A DNA stretch of 63,196 bases, counting the filler, from Octopus bimaculoides (lineage: Eukaryota): assembly GCF_001194135.2 (NCBI RefSeq). It is 5 parts of 5 records of this genome, joined end to end, with 100 filler letters (N's around TTAATTAATTAA, not from the genome) between each part and the next. Parts side by side here need not be neighbours in the genome. Positions count along the whole stretch, not along the records: positions 1 to 31,926 come from NC_068992.1; 4 more parts are not named here. The stretch is one strand, 5' to 3'. Shown here in pieces: positions 1-63,196 of this stretch (within the stretch, counting starts at the first letter, position 1; each line of letters opens with the position of its first letter). Made by a program: the position numbers and the translations under genes. The notes beneath the pieces were generated by a model. It made no database searches, had not been told where the DNA came from, and saw nothing but the letters and a program-made list of their open reading frames with translations.

Positions 1-24
1 TATATATATATATATATATATATA
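1..24. repeat. (TA)n microsatellite
   Basis: Pure TA dinucleotide run at the window start. Confidence 0.95.
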
Positions 25-49
25 TCTGTGTATGTATATGTGCATGTGT

Positions 50-270
50 TTGTCCCCACTAGCACCAAGTATCAACCGACGTTAGTGTGTTTAACATTTC
101 GGCAAAAATCCACGTGGCTTAGCGTTTAGGCAAAAAATGACCCATAGAATAAGTACCAGGCTTTCAAAGTTCCTGAGGTCGATGTTTTGTGCGACTAAAA
201 TTCTCAAGGCGATGCCTCAGCATAGCCAGTGTCAAATGATTAAAACAACTAAAAAGTAAAGGATAAAAAG
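50..270 (+). mobile_element. SINE 3' portion (family recurring in this window)
   Basis: The tail ...CAAGGCGATGCCTCAGCATAGCCAGTGTCAAATGATTAAAACAACTAAAAAG resembles tails at about 49510-49565, 49708-49755 and 51215-51275 (CAAGGTGGTGCCCCAGCATGG...). Confidence 0.7.
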
Positions 271-304
271 TACACACAGACACACACATAGACACGCACA
301 AACG

Positions 305-458
305 ACAGGCTCCTTTCTGATTCTGCCTGCCTAATTCACCCATAAGGCTTCAGTCGGCCCGAGGCTATAGGGGAGAACACTAGCCTAAGTTGCCATGTCG
401 TATGACTGACACTGGGCGAACGTGACTGAGAAGCAAATACCTTACCACACAGCCACGC
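305..458 (-). mobile_element. tRNA-derived SINE, 5' part
   Basis: The reverse complement begins GCGTGGCTGTGTGGTAAGG (A-box-like). Homologous to copies at 3715-3850, 17793-18020, about 47680-47716 and about 51020-51200. Confidence 0.7.
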
Positions 459-699
459 ATATATATATATATACATATGTGTTTATGTGTGGGGGGGGGG
501 AGGTTTTTCAGTATTCTACGTGGTTTACATTATTTTACTTATCATTTGCAGTAATGTGGGGAAATAGGGTTTTTTCTTCGATGGAATTAACTTCCACTAA
601 ATTCTGAGTCAGTATAGCATTCTACCAAATTCTCTGTATTAACGAGTTGTCATGGCGTGTGACGTGAATTGGCAATAATGGCGCTTTCGACGACGATGG

Positions 700-841
700 C
701 TATATGATTTTAAGGATGATGGTGATGATGGTGATGATGATGATAATGATGATGATGATGATGATGACGATGATGATGATGATGATGAAGTAGATGATGA
801 TGATGATGATGATGAAGTAGATGATGATGATGATGAAGTAG

Positions 842-873
<32 letters not shown>

Positions 874-892
874 GATGATGATAATGATGATG

Positions 893-924
<32 letters not shown>

Positions 925-1205
925 GATGATGATGATGATGACGACGACGATGATGGTGATGATGATGATGATGATGATGATGATGGTGGTGGTGTTGGTG
1001 TTGGTGGCAGTGGTGGTGGTGGTGGGTAATGATTGTGATGATGATGATGGTGATGACGGCGATGATGGTGATGATGATGATGATGATGGTGACGACGATG
1101 ATAATGATGGTAGTGATGATGATGGTAATGATGATGATGTTGATAATGATGGCGCTGGTGGTGGTGGTGGTGGTGGTGGTGTCGACGTGGACGACAATTA
1201 TGATA
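700..1205. repeat. Compound (GAT)n/(GGT)n trinucleotide microsatellite
   Basis: Long imperfect GAT run grading into GGT. It accounts for the poly-D/M/H/I ORFs 700-1289 in the track. Confidence 0.95.
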
Positions 1206-1281
1206 ACAAAGTTCAACATTGAGATAGCTGCGGGGTTGGTTATGTGTGATAATGTAACTAAATATATAGAAAGAAAAGAAA

Positions 1282-1395
1282 GAAGGTAGGAGAGAGAGGG
1301 AGAGAGGGGGGAGAGAGAGGGGAGAGAGAGGGGAGAGAGAGAGAGATAGAGATAGATAGATAGAGAGAGAGAGATGGAAAGACCGAGACAGAGAG
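1282..1395. repeat. (GA)n/(GATA)n microsatellite
   Basis: Purine-rich GA and GATA runs. Confidence 0.9.
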
Positions 1396-2785
1396 AAGAT
1401 ACACCTAGATATGGAAAGCCTGAATGAGTTTCAAATCAATTTCTTCGTAACTTTCAAACCAATAATTTGATAATTACGTTATCATATGACACTATTAGTA
1501 CAATCTCGGTATTATTACTGAATTGAGGCATAAGTTGATGGTACACATCGATATATTTGTTTAATGGTTCATGAGTACAAAATTAATAATGAATCAATTG
1601 AAGCAGCGATGGAGGAAATTGCTATCCATTCACAATATAAAATGCATTGAACCTTCTCAGAACAGAGATTTACAAGTTTAACTAAACTCATATGGAGAAG
1701 TAGAACATTAAAATTTGTATCGCTTTTATATCAGAAAATTTCACGTGGAATATTTCTAACTAGTATATTCATAGTTGCCGGTGTACGGGTATATCTAAAA
1801 TTTCTGACATCTCAAAGTTCCTAATAAATAAGAATGTCTAAGTTTATAAAGTTATCCTGAACCATTGATTTTAATGTTTTGTTGTCTATCGTCGGTTACT
1901 AGGGCAGGGTTTTTTTAATTATTAATGCAAATTCCCTGTCTAAATAGATTTATTATTTGTTATATCGTGAAACAATATGCAAATATATTCAATTGTAAAT
2001 TTAGCAAAACCAATGATTTTATATAAAGGCTGTAATAAATTTAGAGACCGGTGATGTATGTTCTAACATATATCTTCAGAAACTATTCAGTATTTGGCTG
2101 ATTACGCTTGAAGAGTATCTTAAAATGTATCTTATGCATTTATTTATGCTAATTCAATCACAATGATTTGATTCTAGTGCATTACTTTAGCGTCGTTCTT
2201 TTTTTTCTTTTTCTTTTTTCATTTTTACGGGTTGCAGTCAAGTGTGGAGTAACGTCTTCCAAGTTGTTAATTGAATATATCGATTAAAACCTTTCAATGA
2301 GCCGTATTATTTTGTCTGCTACATTTTGGTACTTTCAGCGGAATTTTAAGAGACAAAGAGCAAATTGGGGTGAGCCTGAAAGGATGTATATCCCGTGCAA
2401 TGCATTTCAACAACGTAATTCAAACTTGTAAGATATAAATTTAATTGTCAGCTACTATATGTAATCACGCACACACGCACACAAACTCAAACACTCAAAC
2501 TCATATATATTATGTCTGCTTAGTTATTCATATGTGTTTATATTACATAATATTCTAAACATATATTCATGTACATCATACGAAGATATATGTATATAAT
2601 TATATACATATGTTTCGGTGTTTGTGACTGAGAGTCACATTCACTATTTAGGTTGTCCAATTTTTCTCAACCGATGAATGGACCAGCTGAGTAAACATAT
2701 CAATGATGTACCTATAATGATAACCGGAAACAACTGTAAGTCAAATTTACTACAATTATGACAAACATGTAATGACCATTGTTTT

Positions 2786-3338
2786 AACAAGCAATGTTAA
2801 TTCTCTAAATGAAGTATTAACAGTAACTGCACGATAAAGTGTGTCGATAAGCCAGCTGGAGGAGATGTCCTCCTGGGGCTAAAAGCAACAGTAACATCAA
2901 CCCCTAGGGGGTCAGCCACACTTAAGTGGCAATATACTACACTTTATCGTGCAGTTACTGTTAATACTTCATTTAGAGAATTAACGTTGCTTGTTTTCAC
3001 CTTTTCGATATCAGTGAAGAATTTCACTGGAAATGTAGATATAAGATTGCCAGGAGTTTATCTCTCTCATCAAAGATCAGTGGCTATCGAACGCCGACGA
3101 AGGGAAATAACCCTGAAACCCGGGTCCGTTCGTGCTACAGATCATGATGGGAGGGGTAACTTCCCTTGGCAAACAGGACACAGTAGTGTGTCGATAAGCC
3201 AGCTGGAGGAGATGTCCTCCTGGGGCTAAAAGCAACAGTAACATCCACCCCTAGGGGTCAGCCACACTTAAGCGGCAATATACTACACTTTATCGTGCAG
3301 TTACTGTTAATACTTCATTTAGAGAATTAACATTGCTT
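2786..3338 (+). mobile_element. Tandem 347-bp unit with a 57-bp inverted arm; candidate non-autonomous Penelope-like or retrozyme-like element
   Basis: 2786-2842 is the reverse complement of 2939-2995 (1 mismatch). 2838-2992 is repeated directly at 3185-3338 (period 347 bp) and runs into an N gap. A hammerhead motif lies in the intervening segment. Confidence 0.7.
3088..3132 (+). ncRNA. Type I minimal hammerhead ribozyme motif
   Basis: Stem I CGAACG(3088-93)/CGTTCG(3127-32); core CCGACGA (CUGANGA with U4>C); stem II AGGG-AAATAA-CCCT; GAAA; palindromic stem III ACCCGGGT (3118-25); GUC cleavage triplet ending at 3126. Confidence 0.8.
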
Positions 3339-3621
3339 NNNNNNNNNNNNNNNNNNNNNNNNNNNNNNNNNNNNNNNNNNNNNNNNNNNNNNNNNNNNNN
3401 NNNNNNNNNNNNNNNNNNNNNNNNNNNNNNNNNNNNNNNNNNNNNNNNNNNNNNNNNNNNNNNNNNNNNNNNNNNNNNNNNNNNNNNNNNNNNNNNNNNN
3501 NNNNNNNNNNNNNNNNNNNNNNNNNNNNNNNNNNNNNNNNNNNNNNNNNNNNNNNNNNNNNNNNNNNNNNNNNNNNNNNNNNNNNNNNNNNNNNNNNNNN
3601 NNNNNNNNNNNNNNNNNNNNN

Positions 3622-3850
3622 TGTAAACACTCCAACATCGGTTGTCAAGTGATGGCGGGGTGAAAAGCACTAACACATATACACGCACACAAATATATAT
3701 ATATAGATATATATAAGACGGGTTTCCTTCTGTTTCCGCTCATCAAATCCACTCAGTAGGCTTTAATCGGTCCGAGGATATAGCAGAATACTTACCAGTA
3801 CACGAGACCACATGTTTTGGAAGCAAGTTTCTTACCACACAGCTATGCCG
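3622..3850 (-). mobile_element. tRNA-derived SINE (same family as 305-458), interrupted by CA/TA repeats
   Basis: Contains AAGCAAGTTTCTTACCACACAGC and GTAAACACTCCAACATCGGTTGTCAAG, matching the other copies. Confidence 0.65.
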
Positions 3851-3855
3851 GTTGC

Positions 3856-3920
<65 letters not shown>

Positions 3921-4259
3921 GTCTTATGCGTTCCTGTGATAGACTTACGTAGTTTCCTTCTACCAATTTTCACGGGTAGCACGTTAGGCAACTCGACATC
4001 TTAGTCTAGGAAGCTTTGCTGGCAGCGCTCTATATATAGTATTCCGGTTCATGTAGTTCGAATGCTAACTTATCAGGCATTGTTCTCGTAATATTATTTA
4101 TTCTAGGGTTGAGCGCTTACATTGAGTTACTTTTAATTCTCTAAACTAATTTTATATCTATTTTGCGGATAAAAATTTTGAATTGATTTGTAGTTTAAAT
4201 GTAGAATAGCTGCGTACATGATTGGTGATTCACATCACATAACTCAATGTCAAAATCAA

Positions 4260-4610
4260 TATTTGAGTTCTGAATATAAAATATATTCAGCATTATACTT
4301 TCAAACATTTACATAATAAAACATGAATTTGGCAATGGATAATGATATAAATATAGCTACCCTGCCACACACACACTTATATATGAGTTTTAATGTTTGA
4401 ATTGGAAACTTAATTTCGTTTTGTTGTATGTATGTCTCTATAGGACTGATATATAAAGAAGATTAATATACGAGCATAGATTAGCAACTAAAAGTGAATA
4501 ACAGGAATTGTTCTCCATGCTCGTCAAAATATTTGAGATAGAAATACAAGATTATTGATGAAAATATATACCCTAATATTAGAATTATTCAGTTAGTATG
4601 ATTTGTAATT
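4260..4610 (-). pseudogene. Possible decayed adhesion/secretin-type (Methuselah-like) GPCR TM1-TM3 remnant
   Basis: Manual translation across frameshifts and stops gives IILILGYIFSSIILYFYL (TM1-like), YSLLVANL (TM2-like) and CGRVAIFI/HY/AKFM..M*MFESIML (resembles TM3 consensus CxxxAxxxHYxxLAxFxWMxxEg). AT-rich sequence easily mimics hydrophobic peptides. Confidence 0.25.
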
Positions 4611-6144
4611 TCATGAAATATTTATTTGCAAGCAAATTTTATCGTTTTACTCAGGGCAACATTTAGTACTTCTCCGCATGATATACAAAATTTATTCAAA
4701 GTTCAGAAAAGATAACTTTTCTCAAATGTTATGGCATTTGGAAACGTTGTTACAACTTAATAATAAGGATGAATGAAGTATATTTGAATAAACTCTTAAT
4801 CGAAACGTGTCCAACAAGTCTTAGGTAAGAAAAGATTGGGGCGGTAATGAAACATATAAGAGGTAATTCTAAACCGATTAATAATAATGTATTAAGAGGA
4901 ATTCTGATTAGTTGACAAACCTCATTGTGGACATGTTGAACCATTTAATGCATTTCTCGAACGGATTTTCTTTATTTGTATTGGTAATGAGAGATCTGTT
5001 CTATGTTTAAATGAGTGTTTAGTACTTCCCATAGCGGATTAGGAAGGCGAGCAATGATTATGGCACATCACACTGTTTTTCTTCAGACTGTGTATCATTA
5101 CTTAATATATTTTCAAATAGCTGATCAGCTAAACCTCAAGTCTATAGTAACTCCAGTTTCAAGAGCCCAGAATTGGTTACATTCCACTCAACACATTGTT
5201 GGTTGTAGAGTTTATATTGAATTGACACACATTCATTATCGGCTGCATTACCTACCTATTATACATTTACGTTTTAAGTTACGAGATTACAAGAGCATTT
5301 TAGAGTTACAAGAATACTTGCACAAATACCTTGTTATTAAAATCAGTCACGAGCAACACTGCCGATGGCAACTAAAATAAAAAAAGAGAGTATATCCTCA
5401 TGAAATCCTGCAACCAGAGCTTCAATACAACCATGAGTAATCTTTTTTTCCATTGGTTGTTTAACTACTAACGTTTAAACTTCAAGGTTTTTCATAAAAT
5501 ATTTTTTTGTTTTGTCCATTGTTATAAATCTATATGTTATGTCTACTTTTACGTCTTGTTTCCCTGTGACATTTCTATTCACTGTTAGGGCTTTTTGTGA
5601 CTGAAATATTGAATACAATTTCCTTTATTCATTTAACAGTATTTTCATCTGTTTTTACTCTCGCATATTTTCTTAACATTGCTTCAAGCAAATTAAAATA
5701 TTCTACATAAATATTTTTTGTTGACATACGATTTAACATCCAAATATTTGCCAAAAATTTAAAGGAAATACAGAGAAGAAACTCTAACAAATGAATGCTC
5801 TTTCGTATAGCAATTTTTGAAGCCGATCACATTGATGAATGTTGTTCGTCTCCATTTATGATGAAAACACAAACTCTCGTCATCCATAATATATAAATCG
5901 TGTTCCATTACATATATATAGGGTTTCGAATTTTTGTGAATGTTTATAGAATAATACATCAGTTGAATAAAGTTAAATTAGCACTTTCATAATAATGTAA
6001 TCATGAACTTTCAAATGTGGTCAACTGACAGTTGAGTTCTTAAAGAACACTCCAAATTTTATGAGCATTACAAAATATTTTTTAAATTTTGAAATACCAC
6101 AAAAAAACGTAAAAAGAAAACCATGTTTTAACTTTATTCAACTG

Positions 6145-6175
6145 ATACACACACACACACGCACACACACACACA

Positions 6176-6222
<47 letters not shown>
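6145..6222. repeat. (CA)n microsatellite
   Basis: Near-perfect CA run. Confidence 0.95.
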
Positions 6223-6229
<7 letters not shown>

Positions 6230-6476
6230 ATAGGAATTGTGTGTACAAATAGATGTGCGACAGCTTCTGGAAAGTTTAGTGCTACACGTACATTTTGATA
6301 AACCAATCTGCTTCCTTTATTCTTGTTAAGTAACTTCTATACTCTGTAATATTACTAGTTATGAGCTACAGAGTAAAGGTAGGAGAAATACGAATAAACA
6401 AAAGTTAATATTCTAGTTGCTACGCGCGTTTCACCGTTATGGTTGTTTGGAGCCTGTCAAAAAGACTTCCAAACAA

Positions 6477-7290
6477 TCATGATGAGGAGAGGCACATAGG
6501 AATAACAGTTCTAGATGATATTGCTTTTATCTGTTTATTGATAATGTGTTTTAGCTTATTTTGTAGTATGGTGGCCTTTTCTGGATTTTGAATATCCATC
6601 AATATTATCAATATTTTTGTATCATCTGCGTAACATGTGGGGTTGACTGAGTGCTGCTGCGAGCTTATACATGATAGGGTGATGCGTGATGATAAATAAT
6701 GATGGTATAAGAATTGTGACACGAGGGACACCACTTATTACAAATGACGTGGTAGAGAAAAAAAACCGTTGGCAGCAACAAATTGATTCCTATCTCTTAA
6801 TTATTATTCTTCGAGCTTTACTACGGTACCAAGACCTTTTATCTAGTTAGAGAGACTATGATTTGTTGCAGGAAAAAGTATTTAGAGGCATCGAAGAGAG
6901 CATTCCTAAATCTCCAGTTGAACTGTTTTGTGTCATGTTGGATATAACGTCCAGGCCAGCTGAAACTAAGAAAATTAAGTCCTGTATTAAAAGTACATTG
7001 GCCTCTGAGTTGCTAAGACATAGGATTCCACTAATCAGTGATAAAGAATCCCTCAAGTGATCTCCTTTGTTAACTGCATTAGGAGGACAGTAGGTAATGA
7101 CTATGATCAATTTGAGATCGATAACATGCATTATTACTACATCTACTTTTCCTAAATTTTCTTCTATTTCATCAAATAGCCTTTTGGACATATTTTTTTT
7201 ATATACATCAGTAACCACATCCACACCGGTAATATTTTCGCGATATATTGCATAGATGTTGTTCTTTTTTTCCCAAATAAACTGCACTTC
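6477..7290 (-). mobile_element. Decayed CR1/L2-group LINE remnant (APE fragment juxtaposed to RT fragment)
   Basis: ORF 6477-6734 contains YADDTK (RT catalytic motif typical of CR1/Jockey-group LINEs). ORF 6856-7287 contains ITYCPPN, resembling the APE motif xYRPP. Most of the intervening ORF2 is missing. Confidence 0.6.
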
Positions 7291-7414
7291 ATATTCGAGG
7301 TACTGATGAAACTATAGGCACCCAACTACGAGTCCAGTGCCTCTTATAGCAGAAACATCTGTAAGCTAATGCAGTTCATAGCATTTCTATCGTTATATAT
7401 GAATATGTGTATAC

Positions 7415-7456
<42 letters not shown>

Positions 7457-9002
7457 NNNNNNNNNNNNNNNNNNNNNNNNNNNNNNNNNNNNNNNNNNNN
7501 NNNNNNNNNNNNNNNNNNNNNNNNNNNCCACGAAAATCCCCAGTCACATTTTTGATAAATTGAATTTAATTGAGTTTTTACCTGTAAATAGGGAGAGAGA
7601 TAGAGAGAGAGAGAGAGAGAGGGAAAGAAAGAAAGAAAGAGAGATAGAGAGAGAGAGAGAGGGAAAGAAAGAAAGAAAGAGAGATAGAGAGAGAGAGATG
7701 GATATAGATGCATAAACAGTGTATCTGTATATTTACATTCATAGACAGATATACATATACATACACACACGGACCCGCACACACACGCACACATACGCAC
7801 ACATATGCATATGTATGCATTTGCATATACTCACACACAGACTCAAATTATGCAGACATCGACCGCCTGTCAGAAAAGAATATGTGACCACCTGGGTTGC
7901 TGGAGATTTGGCTATTATTTCTTTTACATCGAATGACGTTAGAGTGAATCTATATTTCCACATCAGTATGATGCGAGTAGAAGGCAAGAAGCGTAATACA
8001 TTTCTTTGTTTTCTTTCTTCTCTACGTGCGATATTGAATCGGTTACGACTAAACTCTATCATTACAAATGCCAGTAAGAGGATAACCAATATCAGACAAA
8101 CAGGAATTACAAAAATGGGTTGAATGTGGCGTGTGTGTACTATATGAACTAGAGTAAATGGGTTTCCTTTCCTAGAATTATCCTTACCCAAGAGACAACA
8201 AAACCCATGTGATTGGAGGATTAACTGCAAATCTTCTGTCACTTGCAGTAAAAAGAACAGAAAATATAAAGCAACTAATCTAATTATATTTCCAATAGTG
8301 GATATTGTAAGCAATTTAAGGTTAATGTAAGAACAAATACAGACTTAACGGATGATTGTTTTTGTTGTTCTTTTACTGAGTGTGTACGTGGTTGTGTGTA
8401 TGCTTATATGTGTACGTGTATATGTGTCTTTGTGCAAAACAGTCAATAAAGCCTGCTATTCCCAACTGTTACACTGGCGTGACGTCAGCTAATTCTGTTT
8501 AAAACCTCGCTATGTTTGCCGTCAATTAACCCATGTCTTTTGAGCGCTTAGGAAAAGAAACAAACTATAAAAAAATTCAGTTTTCTTTTAATTTTCCTCT
8601 TTCTATTTTTTTTTTCCTTTAATAATATCAATGGTAGTTTTCTTCGATGCGATTTAAGGTTCGGAAATTTTAAAATAATCTAGTTAAAACAGTTGGAATC
8701 TATGTAATTTTTGAAAAAATGTTTCCCTCTCGCCAACTCTCTCCCTCTCACACTCTCTCGCTCCTCCCCTCTTTCTCTCAATATACACACTCACGTGCAC
8801 ATATACATAAACGTGCAGGCACGCACACGTACACGTACGTATAGACACACACGTATAGGTGTATACACATACTTGCTAACACACGCACACACATACACAA
8901 TCGACTAGATAAATAATATTTAGGTTTGTATGTTCATTGTGTCATTCACTCTCGTCTCTCCTCCATAATATGACATTGATTGTGTGTGTATATATATATA
9001 TA

Positions 9003-9091
9003 TATGGGAGAATGTACGAAAAGAAACAACAGACGAGGACAGGTGGTGTAAACAACAAAAAGATGTATTAGTATGACGCTCGGGAATACGT
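9003..9091 (-). mobile_element. Truncated copy of the repeat that carries a hammerhead motif at 47.9 kb
   Basis: AACAGACGAGGACAGGTGGTGTAAACAACAAAAGATGTATTAGT is nearly the reverse complement of 47990-48050. Both copies abut (TA)n. Confidence 0.7.
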
Positions 9092-9219
9092 ATCTCTGCG
9101 TATGTATGCATTCAAACATTCTTGTATACAAATATATACACATACATACACACACACACTCACACACACATAAACACACGCACACATGGACTCACACACA
9201 TACACACTTAAATATGTGC

Positions 9220-9272
<53 letters not shown>

Positions 9273-9566
9273 AGAAGTGGGAGGCAAAAGGAGATGCGGA
9301 GCTGCCGAGCAGCAGCAAAAACGTCAAATATTTCACGTTTTTCTTTTTTTTTTTTTTTTTTTTTTTTTTTGCATGTTGCTTTGTTGTATGAGAAAGGAAA
9401 GAAAATCACGCCACGAATTCATTAGAACTTCACCTTGCTAATTATTATATATGCAGTGAATGCCACAAATTCAGTCTTTTGTCCCATAAATGACATTCAA
9501 AAGCCCTTCACTTTCAACGTGAAGTGGTATGTGTTCAATTAAATTAGGAAAGTTATGTACAGCTTC

Positions 9567-9787
9567 TATGAGGGGTTACTGAAAAGTTCCTCACTTTAAG
9601 GGTGTCGCGAAAGGCCTGGTTGGAGTGCCAATGTTTCGTGTTCTTTCATGGAGTTAGGAAAAAAATGAAGGACCGTTGCAATTACTGTGTGAATGTGAGA
9701 GAATATATGTCGAGCAAAATGAAAATTATCTGACCCTCCTCTATTTCTTTTTACCCAAAGCCATGAACTTTTCAGCCCGCCGTCATA
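9567..9787 (+). mobile_element. Mariner-derived MITE / internally deleted element
   Basis: Imperfect terminal inverted repeats TATGAGGGGTTACTGAAAAGTTCC... / ...GAACTTTTCAGCCCGCCGTCATA, with TA at both ends. The internal KDRCNYCVNVRE(G)YVE resembles the mariner C-terminal RWxKCxxxxGEYVE. Confidence 0.65.
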
Positions 9788-10680
9788 GACGTTTCATCTC
9801 TATATCTTACTATCGTATAATTACAGCCAACACAAATAGAGAAACACCTTTAAAGATATTTCGTTTAATTTAAAACTGTTTCTTATACTGTTTATTCGAC
9901 CCTCTAGAATTCTTTTTGAAAATCTGATACATATGGCTAGGAGTCGTTTGATCATAAGATTTCTTTCGTAGGACTGACTCAAACAACGGAAGCAATTAAA
10001 ATCTTTCTATGACGTGTTGCATGATTGCTATTTCAAATATCGCAATAATTCTTCAGTGGGTGCCCTATGAAAGTTTAAACCAACTTTTTCCGATGCATGA
10101 TAAACTGCACTTATGCTTCGCTTTGTAGATATTCTAGTAACTTTATCGAACTTTCATTTCAGTATGTGAAGCGTTTGAAGTCTTATCTTTGTATACGTTA
10201 CATAGGCATGGACAGATGATACTTAAGTAGGTTTAAAGTTAATTTTTGACGGTTTCTTTTGGAAACGTGATCACCTCTGCGGGGTGGGGGGGATATTACG
10301 TTTCGCCTGGTTCACAGTATATTGAGTTCTTTTAACAGTGTACGTCTTTACCCTTTTTGTTACCATATTTCTGCTGAGATGTTCTGCATTTCTTTCAATT
10401 AATCTCACGTATAACAAAGAATTTAGGAAAATAACTTAGTTATCATAAGCTAGCCTTAGAAACATAAACGGCAACTAAGGTTTGGTGGAAGACTTTAATT
10501 CAGAACTTCTGAAAACTAAACGTTTGAGGCAGTTTCAGCCGGACTGCTATCAAAAAGGTTAAAAAGATTTCTTCTGGAAGAAATAGCACAGTTTCTGGCG
10601 TTTGAATAATACACATACTTTAATTATGTCGTATTGATAATGTTTATATAGGTATATGTATTGTTTTATGTATATTTATA

Positions 10681-10905
10681 TGCAGTGATCTCTCGCCATA
10701 TCGAGGTCCACATATCGTGGCTTATTATTTAAGCTTACATCGATTCCTCCATGGTGTTGTTTTGCTTTCATAATAAAATAAATATATACAAATTATAAAA
10801 AATAATTAAAAGAAAATATATAGTACATTACTGTTTCTACTTCGCGGTTTTCACCTCTCGCGGTGAGTTTTGGAACGTAACACCTGCGATAATTGGGGGA
10901 TTATC
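10681..10905. mobile_element. Tigger/pogo-like MITE
   Basis: Ends resemble Tigger-type TIRs: CAGTGATCTCTCGCCATATCG... and ...GGAACGTAACACCTGCGATAATTGGGGGATTA, around an AT-rich interior. Confidence 0.5.
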
Positions 10906-11485
10906 CACGATTTCAATATAAATTTCATTTGCAATTTACGATAAAGGTATATGGTATGTGACGTATCATAGTTTTCAGACTTTGTTTCATACATCACACT
11001 TTATTTTTATGAATGAATATCTTGAAAGGTTGAAACTTTACAACCAAGTCATGAATATATATATGTTTGAAAATGATTTCGGTGATCCTAAGGATAAAGA
11101 TATTTGCTAATGCCTTTGTTAGATGTTAACCTTTAGAACGCAAATATATGAAATCTTTTTTTATAGATATATTTTTGTTTCCACGTCAAGATTCATACAT
11201 ATTTCACAGCAATTTACATAGGATATATTCACTTTAGAATTGAATGCTTACTTGAAAACTTTGATATCAGGATACAAATTTCAATGATTGTAGTTTGATA
11301 AAGGTGACCTTATATCAAAGATTTTTTTTTTTTATCGAATGTAAGTTCTATTGAATAATGTTTGCGTCAAGCAATATTTGGAGTTAGATAACCTTTTTCA
11401 ACCAAGTGTTTTCTGATCAGGTTTCGTTAATATCGTTGATAGTACGGCGCATACATGAGTGTGTCAGTGAGTGTGTGTGTGTATT

Positions 11486-11531
<46 letters not shown>

Positions 11532-11804
11532 AAGTAAAAAGTATGTATAAACAGAGATAGAGAGAGAGAACGACAACAGCCAAGAATAAAAGTGACTTTA
11601 TTGATTAAAATGAAAGGCACTAATGTATCTATGTAGATGTATACATTGGGTGGAGAGCGAGAAAGGCATATTATGCATATGTGCTTCTATCAAGGAGATC
11701 TCCATAACAAATTTGTCTTTGGGAGAGTATCGAAAAACATCAAAGAGTCAAAAAAATAGATACCAATTTCAAACACTCAAGATAGTGATGATGGTGATCT
11801 TGTT

Positions 11805-11805
11805 G

Positions 11806-11861
<56 letters not shown>
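11805..11861. repeat. (TAT)n microsatellite
   Basis: Perfect TAT run. Confidence 0.95.
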
Positions 11862-11863
<2 letters not shown>

Positions 11864-12094
11864 CTACGAATTCTTAAGACGTGTTTTCAATCACTCGAAG
11901 TTGGTGCAGCTTAAAACATATATTAACACTGGTTTGGTCCGTTTTTTTATTATTTATTTTATTCCAAGTTGTCAATAGAAACACCAAGAATCTGTTACTA
12001 GTTTTCTACGGTCGTTTAACCCCTGTAGGGACAATATTCAGCCCACAACATGAGTTCAGTGAGCATCTATATCTCTAATTCAATTTAATCAAAG

Positions 12095-12387
12095 ACAACT
12101 CAACAAGATGGCGGAGCGCGTCTTGAAAGAGTTGAGAAAGAAACAAAAGAACCCTTCCCACGAATCTGGTGAATGCTAAAAATTTCCTTCCCCTTCCATA
12201 TGTTACTGGCAATAATACAGGTGAAGGGGAGGAGAAAAACGAAACTGTTGCGGTACAAGGTCCACTTCATGATACCAGCTGTGGTATCAGTAGCAGCAGC
12301 AGGCGCAACAGTGAGAGTAGTAGCTGTAGTAGTAGTGGCTGCAACAACAGCAACGAAACTGCCAGTAATTGTAGCGGCTGTAGCGAT

Positions 12388-12420
<33 letters not shown>

Positions 12421-12499
12421 AGCAAAAGTCACAACAGCAACAACAACAAACCTAATATCAATAACACCGACATGAACAAAGACAACAAGGACAACGGCA

Positions 12500-12535
<36 letters not shown>

Positions 12536-14730
12536 ACAGCAACATTAACAACAACGACAATATTACCAACAACAAAGACACGTTCGCAGCAGCAGCAGAG
12601 AAAAAGACGCAACTCTTTACCGTGGATCTCACAAATACAGATGAGATGTTGACGCAGGCTGGGAAACTGATTAAACAAGAAAAAACTTGGGCCAATCTAA
12701 CTGTACGCTCAGAGGAAATTGAGACAGTAGAGAGGAGAACGGTACTTTTCAGATGCCGCTCAGCAGACACGAAAAAAGGGACCGTAATACCCGAAGTAGA
12801 TATTGGGGCGGCGTTGAGTCTCATCGCATGATATCGAGTACAGAGTGAGGGGCAAGTAATACGGTACTATTTCAGTCAGAAGCCCTCGCTATGAAACATT
12901 CATTGACCTCTTGGAAATCCAACAAAGTTATTATGAGCCTCTCTAGTATGGGCAAACGTACAGCACGTATTTTCTGGGATGCGTAATCGTGGAGAGGACG
13001 GATACTGCCCCGATAGAGATGACAAGAACTGCCAGGGAGGGCTGTTCCGGGGTTGACCTGGGGAGACTTTTCCAGATTAGATCCGAAAACATAAAAAAGA
13101 TTCGTCTCCAAAACGGGAGAGTGATACGTATCATAACTAAGGGCAAAAAGCCGCACTGTTTCGCGTTTGGAGAAGTGACACATTTGATAGCTCACAACTC
13201 CCAACTGGTACAAAATGCAAGAGTTCAATGACCGCCACAGATGCACCACAAACGAGTACCACAAACAATAGCAGCACCGACAAAACCAACAGCAACAATA
13301 CCAAAGACATTAACCACCCTAGGAGGTAACAAGGAAAGCTCTCCCAACCCCGTCACGCCAAGCAAAAATATACACATAAAAAAGGTTATAGACATACGCA
13401 GAGACCCAAACACAGAACAACATTCCACTCATCTTCCAGTAGTGAAGATGAAGGAAAACCAAAAGGTCCCAAAAGACAAAGAAAGAAAGAAAGCTCAAAA
13501 GAAAAATTCCATAAAGCATAACAACAAAAGCAACAAACAATACAGGCACCACCCACAGAAACATCAACATCAACACCAACACAACCAATACAATCACTAT
13601 CACCAGAATCTCCCAAACGCAAACAACCTAAACAAATAGAAGAACAAATACTCACACAAACATGTGAAATTGCAGACACCACACTCTCAGCAAACACAAC
13701 AGAAACAACATCACCACTACAGTCAAGCAAACAAATTAAACAACACCAACACAAAACACTCGACTTCCTACTCATCATAAGGGTCAACTAAGGACTGATG
13801 GCCCTCGTAAGAGAAATTATTGAATTTGAAACAAGGGAGTGATATTCGAATCGGAGGATATCGGAACCCCGAACGTGAGACCCACATCGAGGCTCTTAAA
13901 GGAGTTCCCATAAAAAGCCACATCTATGATGGAAGTCGAGCCACCCGACCTTAACAGGTACCGGTAGGTAAATAAACCTTTCCCCTCTCTCTTTAGCTTC
14001 CTAAAATGCCTATATTAAGAGTAGGATTTTTAAATCTTCAAGACCAGGGATTACCTTGGAAGCAAGGGCACCTGATCAACGACCTCAGGTACCTAGAATT
14101 GGATGTAATTGCGGTGAGCGAGACCAGGATTTCCAATACACGCGCGCCGGCTCCCATGTTTGACAACTATCAGATGCTTGCATGTTTGTCGGCTGAAAAT
14201 GGGGGGGGGNNNNNNNNNNTCAGATGCTTGCATGTTTGTCGGCTGAAAATGGGGGGGGGGGAGTGGCAGTGCTGTTTAGGAAAGAAATGGATCTCGAGGT
14301 ATGGTCAAGCTTCCGGGATCCGGACAGGAAGTTGGTGGTCCTAGACGTGAACAGTAGTGAAAGTAGTGTCTTTAGAATGGCGGCTCTGTACGCCACTACC
14401 GGAGCTAAACGCCCGGAATTCTTTAGGCGTCAGGAAGCCTTTCTAGTTACATCTCGCCCTTTACTGTCAGTAGAGAAGTGGATCGGAATTGTGTGGGAGT
14501 AGCTGATAGAAGAGGGTGGATGCTAAAGCCACGAGCGCCTGATCAGCCAGTTCCAACTGTCTGACAGGTACCGACAAGGTTTCCCTAATGCGTTAATGTG
14601 GGCCTGGACCAACCACTTAGGGTCATCTAGATCGTATATAGATAGGATTTACACTAGGAAAATAGATGGTGATAGTGTAGGATGACCACTATTTAAAACG
14701 GTCACCTGTTCAGACCCTAAACTTGTTATT
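12095..14730 (+). mobile_element. L1/Tx1-like non-LTR retrotransposon, 5' part (ORF1 + APE endonuclease of ORF2), decayed
   Basis: ORF1 probably starts at ATG 12108 (MAERVLKELRKK). It has an Asn/Ser low-complexity tract and the zinc-knuckle remnant GKKPHCFAFGEVTHL (13140-13190). ORF2 from 14006 has APE motifs FLNLQDQGL, DVIAVSETR, GGVAVLF, DPDRKLVVLDV, ALYAT and WAWTNHLGSSRSYIDRIY. No RT is seen before the gap at 14882. Confidence 0.85.
14006..14730 (+). pseudogene. LINE ORF2 apurinic-like endonuclease domain (disrupted)
   Basis: Track ORFs 14006-14344 and 14224-14502 join once the duplicated 40 bp around the 10-N gap is removed. Later motifs continue through stops and frameshifts. Confidence 0.85.
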
Positions 14731-15290
14731 TATACAGTCGTCCTAGATAAGACACGTAGGTTTGGACCCGGCTACTAGAAGCTGAGCATGTTTCTCGCAC
14801 ACTAAAAGGAACACAGAAAGAAACAAGGAGAGAAAAGAAAGAATGTGTAGTGGTTAGCGATCTATAATGTTGAATATATATNNNNNNNNNNNNNNNNNNN
14901 NNNNNNNNNNNNNNNNNNNNNNNNNNNNNNNNNNNNNNNNNNNNNNNNNNNNNNNNNNNNNNNNNNNNNNNNNNNNNNNNNNNNNNNNNNNNNNNNNNNN
15001 NNNNNNNNNNNNNNNNNNNNNNNNNNNNNNNNNNNNNNNNNNNNNNNNNNNNNNNNNNNNNNNNNNNNNNNNNNNNNNNNNNNNNNNNNNNNNNNNNNNN
15101 NNNNNNNNNNNNNNNNNNNNNNNNNNNNNNNNNNNNNNNNNNNNNNNNNNNNNNNNNNNNNNNNNNNNNNNNNNNNNNNNNNNNNNNNNNNNNNNNNNTA
15201 AGAAGTACAGCATAGACCACAAAATCAAATTAGCAAAGGGAAGCCTTGTATAAATTCTTGGTTTTCTAATACAAAACTGTTAATATTGAA

Positions 15291-15328
<38 letters not shown>

Positions 15329-17464
15329 CTTATATGAAATCTCAAGTATTCAGTTCAGTTGTTGCGAAGTAATGAATATATAATTACATCTGCTTAATGG
15401 TGAAACAGAAGATGGAATAAATAGCTTTTGTTTGCGTTTGATACAAATAGATTTTTTGAGTAATTTAGCTCGTTTAAGCTCTCGCATGAAAATGAAGAAC
15501 TGACAGCGTAATGTTCTCCGATATCGTGAGTGAGTCATCAGCGAAAAACTCTCAACCATTTATTTGTTCGAAGATATGTAATTTAATTCGGATCGCAACG
15601 TAGATAATGTTCATTTATTAAAATTAATTCAAATATTTACTCTTGAAAACGAAAACAAATAATTTGTTTAAGCCGATCTGTAGATATAAATAGCGAAGTG
15701 TAATATAATGCTACGTTCTCTTCTTAGATAATTGTCTGCTATTCGAAATTGTAAGCATGATATTCTGTTAGCTATTGAGTGAGCGATGTCCTTTCGACAA
15801 ATACCAGATTTCTTATTATGTAATAGGTAAAGTTTGTAAACATATTTGACTGCATTGTGCAAACAAAGTTAATTATCTTGTTTAAGTATAACATATGTCG
15901 GGAGACTGTGTAATTTCGCTCGCTTTACCGCAGCAATTTATCTCTTGGGTATGTATTATCAAAATCAACTATCTAATATAATATTGAACATCTACGTCAC
16001 GCAAATAATTCAAAATTTACTCAATGTCTTTGCGACATAATATATGAATATATATTCCATTCAAACTTTCGAAAAGTTGTAACAATATACTGGAGGTTAT
16101 CCAAAATATTGTATACCATAATAAATTTACTAACACTGTAAACAACACCAGTATATTTCCGGTTTTGTCCATATAGGCAGTATTACATTCCTTTACACAT
16201 TGTACCATGATTCTGCGGTTTAGAGTGGTGAGCTTTGTCTCTTTCATGGATCTGGTCTTTCTGTTAGTTGGAATAGATAATTGAAAATTAAATTAACACT
16301 TCTCGCACGACACAAAAGTCACTGATTTTCCAATTACTTGTATTTGACGAGATTTTCAACCTCCTTTGTTGCCAAATTGGCATCTATGAAACATGGCGTT
16401 AGCACGTAGTTAATATTGTAGTTAGAAGCTATCTTAGTATGGTTACGTATTACTTCACTTAATTATGTTAATCGATTACTTTTAATTACATGCTCCGGGT
16501 TATATCAATATGATTCTTTGCGTTGAAGAAGAGAAATGCTGAGAAGATGTTAGGCTATAAATTATAAGCCATACCTATTTGTGTTGTTATATTTATCAGT
16601 GGTTGATGTTAGTCTCTACCACGCTGGTAATTAATCAACCGACGCTTCAAACTGTCTAATTAAGAAGTAATGGTTGTGACTGGTATTTATAGAATTGCGT
16701 TTAGTGTCTTGTACCAAGACTAGATTTAGTTTATTATGGTGGTCAGTTTTTAAGATACCAATCTCAAACTTTATCAACCACAAACGTGAATATTAAACTG
16801 CGTAATAGTCTACGTTATCTCTGCATTACTGGATCGAAGAGAAGTTCAATTGTCTATACATATATTCTAAGTAGTAATTTGATGTTGTATTACACACCAA
16901 TGAAAAGGGCATGAAACCCGACTTGATTGCCTCTATGCTGCCGTTCAGAAACAGAGCTGGGGTTGATTTCCCTAAAATTACTCTGTAACCTCCTTTAAAA
17001 CAAAAGTCTCCGAAATGACGTAGCCTTAGGTATGTGAGAAGAACACGATTGAACGATCATTTACAGAGATACTTTTGATCTTAAGTCTAATTAAAGAAAG
17101 TTGCTTTAACACCAAATAAGATAATTAAAGAAGATAGAATGCCAGTGTACTTATAAGTCGGTTTTAATTAAGGAGAGCTCTATTTTCATTATACGGAGAT
17201 GAGATATAGAATGATTAATCTCAGCTGCTTTTGTCAGTAGCCGTCACTTTTCTGTAGTAACAATCTCTGAAGTAACAATCAGTATGTTTTGTTGCTAATC
17301 ATGTGTGGCCTGACGTAGGCAGATCAATATAGCATCTAAACTAGGTCGGTTGTATACCATTTGATATTTCCTGTCATTTGGAGAAGTGTGTTTGCATGCG
17401 GTATTGCAATATAAAAGTCAGATTCTGGAAATATATTCTGAATCTTGAGATACCATTTGTACCA

Positions 17465-17790
17465 TCATTTCTACCACCACCACCACCAACAACAACAACA
17501 AGGACAACAACACCACCACCACCAACAACAACAACAACAAGACAAACACCACCAACATTACCATCACCACCACCACCACCATGACCACCTACCACCAGAA
17601 TCACCGCAACACCACCACCACAATAACCATCGCCACCACCACCAACACCACCACCATCGCCACTACCACAAGCACTCCCTACCACCACCATCGCCAGCAC
17701 CACCCTACTACTACCACTACAACCACCACCATAACTACCACCACCACCACAACCACCACCACCACCACCACCACTACCACCACCACCTGT
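17465..17790. repeat. Compound (CCA)n/(CAA)n microsatellite
   Basis: Imperfect CCA/CAA/CTA runs; source of the poly-T/H/P ORFs. Confidence 0.95.
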
Positions 17791-17792
17791 TA

Positions 17793-18020
17793 CTGAACCC
17801 CTAAGTTACGGGGACGTAAAAACAACAGCACCCGTTGTGATGCGGTATTGGGGGACAAACGCAGACACACATAAATATATACAAACATTCAGTTTCCCTC
17901 AACCAATTCCACTCATAATGCTCCAAGGCTAGAGTACAAGACACTTGCCCAAGGTGCCAGGCAGTGGGGCTGAACCCGGAACAATGTGATTAGGAAGCAA
18001 GCTTCTCACCACACAGCCAC
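17793..18020 (-). mobile_element. tRNA-derived SINE (same family as 305-458)
   Basis: The reverse complement begins GTGGCTGTGTGGTGAGAAGCTTGCTTCC...GTTCCGGGTTCAGCCCC (A- and B-box-like). Confidence 0.8.
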
Positions 18021-19221
18021 AGCTGTGTGTGCATAAAATTTATTTCTGGAAGACAACTTATCGTTATTGCTTGTGATAGATTCTATTCCTGGCATCTTCT
18101 ACAAAGGATTTAACAGACGAAAATATACGAGTGATGGCGTGAAGCTTACGTAATAATAAATTTATAACAACGAGATGCGAATTTAAGAGTCTTCACGCAC
18201 TTCATACGCTTGGATCTGAAGCGAGAGATTATCAGTGTAAAGACGTTAAGACTTGAACACTAAATTCGTTTGTTAGGCGTTCTGGATGAAAAATGGATGA
18301 TACAATTTCATATTTACACAAATATATGCATAGACACAAACACACGCGCGCACATGCAGGTATATCGGCATAAAGAAATAGTGAGACAGGGACTGATAGG
18401 TATCTATCTATCTATCGATCTATCTATCTATCTATCTATCTATCTAGATAGATAGATAGATATCTTTTTATTATAGCCACACAGGGCTAAATACAGAAAA
18501 TGGACAAATTACAAAGTAGAGCTTTTGGGGGGGGGATGATTTGGATCAAAAGNNNNNNNNNNNNNNNNNNNNNNNNNNNNNNNNNNNNNNNNNNNNNNNN
18601 NNNNNNNNNNNNNNNNNNNNNNNNNNNNNNNNNNNNNNNNNNNNNNNNNNNNNNNNNNNNNNNNNNNNNNNNNNNNNNNNNNNNNNNNNNNNNNNNNNNN
18701 NNNNNNNNNNNNNNNNNNNNNNNNNNNNNNNNNNNNNNNNNNNNNNNNNNNNNNNNNNNNNNNNNNNNNNNNNNNNNNNNNNNNNNNNNNNNNNNNNNNN
18801 NNNNNNNNNNNNNNNNNNNNNNNNNNNNNNNNNNNNNNNNNNNNNNNNNNNNNNNNNNNNNNNNNNNNNNNNNNNNNNNNNNNNNNNNNNNNNNNNNNNN
18901 NNNNNNNNNNNNNNNNNNNNNNNNNNNNNNNNNNNNNNNNNNNNNNNNNNNNNNNNNNNNNNNNNNNNNNNNNNNNNNNNNNNNNNNNNNNNNNNNNNNN
19001 NNNNNNNNNNNNNNNNNNNNNNNNNNNNNNNNNNNNNNNNNNNNNNNNNNNNNNNNNNNNNNNNNNNNNNNNNNNNNNNNNNNNNNNNNNNNNNNNNNNN
19101 NNNNNNNNNNNNNNNNNNNNNNNNNNNNNNNNNNNNNNNNNNNNNNNNNNNNNNNNNNNNNNNNNNNNNNNNNNNNNNNNNNNNNNNNNNNNNNNNNNNN
19201 NNNNNNNNNNNNNNNNNNNNN

Positions 19222-19268
<47 letters not shown>

Positions 19269-21235
19269 GAGAGAGAGACAGGGAGATAGATTGATAGAGA
19301 GATAGAGTGAGAGAGAGAGAAATTAAAATATTTTCATACAATATGACTAATATAAACGTTTTCTCTTTTTTTACACACATAATTAGATGAAGTTCATGGG
19401 AGACATAGAAAGAGAAAGAAACAAAGTGAGAGGAGGGCGAAAGAGGTCAAGTAACACGGGAGCAACATTAAAACGTGTTTATCAAATACGTCAGCATCAG
19501 ATCAGCGAATCCAAATAGGCGGCGCCAAGACGGTTACGGCAAAATGTCTCAAACACTCCTGATATTTTATTTTCCATCGAGGATGGGCTAAGGCAAAATG
19601 ACTCGAGCACTCCTGGCATTATACTTTCCATTATGTGACTTGTATTTGAGTTTTTATTGTAGGGAAAAATTGGGAACATGTAATAATGAAGAAATATGTT
19701 GTAATCGTCTTTCAACTGCAGATTAGTCCTGATCGAACAGACATGGCTTGAAAATGTTCCAGTCGAAATCATTCTGTTGCTTTTTATATCCAGGACACAC
19801 GTTTCCAATGTATCCTAGCAATATTTTTAAAAAGGACAGTATGTGATATAATGGAAAATTTGCTCTCAATTCTATCGTGTCTAGTAACCGTATTCAAAGT
19901 CCCTTACTGCCACGCAATTTTGTAGGAGAAATAAGATGATTACACTATGTGTTATTACAATGAACTGGTATTGATTTCCTCTAACGTTTTTTTATTGCAC
20001 AACCATTTTCGCTAAAATAAAGACTACGACATTACAATAATTTAAACAAAGCTACTTGAATTTCTTTTAATAAGCTGATATCAATTTCATGTATTTCTAT
20101 TATAATTTGACCTTTAACACGTTTGTTATTCCTATAAAGTATATTCAGTAAACCGCTGTCTGTCTATTACTATTTCCATTACCATTTTTTTTTTGTTATG
20201 ACTCGCTATAGCTGTTATTTGTTTTGAGATCTGCTCTGTAGTATGATTAAATTAGATAGTCAAACAGTTAAAGAAATTACGAAAGCTCTTTATAATCTTG
20301 ATCTTTTTGCGTTATTCTTTGTAATATGATTCACTTTTAGAGACAGAGTTTGTGTATATGCCAATGATATCCATCTGTGTGTGAGGGCAATATTACAAGC
20401 AAATGATGTTAATATGACGGTACGTGATCTCTCTTCAATATAAGTCGTTGTCTTGTTTCTACACAAACTAGACAACTTACATTGAAGAGATGGCACGTAG
20501 CATAGGGGAGCGGATAGGCGACAGCCCAAATGGGAAATAAAGCTCTCCGTTCTCTACCAACATGCTCAATTAGAACATACTGGATCGGTTTAATAACATA
20601 GAGGTTAAGGTATTATCAACGCATAGAATACACACAATACTTAGATAAATTACAGAAGCCACACACATAGTGATAGACAGACCGAGCCTCAACAGAAAAT
20701 TCGAATGGAACAATAACACCCCTCACCAAACAAACACTACGCAACACGATGACTAAAGATAGAAGGAAAAGAAAAAGACTCAGACACAGTATAGTACAGA
20801 AACCTATATATACACACACAAAAGACACACATGCACATACTTATGATGAAATATAAGAAACAGAAATCCATAAGTAAATAAATGAAACAAGATTCAATAT
20901 AAAAGGTATGGATACAAGCAATATAGTAGGAACACATACAAAACACACATAGACACGCGTACACACGCACACACACTCACACACATGCATACAAATGCAG
21001 GCGTAGATAAGGATAGACATCAGAGAAAGACAGTATGGACTAAACAGAAGTTTGCATATTTAATTTATAGTATATTCGCACGCACGTACACACTCGCAAG
21101 CACATGAATCTCTAGATGCATAATGTCAGCGCATACAAACATGTATATGTATGTGCTTGTGTCTGTGTACGTTCGAGTGTGTGTAAATATATGTGTGTAT
21201 ATATGTTCGTATGTACATGTGTATGCATGTATACA

Positions 21236-21272
<37 letters not shown>

Positions 21273-21714
21273 ATGTGTTTCTGTGAACGTGAGCGTTTGT
21301 CTAAGTATGTATGAATCTCCCTGAAAAATTACTATTATCTTCAGTTCCTATTAAACGTGACATATTTGTCAAACAATGATATCCGTTGCGGCTCGTAACA
21401 TTTCTGATTATTCCAGGAAATATTCTTTAAAAGCACAGAATTCTTTAAAGAATATTTTCGAATAAATTAACGTTTCTAATGTAGTCTTTCTTAACTTGTT
21501 TTTCAAATTGATATTTATTGAAAAGGTATATATCCATTCTTCCTGTCATTCCTGTATTCTTAAGATTACTAAAACAACGATAAGAATATATTGTTTCCTT
21601 GACATACTGAAATCAATTTCCACTATGTTACAATGTCTGTATTCTTCCTCTCATTGACTATTGTCTCGATAATCTCACACAAAATGTTGTGTCATATCCT
21701 ATAATTTAATATTG

Positions 21715-21925
21715 GTTTCAGGGTTTGGCACAAAGCCAGCAATTACTTGTAAGCAGGTAAATCGATTACATTGACGCCAGCGCTCTACTCTTACTAATTT
21801 ATCGACTCCGAAAGCGTGCAAGCCAAAGTTGACCTCGGTGAAATTTGGAGTCAGAACGTAAAGACGGACGAAATGGCACTAAGCATTTCCTCCCGTGTGT
21901 TAACGATTCTACCAGTTCGCTGCCT
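21715..21925 (-). mobile_element. tRNA-derived SINE (second family; copies at 34.6-35.0 kb and 45.5-46.4 kb)
   Basis: Shares AAAGTTGACCTCGG..AATTTG..GTCAGAACGTA and ATCGATTACA with the other copies. Confidence 0.8.
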
Positions 21926-22932
21926 TTCGTACAACTTAATATTGATGGCGTTCTAAGGCTGCGGCTTGGCAGAAGATAACACCAAAGAGTTTGTTCTCGG
22001 TTGTCAAAAGCCTTATTGGTGATAAGAAACCATATGCCATCCTGAAAAAATTAATATACATCAACCTCCATATCACACAGTACATCACATGGCAGGCGAG
22101 TAATGACGGGATGAAACAAAGGTTTTGGTTGGTTCAACAACCTAAAGATATCTACGGTCTTCACAGCAACCAGTGTTGGTCCACATTTACAGATCCTGAT
22201 TGACTCAATGTATAATGATACAGAGTATGGCCCCCTATAGAAACCATTCTACATCCTGTGCTCTGTCTGCTAGGTTGTTCTCTATAATTGTTTTTTGTAT
22301 ATACTGACTCTTGAGTCACGACTGCAGAAAATAGAGAATTCAAGAAGCATTGTATGCGACCTCACTTGCAGAAAATGTGTGTAGAGTATGTACCCGTAAT
22401 ACTGTTGGCCACCAAGCGCATCGAATGGATCGGCATCGCATTTGCAGCATTACGAATGAAGAACAGAATCCACAATCAGCCACAGATGTCGGTGATTTAG
22501 CAACTTGGCATCTGAAGGAGCAGCTCCATGCCACACACTGACATCGTGAGTCGCTCGACGGATGAACAGGCTAAATCGCATGGGGTCTTATCTTGTCAAG
22601 ATCTCCAAGTAGGGAGGAACTGGAATGGACGTGATTAAGTGCTGGGTAGCCATCACATGTAGGATGTGATTTGACGAAGTTATCCTTGAAGAGTCAGGCA
22701 TATGTGGCGAACGCATGCATCAGTTACGTCATCCGTTAATGTCCGTTCGTCGTTCCTTGTTCTAGTTCTCGTCTGTCCACCTTAGAAGGTTTATCTTTAT
22801 CAGTTTCGTTCCACTGGGCATACTGTGGCTGATGAAGAAATATAGAGCTCTACAACAAAGGTGGACTTCAGGACGCAGTGTTGTAATATATACTAGTCAG
22901 AGAAAATTCGAACAAACAAAAGAAGTAATCAT

Positions 22933-22971
<39 letters not shown>

Positions 22972-25145
22972 GGGGTAGGTAGAGGTATGACGTGGAATAT
23001 GGGGTAAATATTGGTGAATGATATGGTGAGATTGAGACAGATTTGGGTTGTGAGAAATGTAGTCATAAGTAGGAAGAAAGTAATACAGGTGTATATGCGT
23101 CAGGGGAAATAATTAGTAGGAATGAGTGATAGCAAACAAAAGTAACGGTGTAATTAAAATACGATATAATAATATGTGCGTAAATGAAGCATCACTTGAG
23201 ACTAACGTATTAAAGACTTCTGGTAGCAAAGTAATACCGTCATTTTTGACGCTACTCGTTACATGTTATATTATAAAAGAGTAAATGGCAGAGAGATAAG
23301 TATAGACATTTTTGTGCTCATACACACACGCACACACACACAGACACACACACCACACAATGTCCTATACATGAAGATAATTTACATGCCATCATCCTAT
23401 ATAACTGTCTGCTTATGAGAAGAGAGACGCTCATTTAAAAAATTAAACAAATAGTATATATTTTCTTAGTTCATATCAGATTACTTAATATCTTTTAAGT
23501 ATTTAGGCATTAGAAATAGTTTAAAAACGTTAAGCGAAAAATAGAAGGTATTAGCGACAAAAACAAACCAACAACAATAATAATAAAACACATTCAACAA
23601 ATAACACACAACGATAATAAACGTTCAACTGTCTCCACTGTTAAACTAGAAAGCAAAAATAAAAACAATTAAACAAAAAATACAATGCTGCTGTAAAAAT
23701 ATCCGCTCATATCAATGATGAAGTGCTATTTTTCACTCGGAAACCTTTACGATCTTCTGCGCTTAATAATGATTGATGTTAGAAATATCTCACTTTCATT
23801 TGTTTTTTGTTCTGTTTTGTTTGTTTGGCTGTTTCTTTGCTTTCTTCTTCGTCTTATTATTACAGTTGTTTTTATTGTTGTTAGAATTTGTTTATGCTAT
23901 TTTTCGTGTCGTTGCTAGTGATGTTATTGTTTCTTTTGGAATAGAAATACTTGCTGGGTTTCTCATGCATGAACATTTTGCCATCGTCACCATGATGAAA
24001 AGTTATCATTTCTGTTATCGGTAAAATAATATTAACAACAATAACATTCATAAAGATAATAGCGTCATTTATTGTTATTTATTTATTTTTTTCAGATTTT
24101 TATTTGCCCCTACCCCATTCCGACCTCGTGTATACATACAATAAAACATATGCCAAAGAGTTACGAAACATGAGGGAATAAGAAGCAATGCAGAGGTATG
24201 CTTTTTGATTAAATGAAGGGTGAACAATTCATTGAATCATATTAAGTTACATTATAAATTAAAACAAATATATTGAGAAAAATATATATGCATGTATGTA
24301 TAAACACAATTTATTTTAACGAGATAGTTCAAAAGCAAGAAAAATCAATGGTATATCATCGAAATCTATTTGGTTCAGAATAACAAGTTCGGACAGAAAG
24401 CTTAACAAAAGTACAAACAAAACAATTTTCGTATCTGAGTCTGGTATATTCCTAAGAACTTCGTATATATTTCTCCGTTGGACGAGAAAATGAGTTTCTC
24501 CAGAATGGGTTGTTTCATTACAGGATATGATGCCAGTATGACCATCATAAATATTCTATTGTCTAAATACTTTAAACACAATTACGCTCTACATCCCTTA
24601 CCATACTATCCTTATATTCAATCAAAAATTCACCTTTGCTGCTGAGAAAATATTGATTGCTTTCAAGAGACAGAACTGAATTTCATGTCATCATTGATAT
24701 AGAGCCAGGTTTTTGCAAATTCATTGGTCTTTATGACCCTTGTATAAGGGATCACATTTTGCAATTTTTGAAATGTGTCCTACTCTTTCTGCAGCCCATG
24801 ATCTTTCAACTAGAAGTCGATGTTAATGGGAAGAAGTGATAGATTCCTGGTTATCGACTTACTGTCCTAAAAATGAGAAGAGTTTTCCACCTTACTTCTA
24901 AATAAACAGTATTGTTGACTGCGAATATCCTTCTGCTGAATTAAATATGTATTCTAAATCAAATTTGGTTTTTGCGTTGTCGATTTCATTTTCAATTTTT
25001 GACGGGTAATGACTATGTGGCAAAAAGACATTTAAAGTTGGATATAAACACAACAAATCTATGTTCCAAGAAGTTTCAGAGTAAATATTTCATCACGACT
25101 TTACCTGGAAAATTCCTACAATGTTTGACGAACAATCCCCCAAAC

Positions 25146-25197
<52 letters not shown>

Positions 25198-25540
25198 NNN
25201 NNNNNNNCTGGTCTTAATCAAAAGTCTGCAATTTCTTCTTAATTATGTATCTCGTCCTCATTTAGATTTTTCAGATTAGTTTTTTTTTTTAGTCCTAACA
25301 TAGGGGAGCAGTGCCATATTCTGTTATCGAACCACCATGTATGTAAGGCGCTCATTCGAGTAGGGTTCTATTTGAGCGCTTCTATTGGCGTTTATCTGAA
25401 ATCGTTCTACATCGTGTTCTTTGCAAATAATGGAATGGAACTGCTGAGACAAGAAGAGCACGGTGTTACACCACCGAACTCTTCATGTTTTATCTCTACA
25501 ACGATTCTGGTGTATGGGACACAGAAGATAAAGTGATAAA

Positions 25541-25790
25541 GTGGTAGTACCAATAGCTGTCGGAGCCCTGGGAAGAGTGAGTAAAAAGCTTGAGAAGTAC
25601 ATGGAACAAATAGGGAGCTGCAATAAGGGTGGAGCACTTGCATAAAACAGCACTGCTTGAAACCGCTCGAACACTCCGGGTGGTGCTCGAAAAATAAGGA
25701 GTGTTAGCTAAGCTCACTGGTAGTGAACAGCTGACACTGTAGTGCACCTCCAGCGTTAGAAGCTGTGCAAATACAATAGAATAATAATAA
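25541..25790 (+). mobile_element. 3' end of an R4/Dong-like (restriction-like endonuclease) LINE
   Basis: Translates with one frameshift to VVVPIAVGALGRVSKKLEKYMEQIG/AAIRVEHLHKTALLETARTLRVVLEK* (stop 25695-97). This matches the R4/Dong C-terminal pattern VPxxxGALG...QKxALLGTAxILR. A short 3' UTR and (AAT)n follow. Confidence 0.75.
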
Positions 25791-25846
25791 TGCTAATAAT
25801 ACTAATAATACAGATAATAATAATAATAATAATACTAATAATACAG

Positions 25847-25892
<46 letters not shown>

Positions 25893-25900
25893 CAACAACT
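25781..25900. repeat. (AAT)n microsatellite
   Basis: Imperfect AAT run directly following the LINE end. Confidence 0.95.
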
Positions 25901-26369
25901 ACTGATTGGGTGTGTTACATATTTTGTCTTGGTATAAAAGATGGACTACAGCAAATATTCTGCTCAAAACCATAATTTGTTTGTTAGATTCTTGACCAAA
26001 ACTAGTGGAGTATGTCCGTTATTGGCTCACGATAAGTGCGTCTCTCATCACGAACAGGAGCAGTTGGGGACCATCAAAATCAAGTACTGAGAAGGATTCT
26101 TTGGGGTTTGAATAATTCAGCCCCATTCATCATTCTTGAACAACCATTAATCAGGAACATTTTGAGCGGGATGGGTTACTCAACCTGAAGAGAATTCTTT
26201 CTGCGTCTCACCTGTTTATCTTGATATGAGATCATCATTTCGCGCACTTATCGTTGTGGTGCATATGCCTGGTAACCCCTTATCAAACGGATTGTCATGA
26301 CGTGTAGATTGGGTTTCGTATCTCAGTACTCCAGTGTCACTTTGATGGCATGCATTGCTCTCTCGCGCA

Positions 26370-26385
26370 TTGATAATGATGACGC

Positions 26386-26429
<44 letters not shown>

Positions 26430-26480
26430 TTGATGATGATGATGATGATGATGACGACGACGACGATGGTGGTGGTGGTG
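26370..26480. repeat. (GAT)n/(GGT)n microsatellite
   Basis: Imperfect trinucleotide run. Confidence 0.95.
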
Positions 26481-27379
26481 GACACCATTGCCAGAGTCCT
26501 CGTCGTGATAATCAACATCATTAACGTCGTTGTTGACTATAACTTTAGTTTCGGATTTTTCATGCTAGTCTTGGTAGGTGTTTAACTTACACGTCTGCGC
26601 TTAATATCTTTTGCTCTGTATTTTTAAGGAAGTTTGAAAAGTGTAGGCTATACNNNNNNNNNNNNNNNNNNNNNNNNNNNNNNNNNNNNNNNNNNNNNNN
26701 NNNNNNNNNNNNNNNNNNNNNNNNNNNNNNNNNNNNNNNNNNNNNNNNNNNNNNNNNNNNNNNNNNNNNNNNNNNNNNNNNNNNNNNNNNNNNNNNNNNN
26801 NNNNNNNNNNNNNNNNNNNNNNNNNNNNNNNNNNNNNNNNNNNNNNNNNNNNNNNNNNNNNNNNNNNNNNNNNNNNNNNNGCACCCTACCCTCGTTATTG
26901 ATTTTCATGAAATCAAGTAAGTTGGCTACGGTTTAACTCGAATCGATTTTTCTTCACATGATTGATGGACGGATGATGCGAAAATACAGCTACAGAAGTT
27001 TTCAAGTGTCATTTGAGCTTCGGCAGTGGAAGGGGACTTTGTCATCAGGTTATGATTAATAGCTTTAAGAAAACATCTCTAACGTTGATTACGTTGTGCT
27101 TTTTGTATTTTTTTTTCTTTTTACTCTTTGTCTTCATTTGTTTTCTATTTTCTTTTTTTTTTTTTTTTGGTTTTCTGTTTCTATCTGTGTTCGTTCTTGG
27201 CTCGCGATTCTATTTTAGTTCAATAAAACATTAGAAGAATAAAAGTATTCGCAGGGAAAGAGTTTTTACAACTTCATCGTTATTAAAAGACTCTAATATA
27301 CAGCGATAACATTAACTATATTACGACTACCATTTTAAGCGATGCACGCGTTTTTCATCTTTTTTCTGTAGTAGTAGTA

Positions 27380-27643
27380 CGACTATCACTACTGCTGCTG
27401 CTGCTGTTACGACTACAACTACTACTGCTGCTAATTCTACAAATATTGCTGCTACTACTACTACTACTACTTATAATCATACTATTAATAGTACTAATGC
27501 AATACTTAGAAAATATAATGATGGTTGTGATAATTGAGATGATGATGATGAGGAGGAGGAGGCTGAAAAATGATGATGATAATGGCGATGGTGATGAAGT
27601 TAATGATGATGATAATGATGAGAATGATGATAAATGATGATAA

Positions 27644-27678
<35 letters not shown>

Positions 27679-27946
27679 AATGATGATGACGATGGTGATA
27701 TCAAATGATGATGATGATGATGACGATGATATCATATGATGATGATGAGGATGATGATGATGATGATAGTGAAGGTGATGATGATGATAGTGATGGTGAT
27801 GAGACATGATGGTGATGATGATAACAATGATGATGATCATAATAACAAATGATGATCATGATGCTCATGATGATGTTGATGATGATGGCAAATGATGATA
27901 ATAAGGCTGATGATGGCGATGATAATGGCTCTGTTGCTGCTGCCAC

Positions 27947-27978
<32 letters not shown>

Positions 27979-28011
27979 GTGATGGTGATGATGATGACAT
28001 TGGTGATGATG

Positions 28012-28043
<32 letters not shown>

Positions 28044-28062
28044 GGTGATGATGATGATGATG
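27380..28062. repeat. Long compound (CTG/CTA)n + (GAT)n microsatellite
   Basis: About 680 bp of imperfect trinucleotide repeats; source of the poly-D/M/I/S ORFs. Confidence 0.95.
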
Positions 28063-28779
28063 CGGGAGCGTTCAAAGTTCTTAAGATAAGGTCTGATTAC
28101 TTTGGAGTAGGTGTCGCTGGTAGTGGAATTCCTATTTCTGTTTCATGTTGATGACAATCACCTGAATACATTTTGCTACCTGATTTCCAACGGTAAAGCA
28201 GCCATAACTACTGATAATAGATAACACAGAAAAATAATTTCAAAATGTGTTACTGTATTAGAAAGAGTTTCAATCATCAAATGTGTTTATGTATTATTTA
28301 TGTGAAAGCGTGTGTGTAAGCGTGTGTGCGTGTGTACGATATCAGGAACACGTCACTTCGAGTGAGATTTATAGTCAGAATTTTTACGAGACGTGTCACA
28401 TATATTCCCAAAGTTTCTGAAGTGCTGTTTAGCTACGCTGTATTTTTGCACTTCGTGACAGGATTTATGGTTCGGTTTGTATAATTTACTCATTTCTTGA
28501 AATATTCTTTGAAAAGGTGGCGTCGAATTTTTCGCTAAAACATCAACGTAACATAATCACAAATCGGAATAACTGTTTTGAAGTTGCGTTATCCATTTTA
28601 AAAGAAAGCGCTACTCTCGATTCAAACAACAACAATAACGACAACAACAAGGAAAATTAGATTAAAGAGCAAAAAATGAATTACCATTTTGAGGCATATC
28701 CAACTGTATTGCAACCACAACCATTAACACTAACACAATAGAAAATAAAAAGACCACGATTTGTTTTACAAGCGTTGGC

Positions 28780-30280
28780 AGGTTTGCAGATGTCGTGGGC
28801 CGATGTTCTGCGCTAAGTAGAGAATTCGACAAAGAAGATTTTGAAGTCTACAAACATCCTGACAATATGTTCGCAAATTATTGCTTTAAATATACCACAT
28901 ACCAGCCGGCAATAAAATGACCAGAAAGACTGCGGCGTTTTGCAGAACAGTAGGTATAGAAAGTGGAGGTGCAATGGCCCAGTGGTTAGGGCAGCGGACT
29001 CGCGGTCATAGGATGGCGGTTTCGATTCCCAGACCGGGCGTTGTGAATGTTTATTGAGCGAAAACACCTAAAGCTTCACGAGGCTTCGGCAGGGGATGGT
29101 GGCGAACCCTGCTGTACTCCTTCACCACCTACAACTTTCTCTCACTCTTTCTTCCTGTTTCTGTTGTGCCTGTAATTCAATGGGTCACCCTGGTCACATT
29201 GTGTCACGCTGAATATCCCCGAGAACTACGTTAAGGGTACATGTGTCTGTGGAGTGCTCAGCCACTTACACGTTAATTTCACGAGTAGGCTGTTCCGTTG
29301 ACCGGATCAACTGGAACCCTCGACGTCGTAAGAGACGGAGTGTCAACAAAAAAGTATAGAAAGTGGGGAAAATATAGCAGGCGTAAGCCCTTCGCAAACA
29401 TCTGAGGCAAAAGCACGTATGTCGGTATAGGTAAAATATCACACGACAAAGGAACATTTTCCGACAGAAGATGAAGTTACAAAGCACTCCTCATACTAAA
29501 CTGCCCCGGCCGGAGGGTAATTATAAAGAATTGGACATAGCTTCTGAATTAAACATCTGGTTGATGGCGAATGCATTCTTGGACAAAGAAGACAAAACGA
29601 ATATTCTGTTTGTCTAGAGGCGACAGAAATAACAATGGAACAGCCAGGTGATGGAAGTCTTGATCCAAGCTCATCGTGAAAGTGCGGAATCCATCCCGGA
29701 CTTTACCAACCTCCTTTGACGTCTCACAAATTTGCATAGCCGTTCAGGGCAGAAAAACATGATGTCAAATAATTGGTGACATAAATCATCTGAATGTGTC
29801 CCGCCTGTAGCAATAGCATAAGGAAAGAAGCCCTCCATTTCTCACGATATGCTACGAAAAAGAATAGCTTCAGCACCTGCATGTCGCCGCAACAACAGTT
29901 AACTCAGAAACTACAAATCTAAAATAAGAAACCGTGGGTGTAGCAACACTAACAACAACAGCAACAATTAAAAAAAATCCCAACAGCGGCAACAACAGAA
30001 ACACGTCCGCCAAGTGCCAAGACATGGTCAACAATAACAGAAAATGGTGGAGAAAGCAAAACGGTAACAATTAACAGACAGATAATAGAAAAAAGAGGAG
30101 AAATGCGCCAGCAGAATATCTGGGAGTTTCAAACGGGGTAAAGATATGCTTCTGAAGAACGATACTCACTTGGAGATGTCTGCGATTTTTGAGTAGCACT
30201 TTGCTCGGCTGTCCAAGATTAATGAGAGAATAGATTGCAGGCTGCACTCCAGTGCCTATATCAAGGATCAATACGATCGT
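28780..30280 (+). mobile_element. Decayed L1/Tx1-like copy (ORF1 remnants plus short ORF2 remnant), interrupted by a SINE
   Basis: Fragmentary translations MSWADVLR, RKTAAFCRT, EVLIQAHRESAESIPDFTNL and VQGRKT*CQIIGDINHL (zinc-knuckle remnant) parallel the ORF1 at 12.1-13.2 kb. FE*HFARL near 30190 resembles an ORF2 linker. Confidence 0.55.
28965..29353 (+). mobile_element. Full-length tRNA-derived SINE with 13-bp target-site duplication
   Basis: Head GGAGGTGCAATGGCCCAGTGGTTAGGG...GGTTTCGATTCCC has A and B boxes, and there is a short A-rich end. The identical flanks GTATAGAAAGTGG lie at 28954-28966 and 29354-29366. Confidence 0.9.
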
Positions 30281-31794
30281 TCTTTTTACAAAATGCAGCC
30301 CAGATTCAGTTCGACACTCAAATGACTAGCACACTTTAGTCACATCATTCTTCGAAGTGGGTATAATTAAGCGATATTGAAAAATATTCCAATTCTATAC
30401 ATTTCTATAACCCCATTATAAAATAACCACCTTATACACACACACACACACACACGCACACACACAAGCGCACACACACACACAAGCACACATGTGTACT
30501 TTGAATAAAAACAATTTTGCATTAATCTACGAAGATACACTATTCTTTTGCAGAGTACAATTTGTTGTTTTCTATAGTACAAACATATTACGGCTTAACT
30601 TCGATGTCACTTTCAGCAATATTCTTGTTTAAGAATAATATATATCTATATCTATAGNNNNNNNNNNNNNNNNNNNNNNNNNNNNNNNNNNNNNNNNNNN
30701 NNNNNNNNNNNNNNNNNNNNNNNNNNNNNNNNNNNNNNNNNNNNNNNNNNNNNNNNNNNNNNNNNNNNNNNNNNNNNNNNNNNNNNNNNNNNNNNNNNNN
30801 NNNNNNNNNNNNNNNNNNNNNNNNNNNNNNNNNNNNNNNNNNNNNNNNNNNNNNNNNNNNNNNNNNNNNNNNNNNNNNNNNNNNNNNNNNNNNNNNNNNN
30901 NNNNNNNNNNNNNNNNNNNNNNNNNNNNNNNNNNNNNNNNNNNNNNNNNNNNNNNNNNNNNNNNNNNNNNNNNNNNNNNNNNNNNNNNNNNNNNNNNNNN
31001 NNNNNNNNNNNNNNNNNNNNNNNNNNNNNNNNNNNNNNNNNNNNNNNNNNNNNNNNNNNNNNNNNNNNNNNNNNNNNNNNNNNNNNNNNNNNNNNNNNNN
31101 NNNNNNNNNNNNNNNNNNNNNNNNNNNNNNNNNNNNNNNNNNNNNNNNNNNNNNNNNNNNNNNNNNNNNNNNNNNNNNNNNNNNNNNNNNNNNNNNNNNN
31201 NNNNNNNNNNNNNNNNNNNNNNNNNNNNNNNNNNNNNNNNNNNNNNNNNNNNNNNNNNNNNNNNNNNNNNNNNNNNNNNNNNNNNNNNNNNNNNATATAT
31301 ATTTACATACATACATACATACGCTCTCTCTCTCGTTCTTTGTTCCCCACTCTCTTTCTCTCTCTCACAAAGTGTCTATCTTTCTAACTATCTGCGAAGT
31401 TAAACTATAATAAAAACACGAAAGAAAACTACGACATAAAGAAAAAAGAAAAAGAAATAATAAAAATGTGTTTGGTGGAAACTAGTGCAACTTCATGAAT
31501 TGTTTCAATATATATCAACTCTGTTGATATTTACAAATTCGAATATTATTAACGGCAATATGAAGTACGTGGACGCAGTGACCTGTTCACACAGAAAATA
31601 TGACTACGTGCATATAGAAGAACTGTAACCAAACGTTTAAAATAGTGAGTGTGACGTAGAAACAACTAAGTTTAATCGAGTCATTGAGCTGAGCTAATTG
31701 AATTAACGTGGCGTCAATCACAAAAAAATGATGTTTGATTAATGTAACCATATATCTGATATGCAATTCCGCTTGTAAACATTCATATCAGATC

Positions 31795-31855
<61 letters not shown>

Positions 31856-31970
31856 TGTACGTGTATGTGAACGCACGCTAATGCTGAACTATTTTAAACG
31901 GTGACACAAATACATACATAGGCACANNNNNNNNNNNNNNNNNNNNNNNNNNNNNNNNNNNNNNNNNNNN

Positions 31971-31982
31971 TTAATTAATTAA
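31971..31982. other. Artificial scaffold linker TTAATTAATTAA within a 100-bp N block
   Basis: N44 + TTAATTAATTAA + N44 (31927-32026), identical in layout to three other sites. Confidence 0.95.
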
Positions 31983-32026
31983 NNNNNNNNNNNNNNNNNN
32001 NNNNNNNNNNNNNNNNNNNNNNNNNN

Positions 32027-32213
32027 AAAACAAACACATAATTTTGTTATGGTTTCTTAAACATTCACTAGAACAAAACTGTACAAATCCAAATATATGG
32101 TGCCCTAGGCATAACACCTACATGAATTTCTAACTTGTTGTCTCTTGAGGTCTCTGGGTGAGACTTGGATCCAACTTGTACAAATGCAAAGCAAAAGTCA
32201 AACATAAAATAAT

Positions 32214-32271
<58 letters not shown>
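32027..32271 (+). mobile_element. Probable LINE 3' UTR ending in (AAT)n
   Basis: Non-coding segment terminating in a perfect AAT run (about 32213-32270), like the R4/Dong end at 25.7 kb. Family assignment rests on recognition only. Confidence 0.35.
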
Positions 32272-32321
32272 GCATCGAAAAATACCTTAGGAATGAGAAT
32301 CCAGGTTGGAAATCTCCCCAT

Positions 32322-32367
32322 GTCACCTGATGAAGCCTAGCAGGTATATCAGCCGAAAGGTTGTGTT
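32322..32367 (+). ncRNA. Degenerate type I hammerhead ribozyme motif
   Basis: CAC-CTGATGA(32327-33)-A-GCCTAGCAGGTATATCAGCC-GAAA-GGTT-GTG. The core and GAAA are intact, but stem II and the AACGTT-type palindromic stem III appear mutated. Confidence 0.5.
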
Positions 32368-33701
32368 AAGAAACAAGATGAGGACGAATATCTGTCAAAT
32401 GTAAATAAAGTAAGGCTAAGAAATCCATAGCATATTTATGCAAATGAAGTGTTGAGTATTGTGTATGATTTCCAGTAGGGTTGCCTGTAAACGAGCGAGG
32501 ATATAAAATCCATCAGTCAACGCATCGATCTGTATTAACAGGATAGTCCCTATCAATGTACATCTATACAACAATTTCGCGAGTGTAATTAAATACGAAA
32601 CATATTTGATGTTCGTCTGATGGGTTACCGTTAAATCGCTTTTAGAATCAGGCTCTTTGTTATTACATTCTACTACATCACAGCTTAAGTAGTAAGTTAT
32701 TGAAGTTGTACAACATCAAATCCTTTACCGCATATTGAATGAACAGAAACTAGATGAATGATCATCAATAGTTTTCCTGTGTTTGTGAGAAAGACTTAAT
32801 CTCTAAGATAATTTAACAACAATAAGGCGACTCTTGGATACATAGGGCTATTCTCTGTAGCAAGCGTTTAGCGTAATGAAATATTTCTTTCTTTCTATTA
32901 CCAGAACCTGAAAGATTTCATGGAAGCTGTCCTTTAACTTTTGACTAATCGTAAAAATTTCCTGGAACACTCCGAAATAGGCACCTATTCCTTGTCTGAG
33001 AAGTAAAACATTAGCATGCCAGCACCTTAGGAGTTAGTTTAAAGATACATACAACATAAACCCTTAATGAATTCTCCAAACTGACTTTGAAGTAAAGGGT
33101 AAATTTAGTCTGATGTTTAAAGGTAAATACAGTTGCTGCTGCTGTTACTACAAAACCCTCTGCAATTAGGATCCTGTCATAGTTTAAGAGAAAATAATCC
33201 TTGTAAATACCTTGACTATTAGTTATTGACTGTGCAGATTTTTTTTTTTACCTATGATGTGGTGGAGACTAAGCAAATGTTTAGAAATTAACCTACAAAA
33301 ATATATTTACCAAAATATCCTAATCAAATAGGTATATTGGCTTGGAAAAAATACACATGGACATATAATCTAAGACCTAATCGAAACAGACATAATTACC
33401 ATGGGCAGAATAAAAATATCAAAGCATCGATGACACAGGATATATGTCTGACAACTATTGCGAATTTGTGATCTCGGATGTAGTAAAAACGTAACAGTAC
33501 TGCAGACAAGAGTAAGTACCATCAACATAAAAGAAAACATAATATAGCAGGCTATATTGCGGAGGCGATAATACAGAAACGAAAACAACAGAGTCTGTAA
33601 AATATAGTTTTTAGAATATACTTGTTTAAGTTTGAAAGGTACGAAACAATAACAGGAACATTTCTAAAGTTGCCAGGAGGTAAATTGTCTCAATTAATCT
33701 G

Positions 33702-33766
<65 letters not shown>

Positions 33767-34577
33767 ATATATATTTGTGTGTGTGCGTGTGTGTGTGTGT
33801 GTGTGTGTCTGTGTGTGTAATATATACATATAAACATATATGCATGGCAATATATATATGTATATGTATGTATATATGTGCATAAACATGTACATACATA
33901 TAAACGCACACTCACATATATACACACATGCACCCATACATGTATTCTTTTCTGTTATATGCTATCTGTTTCAGAATGCTTTACAATAGCAGAGATTTGG
34001 TGTATATAAGCCAGTTACGAATGTCGAAGTTTGTAAATTATTTTTGCTTTTATAGTGTATGGCTAGTAATCATGGTTATGCACTAATAATGAAAACATGA
34101 CGAACAACAAATATTGATCAGTGGGGCCATATACAATATACATTTAATGGGGGTAGATAAGATATTTGGCCTTACATGATGTGTAAGTCATCGTGTGGTG
34201 GAAGTGCACGTTTGGTGGGATATTCAATGTACATTGGTTTGTATTATTGCAGACTTTATAACACAATGGTTTATGAACAAAGCTGCAATATTTCAAACGA
34301 GAATCTTTGTATATAAAACAGCAAAAAGTTTCATTAGTATTGTCGCTTCGTGTTATAATACATGAATTGGTTTTTAATTTGCGTTCGATAACGAGTCTTT
34401 TACTATCGTTTATTTTGATATAATCATGATTTTGTTAGTTTTCCATGAAAATACGTTAAACTGTAAAATTATTGCGTATTAAAATGCTTGTTCGTTCAAT
34501 ATTTTGATTATATAGAAAATTTGAGCATGTGTTAACGGTTGCTCCATTAGTAATGTAAGTGGGGGCAGAGTTTTAAT

Positions 34578-34755
34578 GTTGGCAGTAATTTTACACCTCG
34601 GCAGAATTTCTCAGTTCAAATTCCGCCGAGGTAGTTTTTCCATCGTGTGGCGGGTCGTAAAAATAAGTACCAGTTGTGTAAAGCGGTCGATGTAATCGAC
34701 TAGCCACCTACTTCGAACACGCTGATGTTGTGCCGAAAATTGGAAACCAATTTGA
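34578..34755 (+). mobile_element. SINE (second family), + copy
   Basis: Contains AGTTCAAATTCCGCCGAGGT, AATAAGTACCAGTTG and GGTCGATGTAATCGAC. Confidence 0.8.
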
Positions 34756-34854
34756 TGTTACACTAGTGAATTTATTTTTTTTAAGTAGTACTCATTTCAT
34801 AAAATCAACAAATGGAATCCTAAAGAGGTGGACACAATGAATATTCGTTTCTAC

Positions 34855-35035
34855 TCTAGACACAAGGCCCGAAATTTTGGGAGAGGAGGCGACTAGTAGT
34901 TAATCTACTGACCCCGAAAGGATGAAAGGCAAAGTCGACCTCGGCGGAATTTGAACTCAGAACGTAGAGACAGACGAAATAACACTAAGCATTTCGCTCG
35001 GCGTGGTAACGTCTCTGCCAATTTGCCGTTTGAAC
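34855..35035 (-). mobile_element. SINE (second family), - copy
   Basis: Contains CCCCGAAAGGATGAAAGGCAAAGTCGACCTCGGCGGAATTTGAACTCAGAACGTA. Confidence 0.85.
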
Positions 35036-35779
35036 ACAATGAATATTGTTAATGTACCTATTTCAAGATTTTGTATTTTTTTTTTTTACATATACTGGAT
35101 TAATTTGATTACATTTTAATTAACTTTTCGACAGCAATTAACAATTCCTTCGTGGCTGACCAATAACTGACTAAGTGAATTAATCCTGTTTGAAGATATA
35201 CACACTCGTATACTTTTAAAACCTAACAGATAATATTCGCAAGGTAAATGTTCGAACATTTTAGTTATTAGATTTTGATCATGGTTACTCGTTCTATTAA
35301 GAATAACGTATTATAAAGCTTAGTCTCTTTCCCCACATATTCCGATTCAATAATATATTGGCTCATTATAATTTATAGACTTCAATTAGAATATGAAGTA
35401 ACATATAACCTTTGTACATATCACATTGTAATCAGTAAAAACCGAATATCCGCAGGAACCTTTTCCAATTGCTTCAAGTTTTGTACTTTGTAAAAACTAA
35501 TTCGACATTTTAATACATAAGATGAAAATTAAATTCGTAATAATATTCTTGGAGGTCTTTTTTTAAAATTACCGTACATGAAACAGTGAGCTGAGATGAT
35601 TTTTTTTCATATTACGTAAACCGTTAGAATGATATGTCATTCGCACGAATATCTAAATATAAACAGTTCCACCGGCATACACATAATCATACTTATTACA
35701 CAGAGAAACGACCGCACACACATGCACACGAACAACTATACATACATATACACACATATATACGTACATTTATACATAC

Positions 35780-35829
<50 letters not shown>

Positions 35830-36547
35830 NNNNNNNNNNNNNNNNNNNNNNNNNNNNNNNNNNNNNNNNNNNNNNNNNNNNNNNNNNNNNNNNNNNNNNN
35901 NNNNNNNNNNNNNNNNNNNNNNNNNNNNNNNNNNNNNNNNNNNNNNNNNNNNNNNNNNNNNNNNNNNNNNNNNNNNNNNNNNNNNNNNNNNNNNNNNNNN
36001 NNNNNNNNNNNNNNNNNNNNNNNNNNNNNNNNNNNNNNNNNNNNNNNNNNNNNNNNNNNNNNNNNNNNNNNNNNNNNNNNNNNNNNNNNNNNNNNNNNNN
36101 NNNNNNNNNNNNNNNNNNNNNNNNNNNNNNNNNNNNNNNNNNNNNNNNNNNNNNNNNNNNNNNNNNNNNNNNNNNNNNNNNNNNNNNNNNNNNNNNNNNN
36201 NNNNNNNNNNNNNNNNNNNNNNNNNNNNNNNNNNNNNNNNNNNNNNNNNNNNNNNNNNNNNNNNNNNNNNNNNNNNNNNNNNNNNNNNNNNNNNNNNNNN
36301 NNNNNNNNNNNNNNNNNNNNNNNNNNNNNNNNNNNNNNNNNNNNNNNNNNNNNNNNNNNNNNNNNNNNNNNNNNNNNNNNNNNNNNNNNNNNNNNNNNNN
36401 NNNNNNNNNNNNNNNNNNNNNNNNNNNNNNNNNNNNNNNNNNNNNNNNNNNNNNNNNNNNNNNNNNNNNNNNNNNNNNNNNNNNNNNNNNNNNNNNNNNN
36501 NNNNNNNNNNNNNNNNNNNNNNNNNNNNNNNNNNNNNNNNNNNNNNN

Positions 36548-36593
<46 letters not shown>

Positions 36594-37877
36594 GTAAAAA
36601 CAAATAGTAAATGAGTATATGCATATATACGTACAGGTATGTGCATACCGACATCCACCTGTATGTATAGGTGCATATCTGGGTACAGGACATTGCAAAC
36701 AAAACAGAGACGAGAAAACACACAAGCCACATAGAGAACATTCTACTTCATCAGTTACCCCCGTTTTAACACCGGCGTTTCGAAGGGCTGGGCAGGACGC
36801 ATCGTTAAAACGGCTCTTCCCATGGACCGCAAATTAAATTTTTATACACAAATTAAATCTTGCGATGGAGGAGTGTAATGGCGGACAAAAAACAAGACAG
36901 GAAAACAAACAGAAAAGGCTTTACGGCCAGACGAGAAAAATTATGTGTGTATGAACGCTGTGAGGCACGAACTTGAAAGTAGGGACGAAGTGGTTCGAGT
37001 GTTTGCTCGGCGATAGCCAAGGAAACATACATATATATATATACACACATACATATATATATATAGATATAGACACACACACATACATATATATACAAGG
37101 TCAATACAGATGAGTTTTTAATAATTTCCACTTTTACATTTCAATTAGATATTTACAAATACCATGCATTAGGATGTTTACTACAATATATAGTTGCCAG
37201 GTGTAATATCTGAGTTTGTTTAGGATTGTAATTCTTTAGACAGGTGAATATAATCTATGCACCAAATGCAACCTGTATGCACTCAATAACCTATTACCTT
37301 CTAATCTAACACACACGCTATTTTCCCTCTCACACTCTACTCTGTGGATAACTCTTTCACTATCGATCTTTTCTGGCTCTCTCAGACAGCCACATACACC
37401 TGTATGAGTCTTGTTCTACAATTCATTGGCATATATCTGAATATGTATTTATCAGTTTACGAGTATTTAATATTAACGTGGAAGCCTAAAATGAATTATA
37501 TATTCAATAACAACTTGCTTGACCTCTTTATTAAACAGATGTTTATTTCAACTCAAGGCACCTAATATCCAGAAAACTTTGCCTCTTTATATTGCAACGA
37601 AAATAGACACAGAATGGGTTGTTTTAGACAATGGAACTCAGAATAACATTCATCATTGTTGTCATGATCATTCTGGAAATATTCTACATAAATCATAAAT
37701 TTACATGTAAAATGAATTGAAAATAACTTTTCCGTTAACAACATTGAATTAGAAGTGGTGAGTTTCGGAAAGAAATGTTTAAAAACCATAAAGTCTTACA
37801 ATTGTATGAGAAACTGAAAACAGAATCTAGGAAACCTGACACACCTGAACGAAAGCTTGCCGATCATCCCAAGAAAT

Positions 37878-37879
37878 GA

Positions 37880-37945
<66 letters not shown>
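37878..37945. repeat. (ATCT)n tetranucleotide microsatellite
   Basis: Perfect ATCT run; a similar run is at about 18400-18462. Confidence 0.95.
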
Positions 37946-38180
37946 TCATCCATTCATCTCGCTCTCTCTCTCTCTCGCTATATATATANNNNNNNNNNNN
38001 NNNNNNNNNNNNNNNNNNNNNNNNNNNNNNNNNNNNNNNNNNNNNNNNNNNNNNNNNNNNNNNNNNNNNNNNNNNNNNNNNNNNNNNNNNNNNNNNNNNN
38101 NNNNNNNNNNNNNNNNNNNNNNNNNNNNNNNNNNNNNNNNNNNNNNNNNNNNNNNNNNNNNNNNNNNNNNNNNNNNNNNN

Positions 38181-38220
<40 letters not shown>

Positions 38221-41200
38221 CACTAGTATGACATTTTACGTATATACATACGTACATATATATACACTATAAATGCTGAAAAAAAGATATGGGTATATAG
38301 AGACAGGAGATATGTGTATAAATATATAAAAAGCTACAAATAAACATATCTTGTGTGATGGAGGAAGATGGCGAAGGCCTAGAAGCAGGCAGTCCAAAAG
38401 ATTGATAAAGACACAACAAAAAATAAAAGAAGAATTAAGAAATATTTACACTAACAAAACAAGATATTGAAACAGATTAGATTCAGAATGTCACTAATGG
38501 ATGAATCGATGGAAAGATATAAACATATAGACATAGGGATATATAAATAGAAACTAAGACTCTCACATATGGACGTAGACATCTTTCAATCAGACACACA
38601 GCTACAAATGCACACACGCACACGCAGAACACACGCACACGCAGCACACACACACACACATATATACATACTAAAAGAGTGAGAGAGGTAAAAGGGACAG
38701 TTATGCGAAGTTAACGATCAATAAGGAGATATATTGATAGATTGATTGATAGATAGATTTGTTTGCAGACAAAGGTGGTAAAGGTGCCTTTTTTCCTCGT
38801 CATAGGAAGATAGCTACAATTTTCAGACAGTCAGATAAATAAATAGATACACTACTTCTAAGACATATGGTCGTTTAATTACTTTTTTAAATTTTGTTTT
38901 ATTTTGGAACATAAGTTAAACTAACATATAGACAAATATAATCAAATATCAGGCTTTTAAGCTTTCTTATATGTCAGAACAAAATAAATTCTTTCATTTT
39001 GTAAAGTATTGAAAATGTATAGTTGCTCTTTTTTGTCTTTTCTTCCTCGTAAACACATGTGGAAGATTTATGGTCTGAAATCTAGTGAAAGGTGGAATCA
39101 GACTTTTCTTAGAGATGATATTTATTTCAATGTATTTCTTAACAAATATATCTTACGTTAACTATTTGTCAATGCTGTTGATGATATTGAAGTTTATGTT
39201 TGTTTCACAAAATGTGTTTAGTGGTGTCGCCGTTTGTTTATTTTGGTAGTATGAAGTCACTGTGCATTATCTTGAGTGCACACACATACAGCTTGTGTGT
39301 AAACAGTGAATCAATGCTTCGTAATGTTGCTATCGATTTAGTGGATGGTCTTTATTCTGCCAATTCACTTTCAAATCCCACCGTGGTCAACTTTGACTTA
39401 CATTTTATGATAGGGAGATAAAATAAAGAGACAATGGCGTTAATATGTCGGTTTAATCGGGTTACTGTAGCATCATAAAATTCTTTCAAATACTATGTTT
39501 CTAGGTGAGAGTCTATCAAGAGAGAAAGAGAAAAACTACATCTAACAAGAAAAATGAGAAGAACGAGGTCAGAGAAAGAAAATGCCTAGCGCGGAAAAGT
39601 TGAAGAGAATTTTGGTAATACGCCAGCTTACTTTTATATTAACTTATTCCATCATTAATCAGGTTTTGACTGAAATAATGAAGGAAAATTCGCGTAATTG
39701 TTAAAGAACAGGTATTTTAAAAGACATATTTTCAGAAACGCCAACAATTAATATATTATTCACTGACATGATTGAAAAAAGCAAAGAATGCTGAATTTCA
39801 AAGGAAACGTCATCTTACTTTTAGGATGTTATGGGGGGGGGGACATAATTTCTTGATCCTGGAATTTAAACCTAATTTGTGTTACAATTAAATGGTAGAG
39901 AGTGGTGTAAATGGCATTATGAGTTACAAAACCCTAAAAGAAATATAAAACAATGTAACGTCAAATTTATGAGGTTATATGAATTTGGTGATATCAACAA
40001 CTTATGGAAATATTGTTAAATTCCTTTCGTCTGTTGGTGATTAAATCCAATACACACAGATCAGATGCGCAAGCATAAAGTATTGTATTATTATTATTAT
40101 GTTGTATTTTTTTCTTCCTTCTCCAAATTTTCTTCAATTTCTCGCCGAATGTTTTCCGTACACCTAGGGCAGAGAAGCCCATTGTATGCATTCCAAGTTT
40201 ACACACGTACATTCACAGGTAAAATTTGTATTAAAAAAAAATTAATATTTATGTATGCATGTATGTATGTATGTATGTATATATGGATGGATGCATGCAT
40301 GCATGCATGCATGTATGAATGTATGTATATATACACTCACACACAGACACACATATACACACGAGAAAAAAACTGTTATTTTGCAGGCCCTTCTAACCCC
40401 ATAGTACAAAACGCCAATCATGAAATGCTAAATTCTCGTAGGGCAGCAACCTCGAGCTCAGAGCGAATTTCAGACGACCCAAGTTCTAGAACATGTCATT
40501 TTCAATCGAACCACCTTTGATTTAACGATTCCAGAACAACTGCAACGCCAGATTCAATTTTATGACTTAATCTCACTGCTAAAGTTAAGATCACATACCA
40601 TCAGTGAATTTACTCGATTGAAAATATTGTTGAATCCTGACATCTCTCAACCTATCTCAGAAACTTCAAGAATAGGAACATAAAAATTCATCTTTCTTAA
40701 AACGTCCATACTTGAGCAGCATCCTACGGATGCAATTGAGGACATTGTACATAGAAGCAGCTAACTGCATGTAATCGTTACACTGATGATACTAAATAAA
40801 ATCTCTCATTCGACATTATCTGTGCCTCATTAAGTCGACCGAAAAAACTGGACTTAGTAGTGACCACTGAGTTTATGAAACGAATATTGACGCTGAACAA
40901 CTGTTGGCAAACTGCTTTGAATGTGTAGATGGAGAGGGATGGTCATTCCGCTACTGTGTTTCTACAGTGACTGGAACGTAAGCGTATTGAATGATGGATC
41001 AGCAACTTTTGTTGAGTTTTAATATATCAAATCTGAAATTGGCAACCTAACAAGATGTGTTCTAATGAGAACGATCAGCGAAGTATTTGTGGTTGGGTGT
41101 ATTCATGTGGGGAGAGGAGTGATGTACAATATGTTGGGAAGCACGTTGTCGACGACTGGGAAATTCTTTAATGTATAAAATATTTTGGAAAGAAATAGAG

Positions 41201-41869
41201 AGAAATAAACGATTTAAAGTGATTGGCATTCGAGTTCTTTGTACTGTTGATTTGTGATTCATGGTTGCTTACACACGCAACCATGAAGGTGACCTTTAAG
41301 AGTGCATAGTCGTTCACATATACATCCATATAGTATAAGCGCACAGACACACAGNNNNNNNNNNNNNNNNNNNNNNNNNNNNNNNNNNNNNNNNNNNNNN
41401 NNNNNNNNNNNNNNNNNNNNNNNNNNNNNNNNNNNNNNNNNNNNNNNNNNNNNNATTATTATTATTATTATTATTATTAATATTATTATTATTATTATTA
41501 TTCCACTGTATTGTATGTGGAAAATGTAAATTTCGCGCGGTGGCAACATCTTGGGACTTTCTCAGAATGCTTGTTTGTCAAGTTTACGTCACTTAACAGA
41601 ATACACAGGGCGAGCCCAAGGCACAACTCACGTACGCCGTTTAATGTATCACACGAGTGTGCGTTTATTTTTCTCTTGACCATTCTATTTCATATTTTAT
41701 TTAAATCTTTTTAATCTCCATATTAGATCTGCTAGTAAACTTGCGTGTCGCCGGACGGCTTATCTCTCGAGATGAGGAGACATATCGTTGCGATAACTGA
41801 CCTTGATTGGTTTTCGGTGGCTCCTATGTATACGCCTTGAATATAACTGAACATTAAAGAAAAAAATCT

Positions 41870-41920
<51 letters not shown>

Positions 41921-44500
41921 GGAGAGAGAGAGAGGATAAGAGAATGGAGGAAAAGCAATAATGAGAAGTGTGTCTTTCGTACTAAGACACACTTCTCTGT
42001 GGTTTATCCTCGATTTTTTATCGTCTAAATATACATTAAACCACACTTTATCTTTTAAATAATTACCTGCTACCTTATACCTTACACCAAGGACACCATA
42101 CTCACTGGGGTAATTACCAGAAGTGACTTTGGAAATATCTATTCCTTAGATGGTTTAAACACCTCTAAATTATACCTTACACACACACGCACAAAGACAG
42201 ACACACGCATACGCACTCATATCCATGCACTTTTGTCTGCTCTATTGTAATGTGCATGAATTTCATTATACGTAAAATTTAGGGCATAACCTAACTTTTT
42301 GTGTGCTTTATACTTTTTTGGTAATTTTGAGATCAATATTTAATGCTTTCCAATCCAAATTAAATTTCTTTTATTATAATTCTATACATATTTAATCGCC
42401 GTCTTAGTTTCACCATTTTCCTTTTTATTCAACTTCTACTAAGTATCCGTATCTTTTCATAGATGCATGCACTCAAAACTAACACATATTCGTCTTCACT
42501 ATACCATTCTTTCTTATTTGCTTATTTACTTCACTTAAGTATTTTGCTCGTCGATAATAACACCTTTTTCATTACGTTCTTTCATATTACCTCTTCATTA
42601 GATTATTGTACTTTTTCTCATTTTCTCACACTATTAACCTATATAGGTGTACGTATCTTTCAACTTTATCTAATAGAAAGATTATTTTTACTTTTCTTGC
42701 ATTAGTATATATTTGTTTAAAGGCTTTTTTCTTATATAATTTTTCAATCTTATTCTGTTTTCTTACGAATGATAAATGATAAGCTAAGTATTAACATATT
42801 TAATTCTCCTTCTTTGTTTTCTGTGTGATGATGCACAATATAGCTAACTGTTGTCGATGAAAATTTGCGATCTCAAAATTATACATACACTTTCAAGTGT
42901 TGATCCTCATGTTCGTAGCTACATCTCTCGCCTTTCAACTGAAGCACGCAACATTCTTTAAATTCGTTAATTCCACAACGTTATATAACATTTGTTATGT
43001 AAATATTCATTTTCTTAAATTTATTTTGTTGGGTTTCATTTATCTATAAATGCAGTGGTCGAAATTCATCTCCTATATAAACATTGCGTCCAAATATTGT
43101 GTTTTAATCGAAAGCCGTTTTAAAAATCAATTGGAACGGTATTGTATGCTTTGAACTAACATTGAATGATCCCATATTTTTTTTAGTTTATACTACTATC
43201 TCTGTCACGTTTATTGAAGCTAACTTTATCGTTTATCTCTCTCTATTTCCAAAATCGTTTGTAAATTAAAACACTTTCTAACCTCTAATTCCGTGTTTTC
43301 AACATATTTTACATCATCCTCCCCAACATTCATACATACACATACAGCCCAAACACTTTGCTGCACATTCTGTTGAAAACAGATTAGTTGAGGTGACAAT
43401 TTCAGTTCTGAAATATTAAGCCAACAAACTTTACTGATTGAACATCCCTCACACTAATGTACATGTCATTGTAGAAATACGGCTAACTGCCCCTTACGTA
43501 ATAAATGCGTGGTAACAGAACTCTAATATAGATAGGATTCTGAAGATGTTTATACCGCATAATAAAATATAGTGTACTTCTGACTCATAAATCAAGTCTC
43601 AATAGACGCAACACATATATTCTTTCAGAAATGTGCATCTAATATTTGACGAAGAGAGAACTTATAAATTTCTTCGAATAATTGGATCATAGATGAAACA
43701 CCGGAGCCTTACATTACGCACATATTTAATGTGACTTCACATGGAATCTATAAGCTTCCATTAGTGGAACTGTCAGAAAAGTTTTCTGGATTGCATACAA
43801 CAAAATTCGAATTACATTCCGGGTACATTGCTACAACCAACCGATTGGATTCCTGAATTGTCGCAACTGCAGGAAAGAAGATGAATTCTTAATACTGAGA
43901 CTCAGTGTGTATCTTTCTCTTGCTTCTATCGTGAAATTTCTGGGTCTGCTCGTTTTTTATACTCAAGATGGATCACACATCCAGTCAGCCGTTTGCCATG
44001 TTGAACTTCATTGACTGGATCATCGCTACGTTCGTAGATCATTTACAGTTCGATTAGGAGCAAATTGATTCCGCCAAACATATAATTTGACTCTGTTGCC
44101 ACAACCAAATTCTGAAAGTGGTAAATCACTACTGAATGAACCAGTCACACACAAATGGTTCTACGTCAAATTTTAATCTGAACACACGGTCTGTATTCTT
44201 TACATTTTAAAAGTATATTCGGAACAGTAAACAAAGAAACGCCCTGAATGGTTTGCAAATGTTTGTAAGACATTAACGTGCGGACATATTGCGCTATAAT
44301 TCGTCTACTCTGATAACGGAGGCTCGATATATCCAGCTGTAGGATGTGGTGGGCTATTACTTGAGTACCAAGATGTTATATTATAGCTTCCTCAGAACCT
44401 TGAATATTTGAATGTATGAGTGCTTGAGAGTCTATATATATATATATATATATATANNNNNNNNNNNNNNNNNNNNNNNNNNNNNNNNNNNNNNNNNNNN

Positions 44501-44512
44501 TTAATTAATTAA
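44501..44512. other. Artificial scaffold linker TTAATTAATTAA
   Basis: N44 + linker + N44 (44457-44556). Confidence 0.95.
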
Positions 44513-44583
44513 NNNNNNNNNNNNNNNNNNNNNNNNNNNNNNNNNNNNNNNNNNNNATATACATATGTACATACTGACAGGCA

Positions 44584-44630
<47 letters not shown>

Positions 44631-45554
44631 AATGGAAAAAGTTGAGTAGTAATGTTATATCATGTTTTTATATCATTCTCACTAGCAGATATTTCTTTCC
44701 AGATACGTACGGCATGATGAGTGCAACATTCATTTCTTTTTCTTGTGGTTTTAGATATTTAGGTAGAATGATAATTGCTTTTATTTTAGGCAAAAAGCCA
44801 GCAAATTCGAGTGGAATGTATTAGAAGAGGGGAAGTATTTAGTTCATTACATCGATCTTAGTACTTGGCTAGTAGATTGTTATATCGACATTGAAAAGAC
44901 GAAAGGCAAAGTTGATTCCTCTTGGATTTTATACTGCAATTCAAAGAGCCGGAAGAGCTGCAAGGCATTTTCTACGATACTTTCGATTCTTCTGAGCCAT
45001 GATAAATATATTTAAATAACGAAATTTTATGAAAATGACTAGTTAAGATATCTTCTTCGTATTTCAAAACACGTGATATTTTCATACTGTGAAATGCATT
45101 TGTCGATAGAAAAAGGACCGCAGTGGAAAATTAATAAATGTATGACATAAATTAATTTTGGGCGTACATCTTTGGAGTTGCCAATGGATCTTCGTCGCTT
45201 TATATAATGAGCATTTAGCCGTTGGATCAAATGAATTATTTGCTCCTGAATTAACGTGTACATGGTTGAATATTCCTCAGAAAGATTAATCTTTGAAGTA
45301 ATTCTCAAACGAAATCAATGCAACACAGTTTGTGACAAGACTGTATTTTTGAATTTCGGTTACAATCCTACCAAAAGTCGAACAGTTTTCTCCAACTTTC
45401 ACTTATAAGGCTTGGTTTGACCTAAGGAAATGGTAAATGACAGTCATTTAAGAGACCATGTAGTGGGATTGAACCTAGGATCTTGTAATTACGAAGCGAA
45501 CTCGTTCACTCTTCAGCCGTGCTATGTCGACGTTTATAACAGTGTTATTATTAT

Positions 45555-46415
45555 TCTGGAAAAATCGTTAGCATGACGGGCAAAATACTTAGCAGCATTT
45601 CGTTTGAGTTCAAATAACGTCGAGGTCGACTTTGCCTTTCTGCCTTTCCTGGTCGATAAAACAAAGTACCAGTTGAGCACTGTGGTCGATGTAATCGACT
45701 TAACCCCACCCACGAACTTACTGGCTTTGTACCACAATTTGAAACCATTATTTATTAGACAGGGAGCTAGCAGAATCGTTAGCATACTGGACGAAATGCT
45801 TAGCGTCATTTCGTCCATCTTTACGATCTGAGTTCGAATTCCGCCGAGGTCGACTTTGCCTTTCATCATTTCGGAGCCGATAAAATAAGTACCAGTTGAA
45901 TATTGAGGTCGATGTAACCGACTAGTACCCTTCCTCAAAATGCCTATAATAGACAGGATTATTATTATTATTATTATTATTATTATCTATTAGGCGGCGA
46001 GCCGGTAGAGTCTTTGCAACTCAGACACAATACTTAGCAGAATTTCTTCCGGCTCTTCAATTTCAAATAGCACCGAAGTCGACTTGGTCTATTATATTTT
46101 CGATAAAGTAACTACCAATTAAACGCCGAAGTCGATGTAATTGACATATTGCCTCTCCTAAAATTGTTGGCCTTGCTCCAGATCCGAGACCAATACCATT
46201 ATTTTTATTTTTACGACAGTAAAGTTATAGCACCAGATAAAATGCTTTGCGGTACTTTTTCACGCTCGTTATGTTTTGACTTGAAATCCCAGAGAGATCA
46301 ACTTTGTCTTTCATCGATAATGTAAAATACCAGTAAATTATAGGGGTATATAGTATCAACTAAACCCATTGTTCTTAAAATTGCTAGCCTTGTGCCTAAA
46401 TTAGAGACCATTATT
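45555..46415 (+). mobile_element. Four head-to-tail copies of one SINE family
   Basis: Copies at about 45555-45752, 45758-45990, 45991-46200 and 46215-46415. Each has the GAGGTCGACTTTGCCTTTC / GATAAAxxAAGTACCAG / GTCGATGTAA motifs at differing divergence. Confidence 0.8.
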
Positions 46416-46699
46416 TACAGCAAAACTGATAATAAATAATATATGATTATTATTTTGAGAAAAACTCCATACATTGAAGATCGAAGCCACATGACTTGTA
46501 TATATACTATCAATCCAGAAGAATGAAATACAAAAGTCGAGATTAATAAGAATAACTCAGAAAGTAAAAATTTGGTATTTATACACAGCACATTAAAGAT
46601 CTGGTAATATACCAATTTCGCTGATACTAATTCTTAACACCAAGCAACTCATATTGTGAAAGGAATACTGTTAACATAATCGATTTCAATGCTATAGAT

Positions 46700-46858
46700 C
46701 AGGGGTTCCCAAACTTTTTAGAACATCGGCCCCTACATGGAATCCTTGACCCCACCTTATCGACCCCCAGGCATGTACAAGAAAATGCATAAACAATAAT
46801 AATAATTAAGTAGATGTACACTTATCGACCCCTTGAATAGTCCCATCGACCACTTTGA
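46700..46858 (+). mobile_element. Truncated hAT/Charlie-like MITE
   Basis: Begins CAGGGGTTCCCAAACTTTTT, a hAT-Charlie-type TIR. No matching right TIR was found. Confidence 0.45.
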
Positions 46859-47924
46859 TTGATATATATTATCAACTCCAGAAAGATAGATTTTTTAGCA
46901 TTGAACCAGGTTCTATTCCAATTCAGAATATCCATATATGTAAATAAGCTGGAAAGATCTTTGGACCATTGGCCTTTGAATACTGACGCTAACTACCTTT
47001 AACGATCATTAAAAGATATGTGGTACTCATATGAAATTCTAATAGACTTAAGAAATGACAGTATGCTAGTCGATCCTATGGACCAGAGGATGAGCACACA
47101 ACAAGCCTAACATAATTTCCCACAATAGAAATGATAATTAGCTATATAATAATCGACATAACAATATAAAATGACTATAATATTGTACATAAGCGAACTT
47201 CAAAGCTAAGGATTTAGTAAGATAGCTATTGCCTTAAACGCAATAGCTCAGTAAGTGTCTAACATCTTATTTGTCATAGATAAAACAAATGTAGGTATTG
47301 ACAAGTTACTAGTAAGGTCAAATGTCTGTACTTTACAGAATGTAGTTATAGTGGGATAGGTATTCTCATGAAAGTTTTTAATAAAACATATGTGTGTGTG
47401 TATGTGTGTAATGCGTGTGTGCATAAACACGTTAAATTGTGTGGAGCAGACGAAAGAGGAGTGCATGATACATGTTGAATAGATGGTTTCTCTAACGATA
47501 TCATTGTCACGTCACAGCAATCTTGAGAGAAATGTATACGTACATACATACATGCATACATATATAGATATATACATGGAAAGGAAGAGGGTGAGATAGG
47601 GAGAGAGGGAGACAGATAGAGAGAGAGGGGCATATAAATGTATATATACATACGTATACATAAATGTGCATGCGTGTGCTTGGTTGTGCGGTAAGAAGCT
47701 TGCTTCCTAATCACATGTATATATATATATACACATTCATTCTTTTATTCCCTTACATGTTTCAGCCGTAAGGCTGTTGCCATACGGGAGCACCGCATAT
47801 ATATGTATATATATACATATATATATTCTTTTATTCATTTACTTGTTTCAGGCATTTGCGACCATGATGGAGCACCACCTTTATCGCTGACCACTACATT
47901 TATATTTTTTTCTCCTTGTTTCTT

Positions 47925-48062
47925 TCTGTTTTCCTTTCAGTTGAAGATCGTAGGCTCGAAACGTCAAAGACTTTCTCTATTTCCGAGCATTAAACTAATA
48001 CATCCATTTGTTGTTTACACCACCTGTCTTCGTCTGTTGTGTTTTTTTTCATAAATTCTCTC
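47925..48062 (+). mobile_element. Penelope pseudo-LTR-like repeat carrying a degenerate hammerhead motif
   Basis: CTTTCAG-TTGAAGA(47941-47)-TCGTAGGCTC-GAAA-CGTC-AAAG, with an ACGT palindromic stem III and GUC at 47963-65. The 3' part is homologous to 9003-9091. Confidence 0.55.
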
Positions 48063-48272
48063 ATATATATATATATATATATATTCTTTTTTAAGTACAT
48101 AACTATAAAAGTATAATTATAATTAATTACACTGGAGTGACAAAACCAATACGCTAGAAGTAGATGTCAAACGTCTACAAACCACTCTAAATTTGTTCTT
48201 TATTTAGAATACAAAGCTGAATCCGATGNNNNNNNNNNNNNNNNNNNNNNNNNNNNNNNNNNNNNNNNNNNN

Positions 48273-48284
48273 TTAATTAATTAA
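48273..48284. other. Artificial scaffold linker TTAATTAATTAA
   Basis: N44 + linker + N44 (48229-48328). Confidence 0.95.
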
Positions 48285-48329
48285 NNNNNNNNNNNNNNNN
48301 NNNNNNNNNNNNNNNNNNNNNNNNNNNNC

Positions 48330-48575
48330 GTTGTATGATGCTATATCCCCTTCTATTTCGTTAAATGCTTCAAGTAACTTGTCTCTAAGTCTCTGTCCAT
48401 TTGCAGGGTCTTTAAGCTTCCACACCCTTCTCCTCCAAGCCTGTCTAATTCTGGGCACCCATTTTGCCTTGATCCCAAAGTCGCTAACTACTAATCTATG
48501 TTGTGGGGTACATTCTTCGCCAGGGTAGGTTTTGGCATTTATAAGCCGCCCTCTTTCCCTATTTCTGGCGAGGTT
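48330..48575 (-). mobile_element. RTE-clade LINE ORF fragment (end of APE domain and linker)
   Basis: Translates as LARNRERGRLINAKTYPGEECTPQHRLVVSDFGIKAKWVPRIRQAWRRRVWKLKDP. GEE..QHRLVV and WKLKD are typical of RTE-type elements. Confidence 0.75.
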
Positions 48576-49210
48576 ATTCGAAATTTTAGAGTCAATGACT
48601 AAATTATTTAGATATGTTCCCTATAAATAAGTCTAAAGGACTTTAGTATGGGCAGGTTTTTTGAAATCCAATGAACCTTTATACAAATATGCCTTTTCAA
48701 AGGGATGCGATAAACCTATTATAATGGGTAATACTACGTGTACTTTTTCTTTTGTGATGTATCTTTGGACTAACAATGTTTTGCGGCTGAGGAGAGCTTT
48801 ACACCATCTTTTATATCAATAATATACCTATGCTGATGTAATAACAAATTGTTTATAAAGCTTGAAACCCATGTACCGTGATATCCTTTGTGTTCTGTTT
48901 TTAATTTATGTTTGATATATTCCCTCACCTCTCTGCCACTATCTGGCATATACAGGTGCTTACACTTATCAAGTGTTCCCTCTAAACTTACAGTATATAT
49001 ATATATATTCATTCATTCATTCAGGTGTCAGAGTATGTTGAAGAAGTTTATTTGCCCGACGACTGTTTTCTACTTGTCAAGTTGGACCTCGATAGAATCA
49101 AACTGCTAAAGGTAATACAATAAAACTTTTTGTTTCGCGTTTGTGCTGCCATACTGTAAAATAACAACTAACCCCACCAACTTCTTCAATTTTGACATTT
49201 TTCCCCAACA

Positions 49211-49281
49211 CTAACCCTAAAAACCTAACCCTAAAACTCTAACCCTAATCTTAAAACCCTAACCTAAAACTAACCCTAACC
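49211..49281. repeat. Interstitial telomere-like (CCCTAA) minisatellite
   Basis: CCCTAA hexamers at 49215, 49229, 49243, 49257 and 49274, with CCTAA variants between them. Confidence 0.85.
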
Positions 49282-50813
49282 GTAAGTACAGAAATGTTTT
49301 GAAATTTTTGTCCAGTGAGTGAAACAAGTAAAAAGATTTTTAGAAAATAAAAAAAAATAAAAAGACCAAAATGGTGGGGGTTATAAAAAAAATTTCAAGA
49401 GATTTGGCTTTTATTTCTAGCATGTGGAGATACCTTCTAGGCTTAACTTCGTGTGCTGGCTGAAAATCATTTAAAAAAATCCTGGAGTCAATACATTTGA
49501 CTAAAAATTCCTCAAGGTGGTGCCCCAGCATGGCTGCAGTCTAATGATTACAACAAGTTAAAAAGAAACAAAAAAAACAATGAAATACGTCACAGAAGTG
49601 GTTTTGATCAGGCTTAAAAAAAATTCTGGGTTCCATACAGCCACCTAAAAATTCTTCAAGGTAAAAAGGAAAAAAAAATTCTGGGGTTGATATGTTCAAC
49701 TAAAAATTCTTCAAGGTGGTGCCCCAGCATGGCCACGGTCTAATGCCAAAAACACGTAAAAGGTGAAAAAAAACAAAAAAATAACCAAAACAATATAACA
49801 ATGGGGCTTTTGTCCTACACTCTAACATGCTTGAAATAGCAGCCAAATCACAACCTAAGAAAGAAAGAAAGAAAAACCCAAGGTCATGGCTGGACATCTT
49901 CGATCATAGATGGGTTGAGCTTTACTATATCTAAATGATTCTTACTGTTTGAAGGAAACATAAAGGCAGAATAAATATGTACCTTAACCACACTTGATTG
50001 GTACTTGATTTCATTGACACTGGAGAGTTGAAAGGTAAACCCCGCTGGGGTATGAATTTATGTTATGGCATGTAAACTAGCTATAAGTTAATATTTTGTC
50101 TGGTAGAGTGTTTTGTCATCTGCCACCGTGTTTATTAGCAATCAACAACATTAACGCTACTTTCTGCTTGACTTCTTCATTGTCAACGAATGTGATAATG
50201 TCAGTACAGAAATCACCATGTGAAGTTGCCACGATCAGTCTGAAAATATTATTCTATACAAATTTAATTAAACTTTATATTTTGATGGAAAACGTTTGTT
50301 GAAAATTGTTTATTATGTTGTACTAATTACATTATGTCCAGAATACTAGAGGCATATTGCCTAAAGAATTAAATATTTGCTATAATTCACATATCCTAAT
50401 CAGTGCTTGTCTCTGAATGTATTATGTATGGGTAGTCACCATCCATACAATTGTTACTCTGGTTTCTCCTTACCCTGAGTGGATAAATCTTTCACCTTTT
50501 ACTAAAGATTTCCGTGGGGAGGAATATTTTAATGAGTCTATAGACTTATCTTTGAAGCCTTATCATTGCATGAAGTTTTATTAGCAAACCTAAAAACAGA
50601 TCAAGTTTATATTTATTGTATTTTTATTTTGTTTCTTGGAGATCGTTCTCTTTTACAAACTCAGCTCACCTTTTTGGAATAAAATAAAAATAATCAGTTA
50701 AATATATTGCTACAACATCAATAATTATAGCAAAAAACAAACAAAAAATACTGTGTTCATATGAAAAACTTTTACATTTTGTATTCTCTCATTACTCAAT
50801 TTTTTTCTTTCAG

Positions 50814-50879
50814 TTGGAGGTCAATGTTGATTCAATTGTAATTTCCATTTGTAGTTCCAAATTAAGGATCAAAAACTCT
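50814..50879 (+). CDS. POLR3A: Internal coding exon of RNA polymerase III largest subunit (RPC1)
   Basis: Strong acceptor TTTTTTTCTTTCAG| and donor |GTGAGT; 66 nt, phase 0-0. Encodes LEVNVDSIVISICSSKLRIKNS versus human POLR3A [22 protein letters not shown] as recalled (12/22 identical, others mostly conservative). Neighbouring exons were not found by eye. Confidence 0.75.
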
Positions 50880-51019
50880 GTGAGTATTAATTCTTTTTGT
50901 TTTGTAAGGAATTTTTACTTACATATAGTTTTTTTTAAAATAATAATGAAAACCAAGCATTTAAAGGAATAGAGTCTACACCTACTAAGAAAGCTGCAGA
51001 TTGGTGTAACAAAAGATAT

Positions 51020-51057
51020 TTGAGTGAATTTGGTAGACGGAAACTGAAAGAAGCCTG

Positions 51058-51095
<38 letters not shown>

Positions 51096-51275
51096 TGTGT
51101 TTGTTCCCAACCACCACTTGACAACCAGTGTTACTTAGCAATTCAGCAAAGGAAACTGATAGAATCAGTACCCAGTTTTTAAAAATATATATAAGGACTG
51201 GGGTTGACTCATTTGACTAAAGCTTCAAGGTGGTGCACCAGCATGACTACTTTCTGATGACTGAAACGAGTAATA
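51020..51275 (+). mobile_element. SINE 3' half with internal (GT)n
   Basis: GAGTGAATTTGGTAGACGGAAACTGAAAGAAGCCTGTCG, then (TG)n, then CACTTGACAACCAGTG and the CAAGGTGGTGCACCAGCATG tail; same family as 305-458 and 50-270. Confidence 0.75.
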
Positions 51276-52552
51276 TATATGTATATATATATGCATACAT
51301 ATATGTACATACTTATATATGTATATGCATATATGGGTACAGGACATCATAAAACGTAAACAACATGAAATATGAAAACATGGAATACGATCATTTTTTG
51401 CAAACAACGAAAGAAACAAATGGAAAACAAGACAAGTAACAAAGAACGACCCTTCATCAGTTGTCGGCTATTTTATATACACATTTTGAGCGCAAAGCAA
51501 AATAAAATTTGGGATTTGCAGAGGGTCAAAGCTGGTAACAAAAACAGGACATTAAAAACAAACACTAAGGGCTGCTAAGCCATAATGAGGTGAGATGGCG
51601 AACACTGGAGGAACAAGCTAGGAAAAGATAGGAGAGGAAACAGACAAGAATGTGTCTGATCTGTGTAGCTGATTGAAAGGAAAGAAAGAAGCTCAAATTA
51701 GGAAAAGAAAGATGGCCGATGGTCATGTGTGAGCGATGAGAGAGTAAAGGAGGAAGAGTGAGAAAGAGAGAGGGACAAATAGAGAATGGTGAAGGGGAGA
51801 GGAAAAGAAATAGAGAAAGGATGAGAGAGAAAAAAAACGAAAGAGGGAGAATGGGAGATAAAAAGAATTAGAGAAAGGAAGAGAGGAAACAAAGGGGGAA
51901 AGAGAAAGAGAACAGTAAAATAGAGTTGCATTAGAATTATTAAGGTAAACTTACTTGGAAATCGATGCGTGGCATTCAATCATATAAATAATATATATCA
52001 TTCAACCACAGTAATGGTTGAATATATTCTTCAACATTTCGTCAATTGCAGCAACTTCGAAGCTTCACCACTAATTTAGTTCTCAACTAAATTGCAAACT
52101 GTTAACAGTTTTAAAGAGGACACTTCCTCAACTGAGATTTGGTTCAGTAGAAAAAAAGTTACATCAAAATATGTTAGCTCTAAAGGTGGGCAGTAAGGCA
52201 CCTATTCATCTTCAATTAACATAAATTTTTGTATTTTAAAATAAAAATATGCTTTTCTTAGGCTTAAATGATAGAAAAATGCATGGTGAATTCAGAATCG
52301 TTAGTCACATTGAACAAAAATTAGTAGAAAAAAAAGTTAGGAGGTGAAATGTTATGAAATTTATTGTCAGCAAGTGAGGAAGTAAAAAGTAACACCCCAA
52401 TAATGTTAAGATAAGAATATATTTCTAAAATGGATGTTTACATTCTAACGCAGTGAGTTGGCAGTATAACGTTAGCATGCTGGACGAACTGCTTAGCGGT
52501 ATCCCGTCTCTGTGAAGTTATTGCGTGAGTCTAAGTTGAACTGTTTATCGAA

Positions 52553-53760
52553 TTGTTGCCATTGTTGATTGAATTGTTGTTTAGTTGTTGCTTCGTTGAT
52601 TGTTGTTTTGTTTCCCATTGTGGGAAAGTGGAGGCGGCGCCGGAGGCTGGCCCAAGTTGTGCGGCTGCGGCGGGCAAAGGAGTGGATGCGCGACAGTTGG
52701 AGGTCCGCGAGATGAAGGTGGAGCCTAGAAAGATGAAGGAGAGTGAGTGGTTGGTCACAGGGGAGGGAGGAGTTTTGAAGCTGACACTGCCTGAAGAGCT
52801 GTCGGCCAGCGTGACGGGAAGAACGGCTGTATTTGGAACTATGAGGGCGGCNNNNNNNNNNNNNNNNNNNNNNNNNNNNNNNNNNNNNNNNNNNNNNNNN
52901 NNNNNNNNNNNNNNNNNNNNNNNNNNNNNNNNNNNNNNNNNNNNNNNNNNNNNNNNNNNNNNNNNNNNNNNNNNNNNNNNNNNNNNNNNNNNNNNNNNNN
53001 NNNNNNNNNNNNNNNNNNNNNNNNNNNNNNNNNNNNNNNNNNNNNNNNNNNNNNNNNNNNNNNNNNNNNNNNNNNNNNNNNNNNNNNNNNNNNNNNNNNN
53101 NNNNNNNNNNNNNNNNNNNNNNNNNNNNNNNNNNNNNNNNNNNNNNNNNNNNNNNNNNNNNNNNNNNNNNNNNNNNNNNNNNNNNNNNNNNNNNNNNNNN
53201 NNNNNNNNNNNNNNNNNNNNNNNNNNNNNNNNNNNNNNNNNNNNNNNNNNNNNNNNNNNNNNNNNNNNNNNNNNNNNNNNNNNNNNNNNNNNNNNNNNNN
53301 NNNNNNNNNNNNNNNNNNNNNNNNNNNNNNNNNNNNNNNNNNNNNNNNNNNNNNNNNNNNNNNNNNNNNNNNNNNNNNNNNNNNNNNNNNNNNNNNNNNN
53401 NNNNNNNNNNNNNNNNNNNNNNNNNNNNNNNNNNNNNNNNNNNNNNNNNNNNNNNNNNNNNNNNNNNNNNNNNNNNNNNNNNNNNNNNNNNNNNNNNNNN
53501 NNNNNNNNNNNNNNNNNNNNNNNNNNNNNNNNNNNNNNNNNNNNNNNNNNNNNNNNNNNNNNNNNNNNNNNNNNNNNNNNNNNNNNNNNNNNNNNNNNNN
53601 NNNNNNNNNNNNNNNNNNNNNNNNNNNNNNNNNNNNACAAGCAGAGCAGGAAGAGGGACGGGAGAGTGTGGACTGGGTGGTGCAGAGCGGGGCAACGGAA
53701 AAAGAAACAGGAAAAGAAACTGATAAGAGATTCACTATGGTTAATATTAAAAATTATTTT
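52553..53760 (+). mobile_element. L1/Tx1-like ORF1 remnant spanning an N gap
   Basis: GC-rich island whose translation LTLPEELSASVTGRTAVF aligns with LTVRSEEIETVERRTVLF of the ORF1 at 12.7 kb. The middle 785 bp is N. Confidence 0.5.
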
Positions 53761-53874
53761 GTTATAGTTTACTAATAACACTATACTTATTTAAGTAGAA
53801 TTTGGCTAATTTACTACCTTAAATACAGAAAAAAGTGACTAATTAGACAAACTTACAAATTGGCTAAACAGTTT

Positions 53875-54434
53875 TGTAGTGGATATGTGTCCTGTCGTAG
53901 TGAGTTGGTCTGTTGGATTTGAATAAACTGCAGAGACTCGGTAATCGGAGTATAACTTCATTTATTTAGTATAAATGATACTGTGTTGAGTGGACATCGA
54001 AACATATTGCTACATTATAAATGTGTATAACTAGCTACGAGTTATATGCGGAGAAAGCATGTTTGTTGATAGCAGTGAAAACTGCTGTTCTGGGTTGTTG
54101 CATATCTCAGCTGAGTTGGTAGCAGTTAAAACCGCTCTTATTACATGTGAATATCTTGGCTGAGTTGATAGCAGTTAAAACAGCTGTTCATATGTTGGAG
54201 TCAGAAACCAATTTCAGACTGCCCATCTACTCAGTGCTGTATTTATAGTCAGCAGCGAGGTAGACAATCTATTTTTAGCTATGGTGAAATCCTGCTGCTG
54301 ATTTACAAAAAGGGCGCCAATTTAAGGTTTTCACTATGGGAGCTGTCAATTTATTTTTAGCTATGATGAAATCCTAGCTAACTCAGTCTAAGGCTATGAA
54401 TACAATGTGTTAGTCATGTCTAGTGTCCGTTACA
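53875..54434 (-). mobile_element. Solo LTR (560 bp) with 4-bp TSD
   Basis: TGTA...TACA termini; GTTT at 53871-74 and 54435-38; minus-strand TATA-like CTATAAATACAG upstream of AATAAA; internal short direct repeats. Confidence 0.7.
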
Positions 54435-54589
54435 GTTTTGTACAATAAATTTAAAAGATGAGAACTGTAAAGAGGGATAAATTAGAAGTGGCATTCTTTG
54501 CTACAATATTTTAAGTAAAAAGTACCTTTGAATCATTGGGTGACATGCCGTGCTTGGGGAGACCTATTGAGTCAAGTAAAATCAAAATC

Positions 54590-55050
54590 AAATCAAATCA
54601 CAATCAAATGGAAATTGTAGTTGTGTCCAATGCCAGTGCTGCCTGACTGTCTCCCAGGCTGGTGGCACGCAATAAGCACCATTCATGCGTGGGTCATTGC
54701 CAGTGCCACCTGACTGGGTTCCCATGCCATTGGCATGTAAAAAGCACCATCCGAACAGGGTTGATGCCAGCCCCCCTCTCCCCAACTGGCTCTGTGCTAG
54801 TAGCACGTAAAAAGCACCATCCAAACGTGGCTGATGTCAGTGCCATCTGATTGGCTCCCATGCTGGTGGCACATAAAAAGCACACACTACACTCTTGGAG
54901 TGGTTGGCGTTAGCAAGGGCATCCAGCTGTAGAAACATTGCGAGATCAGATTGGAGTCTGGTGTAGCCTCCAGGCTTGCCAGTCCTCAGTCAAACCATGC
55001 AACCCATGCCAGCATGGAAAACGGACGTTAAACAATGATGATGATGATGA
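54590..55050 (+). mobile_element. SINE with four internal ~67-bp tandem units and a (GAT)n tail
   Basis: Units start TGCCAG/TGTCAG at 54631, 54698, 54765 and 54835. They are followed by GTTGGCGTTAGCAAGGGCATCCAGCTGTAGAAAC and ...ACGGACGTTAAACAATGATGATG. Confidence 0.75.
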
Positions 55051-55263
55051 GATGAATGGGAATAAAGCTTAAAAGCATGGAAATAGATATATGTAGTAGA
55101 AATGAAATGTAAGAAGACAGTTAAAGATCAAATATTATAGATTGGTAGAAATTACTTATTAGAACTAAAGGCATGTCTTTGCCAATGTTTGCAATGATTA
55201 ATGCATTCTTCAAATGTGTTTACAAGAGAATTCTACGAGAACAGAATGAGAAATTGTTCTTTG

Positions 55264-57470
55264 TTACAGAGTGGACACAAAAAATTTACCTTTATCATAT
55301 GGGAAGGATCTTGATAGAACGTTCCATTCCAAATCAAATTGTTTATTATGTTCCTTTAGAGACCAAATTAATTTACTAAGCCCAGTATTGTTGCATTTAT
55401 TGATATATCTAAATGCAGAGTAATGGTTAGATATTCTTTTTGACAACTGAGATGATAAACTACCTATGTAAAAAAAGACATCAGAACTGGAAGTAATTCT
55501 ACATTGATACACAGAGTTTCTAGTCTTAGAATTACTGCTAAGGAAATGAACATGATTCAAATTTATATCAGAAATATTGATATTGTTGTTATTATTGTTC
55601 AAAGAATGGTTAGCGCTAATAATATCAATGTTATTATTTTCATTAAGTGGATTTGTATTTAAGAACTTATTGTTATGCAAAGAGATGATTTGTGAAAGGT
55701 TTTTGGTGTTTGAAAACCCTATTCCAATTTGGTGTGAATTGATAATGGAATGGTATCTTGAATTTTTTGGAAATTCTTATCTATAGCTTCATGAAACTGG
55801 TAAGGGAGGTTGGATTTGATCTGCTTACCATAAGGAATTATCAACCAAACAGTTTTACTAGGACACACCTAGACTTATTTTTATTACATATAAAGGGACA
55901 AAAAGAACTGTTGTCTCCTTTACGCTGCAAAATTACATTTGTTTGATTTAGTGTTGTTATTCAAACTAAAATTAATATTGTTATTACTGTTATGATGTGT
56001 TTTCATGTCCTGATTAATAGAGGTAGAATTCATGTCAATAGGGTTAATATAGGTAAATTTTTTCTTTATAGCCTGCTTTAAGTAAGGCAGAGTTATAAAA
56101 TTCAGCTTTATCGTTGAAGATATCAACATTAGCAGATAATCTAGAAAGTCTAAGTGAAATATTTCTAACTAAATTCCTTGTAATAGCCTTTGAATGATTA
56201 CTGAAAGAGCTAATATATTTTAAATTAGTTGAGGGTTTATAGTATGGGATGAATCATTATGTAAGAGTAATGTCCAAAAAGTTGGCTTTAGTTATATCAT
56301 CATCGAAAACAATGTTTAAGCCCATGTTTCAGAAAAATTTAACCAACCTATTTTTAACCCTTTATAATTTTTGGTTAGAAACATTTTGAAGGTAGAGTAG
56401 ACAATCTTCACAATACAAACCTCCATTAACGTTTGGAAATTGGTCAGCCATCTCATAAAGGATATATATACTGACCAAATCAGCCAGTTGTGCTGAGTCA
56501 GAACTTCCCATCGTGACATCAAAACTGTCAGGTGTATTTTTATGAGCCCACAGCTTGCTTTAAAAATTTAATGATGGATTTTCTGGCAATAATACCACAC
56601 TAATTTCATCCCAAGTGAGACCTGCTTTGTTGTGTGTGAACCAGAGTGCTTTGTTGAGTACAATTGGGTTAACAGAACAATAGTAACTAGAAATGTCAAA
56701 CTGGATAAACTTAGTGCATTTCTTGTTACTAATAGAATTAAACCAGTCAACCACTTGGAACGATTTAGACCATAAACTAAGCTTAATTTTTTAACTAAAG
56801 GAGGAATATATTTATCTAGAATATTTTTGCTAAGTTCACTGATATCAGAGCTAGAAGGACAAATAAGTCGTAAGGTTGGGTTATTAAAAAAATTTGGTTT
56901 GTGGTTTTTTAAAATAAAACGAGGTTGTTTAGGATCAAGAGGTTCAGTCGTCATCTGTAAGTTATATTTCTTCATAATTTTCTTCGCCTCAGGGTTGGCT
57001 TTCCTGATTGCACTTTTACCAGTAATCCTATAATTCTTTTGTATTTCTTTTCTAAGCAATTCTAGATAGTAATCCTTGGTAAGTCTGTATAAGTTTCCTG
57101 TTTTATCAGATTGAACCAGTATGCCATCAATGTTGTGAATTTCTTTGGTGATATTGTGAAGATACCTCAGATGTTTGTTCCTTAAGGGTGAACGGTGGAG
57201 TTTCACATTCCTTACAATAGACCAGAGATCGTCTTCAAACTGTTTCAATATTGGGTTAGGTGGAGGATTGTTTTTAGATTTAAAAAATTTGCTTAATTCA
57301 GAAGTTAGATCGTTAGAAGGTTGTTTAATGTCTTTATTGTCAAAGAAGAAAGCAAGCCATCTAATACGGTTAATAAAAGAGTTTGTCTTACTAATGAGTT
57401 AAGAAAAACCTTCCATGGGGGAATGGGTATATCCTTAAGAGATGCATTTATATCAAATAACTCCACATGT
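55264..57470 (-). pseudogene. Penelope-like RT-GIY-YIG polyprotein, frameshifted
   Basis: Track ORFs 56568-57248 (RT N-part) and 55264-55680 (GIY-YIG) plus intervening frames. The N-terminus SLKDIPIP..RWLAFF..FKSKNNPP matches the PLE consensus SxKNIPIP..RMRWKA..FKSxxxPP. Confidence 0.85.
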
Positions 57471-57726
57471 GGTAACTATTTTATTTGCGGGTTATATGGA
57501 AACCTGGTTGAAGTGTATATAAATGTATGCGTATATTTTCAGTGTGGACAAATAACATGGGAAAAAAAAAAATAAATAGTTACCAGGGTAGCAGAAATTC
57601 ACATAAGTGCCAAGGATATTACAGCCTACTTATAAAGGTAGAAATTCCAGGGTTAAGTGAAATGTTTTTGTATAACAGATAAATTAAGAAATGGAGCCAA
57701 ACGCAGTTGTTATTCAAATCTTTATA

Positions 57727-57813
57727 CTTCCGACATATGTTTCAAAGAAAACATTGATATTATTCCGGAGGGAATAAAATGATGTAAAACAGTGCAATCA
57801 TCTCGTCAGGGAG
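57727..57813 (-). ncRNA. Type I hammerhead ribozyme motif in the Penelope 5' region
   Basis: Minus strand reads CTCC-CTGACGA(57809-57803)-59 nt stem II region with hairpins GATG/CATC and TATTCC/GGAATA-GAAA-palindrome ACATATGT (57733-40)-C-GGAAG. Same strand as the ORF. Confidence 0.6.
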
Positions 57814-59572
57814 AAAAAGAGAAACAAAACACATCAATAAGCCATTTTAACTGAATTTGATTACCATGTATATGATGAAGGGGAATGCTGGCAAGTTACT
57901 TTTTAAAAAGAACGTTAATAGATTTAACGTCAAAGGTAATTTAGAGAAAAAGAAGGAGAAAGAAAGAAATTAACAGAAAATTAAGAGTGGAGAAATATAG
58001 CGTGATAGATGAATGGGAATAAAGCTTAAAAGCATGGAAATAGATACATGTAGCGGAGATGAAATGTAAGAAGACAGTTAAAGGTGGAATTTTATAGATT
58101 GGTAGAAATTATTTATAGGAACTAAATTTTTGCTACTCTGGTAACTATTTATTTTTCCTGTGTTATTTGTACACATTGAAAAAATTCTGTCTGTCTGGGA
58201 CCCCTGTATCTCAGTCTACGTTTGCTCTACTTCAGTGGCAGCTTGTCTATAAGCACTGCGGAACTGCAACACCCCCTATTTCCACTCAATATTATCGATG
58301 ACATTCAATATAATTAGTCCTTTTTTTCTTTAATTCTTTCTTTATACTTGTATATTATATAATCCTTAAGCTTAATGTAGGTAGCCATCCCCTAGATTAT
58401 GAAAAAAATACAAAAATCTTTGTATAGAACTGTGCGCTTCACAGTTCCAGCAACACAGTGTTTAGCTGTTGTGCACATGCTCACATGTTCGAGACAGGTA
58501 GCTTCAGGCTAGGGAGAGACAGCACTGTCATTCACGCAGTACTGGTGAAAGGTAGTGTTTCTTTTTGACTCCGCGTGTGTTGTACTTAAAAACGTGTTTA
58601 TATTCTTGAATGTGATAAAGTGTAAAATTAGATTATTATCCTGCTTCTAAGCTCCAGTGTTGCTGCCAGAATTTGAAAAATAGGGCAGATTTTACCCCCT
58701 TATTTTGTGATTTAGGGGAGATTTTTGAAAAACAAGGGTCAGTTTGTGGCAGTATTCAGTGAACAAATTAAACATACTACCTGGCAGTGGCTAAAATGTT
58801 AACCAATCAAGTTTATGTATAAATATTCTTCTTATATGTTTGTTTCCTTTTACACAATATTAAAACAATGGCTAAAAATTTTCTGAAGCAGCACCCCACT
58901 AATTTTATTTACAAGCTGCCACCACTCTACATAGATATATTATGCCTTTTTGGAATCGGGATGATCCTGGGATTGAAAATCTTGCTTTTCACTTGGTTCT
59001 TGAACATCTAAGCATTGGGATCTGATTTAAAAGCATTTGGGTTGCTATTTCTAGCAGGTAAAGCTTGGCTGATTCATGCCATCTTTGTTGGTGTTTGTCA
59101 AATGACGTAAGAAATCAAGGAAGAGATAAATGACATTCACTTTGTTACTTTTACGTTGAGATAAGAACTTAGGGACAAATTGGCCAACAGTTGGAATTCA
59201 AATTGGGACTGGAACAATAGAATTCTCATCTGTCCTTAACCTCTGATCAAACCCCACCGGGACATATAGTCATTATAGATGTATTGTAGTCATGCTATTT
59301 GGCTCCCTTTAGTTTAGGGCCACAGGCCCAATTAGTCCTCCTCAAGAGTTAGTTTAAAAGTCTGCACAGAGTGCAGCTTTTAAGCTAGTAGATATATTTG
59401 TTTTTTATCATTTACTTGTTTCAGCCATTGGATTGTGGTAATATTGGAGTACCACCATGAAGAATGTTTAGTTAAACAAATTGACCCAAGTACTTACTTT
59501 CTTTTTTACTGGTCTCTTTTTCTGAACAGCTAAGTTACAAGGACATAAACAAACCAACACCAGTTGTCAAAC

Positions 59573-59791
59573 TGTTGTAATTCTCTGTCAGACTGTTATA
59601 ATGTCCACTCTGGTATAGCAGTATAGTTAGACAAGTAAAGACATGGCTATCTATATCACAGTATCTATAACAACTAGCATATACCACTCATCATGTGGGA
59701 GGGGTGTTATTACTATTACTCCCTTTTAAGTTTTCTTTTTTTCTTAGGGAGTGTAATTTTATTTCTTTTATTAGCAATAATTTTTACATCA
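59573..59791 (-). mobile_element. 3' LTR of a Ty3/Gypsy element with adjacent polypurine tract
   Basis: TGTTGTAA...TTACATCA terminal inverted repeat. The minus-strand PPT AAGAAAGGGAGGTGGGG (59792-59808) sits immediately before TG. The LTR interrupts a SINE on its left. Confidence 0.7.
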
Positions 59792-59969
59792 CCCCACCTC
59801 CCTTTCTTGAGTTTTTTTTTTTTCATACATTTACGGATTTAATATTTTTTCCATTTGGGACCTACTTCCAGGAACTCCGTACATTTTCTTTTTCTTTTGC
59901 TTGTGCATCTGGGTTCAATTATCTGTAGTGGCATTCTTCCATTGGTTCTTCCATTCTCTTGGGTTCACT

Positions 59970-60878
59970 CTAAACAAATCTTTTTTTTAGTTGATTCATG
60001 TGTCTGTTGTATACCCATTTTCTTTCTTTTATCAAGTATAGCATTTTTCCTATGCATTTGGTAATCATACCATCTTCCCAACTTTGTTTTCCATTCTTAT
60101 ATGCCCTAGCAAATACATTTTCACCGATTTTGAAATATCTTGCTGTATTATCCATTGCAACTTTTCTTTTCTCACCAGGTAGTAATTTGTCGAAGACTGA
60201 TTTTATTTTCCTTGCAAACATCAGTTCTGCTGGTGACATACCTGCTGCTGTACTTGGATTTGGTGTCACATGGCATACTCTTAAGAATTGCTGTAGAGCT
60301 ACCTCATCTGTGACTTCCTTATTCAACTTCTTTAGGGTTCTCTTGAACGTATTGAAAAAGCGTTTTGTTTGTCTGTTAGATCTGGGATGGTATGGTGCCT
60401 TAGTTACATGTTCTACAGCAAATATTTTACAAAACTTTTTAATCTCAAAAGACACAAATCGGGTTTCGTTGTTAGACACTATCACATCTGGGAGGCCAAA
60501 TCTTGCAAATAACGCATGTAGAAAATTTGTCGCAGTTGAGTAGGTTGGCTTTTTACACTTACAAATTTCTGGCCATTTAGAGAAACTATCTATTACCACT
60601 AAGTAGTATGAACCATTTAAGGAACCAGTGAAATTTATGTGTTGTCTCGACCACAGCACATCTACTTTTGGCCAAGGTTCACTTTTTATTGTTGGTAATT
60701 TTGCTGCGAGTGCACATCCTCTGCAGCCTTTCACTAAATTTTCAATTTCTCTATCCACTTTTAGCCAATACATGTAGCTACGCATTAAAGCTTTCTTCCT
60801 TGTCTTTTGCAGTGTTTCAGGTATTATTACTGTCTGTATATACATCAGTATGCCATCACAAATTAAGTGTAGGTTCAT
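59970..60878 (-). pseudogene. Ty3/Gypsy integrase (catalytically substituted)
   Basis: 302-aa ORF with RSYMYW..CRGC, HINFTG, YLVVIDSFSKWPE, FARFGLPDVIVSNN, APYHPRSN and TPNP..SPAELMF. Confidence 0.9.
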
Positions 60879-60995
60879 GTCTTGGTTTCGTTTTGCACCA
60901 GTCCTGTTCCTATTTACTTTTACTGTCTTTTCATTTCTGTTATGAATTTGTCCTTTTCTGCATTTTGTTTTATGTCTTCTAAGGTCACTGATAAT

Positions 60996-61790
60996 TCACA
61001 TACCATGTTCCACTTTCCACTTTTTATTTCTCCTTTTACAGTGCGCTTTTACATGTTCAATTTTTCCATAACAGAAACATTCTGCTTTCTTAAATGGGCA
61101 GTTTTTTCTCAGGTGTAGACCTCCACAAGCAAAACATTGGTTTGTTTCCTGATTTTTGTCCTGTTTGTGCTGAATTTTAGTACATACCAGATTTCTATTC
61201 TGCCTGTTTTGCACTTGTTTCACTTGGGAGCAATCTTTATGTTCAATTTTCTCTGTGTCGTGCCTTAAATTTACTATTCTTTCACACCTTTCTGACACTT
61301 GCTGTAAGGTTACAGCTCGGTTTTGTTCCAGCTTTTCTGGATCTTTTTCTGCAGTTAGTCCTTGAGTAAATATCAGGCACTTGAACATATCTGGCTTTAA
61401 CTCATCCAGTTTGAACTGTTAACTCTACCAGCATATGTTAACTCTACCAGCATATGTGATGTAGTCCTCATCGTTGTTCTTTTCTGGGTTCAAACATTTC
61501 CAGAGTATTTGAACAACGAGCTTTTGTCATTAAGAATTTTACACAATATGTCTATTATATTTTTAAAGTTTATGTCAGAAGGATTTTTTGGGAGTACGTA
61601 ATTGCTGTAATGCTCACGTTCTCCTGCTGCCAGTTTTCTTAAGATTAGACGCATTTTTATATTGTTATCGCAATCTTTGCACTCTTTATCGAAGATCTGT
61701 TCATCTTCTTAATATATAAATCTGAAGTTGTGTGTCTGTGTGAAGCCTTTTTGAATGTTTATAGAAATCCACATTTTCCACTTTTTCGTA
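60996..61790 (-). pseudogene. Ty3/Gypsy gag remnant
   Basis: Zinc-knuckle remnants CFACGGLHLRKNC and CFCYGKIEHVKAHC; upstream frames contain KCLIFTQGL and YSNYVLPKNP, resembling gag of this Gypsy group. Confidence 0.75.
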
Positions 61791-62045
61791 AATTTTTTTA
61801 CATCAATGGAATTTTCTCGATGTGAACTTTCCAGTGCAGTAATTAGATTTTTAAAATTCCGTTTACTTTGTGTGATTTAAGGGAGATTTGGCTGTTGTTT
61901 CTAGCAACTTTTATATTTCATCCCTTCTACCTGGAACGCCATTCTTACACACGCGCTCAACATAAAAATATAGAGAGTAAGAGTTAAAGAGGGAGAGGGA
62001 GNNNNNNNNNNNNNNNNNNNNNNNNNNNNNNNNNNNNNNNNNNNN

Positions 62046-62057
62046 TTAATTAATTAA
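62046..62057. other. Artificial scaffold linker TTAATTAATTAA
   Basis: N44 + linker + N44 (62002-62101). Confidence 0.95.
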
Positions 62058-63196
62058 NNNNNNNNNNNNNNNNNNNNNNNNNNNNNNNNNNNNNNNNNNN
62101 NAAAAATAAAAAACAGATTAAGTCCTTAAAAGATTTTTTGAGACTGAAAGATTTGAACGTAGGTTGTGATATGCATACCCACCAATATTCTGTTTTTGAT
62201 GCCGCTGTACATTTTGGCTTATTTGAGGTTTCATTCTTTCTCTGTTTTCTTTTAATCTTAACGAAATAACAACTAATAACCATTAGAAAATAATTCTACG
62301 CAGAATGAGGTTATACAATACAACAAATGAGGATCTGTGTATTTGCTATAATTTGGCGCAAGATACCAAACTGCTAAATACTTCAAATACTTTGAATCAG
62401 CTGCCATTGGTACTAGCATTTCGAAAGATTTTATTGACCTCGCAAAGCGATCAATGCAATTTCTAAATTACATTTTACTTCTAAAATTATCGCATGAATT
62501 CAAAAATTAAACACCTTTTCCAATAGAAATAAAAAGAAAAACTAAATTAAATAGTGAGAAAAATGTCAGCTTAAAATTAAAATTGTTTCACGAAATACTT
62601 CATTTCAGCTTAGAATAGTTTTTCTCATGCAAAGAGCTTTAAGATTATCCTACTATTGCTTGGAATAAAGTGAATTCAACAGACAAGTATTTAAAGTTTG
62701 TATTGGCATTAAAAAAAGGAAAATAAAATTAGAATTCCTATTTCCTGGTTATAGTTTGCATGTTAGCAAGCTTTTCAAGAAATATTGCTTTAACCCTTAC
62801 TTCACGGCATCTATTCAGATATTGCCCTCTAACAAATATGATAATTGCATTTTGGGACAAATGGAATATTCAGGTATGTTCAATCCCAACACTTCACATG
62901 CATTTATTTTATGACTTCATCAGAATTTGAACGCAGATCGTAAAGGGACATAATGAAATACAATAAGGCATTTTGGTTCAACACTACTATTTTACCAGTT
63001 TTGCTAATCTACGGTAATTCGTCAATTAAAATACTGCAAAATCTTACGTAATTATAACAATAATATTAGAATTTTTGTCCACATAAAAAAAAAGAATAAC
63101 TGAAACGAGGAGAGAAAAAAAGAGTGTATAGGTGCGTATATGTGCATATTATCTATATATATAAAAATGAGAATGTGTGTCTGTCTGTCTGTGTGT

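What the first reader, a model, noticed from the sequence alone, without database searches (positions are those of the whole stretch)
2786..3338. 347-bp hammerhead-containing tandem unit: candidate cephalopod retrozyme or non-autonomous Penelope derivative
Seen: a 57-bp inverted arm (2786-2842 vs 2939-2995), a direct repeat with period 347 bp, no meaningful ORF, and a near-canonical type I hammerhead in the unit. Known: animal retrozymes are short non-coding tandem units, each with a type I hammerhead, that can yield monomeric or circular RNA, and PLE pseudo-LTRs carry similar ribozymes. Inference: a second hammerhead should lie one period downstream (about 3435-3479), inside the N gap 3339-3621. 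Tandem cleavage would then release a 347-nt monomer able to circularise.
Basis: partly seen in the sequence, partly recalled or inferred. Interest (0 to 1): 0.85.

Follow-up and report, generated by a model that had tools for sequence, protein, structure and literature searches.

The report
Decayed hammerhead-bearing short retroelement insertion
This is a roughly 350-base non-coding mobile-element copy that carries one slightly damaged self-cutting "hammerhead" RNA motif and was inserted in the way typical of Penelope-like retroelements; it is a plausible new example of a known kind, not a new kind.

Summary
The sequence features are real. There is a 57-nt inverted arm (2786-2842 vs 2939-2995), a 155-nt direct repeat at period 346/347 (2838-2992 vs 3185-3338), no meaningful ORF, and one type I hammerhead-like motif at 3088-3132 (+). 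The motif has the architecture of experimentally cleaving animal retrozyme hammerheads. Helix I is 6 bp and is followed by a 3/1-nt internal loop and a closing stem. Helix II is 4 bp. Helix III is the 8-nt palindrome ACCCGGGU, and the cleavage triplet is GUC. A covariance model built from four published retrozyme ribozymes picks the motif as the only hit (19.4 bits, E~0.0015), and random sequences almost never give it. It is not canonical, though: the core reads CCGACGA (U4 to C, inside the U-turn), pair 10.1-11.1 is A-U, and Rfam gives no hammerhead hit even at E<=10. Only 1.44 units and one ribozyme are visible. The layout (inverted 5'-truncated piece, then 5'-truncated direct piece, then full unit) is the published signature of Penelope-like-element insertions. 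About 170 of the 283 gap Ns probably belong to a neighbouring SINE, so a second ribozyme in the gap is weakly disfavoured. No other family copy could be found. This is most likely an old, probably inactive retrozyme-like insertion. Interest is modest.

The parts
2786..2842 (-). Inverted, 5'-truncated copy of the last 57 nt of the unit. Its outer end (2786) corresponds to the unit's inferred 3' end ...GCTTGTT.
   Evidence: 98% complementary to 2939-2995 and 54/54 to 3285-3338.
2838..2842 (.). 5-nt overlap (AGTGT) shared by the inner end of the inverted piece and the start of the direct piece. This is junction microhomology.
   Evidence: The direct repeat starts at 2838 while the inverted arm ends at 2842.
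2843..2995 (+). 5'-truncated direct copy: the last 153 nt of the unit, in the position of a pseudo-LTR.
   Evidence: 97.4% identical to 3185-3338.
2996..3338 (+). Near-complete unit: 343 of about 347 nt, with the last ~4 nt lost in the gap. It holds the only hammerhead motif.
   Evidence: The period of 346/347 and the position of the inverted arm's outer end define the unit boundary at 2995/2996. The boundary itself is an inference.
3047..3172 (+). Long imperfect hairpin (an extended helix I) with the hammerhead core at its tip.
   Evidence: MFE -59.9 kcal/mol, z -7.1, 0 of 200 shuffles as stable.
3088..3132 (+). Type I hammerhead-like motif with a C at core position 4 (3095) and A-U at 10.1-11.1 (3101/3114). 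The cut is predicted between 3126 and 3127.
   Evidence: Descriptor scan. Covariance model R1: 19.4 bits, E~0.0015, all 12 pairs standard. No Rfam hit.
3118..3125 (+). Helix III, the 8-nt palindrome ACCCGGGU. It can pair between two ribozyme copies to form a double hammerhead.
   Evidence: Self-complementary, and forms the intermolecular helix in a cofold of two copies. Mussel and axolotl retrozyme ribozymes have the same design (ACGCGCGU, ACACGUGU).
3339..3621 (.). Assembly gap (283 N) that hides the right end of the insertion.
   Evidence: About 170 nt of it is probably the tail of the SINE-like repeat that abuts it (inference).

Best explanation
The locus is an old insertion of a short (~347 bp), non-coding, hammerhead-bearing retroelement of the animal non-LTR retrozyme / non-autonomous Penelope-like kind.

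How the family is inferred to work:
- Multimeric transcripts of the unit fold so that two hammerheads pair through their palindromic helix III (ACCCGGGU).
- Each ribozyme cuts after GUC, which releases a ~347-nt monomer with 5'-OH and 2',3'-cyclic phosphate ends.
- A cellular RNA ligase can circularise that monomer.
- A Penelope-like element's reverse transcriptase/endonuclease copies the RNA back into DNA.

That integration mode leaves what is seen here, from left to right: an inverted 5'-truncated fragment, a 5'-truncated direct copy, then a full unit.

Shown: the repeat anatomy, the motif with all its helices, and its extreme hairpin context.

Inferred: the family mechanism, which comes from published retrozymes; that the insertion ends at about 3342; and that this copy is now inactive. 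Inactivity is inferred because it holds a single visible ribozyme, because that ribozyme has U4->C in the catalytic U-turn, and because its weak helix III needs a partner ribozyme.
For: - Motif specificity: it is the only locus in the window that fits a relaxed hammerhead descriptor. The descriptor gives 0.003 hits per random sequence, and 0/300 at the observed helix lengths.
- Independent model: a covariance model built only from four experimentally cleaving retrozyme ribozymes (coral, mussel, two axolotl) gives 3088-3132 (+) as the top hit. It scores 19.4 bits, E~0.0015, over the full model length with all 12 pairs standard. The next hit scores 9.9 bits.
- Shared design with those ribozymes: 6-bp helix I, 4-bp helix II with a 5-6-nt loop, GAAA plus an 8-nt palindrome plus UC/UA, and a 3-nt/1-nt internal loop followed by a closing stem, as in axolotl Ax353.
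- Published description of metazoan type I hammerheads: helix I 6 bp, helix II 4 bp, helix III 1-2 bp with a palindromic 2-4-nt loop, active as dimers.
- Structure: the hairpin has z -7.1. The reconstructed monomer has z -5.9 and 44.8% GC, matching the low-GC, 170-400-nt structured retrozymes.
- Insertion layout: an inverted 5'-truncated copy next to a partial tandem is described as typical of PLE insertions and as a cause of short-read assembly breaks. A gap starts exactly here.
- Polarity: the ribozyme is on the same strand as the polarity implied by the truncation pattern.
- Single-unit copies of retrozymes are common.
Against: - No Rfam hammerhead hit, even at E<=10 on 81 nt.
- Core position 4 is C, not U, and 10.1-11.1 is A-U, not G-C. 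By the field's own filter (CUGANGA/GAAAY/RUH) this copy would be excluded.
- Only 1.44 units and one ribozyme are visible.
- No second copy of the unit in the window and none in any collection reachable here. Conservation of the ribozyme within a family is therefore untested.
- No RT or GIY-YIG domain in the window.
- The right end and any target-site duplication are hidden by the gap.
- The model R1 rests on only four sequences, and its E-values are rough.
Confidence: 0.6

Rival explanations
1. One reading: an active retrozyme array that continues through the gap, with a second hammerhead at about 3435-3479. Double cleavage then releases a 347-nt RNA that circularises from this very locus.
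For: The tandem period of 346/347 runs into the gap. The palindromic helix III is designed for two neighbouring ribozymes. Gap sizes in scaffolds are only estimates. Retrozyme arrays are usually short, and 75% of families have at most seven units.
Against: The visible ribozyme has U4->C in the CUGA U-turn, where single and double mutants show low activity. The repeat abutting the gap at 3622 is cut at a point after which its in-window paralogue continues for about 170 nt. That leaves about 110 nt, whereas about 141 nt are needed to reach the end of a second ribozyme. The sequence right of the gap has no unit sequence. The inverted arm's outer end marks the unit 3' end, which would fall at about 3342.
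Confidence: 0.12
2. The hammerhead resemblance is fortuitous. The locus is a foldback or MITE-like DNA element (57-bp terminal inverted repeats around a 96-bp loop, 2786-2995) followed by a local partial duplication, or simply a small segmental rearrangement.
For: A-B-A' forms a perfect long hairpin, and the generic hairpin hit to MIR856 falls far below gathering. The core is not canonical, and Rfam gives no hammerhead hit. No other copies were found to show conservation of the ribozyme.
Against: The chance of the motif in a window this size is about 0.003 or less. It also has the palindromic helix III, the loop-1 geometry and the long helix I extension of real retrozyme ribozymes. No target-site duplication flanks 2786-2995. 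A MITE does not explain the second B-A' copy exactly one 347-nt period downstream. There is a 5-nt microhomology at the inverted/direct junction.
Confidence: 0.15
3. The repeats are the pseudo-LTR region of a longer, autonomous Penelope-like element whose body was collapsed or lost in this short-read assembly.
For: PLE pseudo-LTRs carry hammerheads, and PLE insertions often break short-read assemblies. A gap follows immediately.
Against: Within the contiguous sequence the unit closes on itself after 347 nt (C is followed by B-A' again), so no room is left for an ORF. The gap is only about 283 nt, and the far side is an unrelated SINE-like repeat. No RT or GIY-YIG domain is present anywhere in the window.
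Confidence: 0.08
4. Assembly artefact: the tandem and inverted copies arise from a mis-traversed repeat graph or from alleles placed side by side next to a gap.
For: The locus borders a gap in a gap-rich draft scaffold. Complex PLE structures are known to confuse short-read assemblers.
Against: All three copies lie in one uninterrupted stretch without N, and they differ from each other by 3 substitutions and 1 indel. They are therefore distinct sequences rather than one sequence used twice.
Confidence: 0.05

Closest known systems
Animal non-LTR retrozymes (Cervera & de la Pena 2020, PMC7229834), e.g. the Mytilus galloprovincialis ~350-nt and axolotl 330/350-nt repeats, newt satellite 2 and Schistosoma Sm-alpha
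   Same: The unit is about 347 bp, non-coding, 44.8% GC and predicted to fold into a very stable structure. The hammerhead is type I with a 6-bp helix I, a 4-bp helix II and GAAA plus an 8-nt palindrome plus UC, exactly as in the mussel (GAAACGCGCGUC) and axolotl (GAAACACGUGUA) ribozymes. It shows a tandem arrangement.
   Different: Only 1.44 units and one ribozyme are visible. The core has C4 instead of U4, and A-U instead of G-C at 10.1-11.1. There is no evidence of many genomic copies or of linear or circular RNA. An inverted fragment lies at the 5' side.
Penelope-like elements and their pseudo-LTRs (Arkhipova; Craig et al. 2021, PMC8557442; Cervera & de la Pena 2014, PMC4209133)
   Same: The insertion architecture matches: an inverted 5'-truncated copy abutting a 5'-truncated direct copy (pseudo-LTR), followed by a full copy. 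A hammerhead lies on the sense strand. Microsatellite-rich surroundings and an assembly break at the element also fit.
   Different: There is no RT/GIY-YIG ORF. The whole unit is 347 bp. The ribozyme is of the 'canonical metazoan' build, with helix III present and helix II 4 bp long, rather than the minimal PLE variant with a long helix II.
Monomeric retrozyme derivatives (Li, Clavereau & Pollet 2026 preprint, 10.64898/2026.07.22.740005)
   Same: It is a dispersed copy with a single unit and a single ribozyme, regarded there as offspring of active arrays that cannot themselves transpose.
   Different: Those were described in vertebrates, insects and a coral. Here the host is unverified and is probably a mollusc.

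Membership tests
Hammerhead ribozyme, type I (canonical metazoan) | 5' core box CUGANGA | tested here: not met
   The sequence is CCGACGA (3094-3100), with a C at position 4. The strict descriptor gives 0 hits in the window.
Hammerhead ribozyme, type I (canonical metazoan) | GAAA(Y) box and R-U-H cleavage triplet | tested here: met
   GAAAC at 3115-3119 and GUC at 3124-3126.
Hammerhead ribozyme, type I (canonical metazoan) | Three helices around the core, with helix I open, and a short helix III with a palindromic loop | tested here: met
   Helix I is 6 bp (plus a 5-bp closing stem after a 3/1-nt internal loop), helix II is 4 bp, and helix III is 2 bp plus CCGG, giving the palindrome ACCCGGGU.
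Hammerhead ribozyme, type I (canonical metazoan) | G10.1-C11.1 pair at the base of helix II | tested here: not met
   The pair is A3101-U3114. It is paired but not G-C. Published axolotl Ax353 has U-U at this position.
Hammerhead ribozyme, type I (canonical metazoan) | Match to the curated Rfam model at its gathering score | tested here: not met
   No hammerhead family is reported at gathering or at E<=10.
Hammerhead ribozyme, type I (canonical metazoan) | Match to a model of experimentally cleaving animal retrozyme hammerheads | tested here: met
   R1 scores 19.4 bits, E~0.0015, over the full length. It is the only hit below E 0.9 in the window. The model has four sequences and its E-values are rough.
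Hammerhead ribozyme, type I (canonical metazoan) | Self-cleavage | not testable with these tools
   This needs in vitro transcription of monomeric and dimeric constructs.
Non-LTR retrozyme | Head-to-tail tandem repeats of about 170-400 bp, each with a type I hammerhead | tested here: inconclusive
   The period is 346/347, but only 1.44 units and one ribozyme are visible and the rest is hidden by the gap.
Non-LTR retrozyme | Non-coding, low GC (<45-50%), no LTR/PBS/PPT | tested here: met
   GC is 44.8%. The longest ORF is 80 aa and has no true homologue.
Non-LTR retrozyme | Multi-copy family in the genome with a conserved ribozyme | not testable with these tools
   There is no second copy in the window. 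The source genome is not in the searchable collections.
Non-LTR retrozyme | Monomeric linear and circular RNA in vivo | not testable with these tools
   No transcriptome access.
Penelope-like element (autonomous) | ORF with a PLE-type RT and a GIY-YIG endonuclease | tested here: not met
   Of 74 open segments of 65 aa or more across the window, none matches RT or GIY-YIG in Pfam. The unit has no room for such an ORF.
Penelope-like element (insertion signature) | Partial tandem (pseudo-LTR) with an adjacent inverted 5'-truncated copy | tested here: met
   The layout is 2786-2842 inverted, 2843-2995 5'-truncated direct, and 2996-3338 full unit. The signature is described.
MITE / foldback DNA transposon | Terminal inverted repeats flanked by a target-site duplication; many dispersed copies | tested here: not met
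   Inverted repeats are present, but the flanks ...CATTGTTTT and TTCACCTTTT... show no clear duplication. There are no other copies in the window.

The most novel reading that the evidence does not exclude
The unit belongs to a still-active retrozyme family of a cephalopod (or other mollusc) whose hammerheads naturally carry C at core position 4 and A-U at 10.1-11.1, yet still cleave as dimers. That would be a natural catalytic-core variant producing abundant ~347-nt circular RNAs in a lineage where none have been described.
Probability: 0.06. Interest if true: 0.6.

Novelty: new member of a known kind. Interest (0 to 1): 0.3.

Why it matters
If confirmed genome-wide, it would extend hammerhead-bearing non-LTR retrozymes, and their link to Penelope-like elements, to another animal lineage. 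That lineage is probably cephalopods, for which the searched literature reports Penelope elements but no retrozymes. It would also provide a case in which the PLE-style insertion signature is preserved around a retrozyme unit, supporting the view that PLE machinery mobilises retrozymes. As a single, mutated copy it tells little about function. The value lies in giving a seed sequence for a family search.

Tried and rejected
- Rfam (gathering, then E<=10 on 739 nt and on 81 nt): no hammerhead. Only generic hairpin matches to plant miRNA precursor models, far below gathering, rejected as artefacts of the long hairpins.
- Other copies of the unit:
  - blastn against the window: none.
  - Two exact patterns in viral contigs: none.
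  - A 21-mer of the ribozyme in metagenome contigs: one chance match in a bacterial contig without any hammerhead context.
  - Word-indexed protein search with the 80-aa ORF: none.
  - Exact look-ups of three unit ORFs: none.
  - phmmer of the ORF against 1.84 billion representatives: 9 hits. All are repeated Ig-like/PKD modules of T9SS-secreted bacterial proteins that match a 'GxGNFxWxTG' stretch additively, rejected as spurious.
- Organism identification:
  - A LINE-endonuclease-like ORF hit one unnamed Logan protein at 58% identity.
  - The run accession led to no paper.
  - A 220-aa ORF had no hits and turned out to lie in a diverged repeat.
  - No tRNA genes.
  - 'Cephalopod' therefore rests only on my recollection that the neighbouring SINE resembles the abundant octopus SINE.
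- Autonomous partner: no RT or GIY-YIG in the window.
- Pol III A/B boxes upstream of the ribozyme (as in Sm-alpha): considered by eye only. The spacing is wrong, so the idea was not pursued.

Full report
**1. What is in the sequence**

The window is a gap-rich, microsatellite-rich, 36% GC eukaryotic draft scaffold.
- An arm at 2786-2842 is the reverse complement of 2939-2995 (57 nt, 98%). It is a perfect reverse complement of 3285-3338 (54/54).
- A direct repeat links 2838-2992 with 3185-3338 (155 nt, 97.4%). The spacing is 347 and then 346 because of a 1-nt indel.
- The second copy stops only because the N gap 3339-3621 begins.

In segments, the locus reads A(inverted) - B - A' - C - B - A' - gap. 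Here A' is the last 57 nt of the unit, B the 96 nt before it, and C (2996-3184, 189 nt) the part that carries the ribozyme. Only about 1.44 units are visible, and TRF does not call an array. The unit occurs nowhere else in the window.

**2. The hammerhead motif**

Read on the + strand, 3088-3132 is CGAACG-CCGACGA-AGGG-AAAUAA-CCCU-GAAA-C-CCGG-G-UC|CGUUCG.
- Helix I is 6 bp, helix II is 4 bp, and helix III is A-U and C-G closed by CCGG. The GUC triplet places the cut at 3126|3127.
- Beyond helix I there is a 3-nt/1-nt internal loop (UAU/U) and a 5-bp closing stem.
- Helix I in fact continues into a ~45-bp imperfect stem, so the ribozyme sits at the tip of a 126-nt hairpin, 3047-3172 (-59.9 kcal/mol, z -7.1, 0/200 shuffles as stable).
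- Helix III plus its loop is the perfect 8-nt palindrome ACCCGGGU. In a cofold of two copies it forms the intermolecular helix expected of a double hammerhead.

**3. Is the motif more than chance?**

A descriptor written here scanned both strands. It required C-Y-G-A-N-G-A, a helix II of at least 3 bp, GAAA, A15.1...U16.1, H17 and a helix I of at least 5 bp. It finds this locus and no other. In 300 random sequences of the same size and dinucleotide statistics it gave 0.003 loci per sequence, and none with helix I >=6 and helix II >=4.

Rfam, however, reports no hammerhead family at the gathering score, nor at E<=10 when given only 739 or 81 nt. For a test independent of my own eye, I took the four retrozyme ribozymes whose self-cleavage was shown experimentally (coral Amil224, mussel Mg353, axolotl Ax353 and Ax330; supplement of PMC7229834). 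I aligned them, built a covariance model without the window sequence, and searched the whole piece with filters off. The best hit is 3088-3132 (+) at 19.4 bits and E~0.0015, covering model positions 1-44 with every one of the 12 pairs a standard pair. The next hit scores 9.9 bits at E~1. The model is small and its E-values are rough, but the result agrees with the descriptor statistics.

The design also matches published ribozymes point for point.
- Mussel has GAAACGCGCGUC, axolotl has GAAACACGUGUA, and this motif has GAAACCCGGGUC.
- Axolotl Ax353 has the same 3/1-nt loop-1 geometry.
- The published description of metazoan type I hammerheads is helix I 6 bp, helix II 4 bp, and helix III 1-2 bp with a palindromic 2-4-nt loop, active as dimers.

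**4. Where the motif falls short**

- Core position 4 is C, not U. With strict CUGANGA the window has no hit.
- The field's own filter (CUGANGA / GAAAY / RUH) would discard this copy.
- Position 4 lies in the CUGA uridine turn. Comprehensive mutagenesis found low activity for single and double mutants there, and no rescue apart from the C3-G8 swap (PMC9901934).
- The 10.1-11.1 pair is A-U instead of the highly conserved G-C, although axolotl Ax353 even has U-U at that position.
- With a 2-bp helix III the ribozyme would need a second copy nearby to be active, and only one is visible.

Whether C4 is private to this copy or typical of the family cannot be told without other copies. The internal copies differ at 3 substitutions and 1 indel in 155 nt, so the locus is not young and a private mutation is plausible. 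That is an inference.

**5. The insertion architecture**

The outer end of the inverted arm (2786) corresponds to ...GCTTGTT at 2995, and the complementarity stops exactly there. The inner end of the arm overlaps the start of the direct copy by 5 nt, AGTGT at 2838-2842.

Read with the + strand as sense, the locus is therefore:
- an inverted 5'-truncated copy (57 nt),
- a direct 5'-truncated copy (153 nt),
- a full unit starting at 2996.

[quoted passage not shown] They add that such structures break short-read assemblies (PMC8557442). The ribozyme lies on the strand this polarity predicts.

The unit closes on itself after 347 nt, so it has no room for an ORF. Its 80-aa ORF has no true relatives, and no RT or GIY-YIG domain is found anywhere in the window. 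The element is thus non-autonomous. This fits animal non-LTR retrozymes in four ways:
- they are 170-400-nt low-GC tandem units with type I hammerheads;
- they are now argued to derive from PLE pseudo-LTRs;
- a reconstructed 346-nt monomer is 44.8% GC and folds far better than shuffles (circular MFE -113.7 kcal/mol, z -5.9);
- single-unit derivatives of retrozymes are common.

**6. The gap and the predicted second ribozyme**

Right of the gap, on the minus strand, lies a SINE-like repeat. It has a head at 3856-3720, an internal TA/TG microsatellite, and then a segment that ends ...GGAGTGTTTACA exactly at the gap edge, 3622. A paralogue at the start of the window (1-93, 75% identity) continues for about 170 nt past the equivalent point.

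If the copy at the gap is similar, about 170 of the 283 Ns are its tail. That leaves about 110 nt, whereas a second ribozyme ending at 3479 needs 141 nt of unit sequence. No unit sequence reappears beyond the gap. With the unit's 3' end inferred at about 3342, the simplest reading is that the insertion ends there. Gap sizes are estimates and the paralogue is a sample of one, so a second hammerhead in the gap is only weakly disfavoured, not excluded.

**7. Comparison with what is known, and novelty**

Functionally and structurally the closest things are the non-LTR retrozymes of mussel, corals, amphibians, schistosomes and others (PMC7229834), together with PLE pseudo-LTR ribozymes (PMC4209133).
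- Membership in 'hammerhead' fails two sequence criteria (U4, G10.1-C11.1) and the Rfam threshold, but meets all architectural ones.
- Membership in 'retrozyme' is inconclusive on its defining features (multi-unit tandem with a ribozyme per unit, multi-copy family, circular RNA).
- The PLE insertion signature is met, but the PLE ORF is absent.

The searched library shows Penelope elements, including recently active ones, in octopus genomes. It shows no report of retrozymes or hammerheads specific to cephalopods. If the host is a cephalopod, this would be a new member of a known kind. The host could not be verified with the tools. The neighbouring SINE resembles, from my memory only, the abundant octopus SINE.

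**8. Verdict**

This is most likely a relic insertion of a retrozyme-like, PLE-mobilised element with a single ribozyme that is probably inactive. It is useful as a seed for a family search but not surprising in itself. Interest is 0.3.

Noticed in passing
window 3622-3856 (minus strand), 1-265 (+), ~266-460 (minus strand): Three copies or fragments of one SINE-like repeat family. Each has a head GGCATAGCTGTGTGGTAAGAAACTTGCTTCC..., an internal TA/TG microsatellite, then ...CAACCGATGTTGGAGTGTTTAC... and a ~170-nt tail. ARAGORN calls no tRNA. From memory it resembles the very abundant octopus SINE. One copy abuts the gap next to the finding.
   Followed up: partly
window 12532-14665: A ~2.1-kb stretch is 65-68% identical at DNA level to two Logan contigs (L002/L003, runs SRR11869390 and SRR11869384). 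It contains an AP-endonuclease-like ORF fragment (14006-14502, split by a 10-N gap) with 58% identity to the Logan protein P0001. This is a diverged LINE-like repeat. The 220-aa ORF at 12169-12831, which looked like an exon, lies inside it.
   Followed up: partly
window 2778-2785 and 2990-2997: The heptamer TTGTTTT occurs in the left flank directly before the inverted arm and again across the inferred unit 3'/5' junction (…GCTTGTT|TTCACC). It may be target/template microhomology used for priming, or it may be chance.
   Followed up: no
window 2786-2995: The inverted arm, B and A' together would form a 57-bp near-perfect RNA/DNA hairpin with a 96-nt loop. cmscan scores it 49 bits against a plant miRNA precursor model (gathering 297), a generic hairpin artefact. 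If transcribed it would be a long dsRNA, a possible substrate for editing or small-RNA pathways.
   Followed up: no
window 715-1151, 12388-12575, 17473-17787, 27538-28062 and others: Unusually many long trinucleotide arrays (GAT, AAC, ACC; up to 174 copies) and dinucleotide arrays, plus eight N gaps in 32 kb. This explains the many spurious low-complexity ORFs.
   Followed up: no
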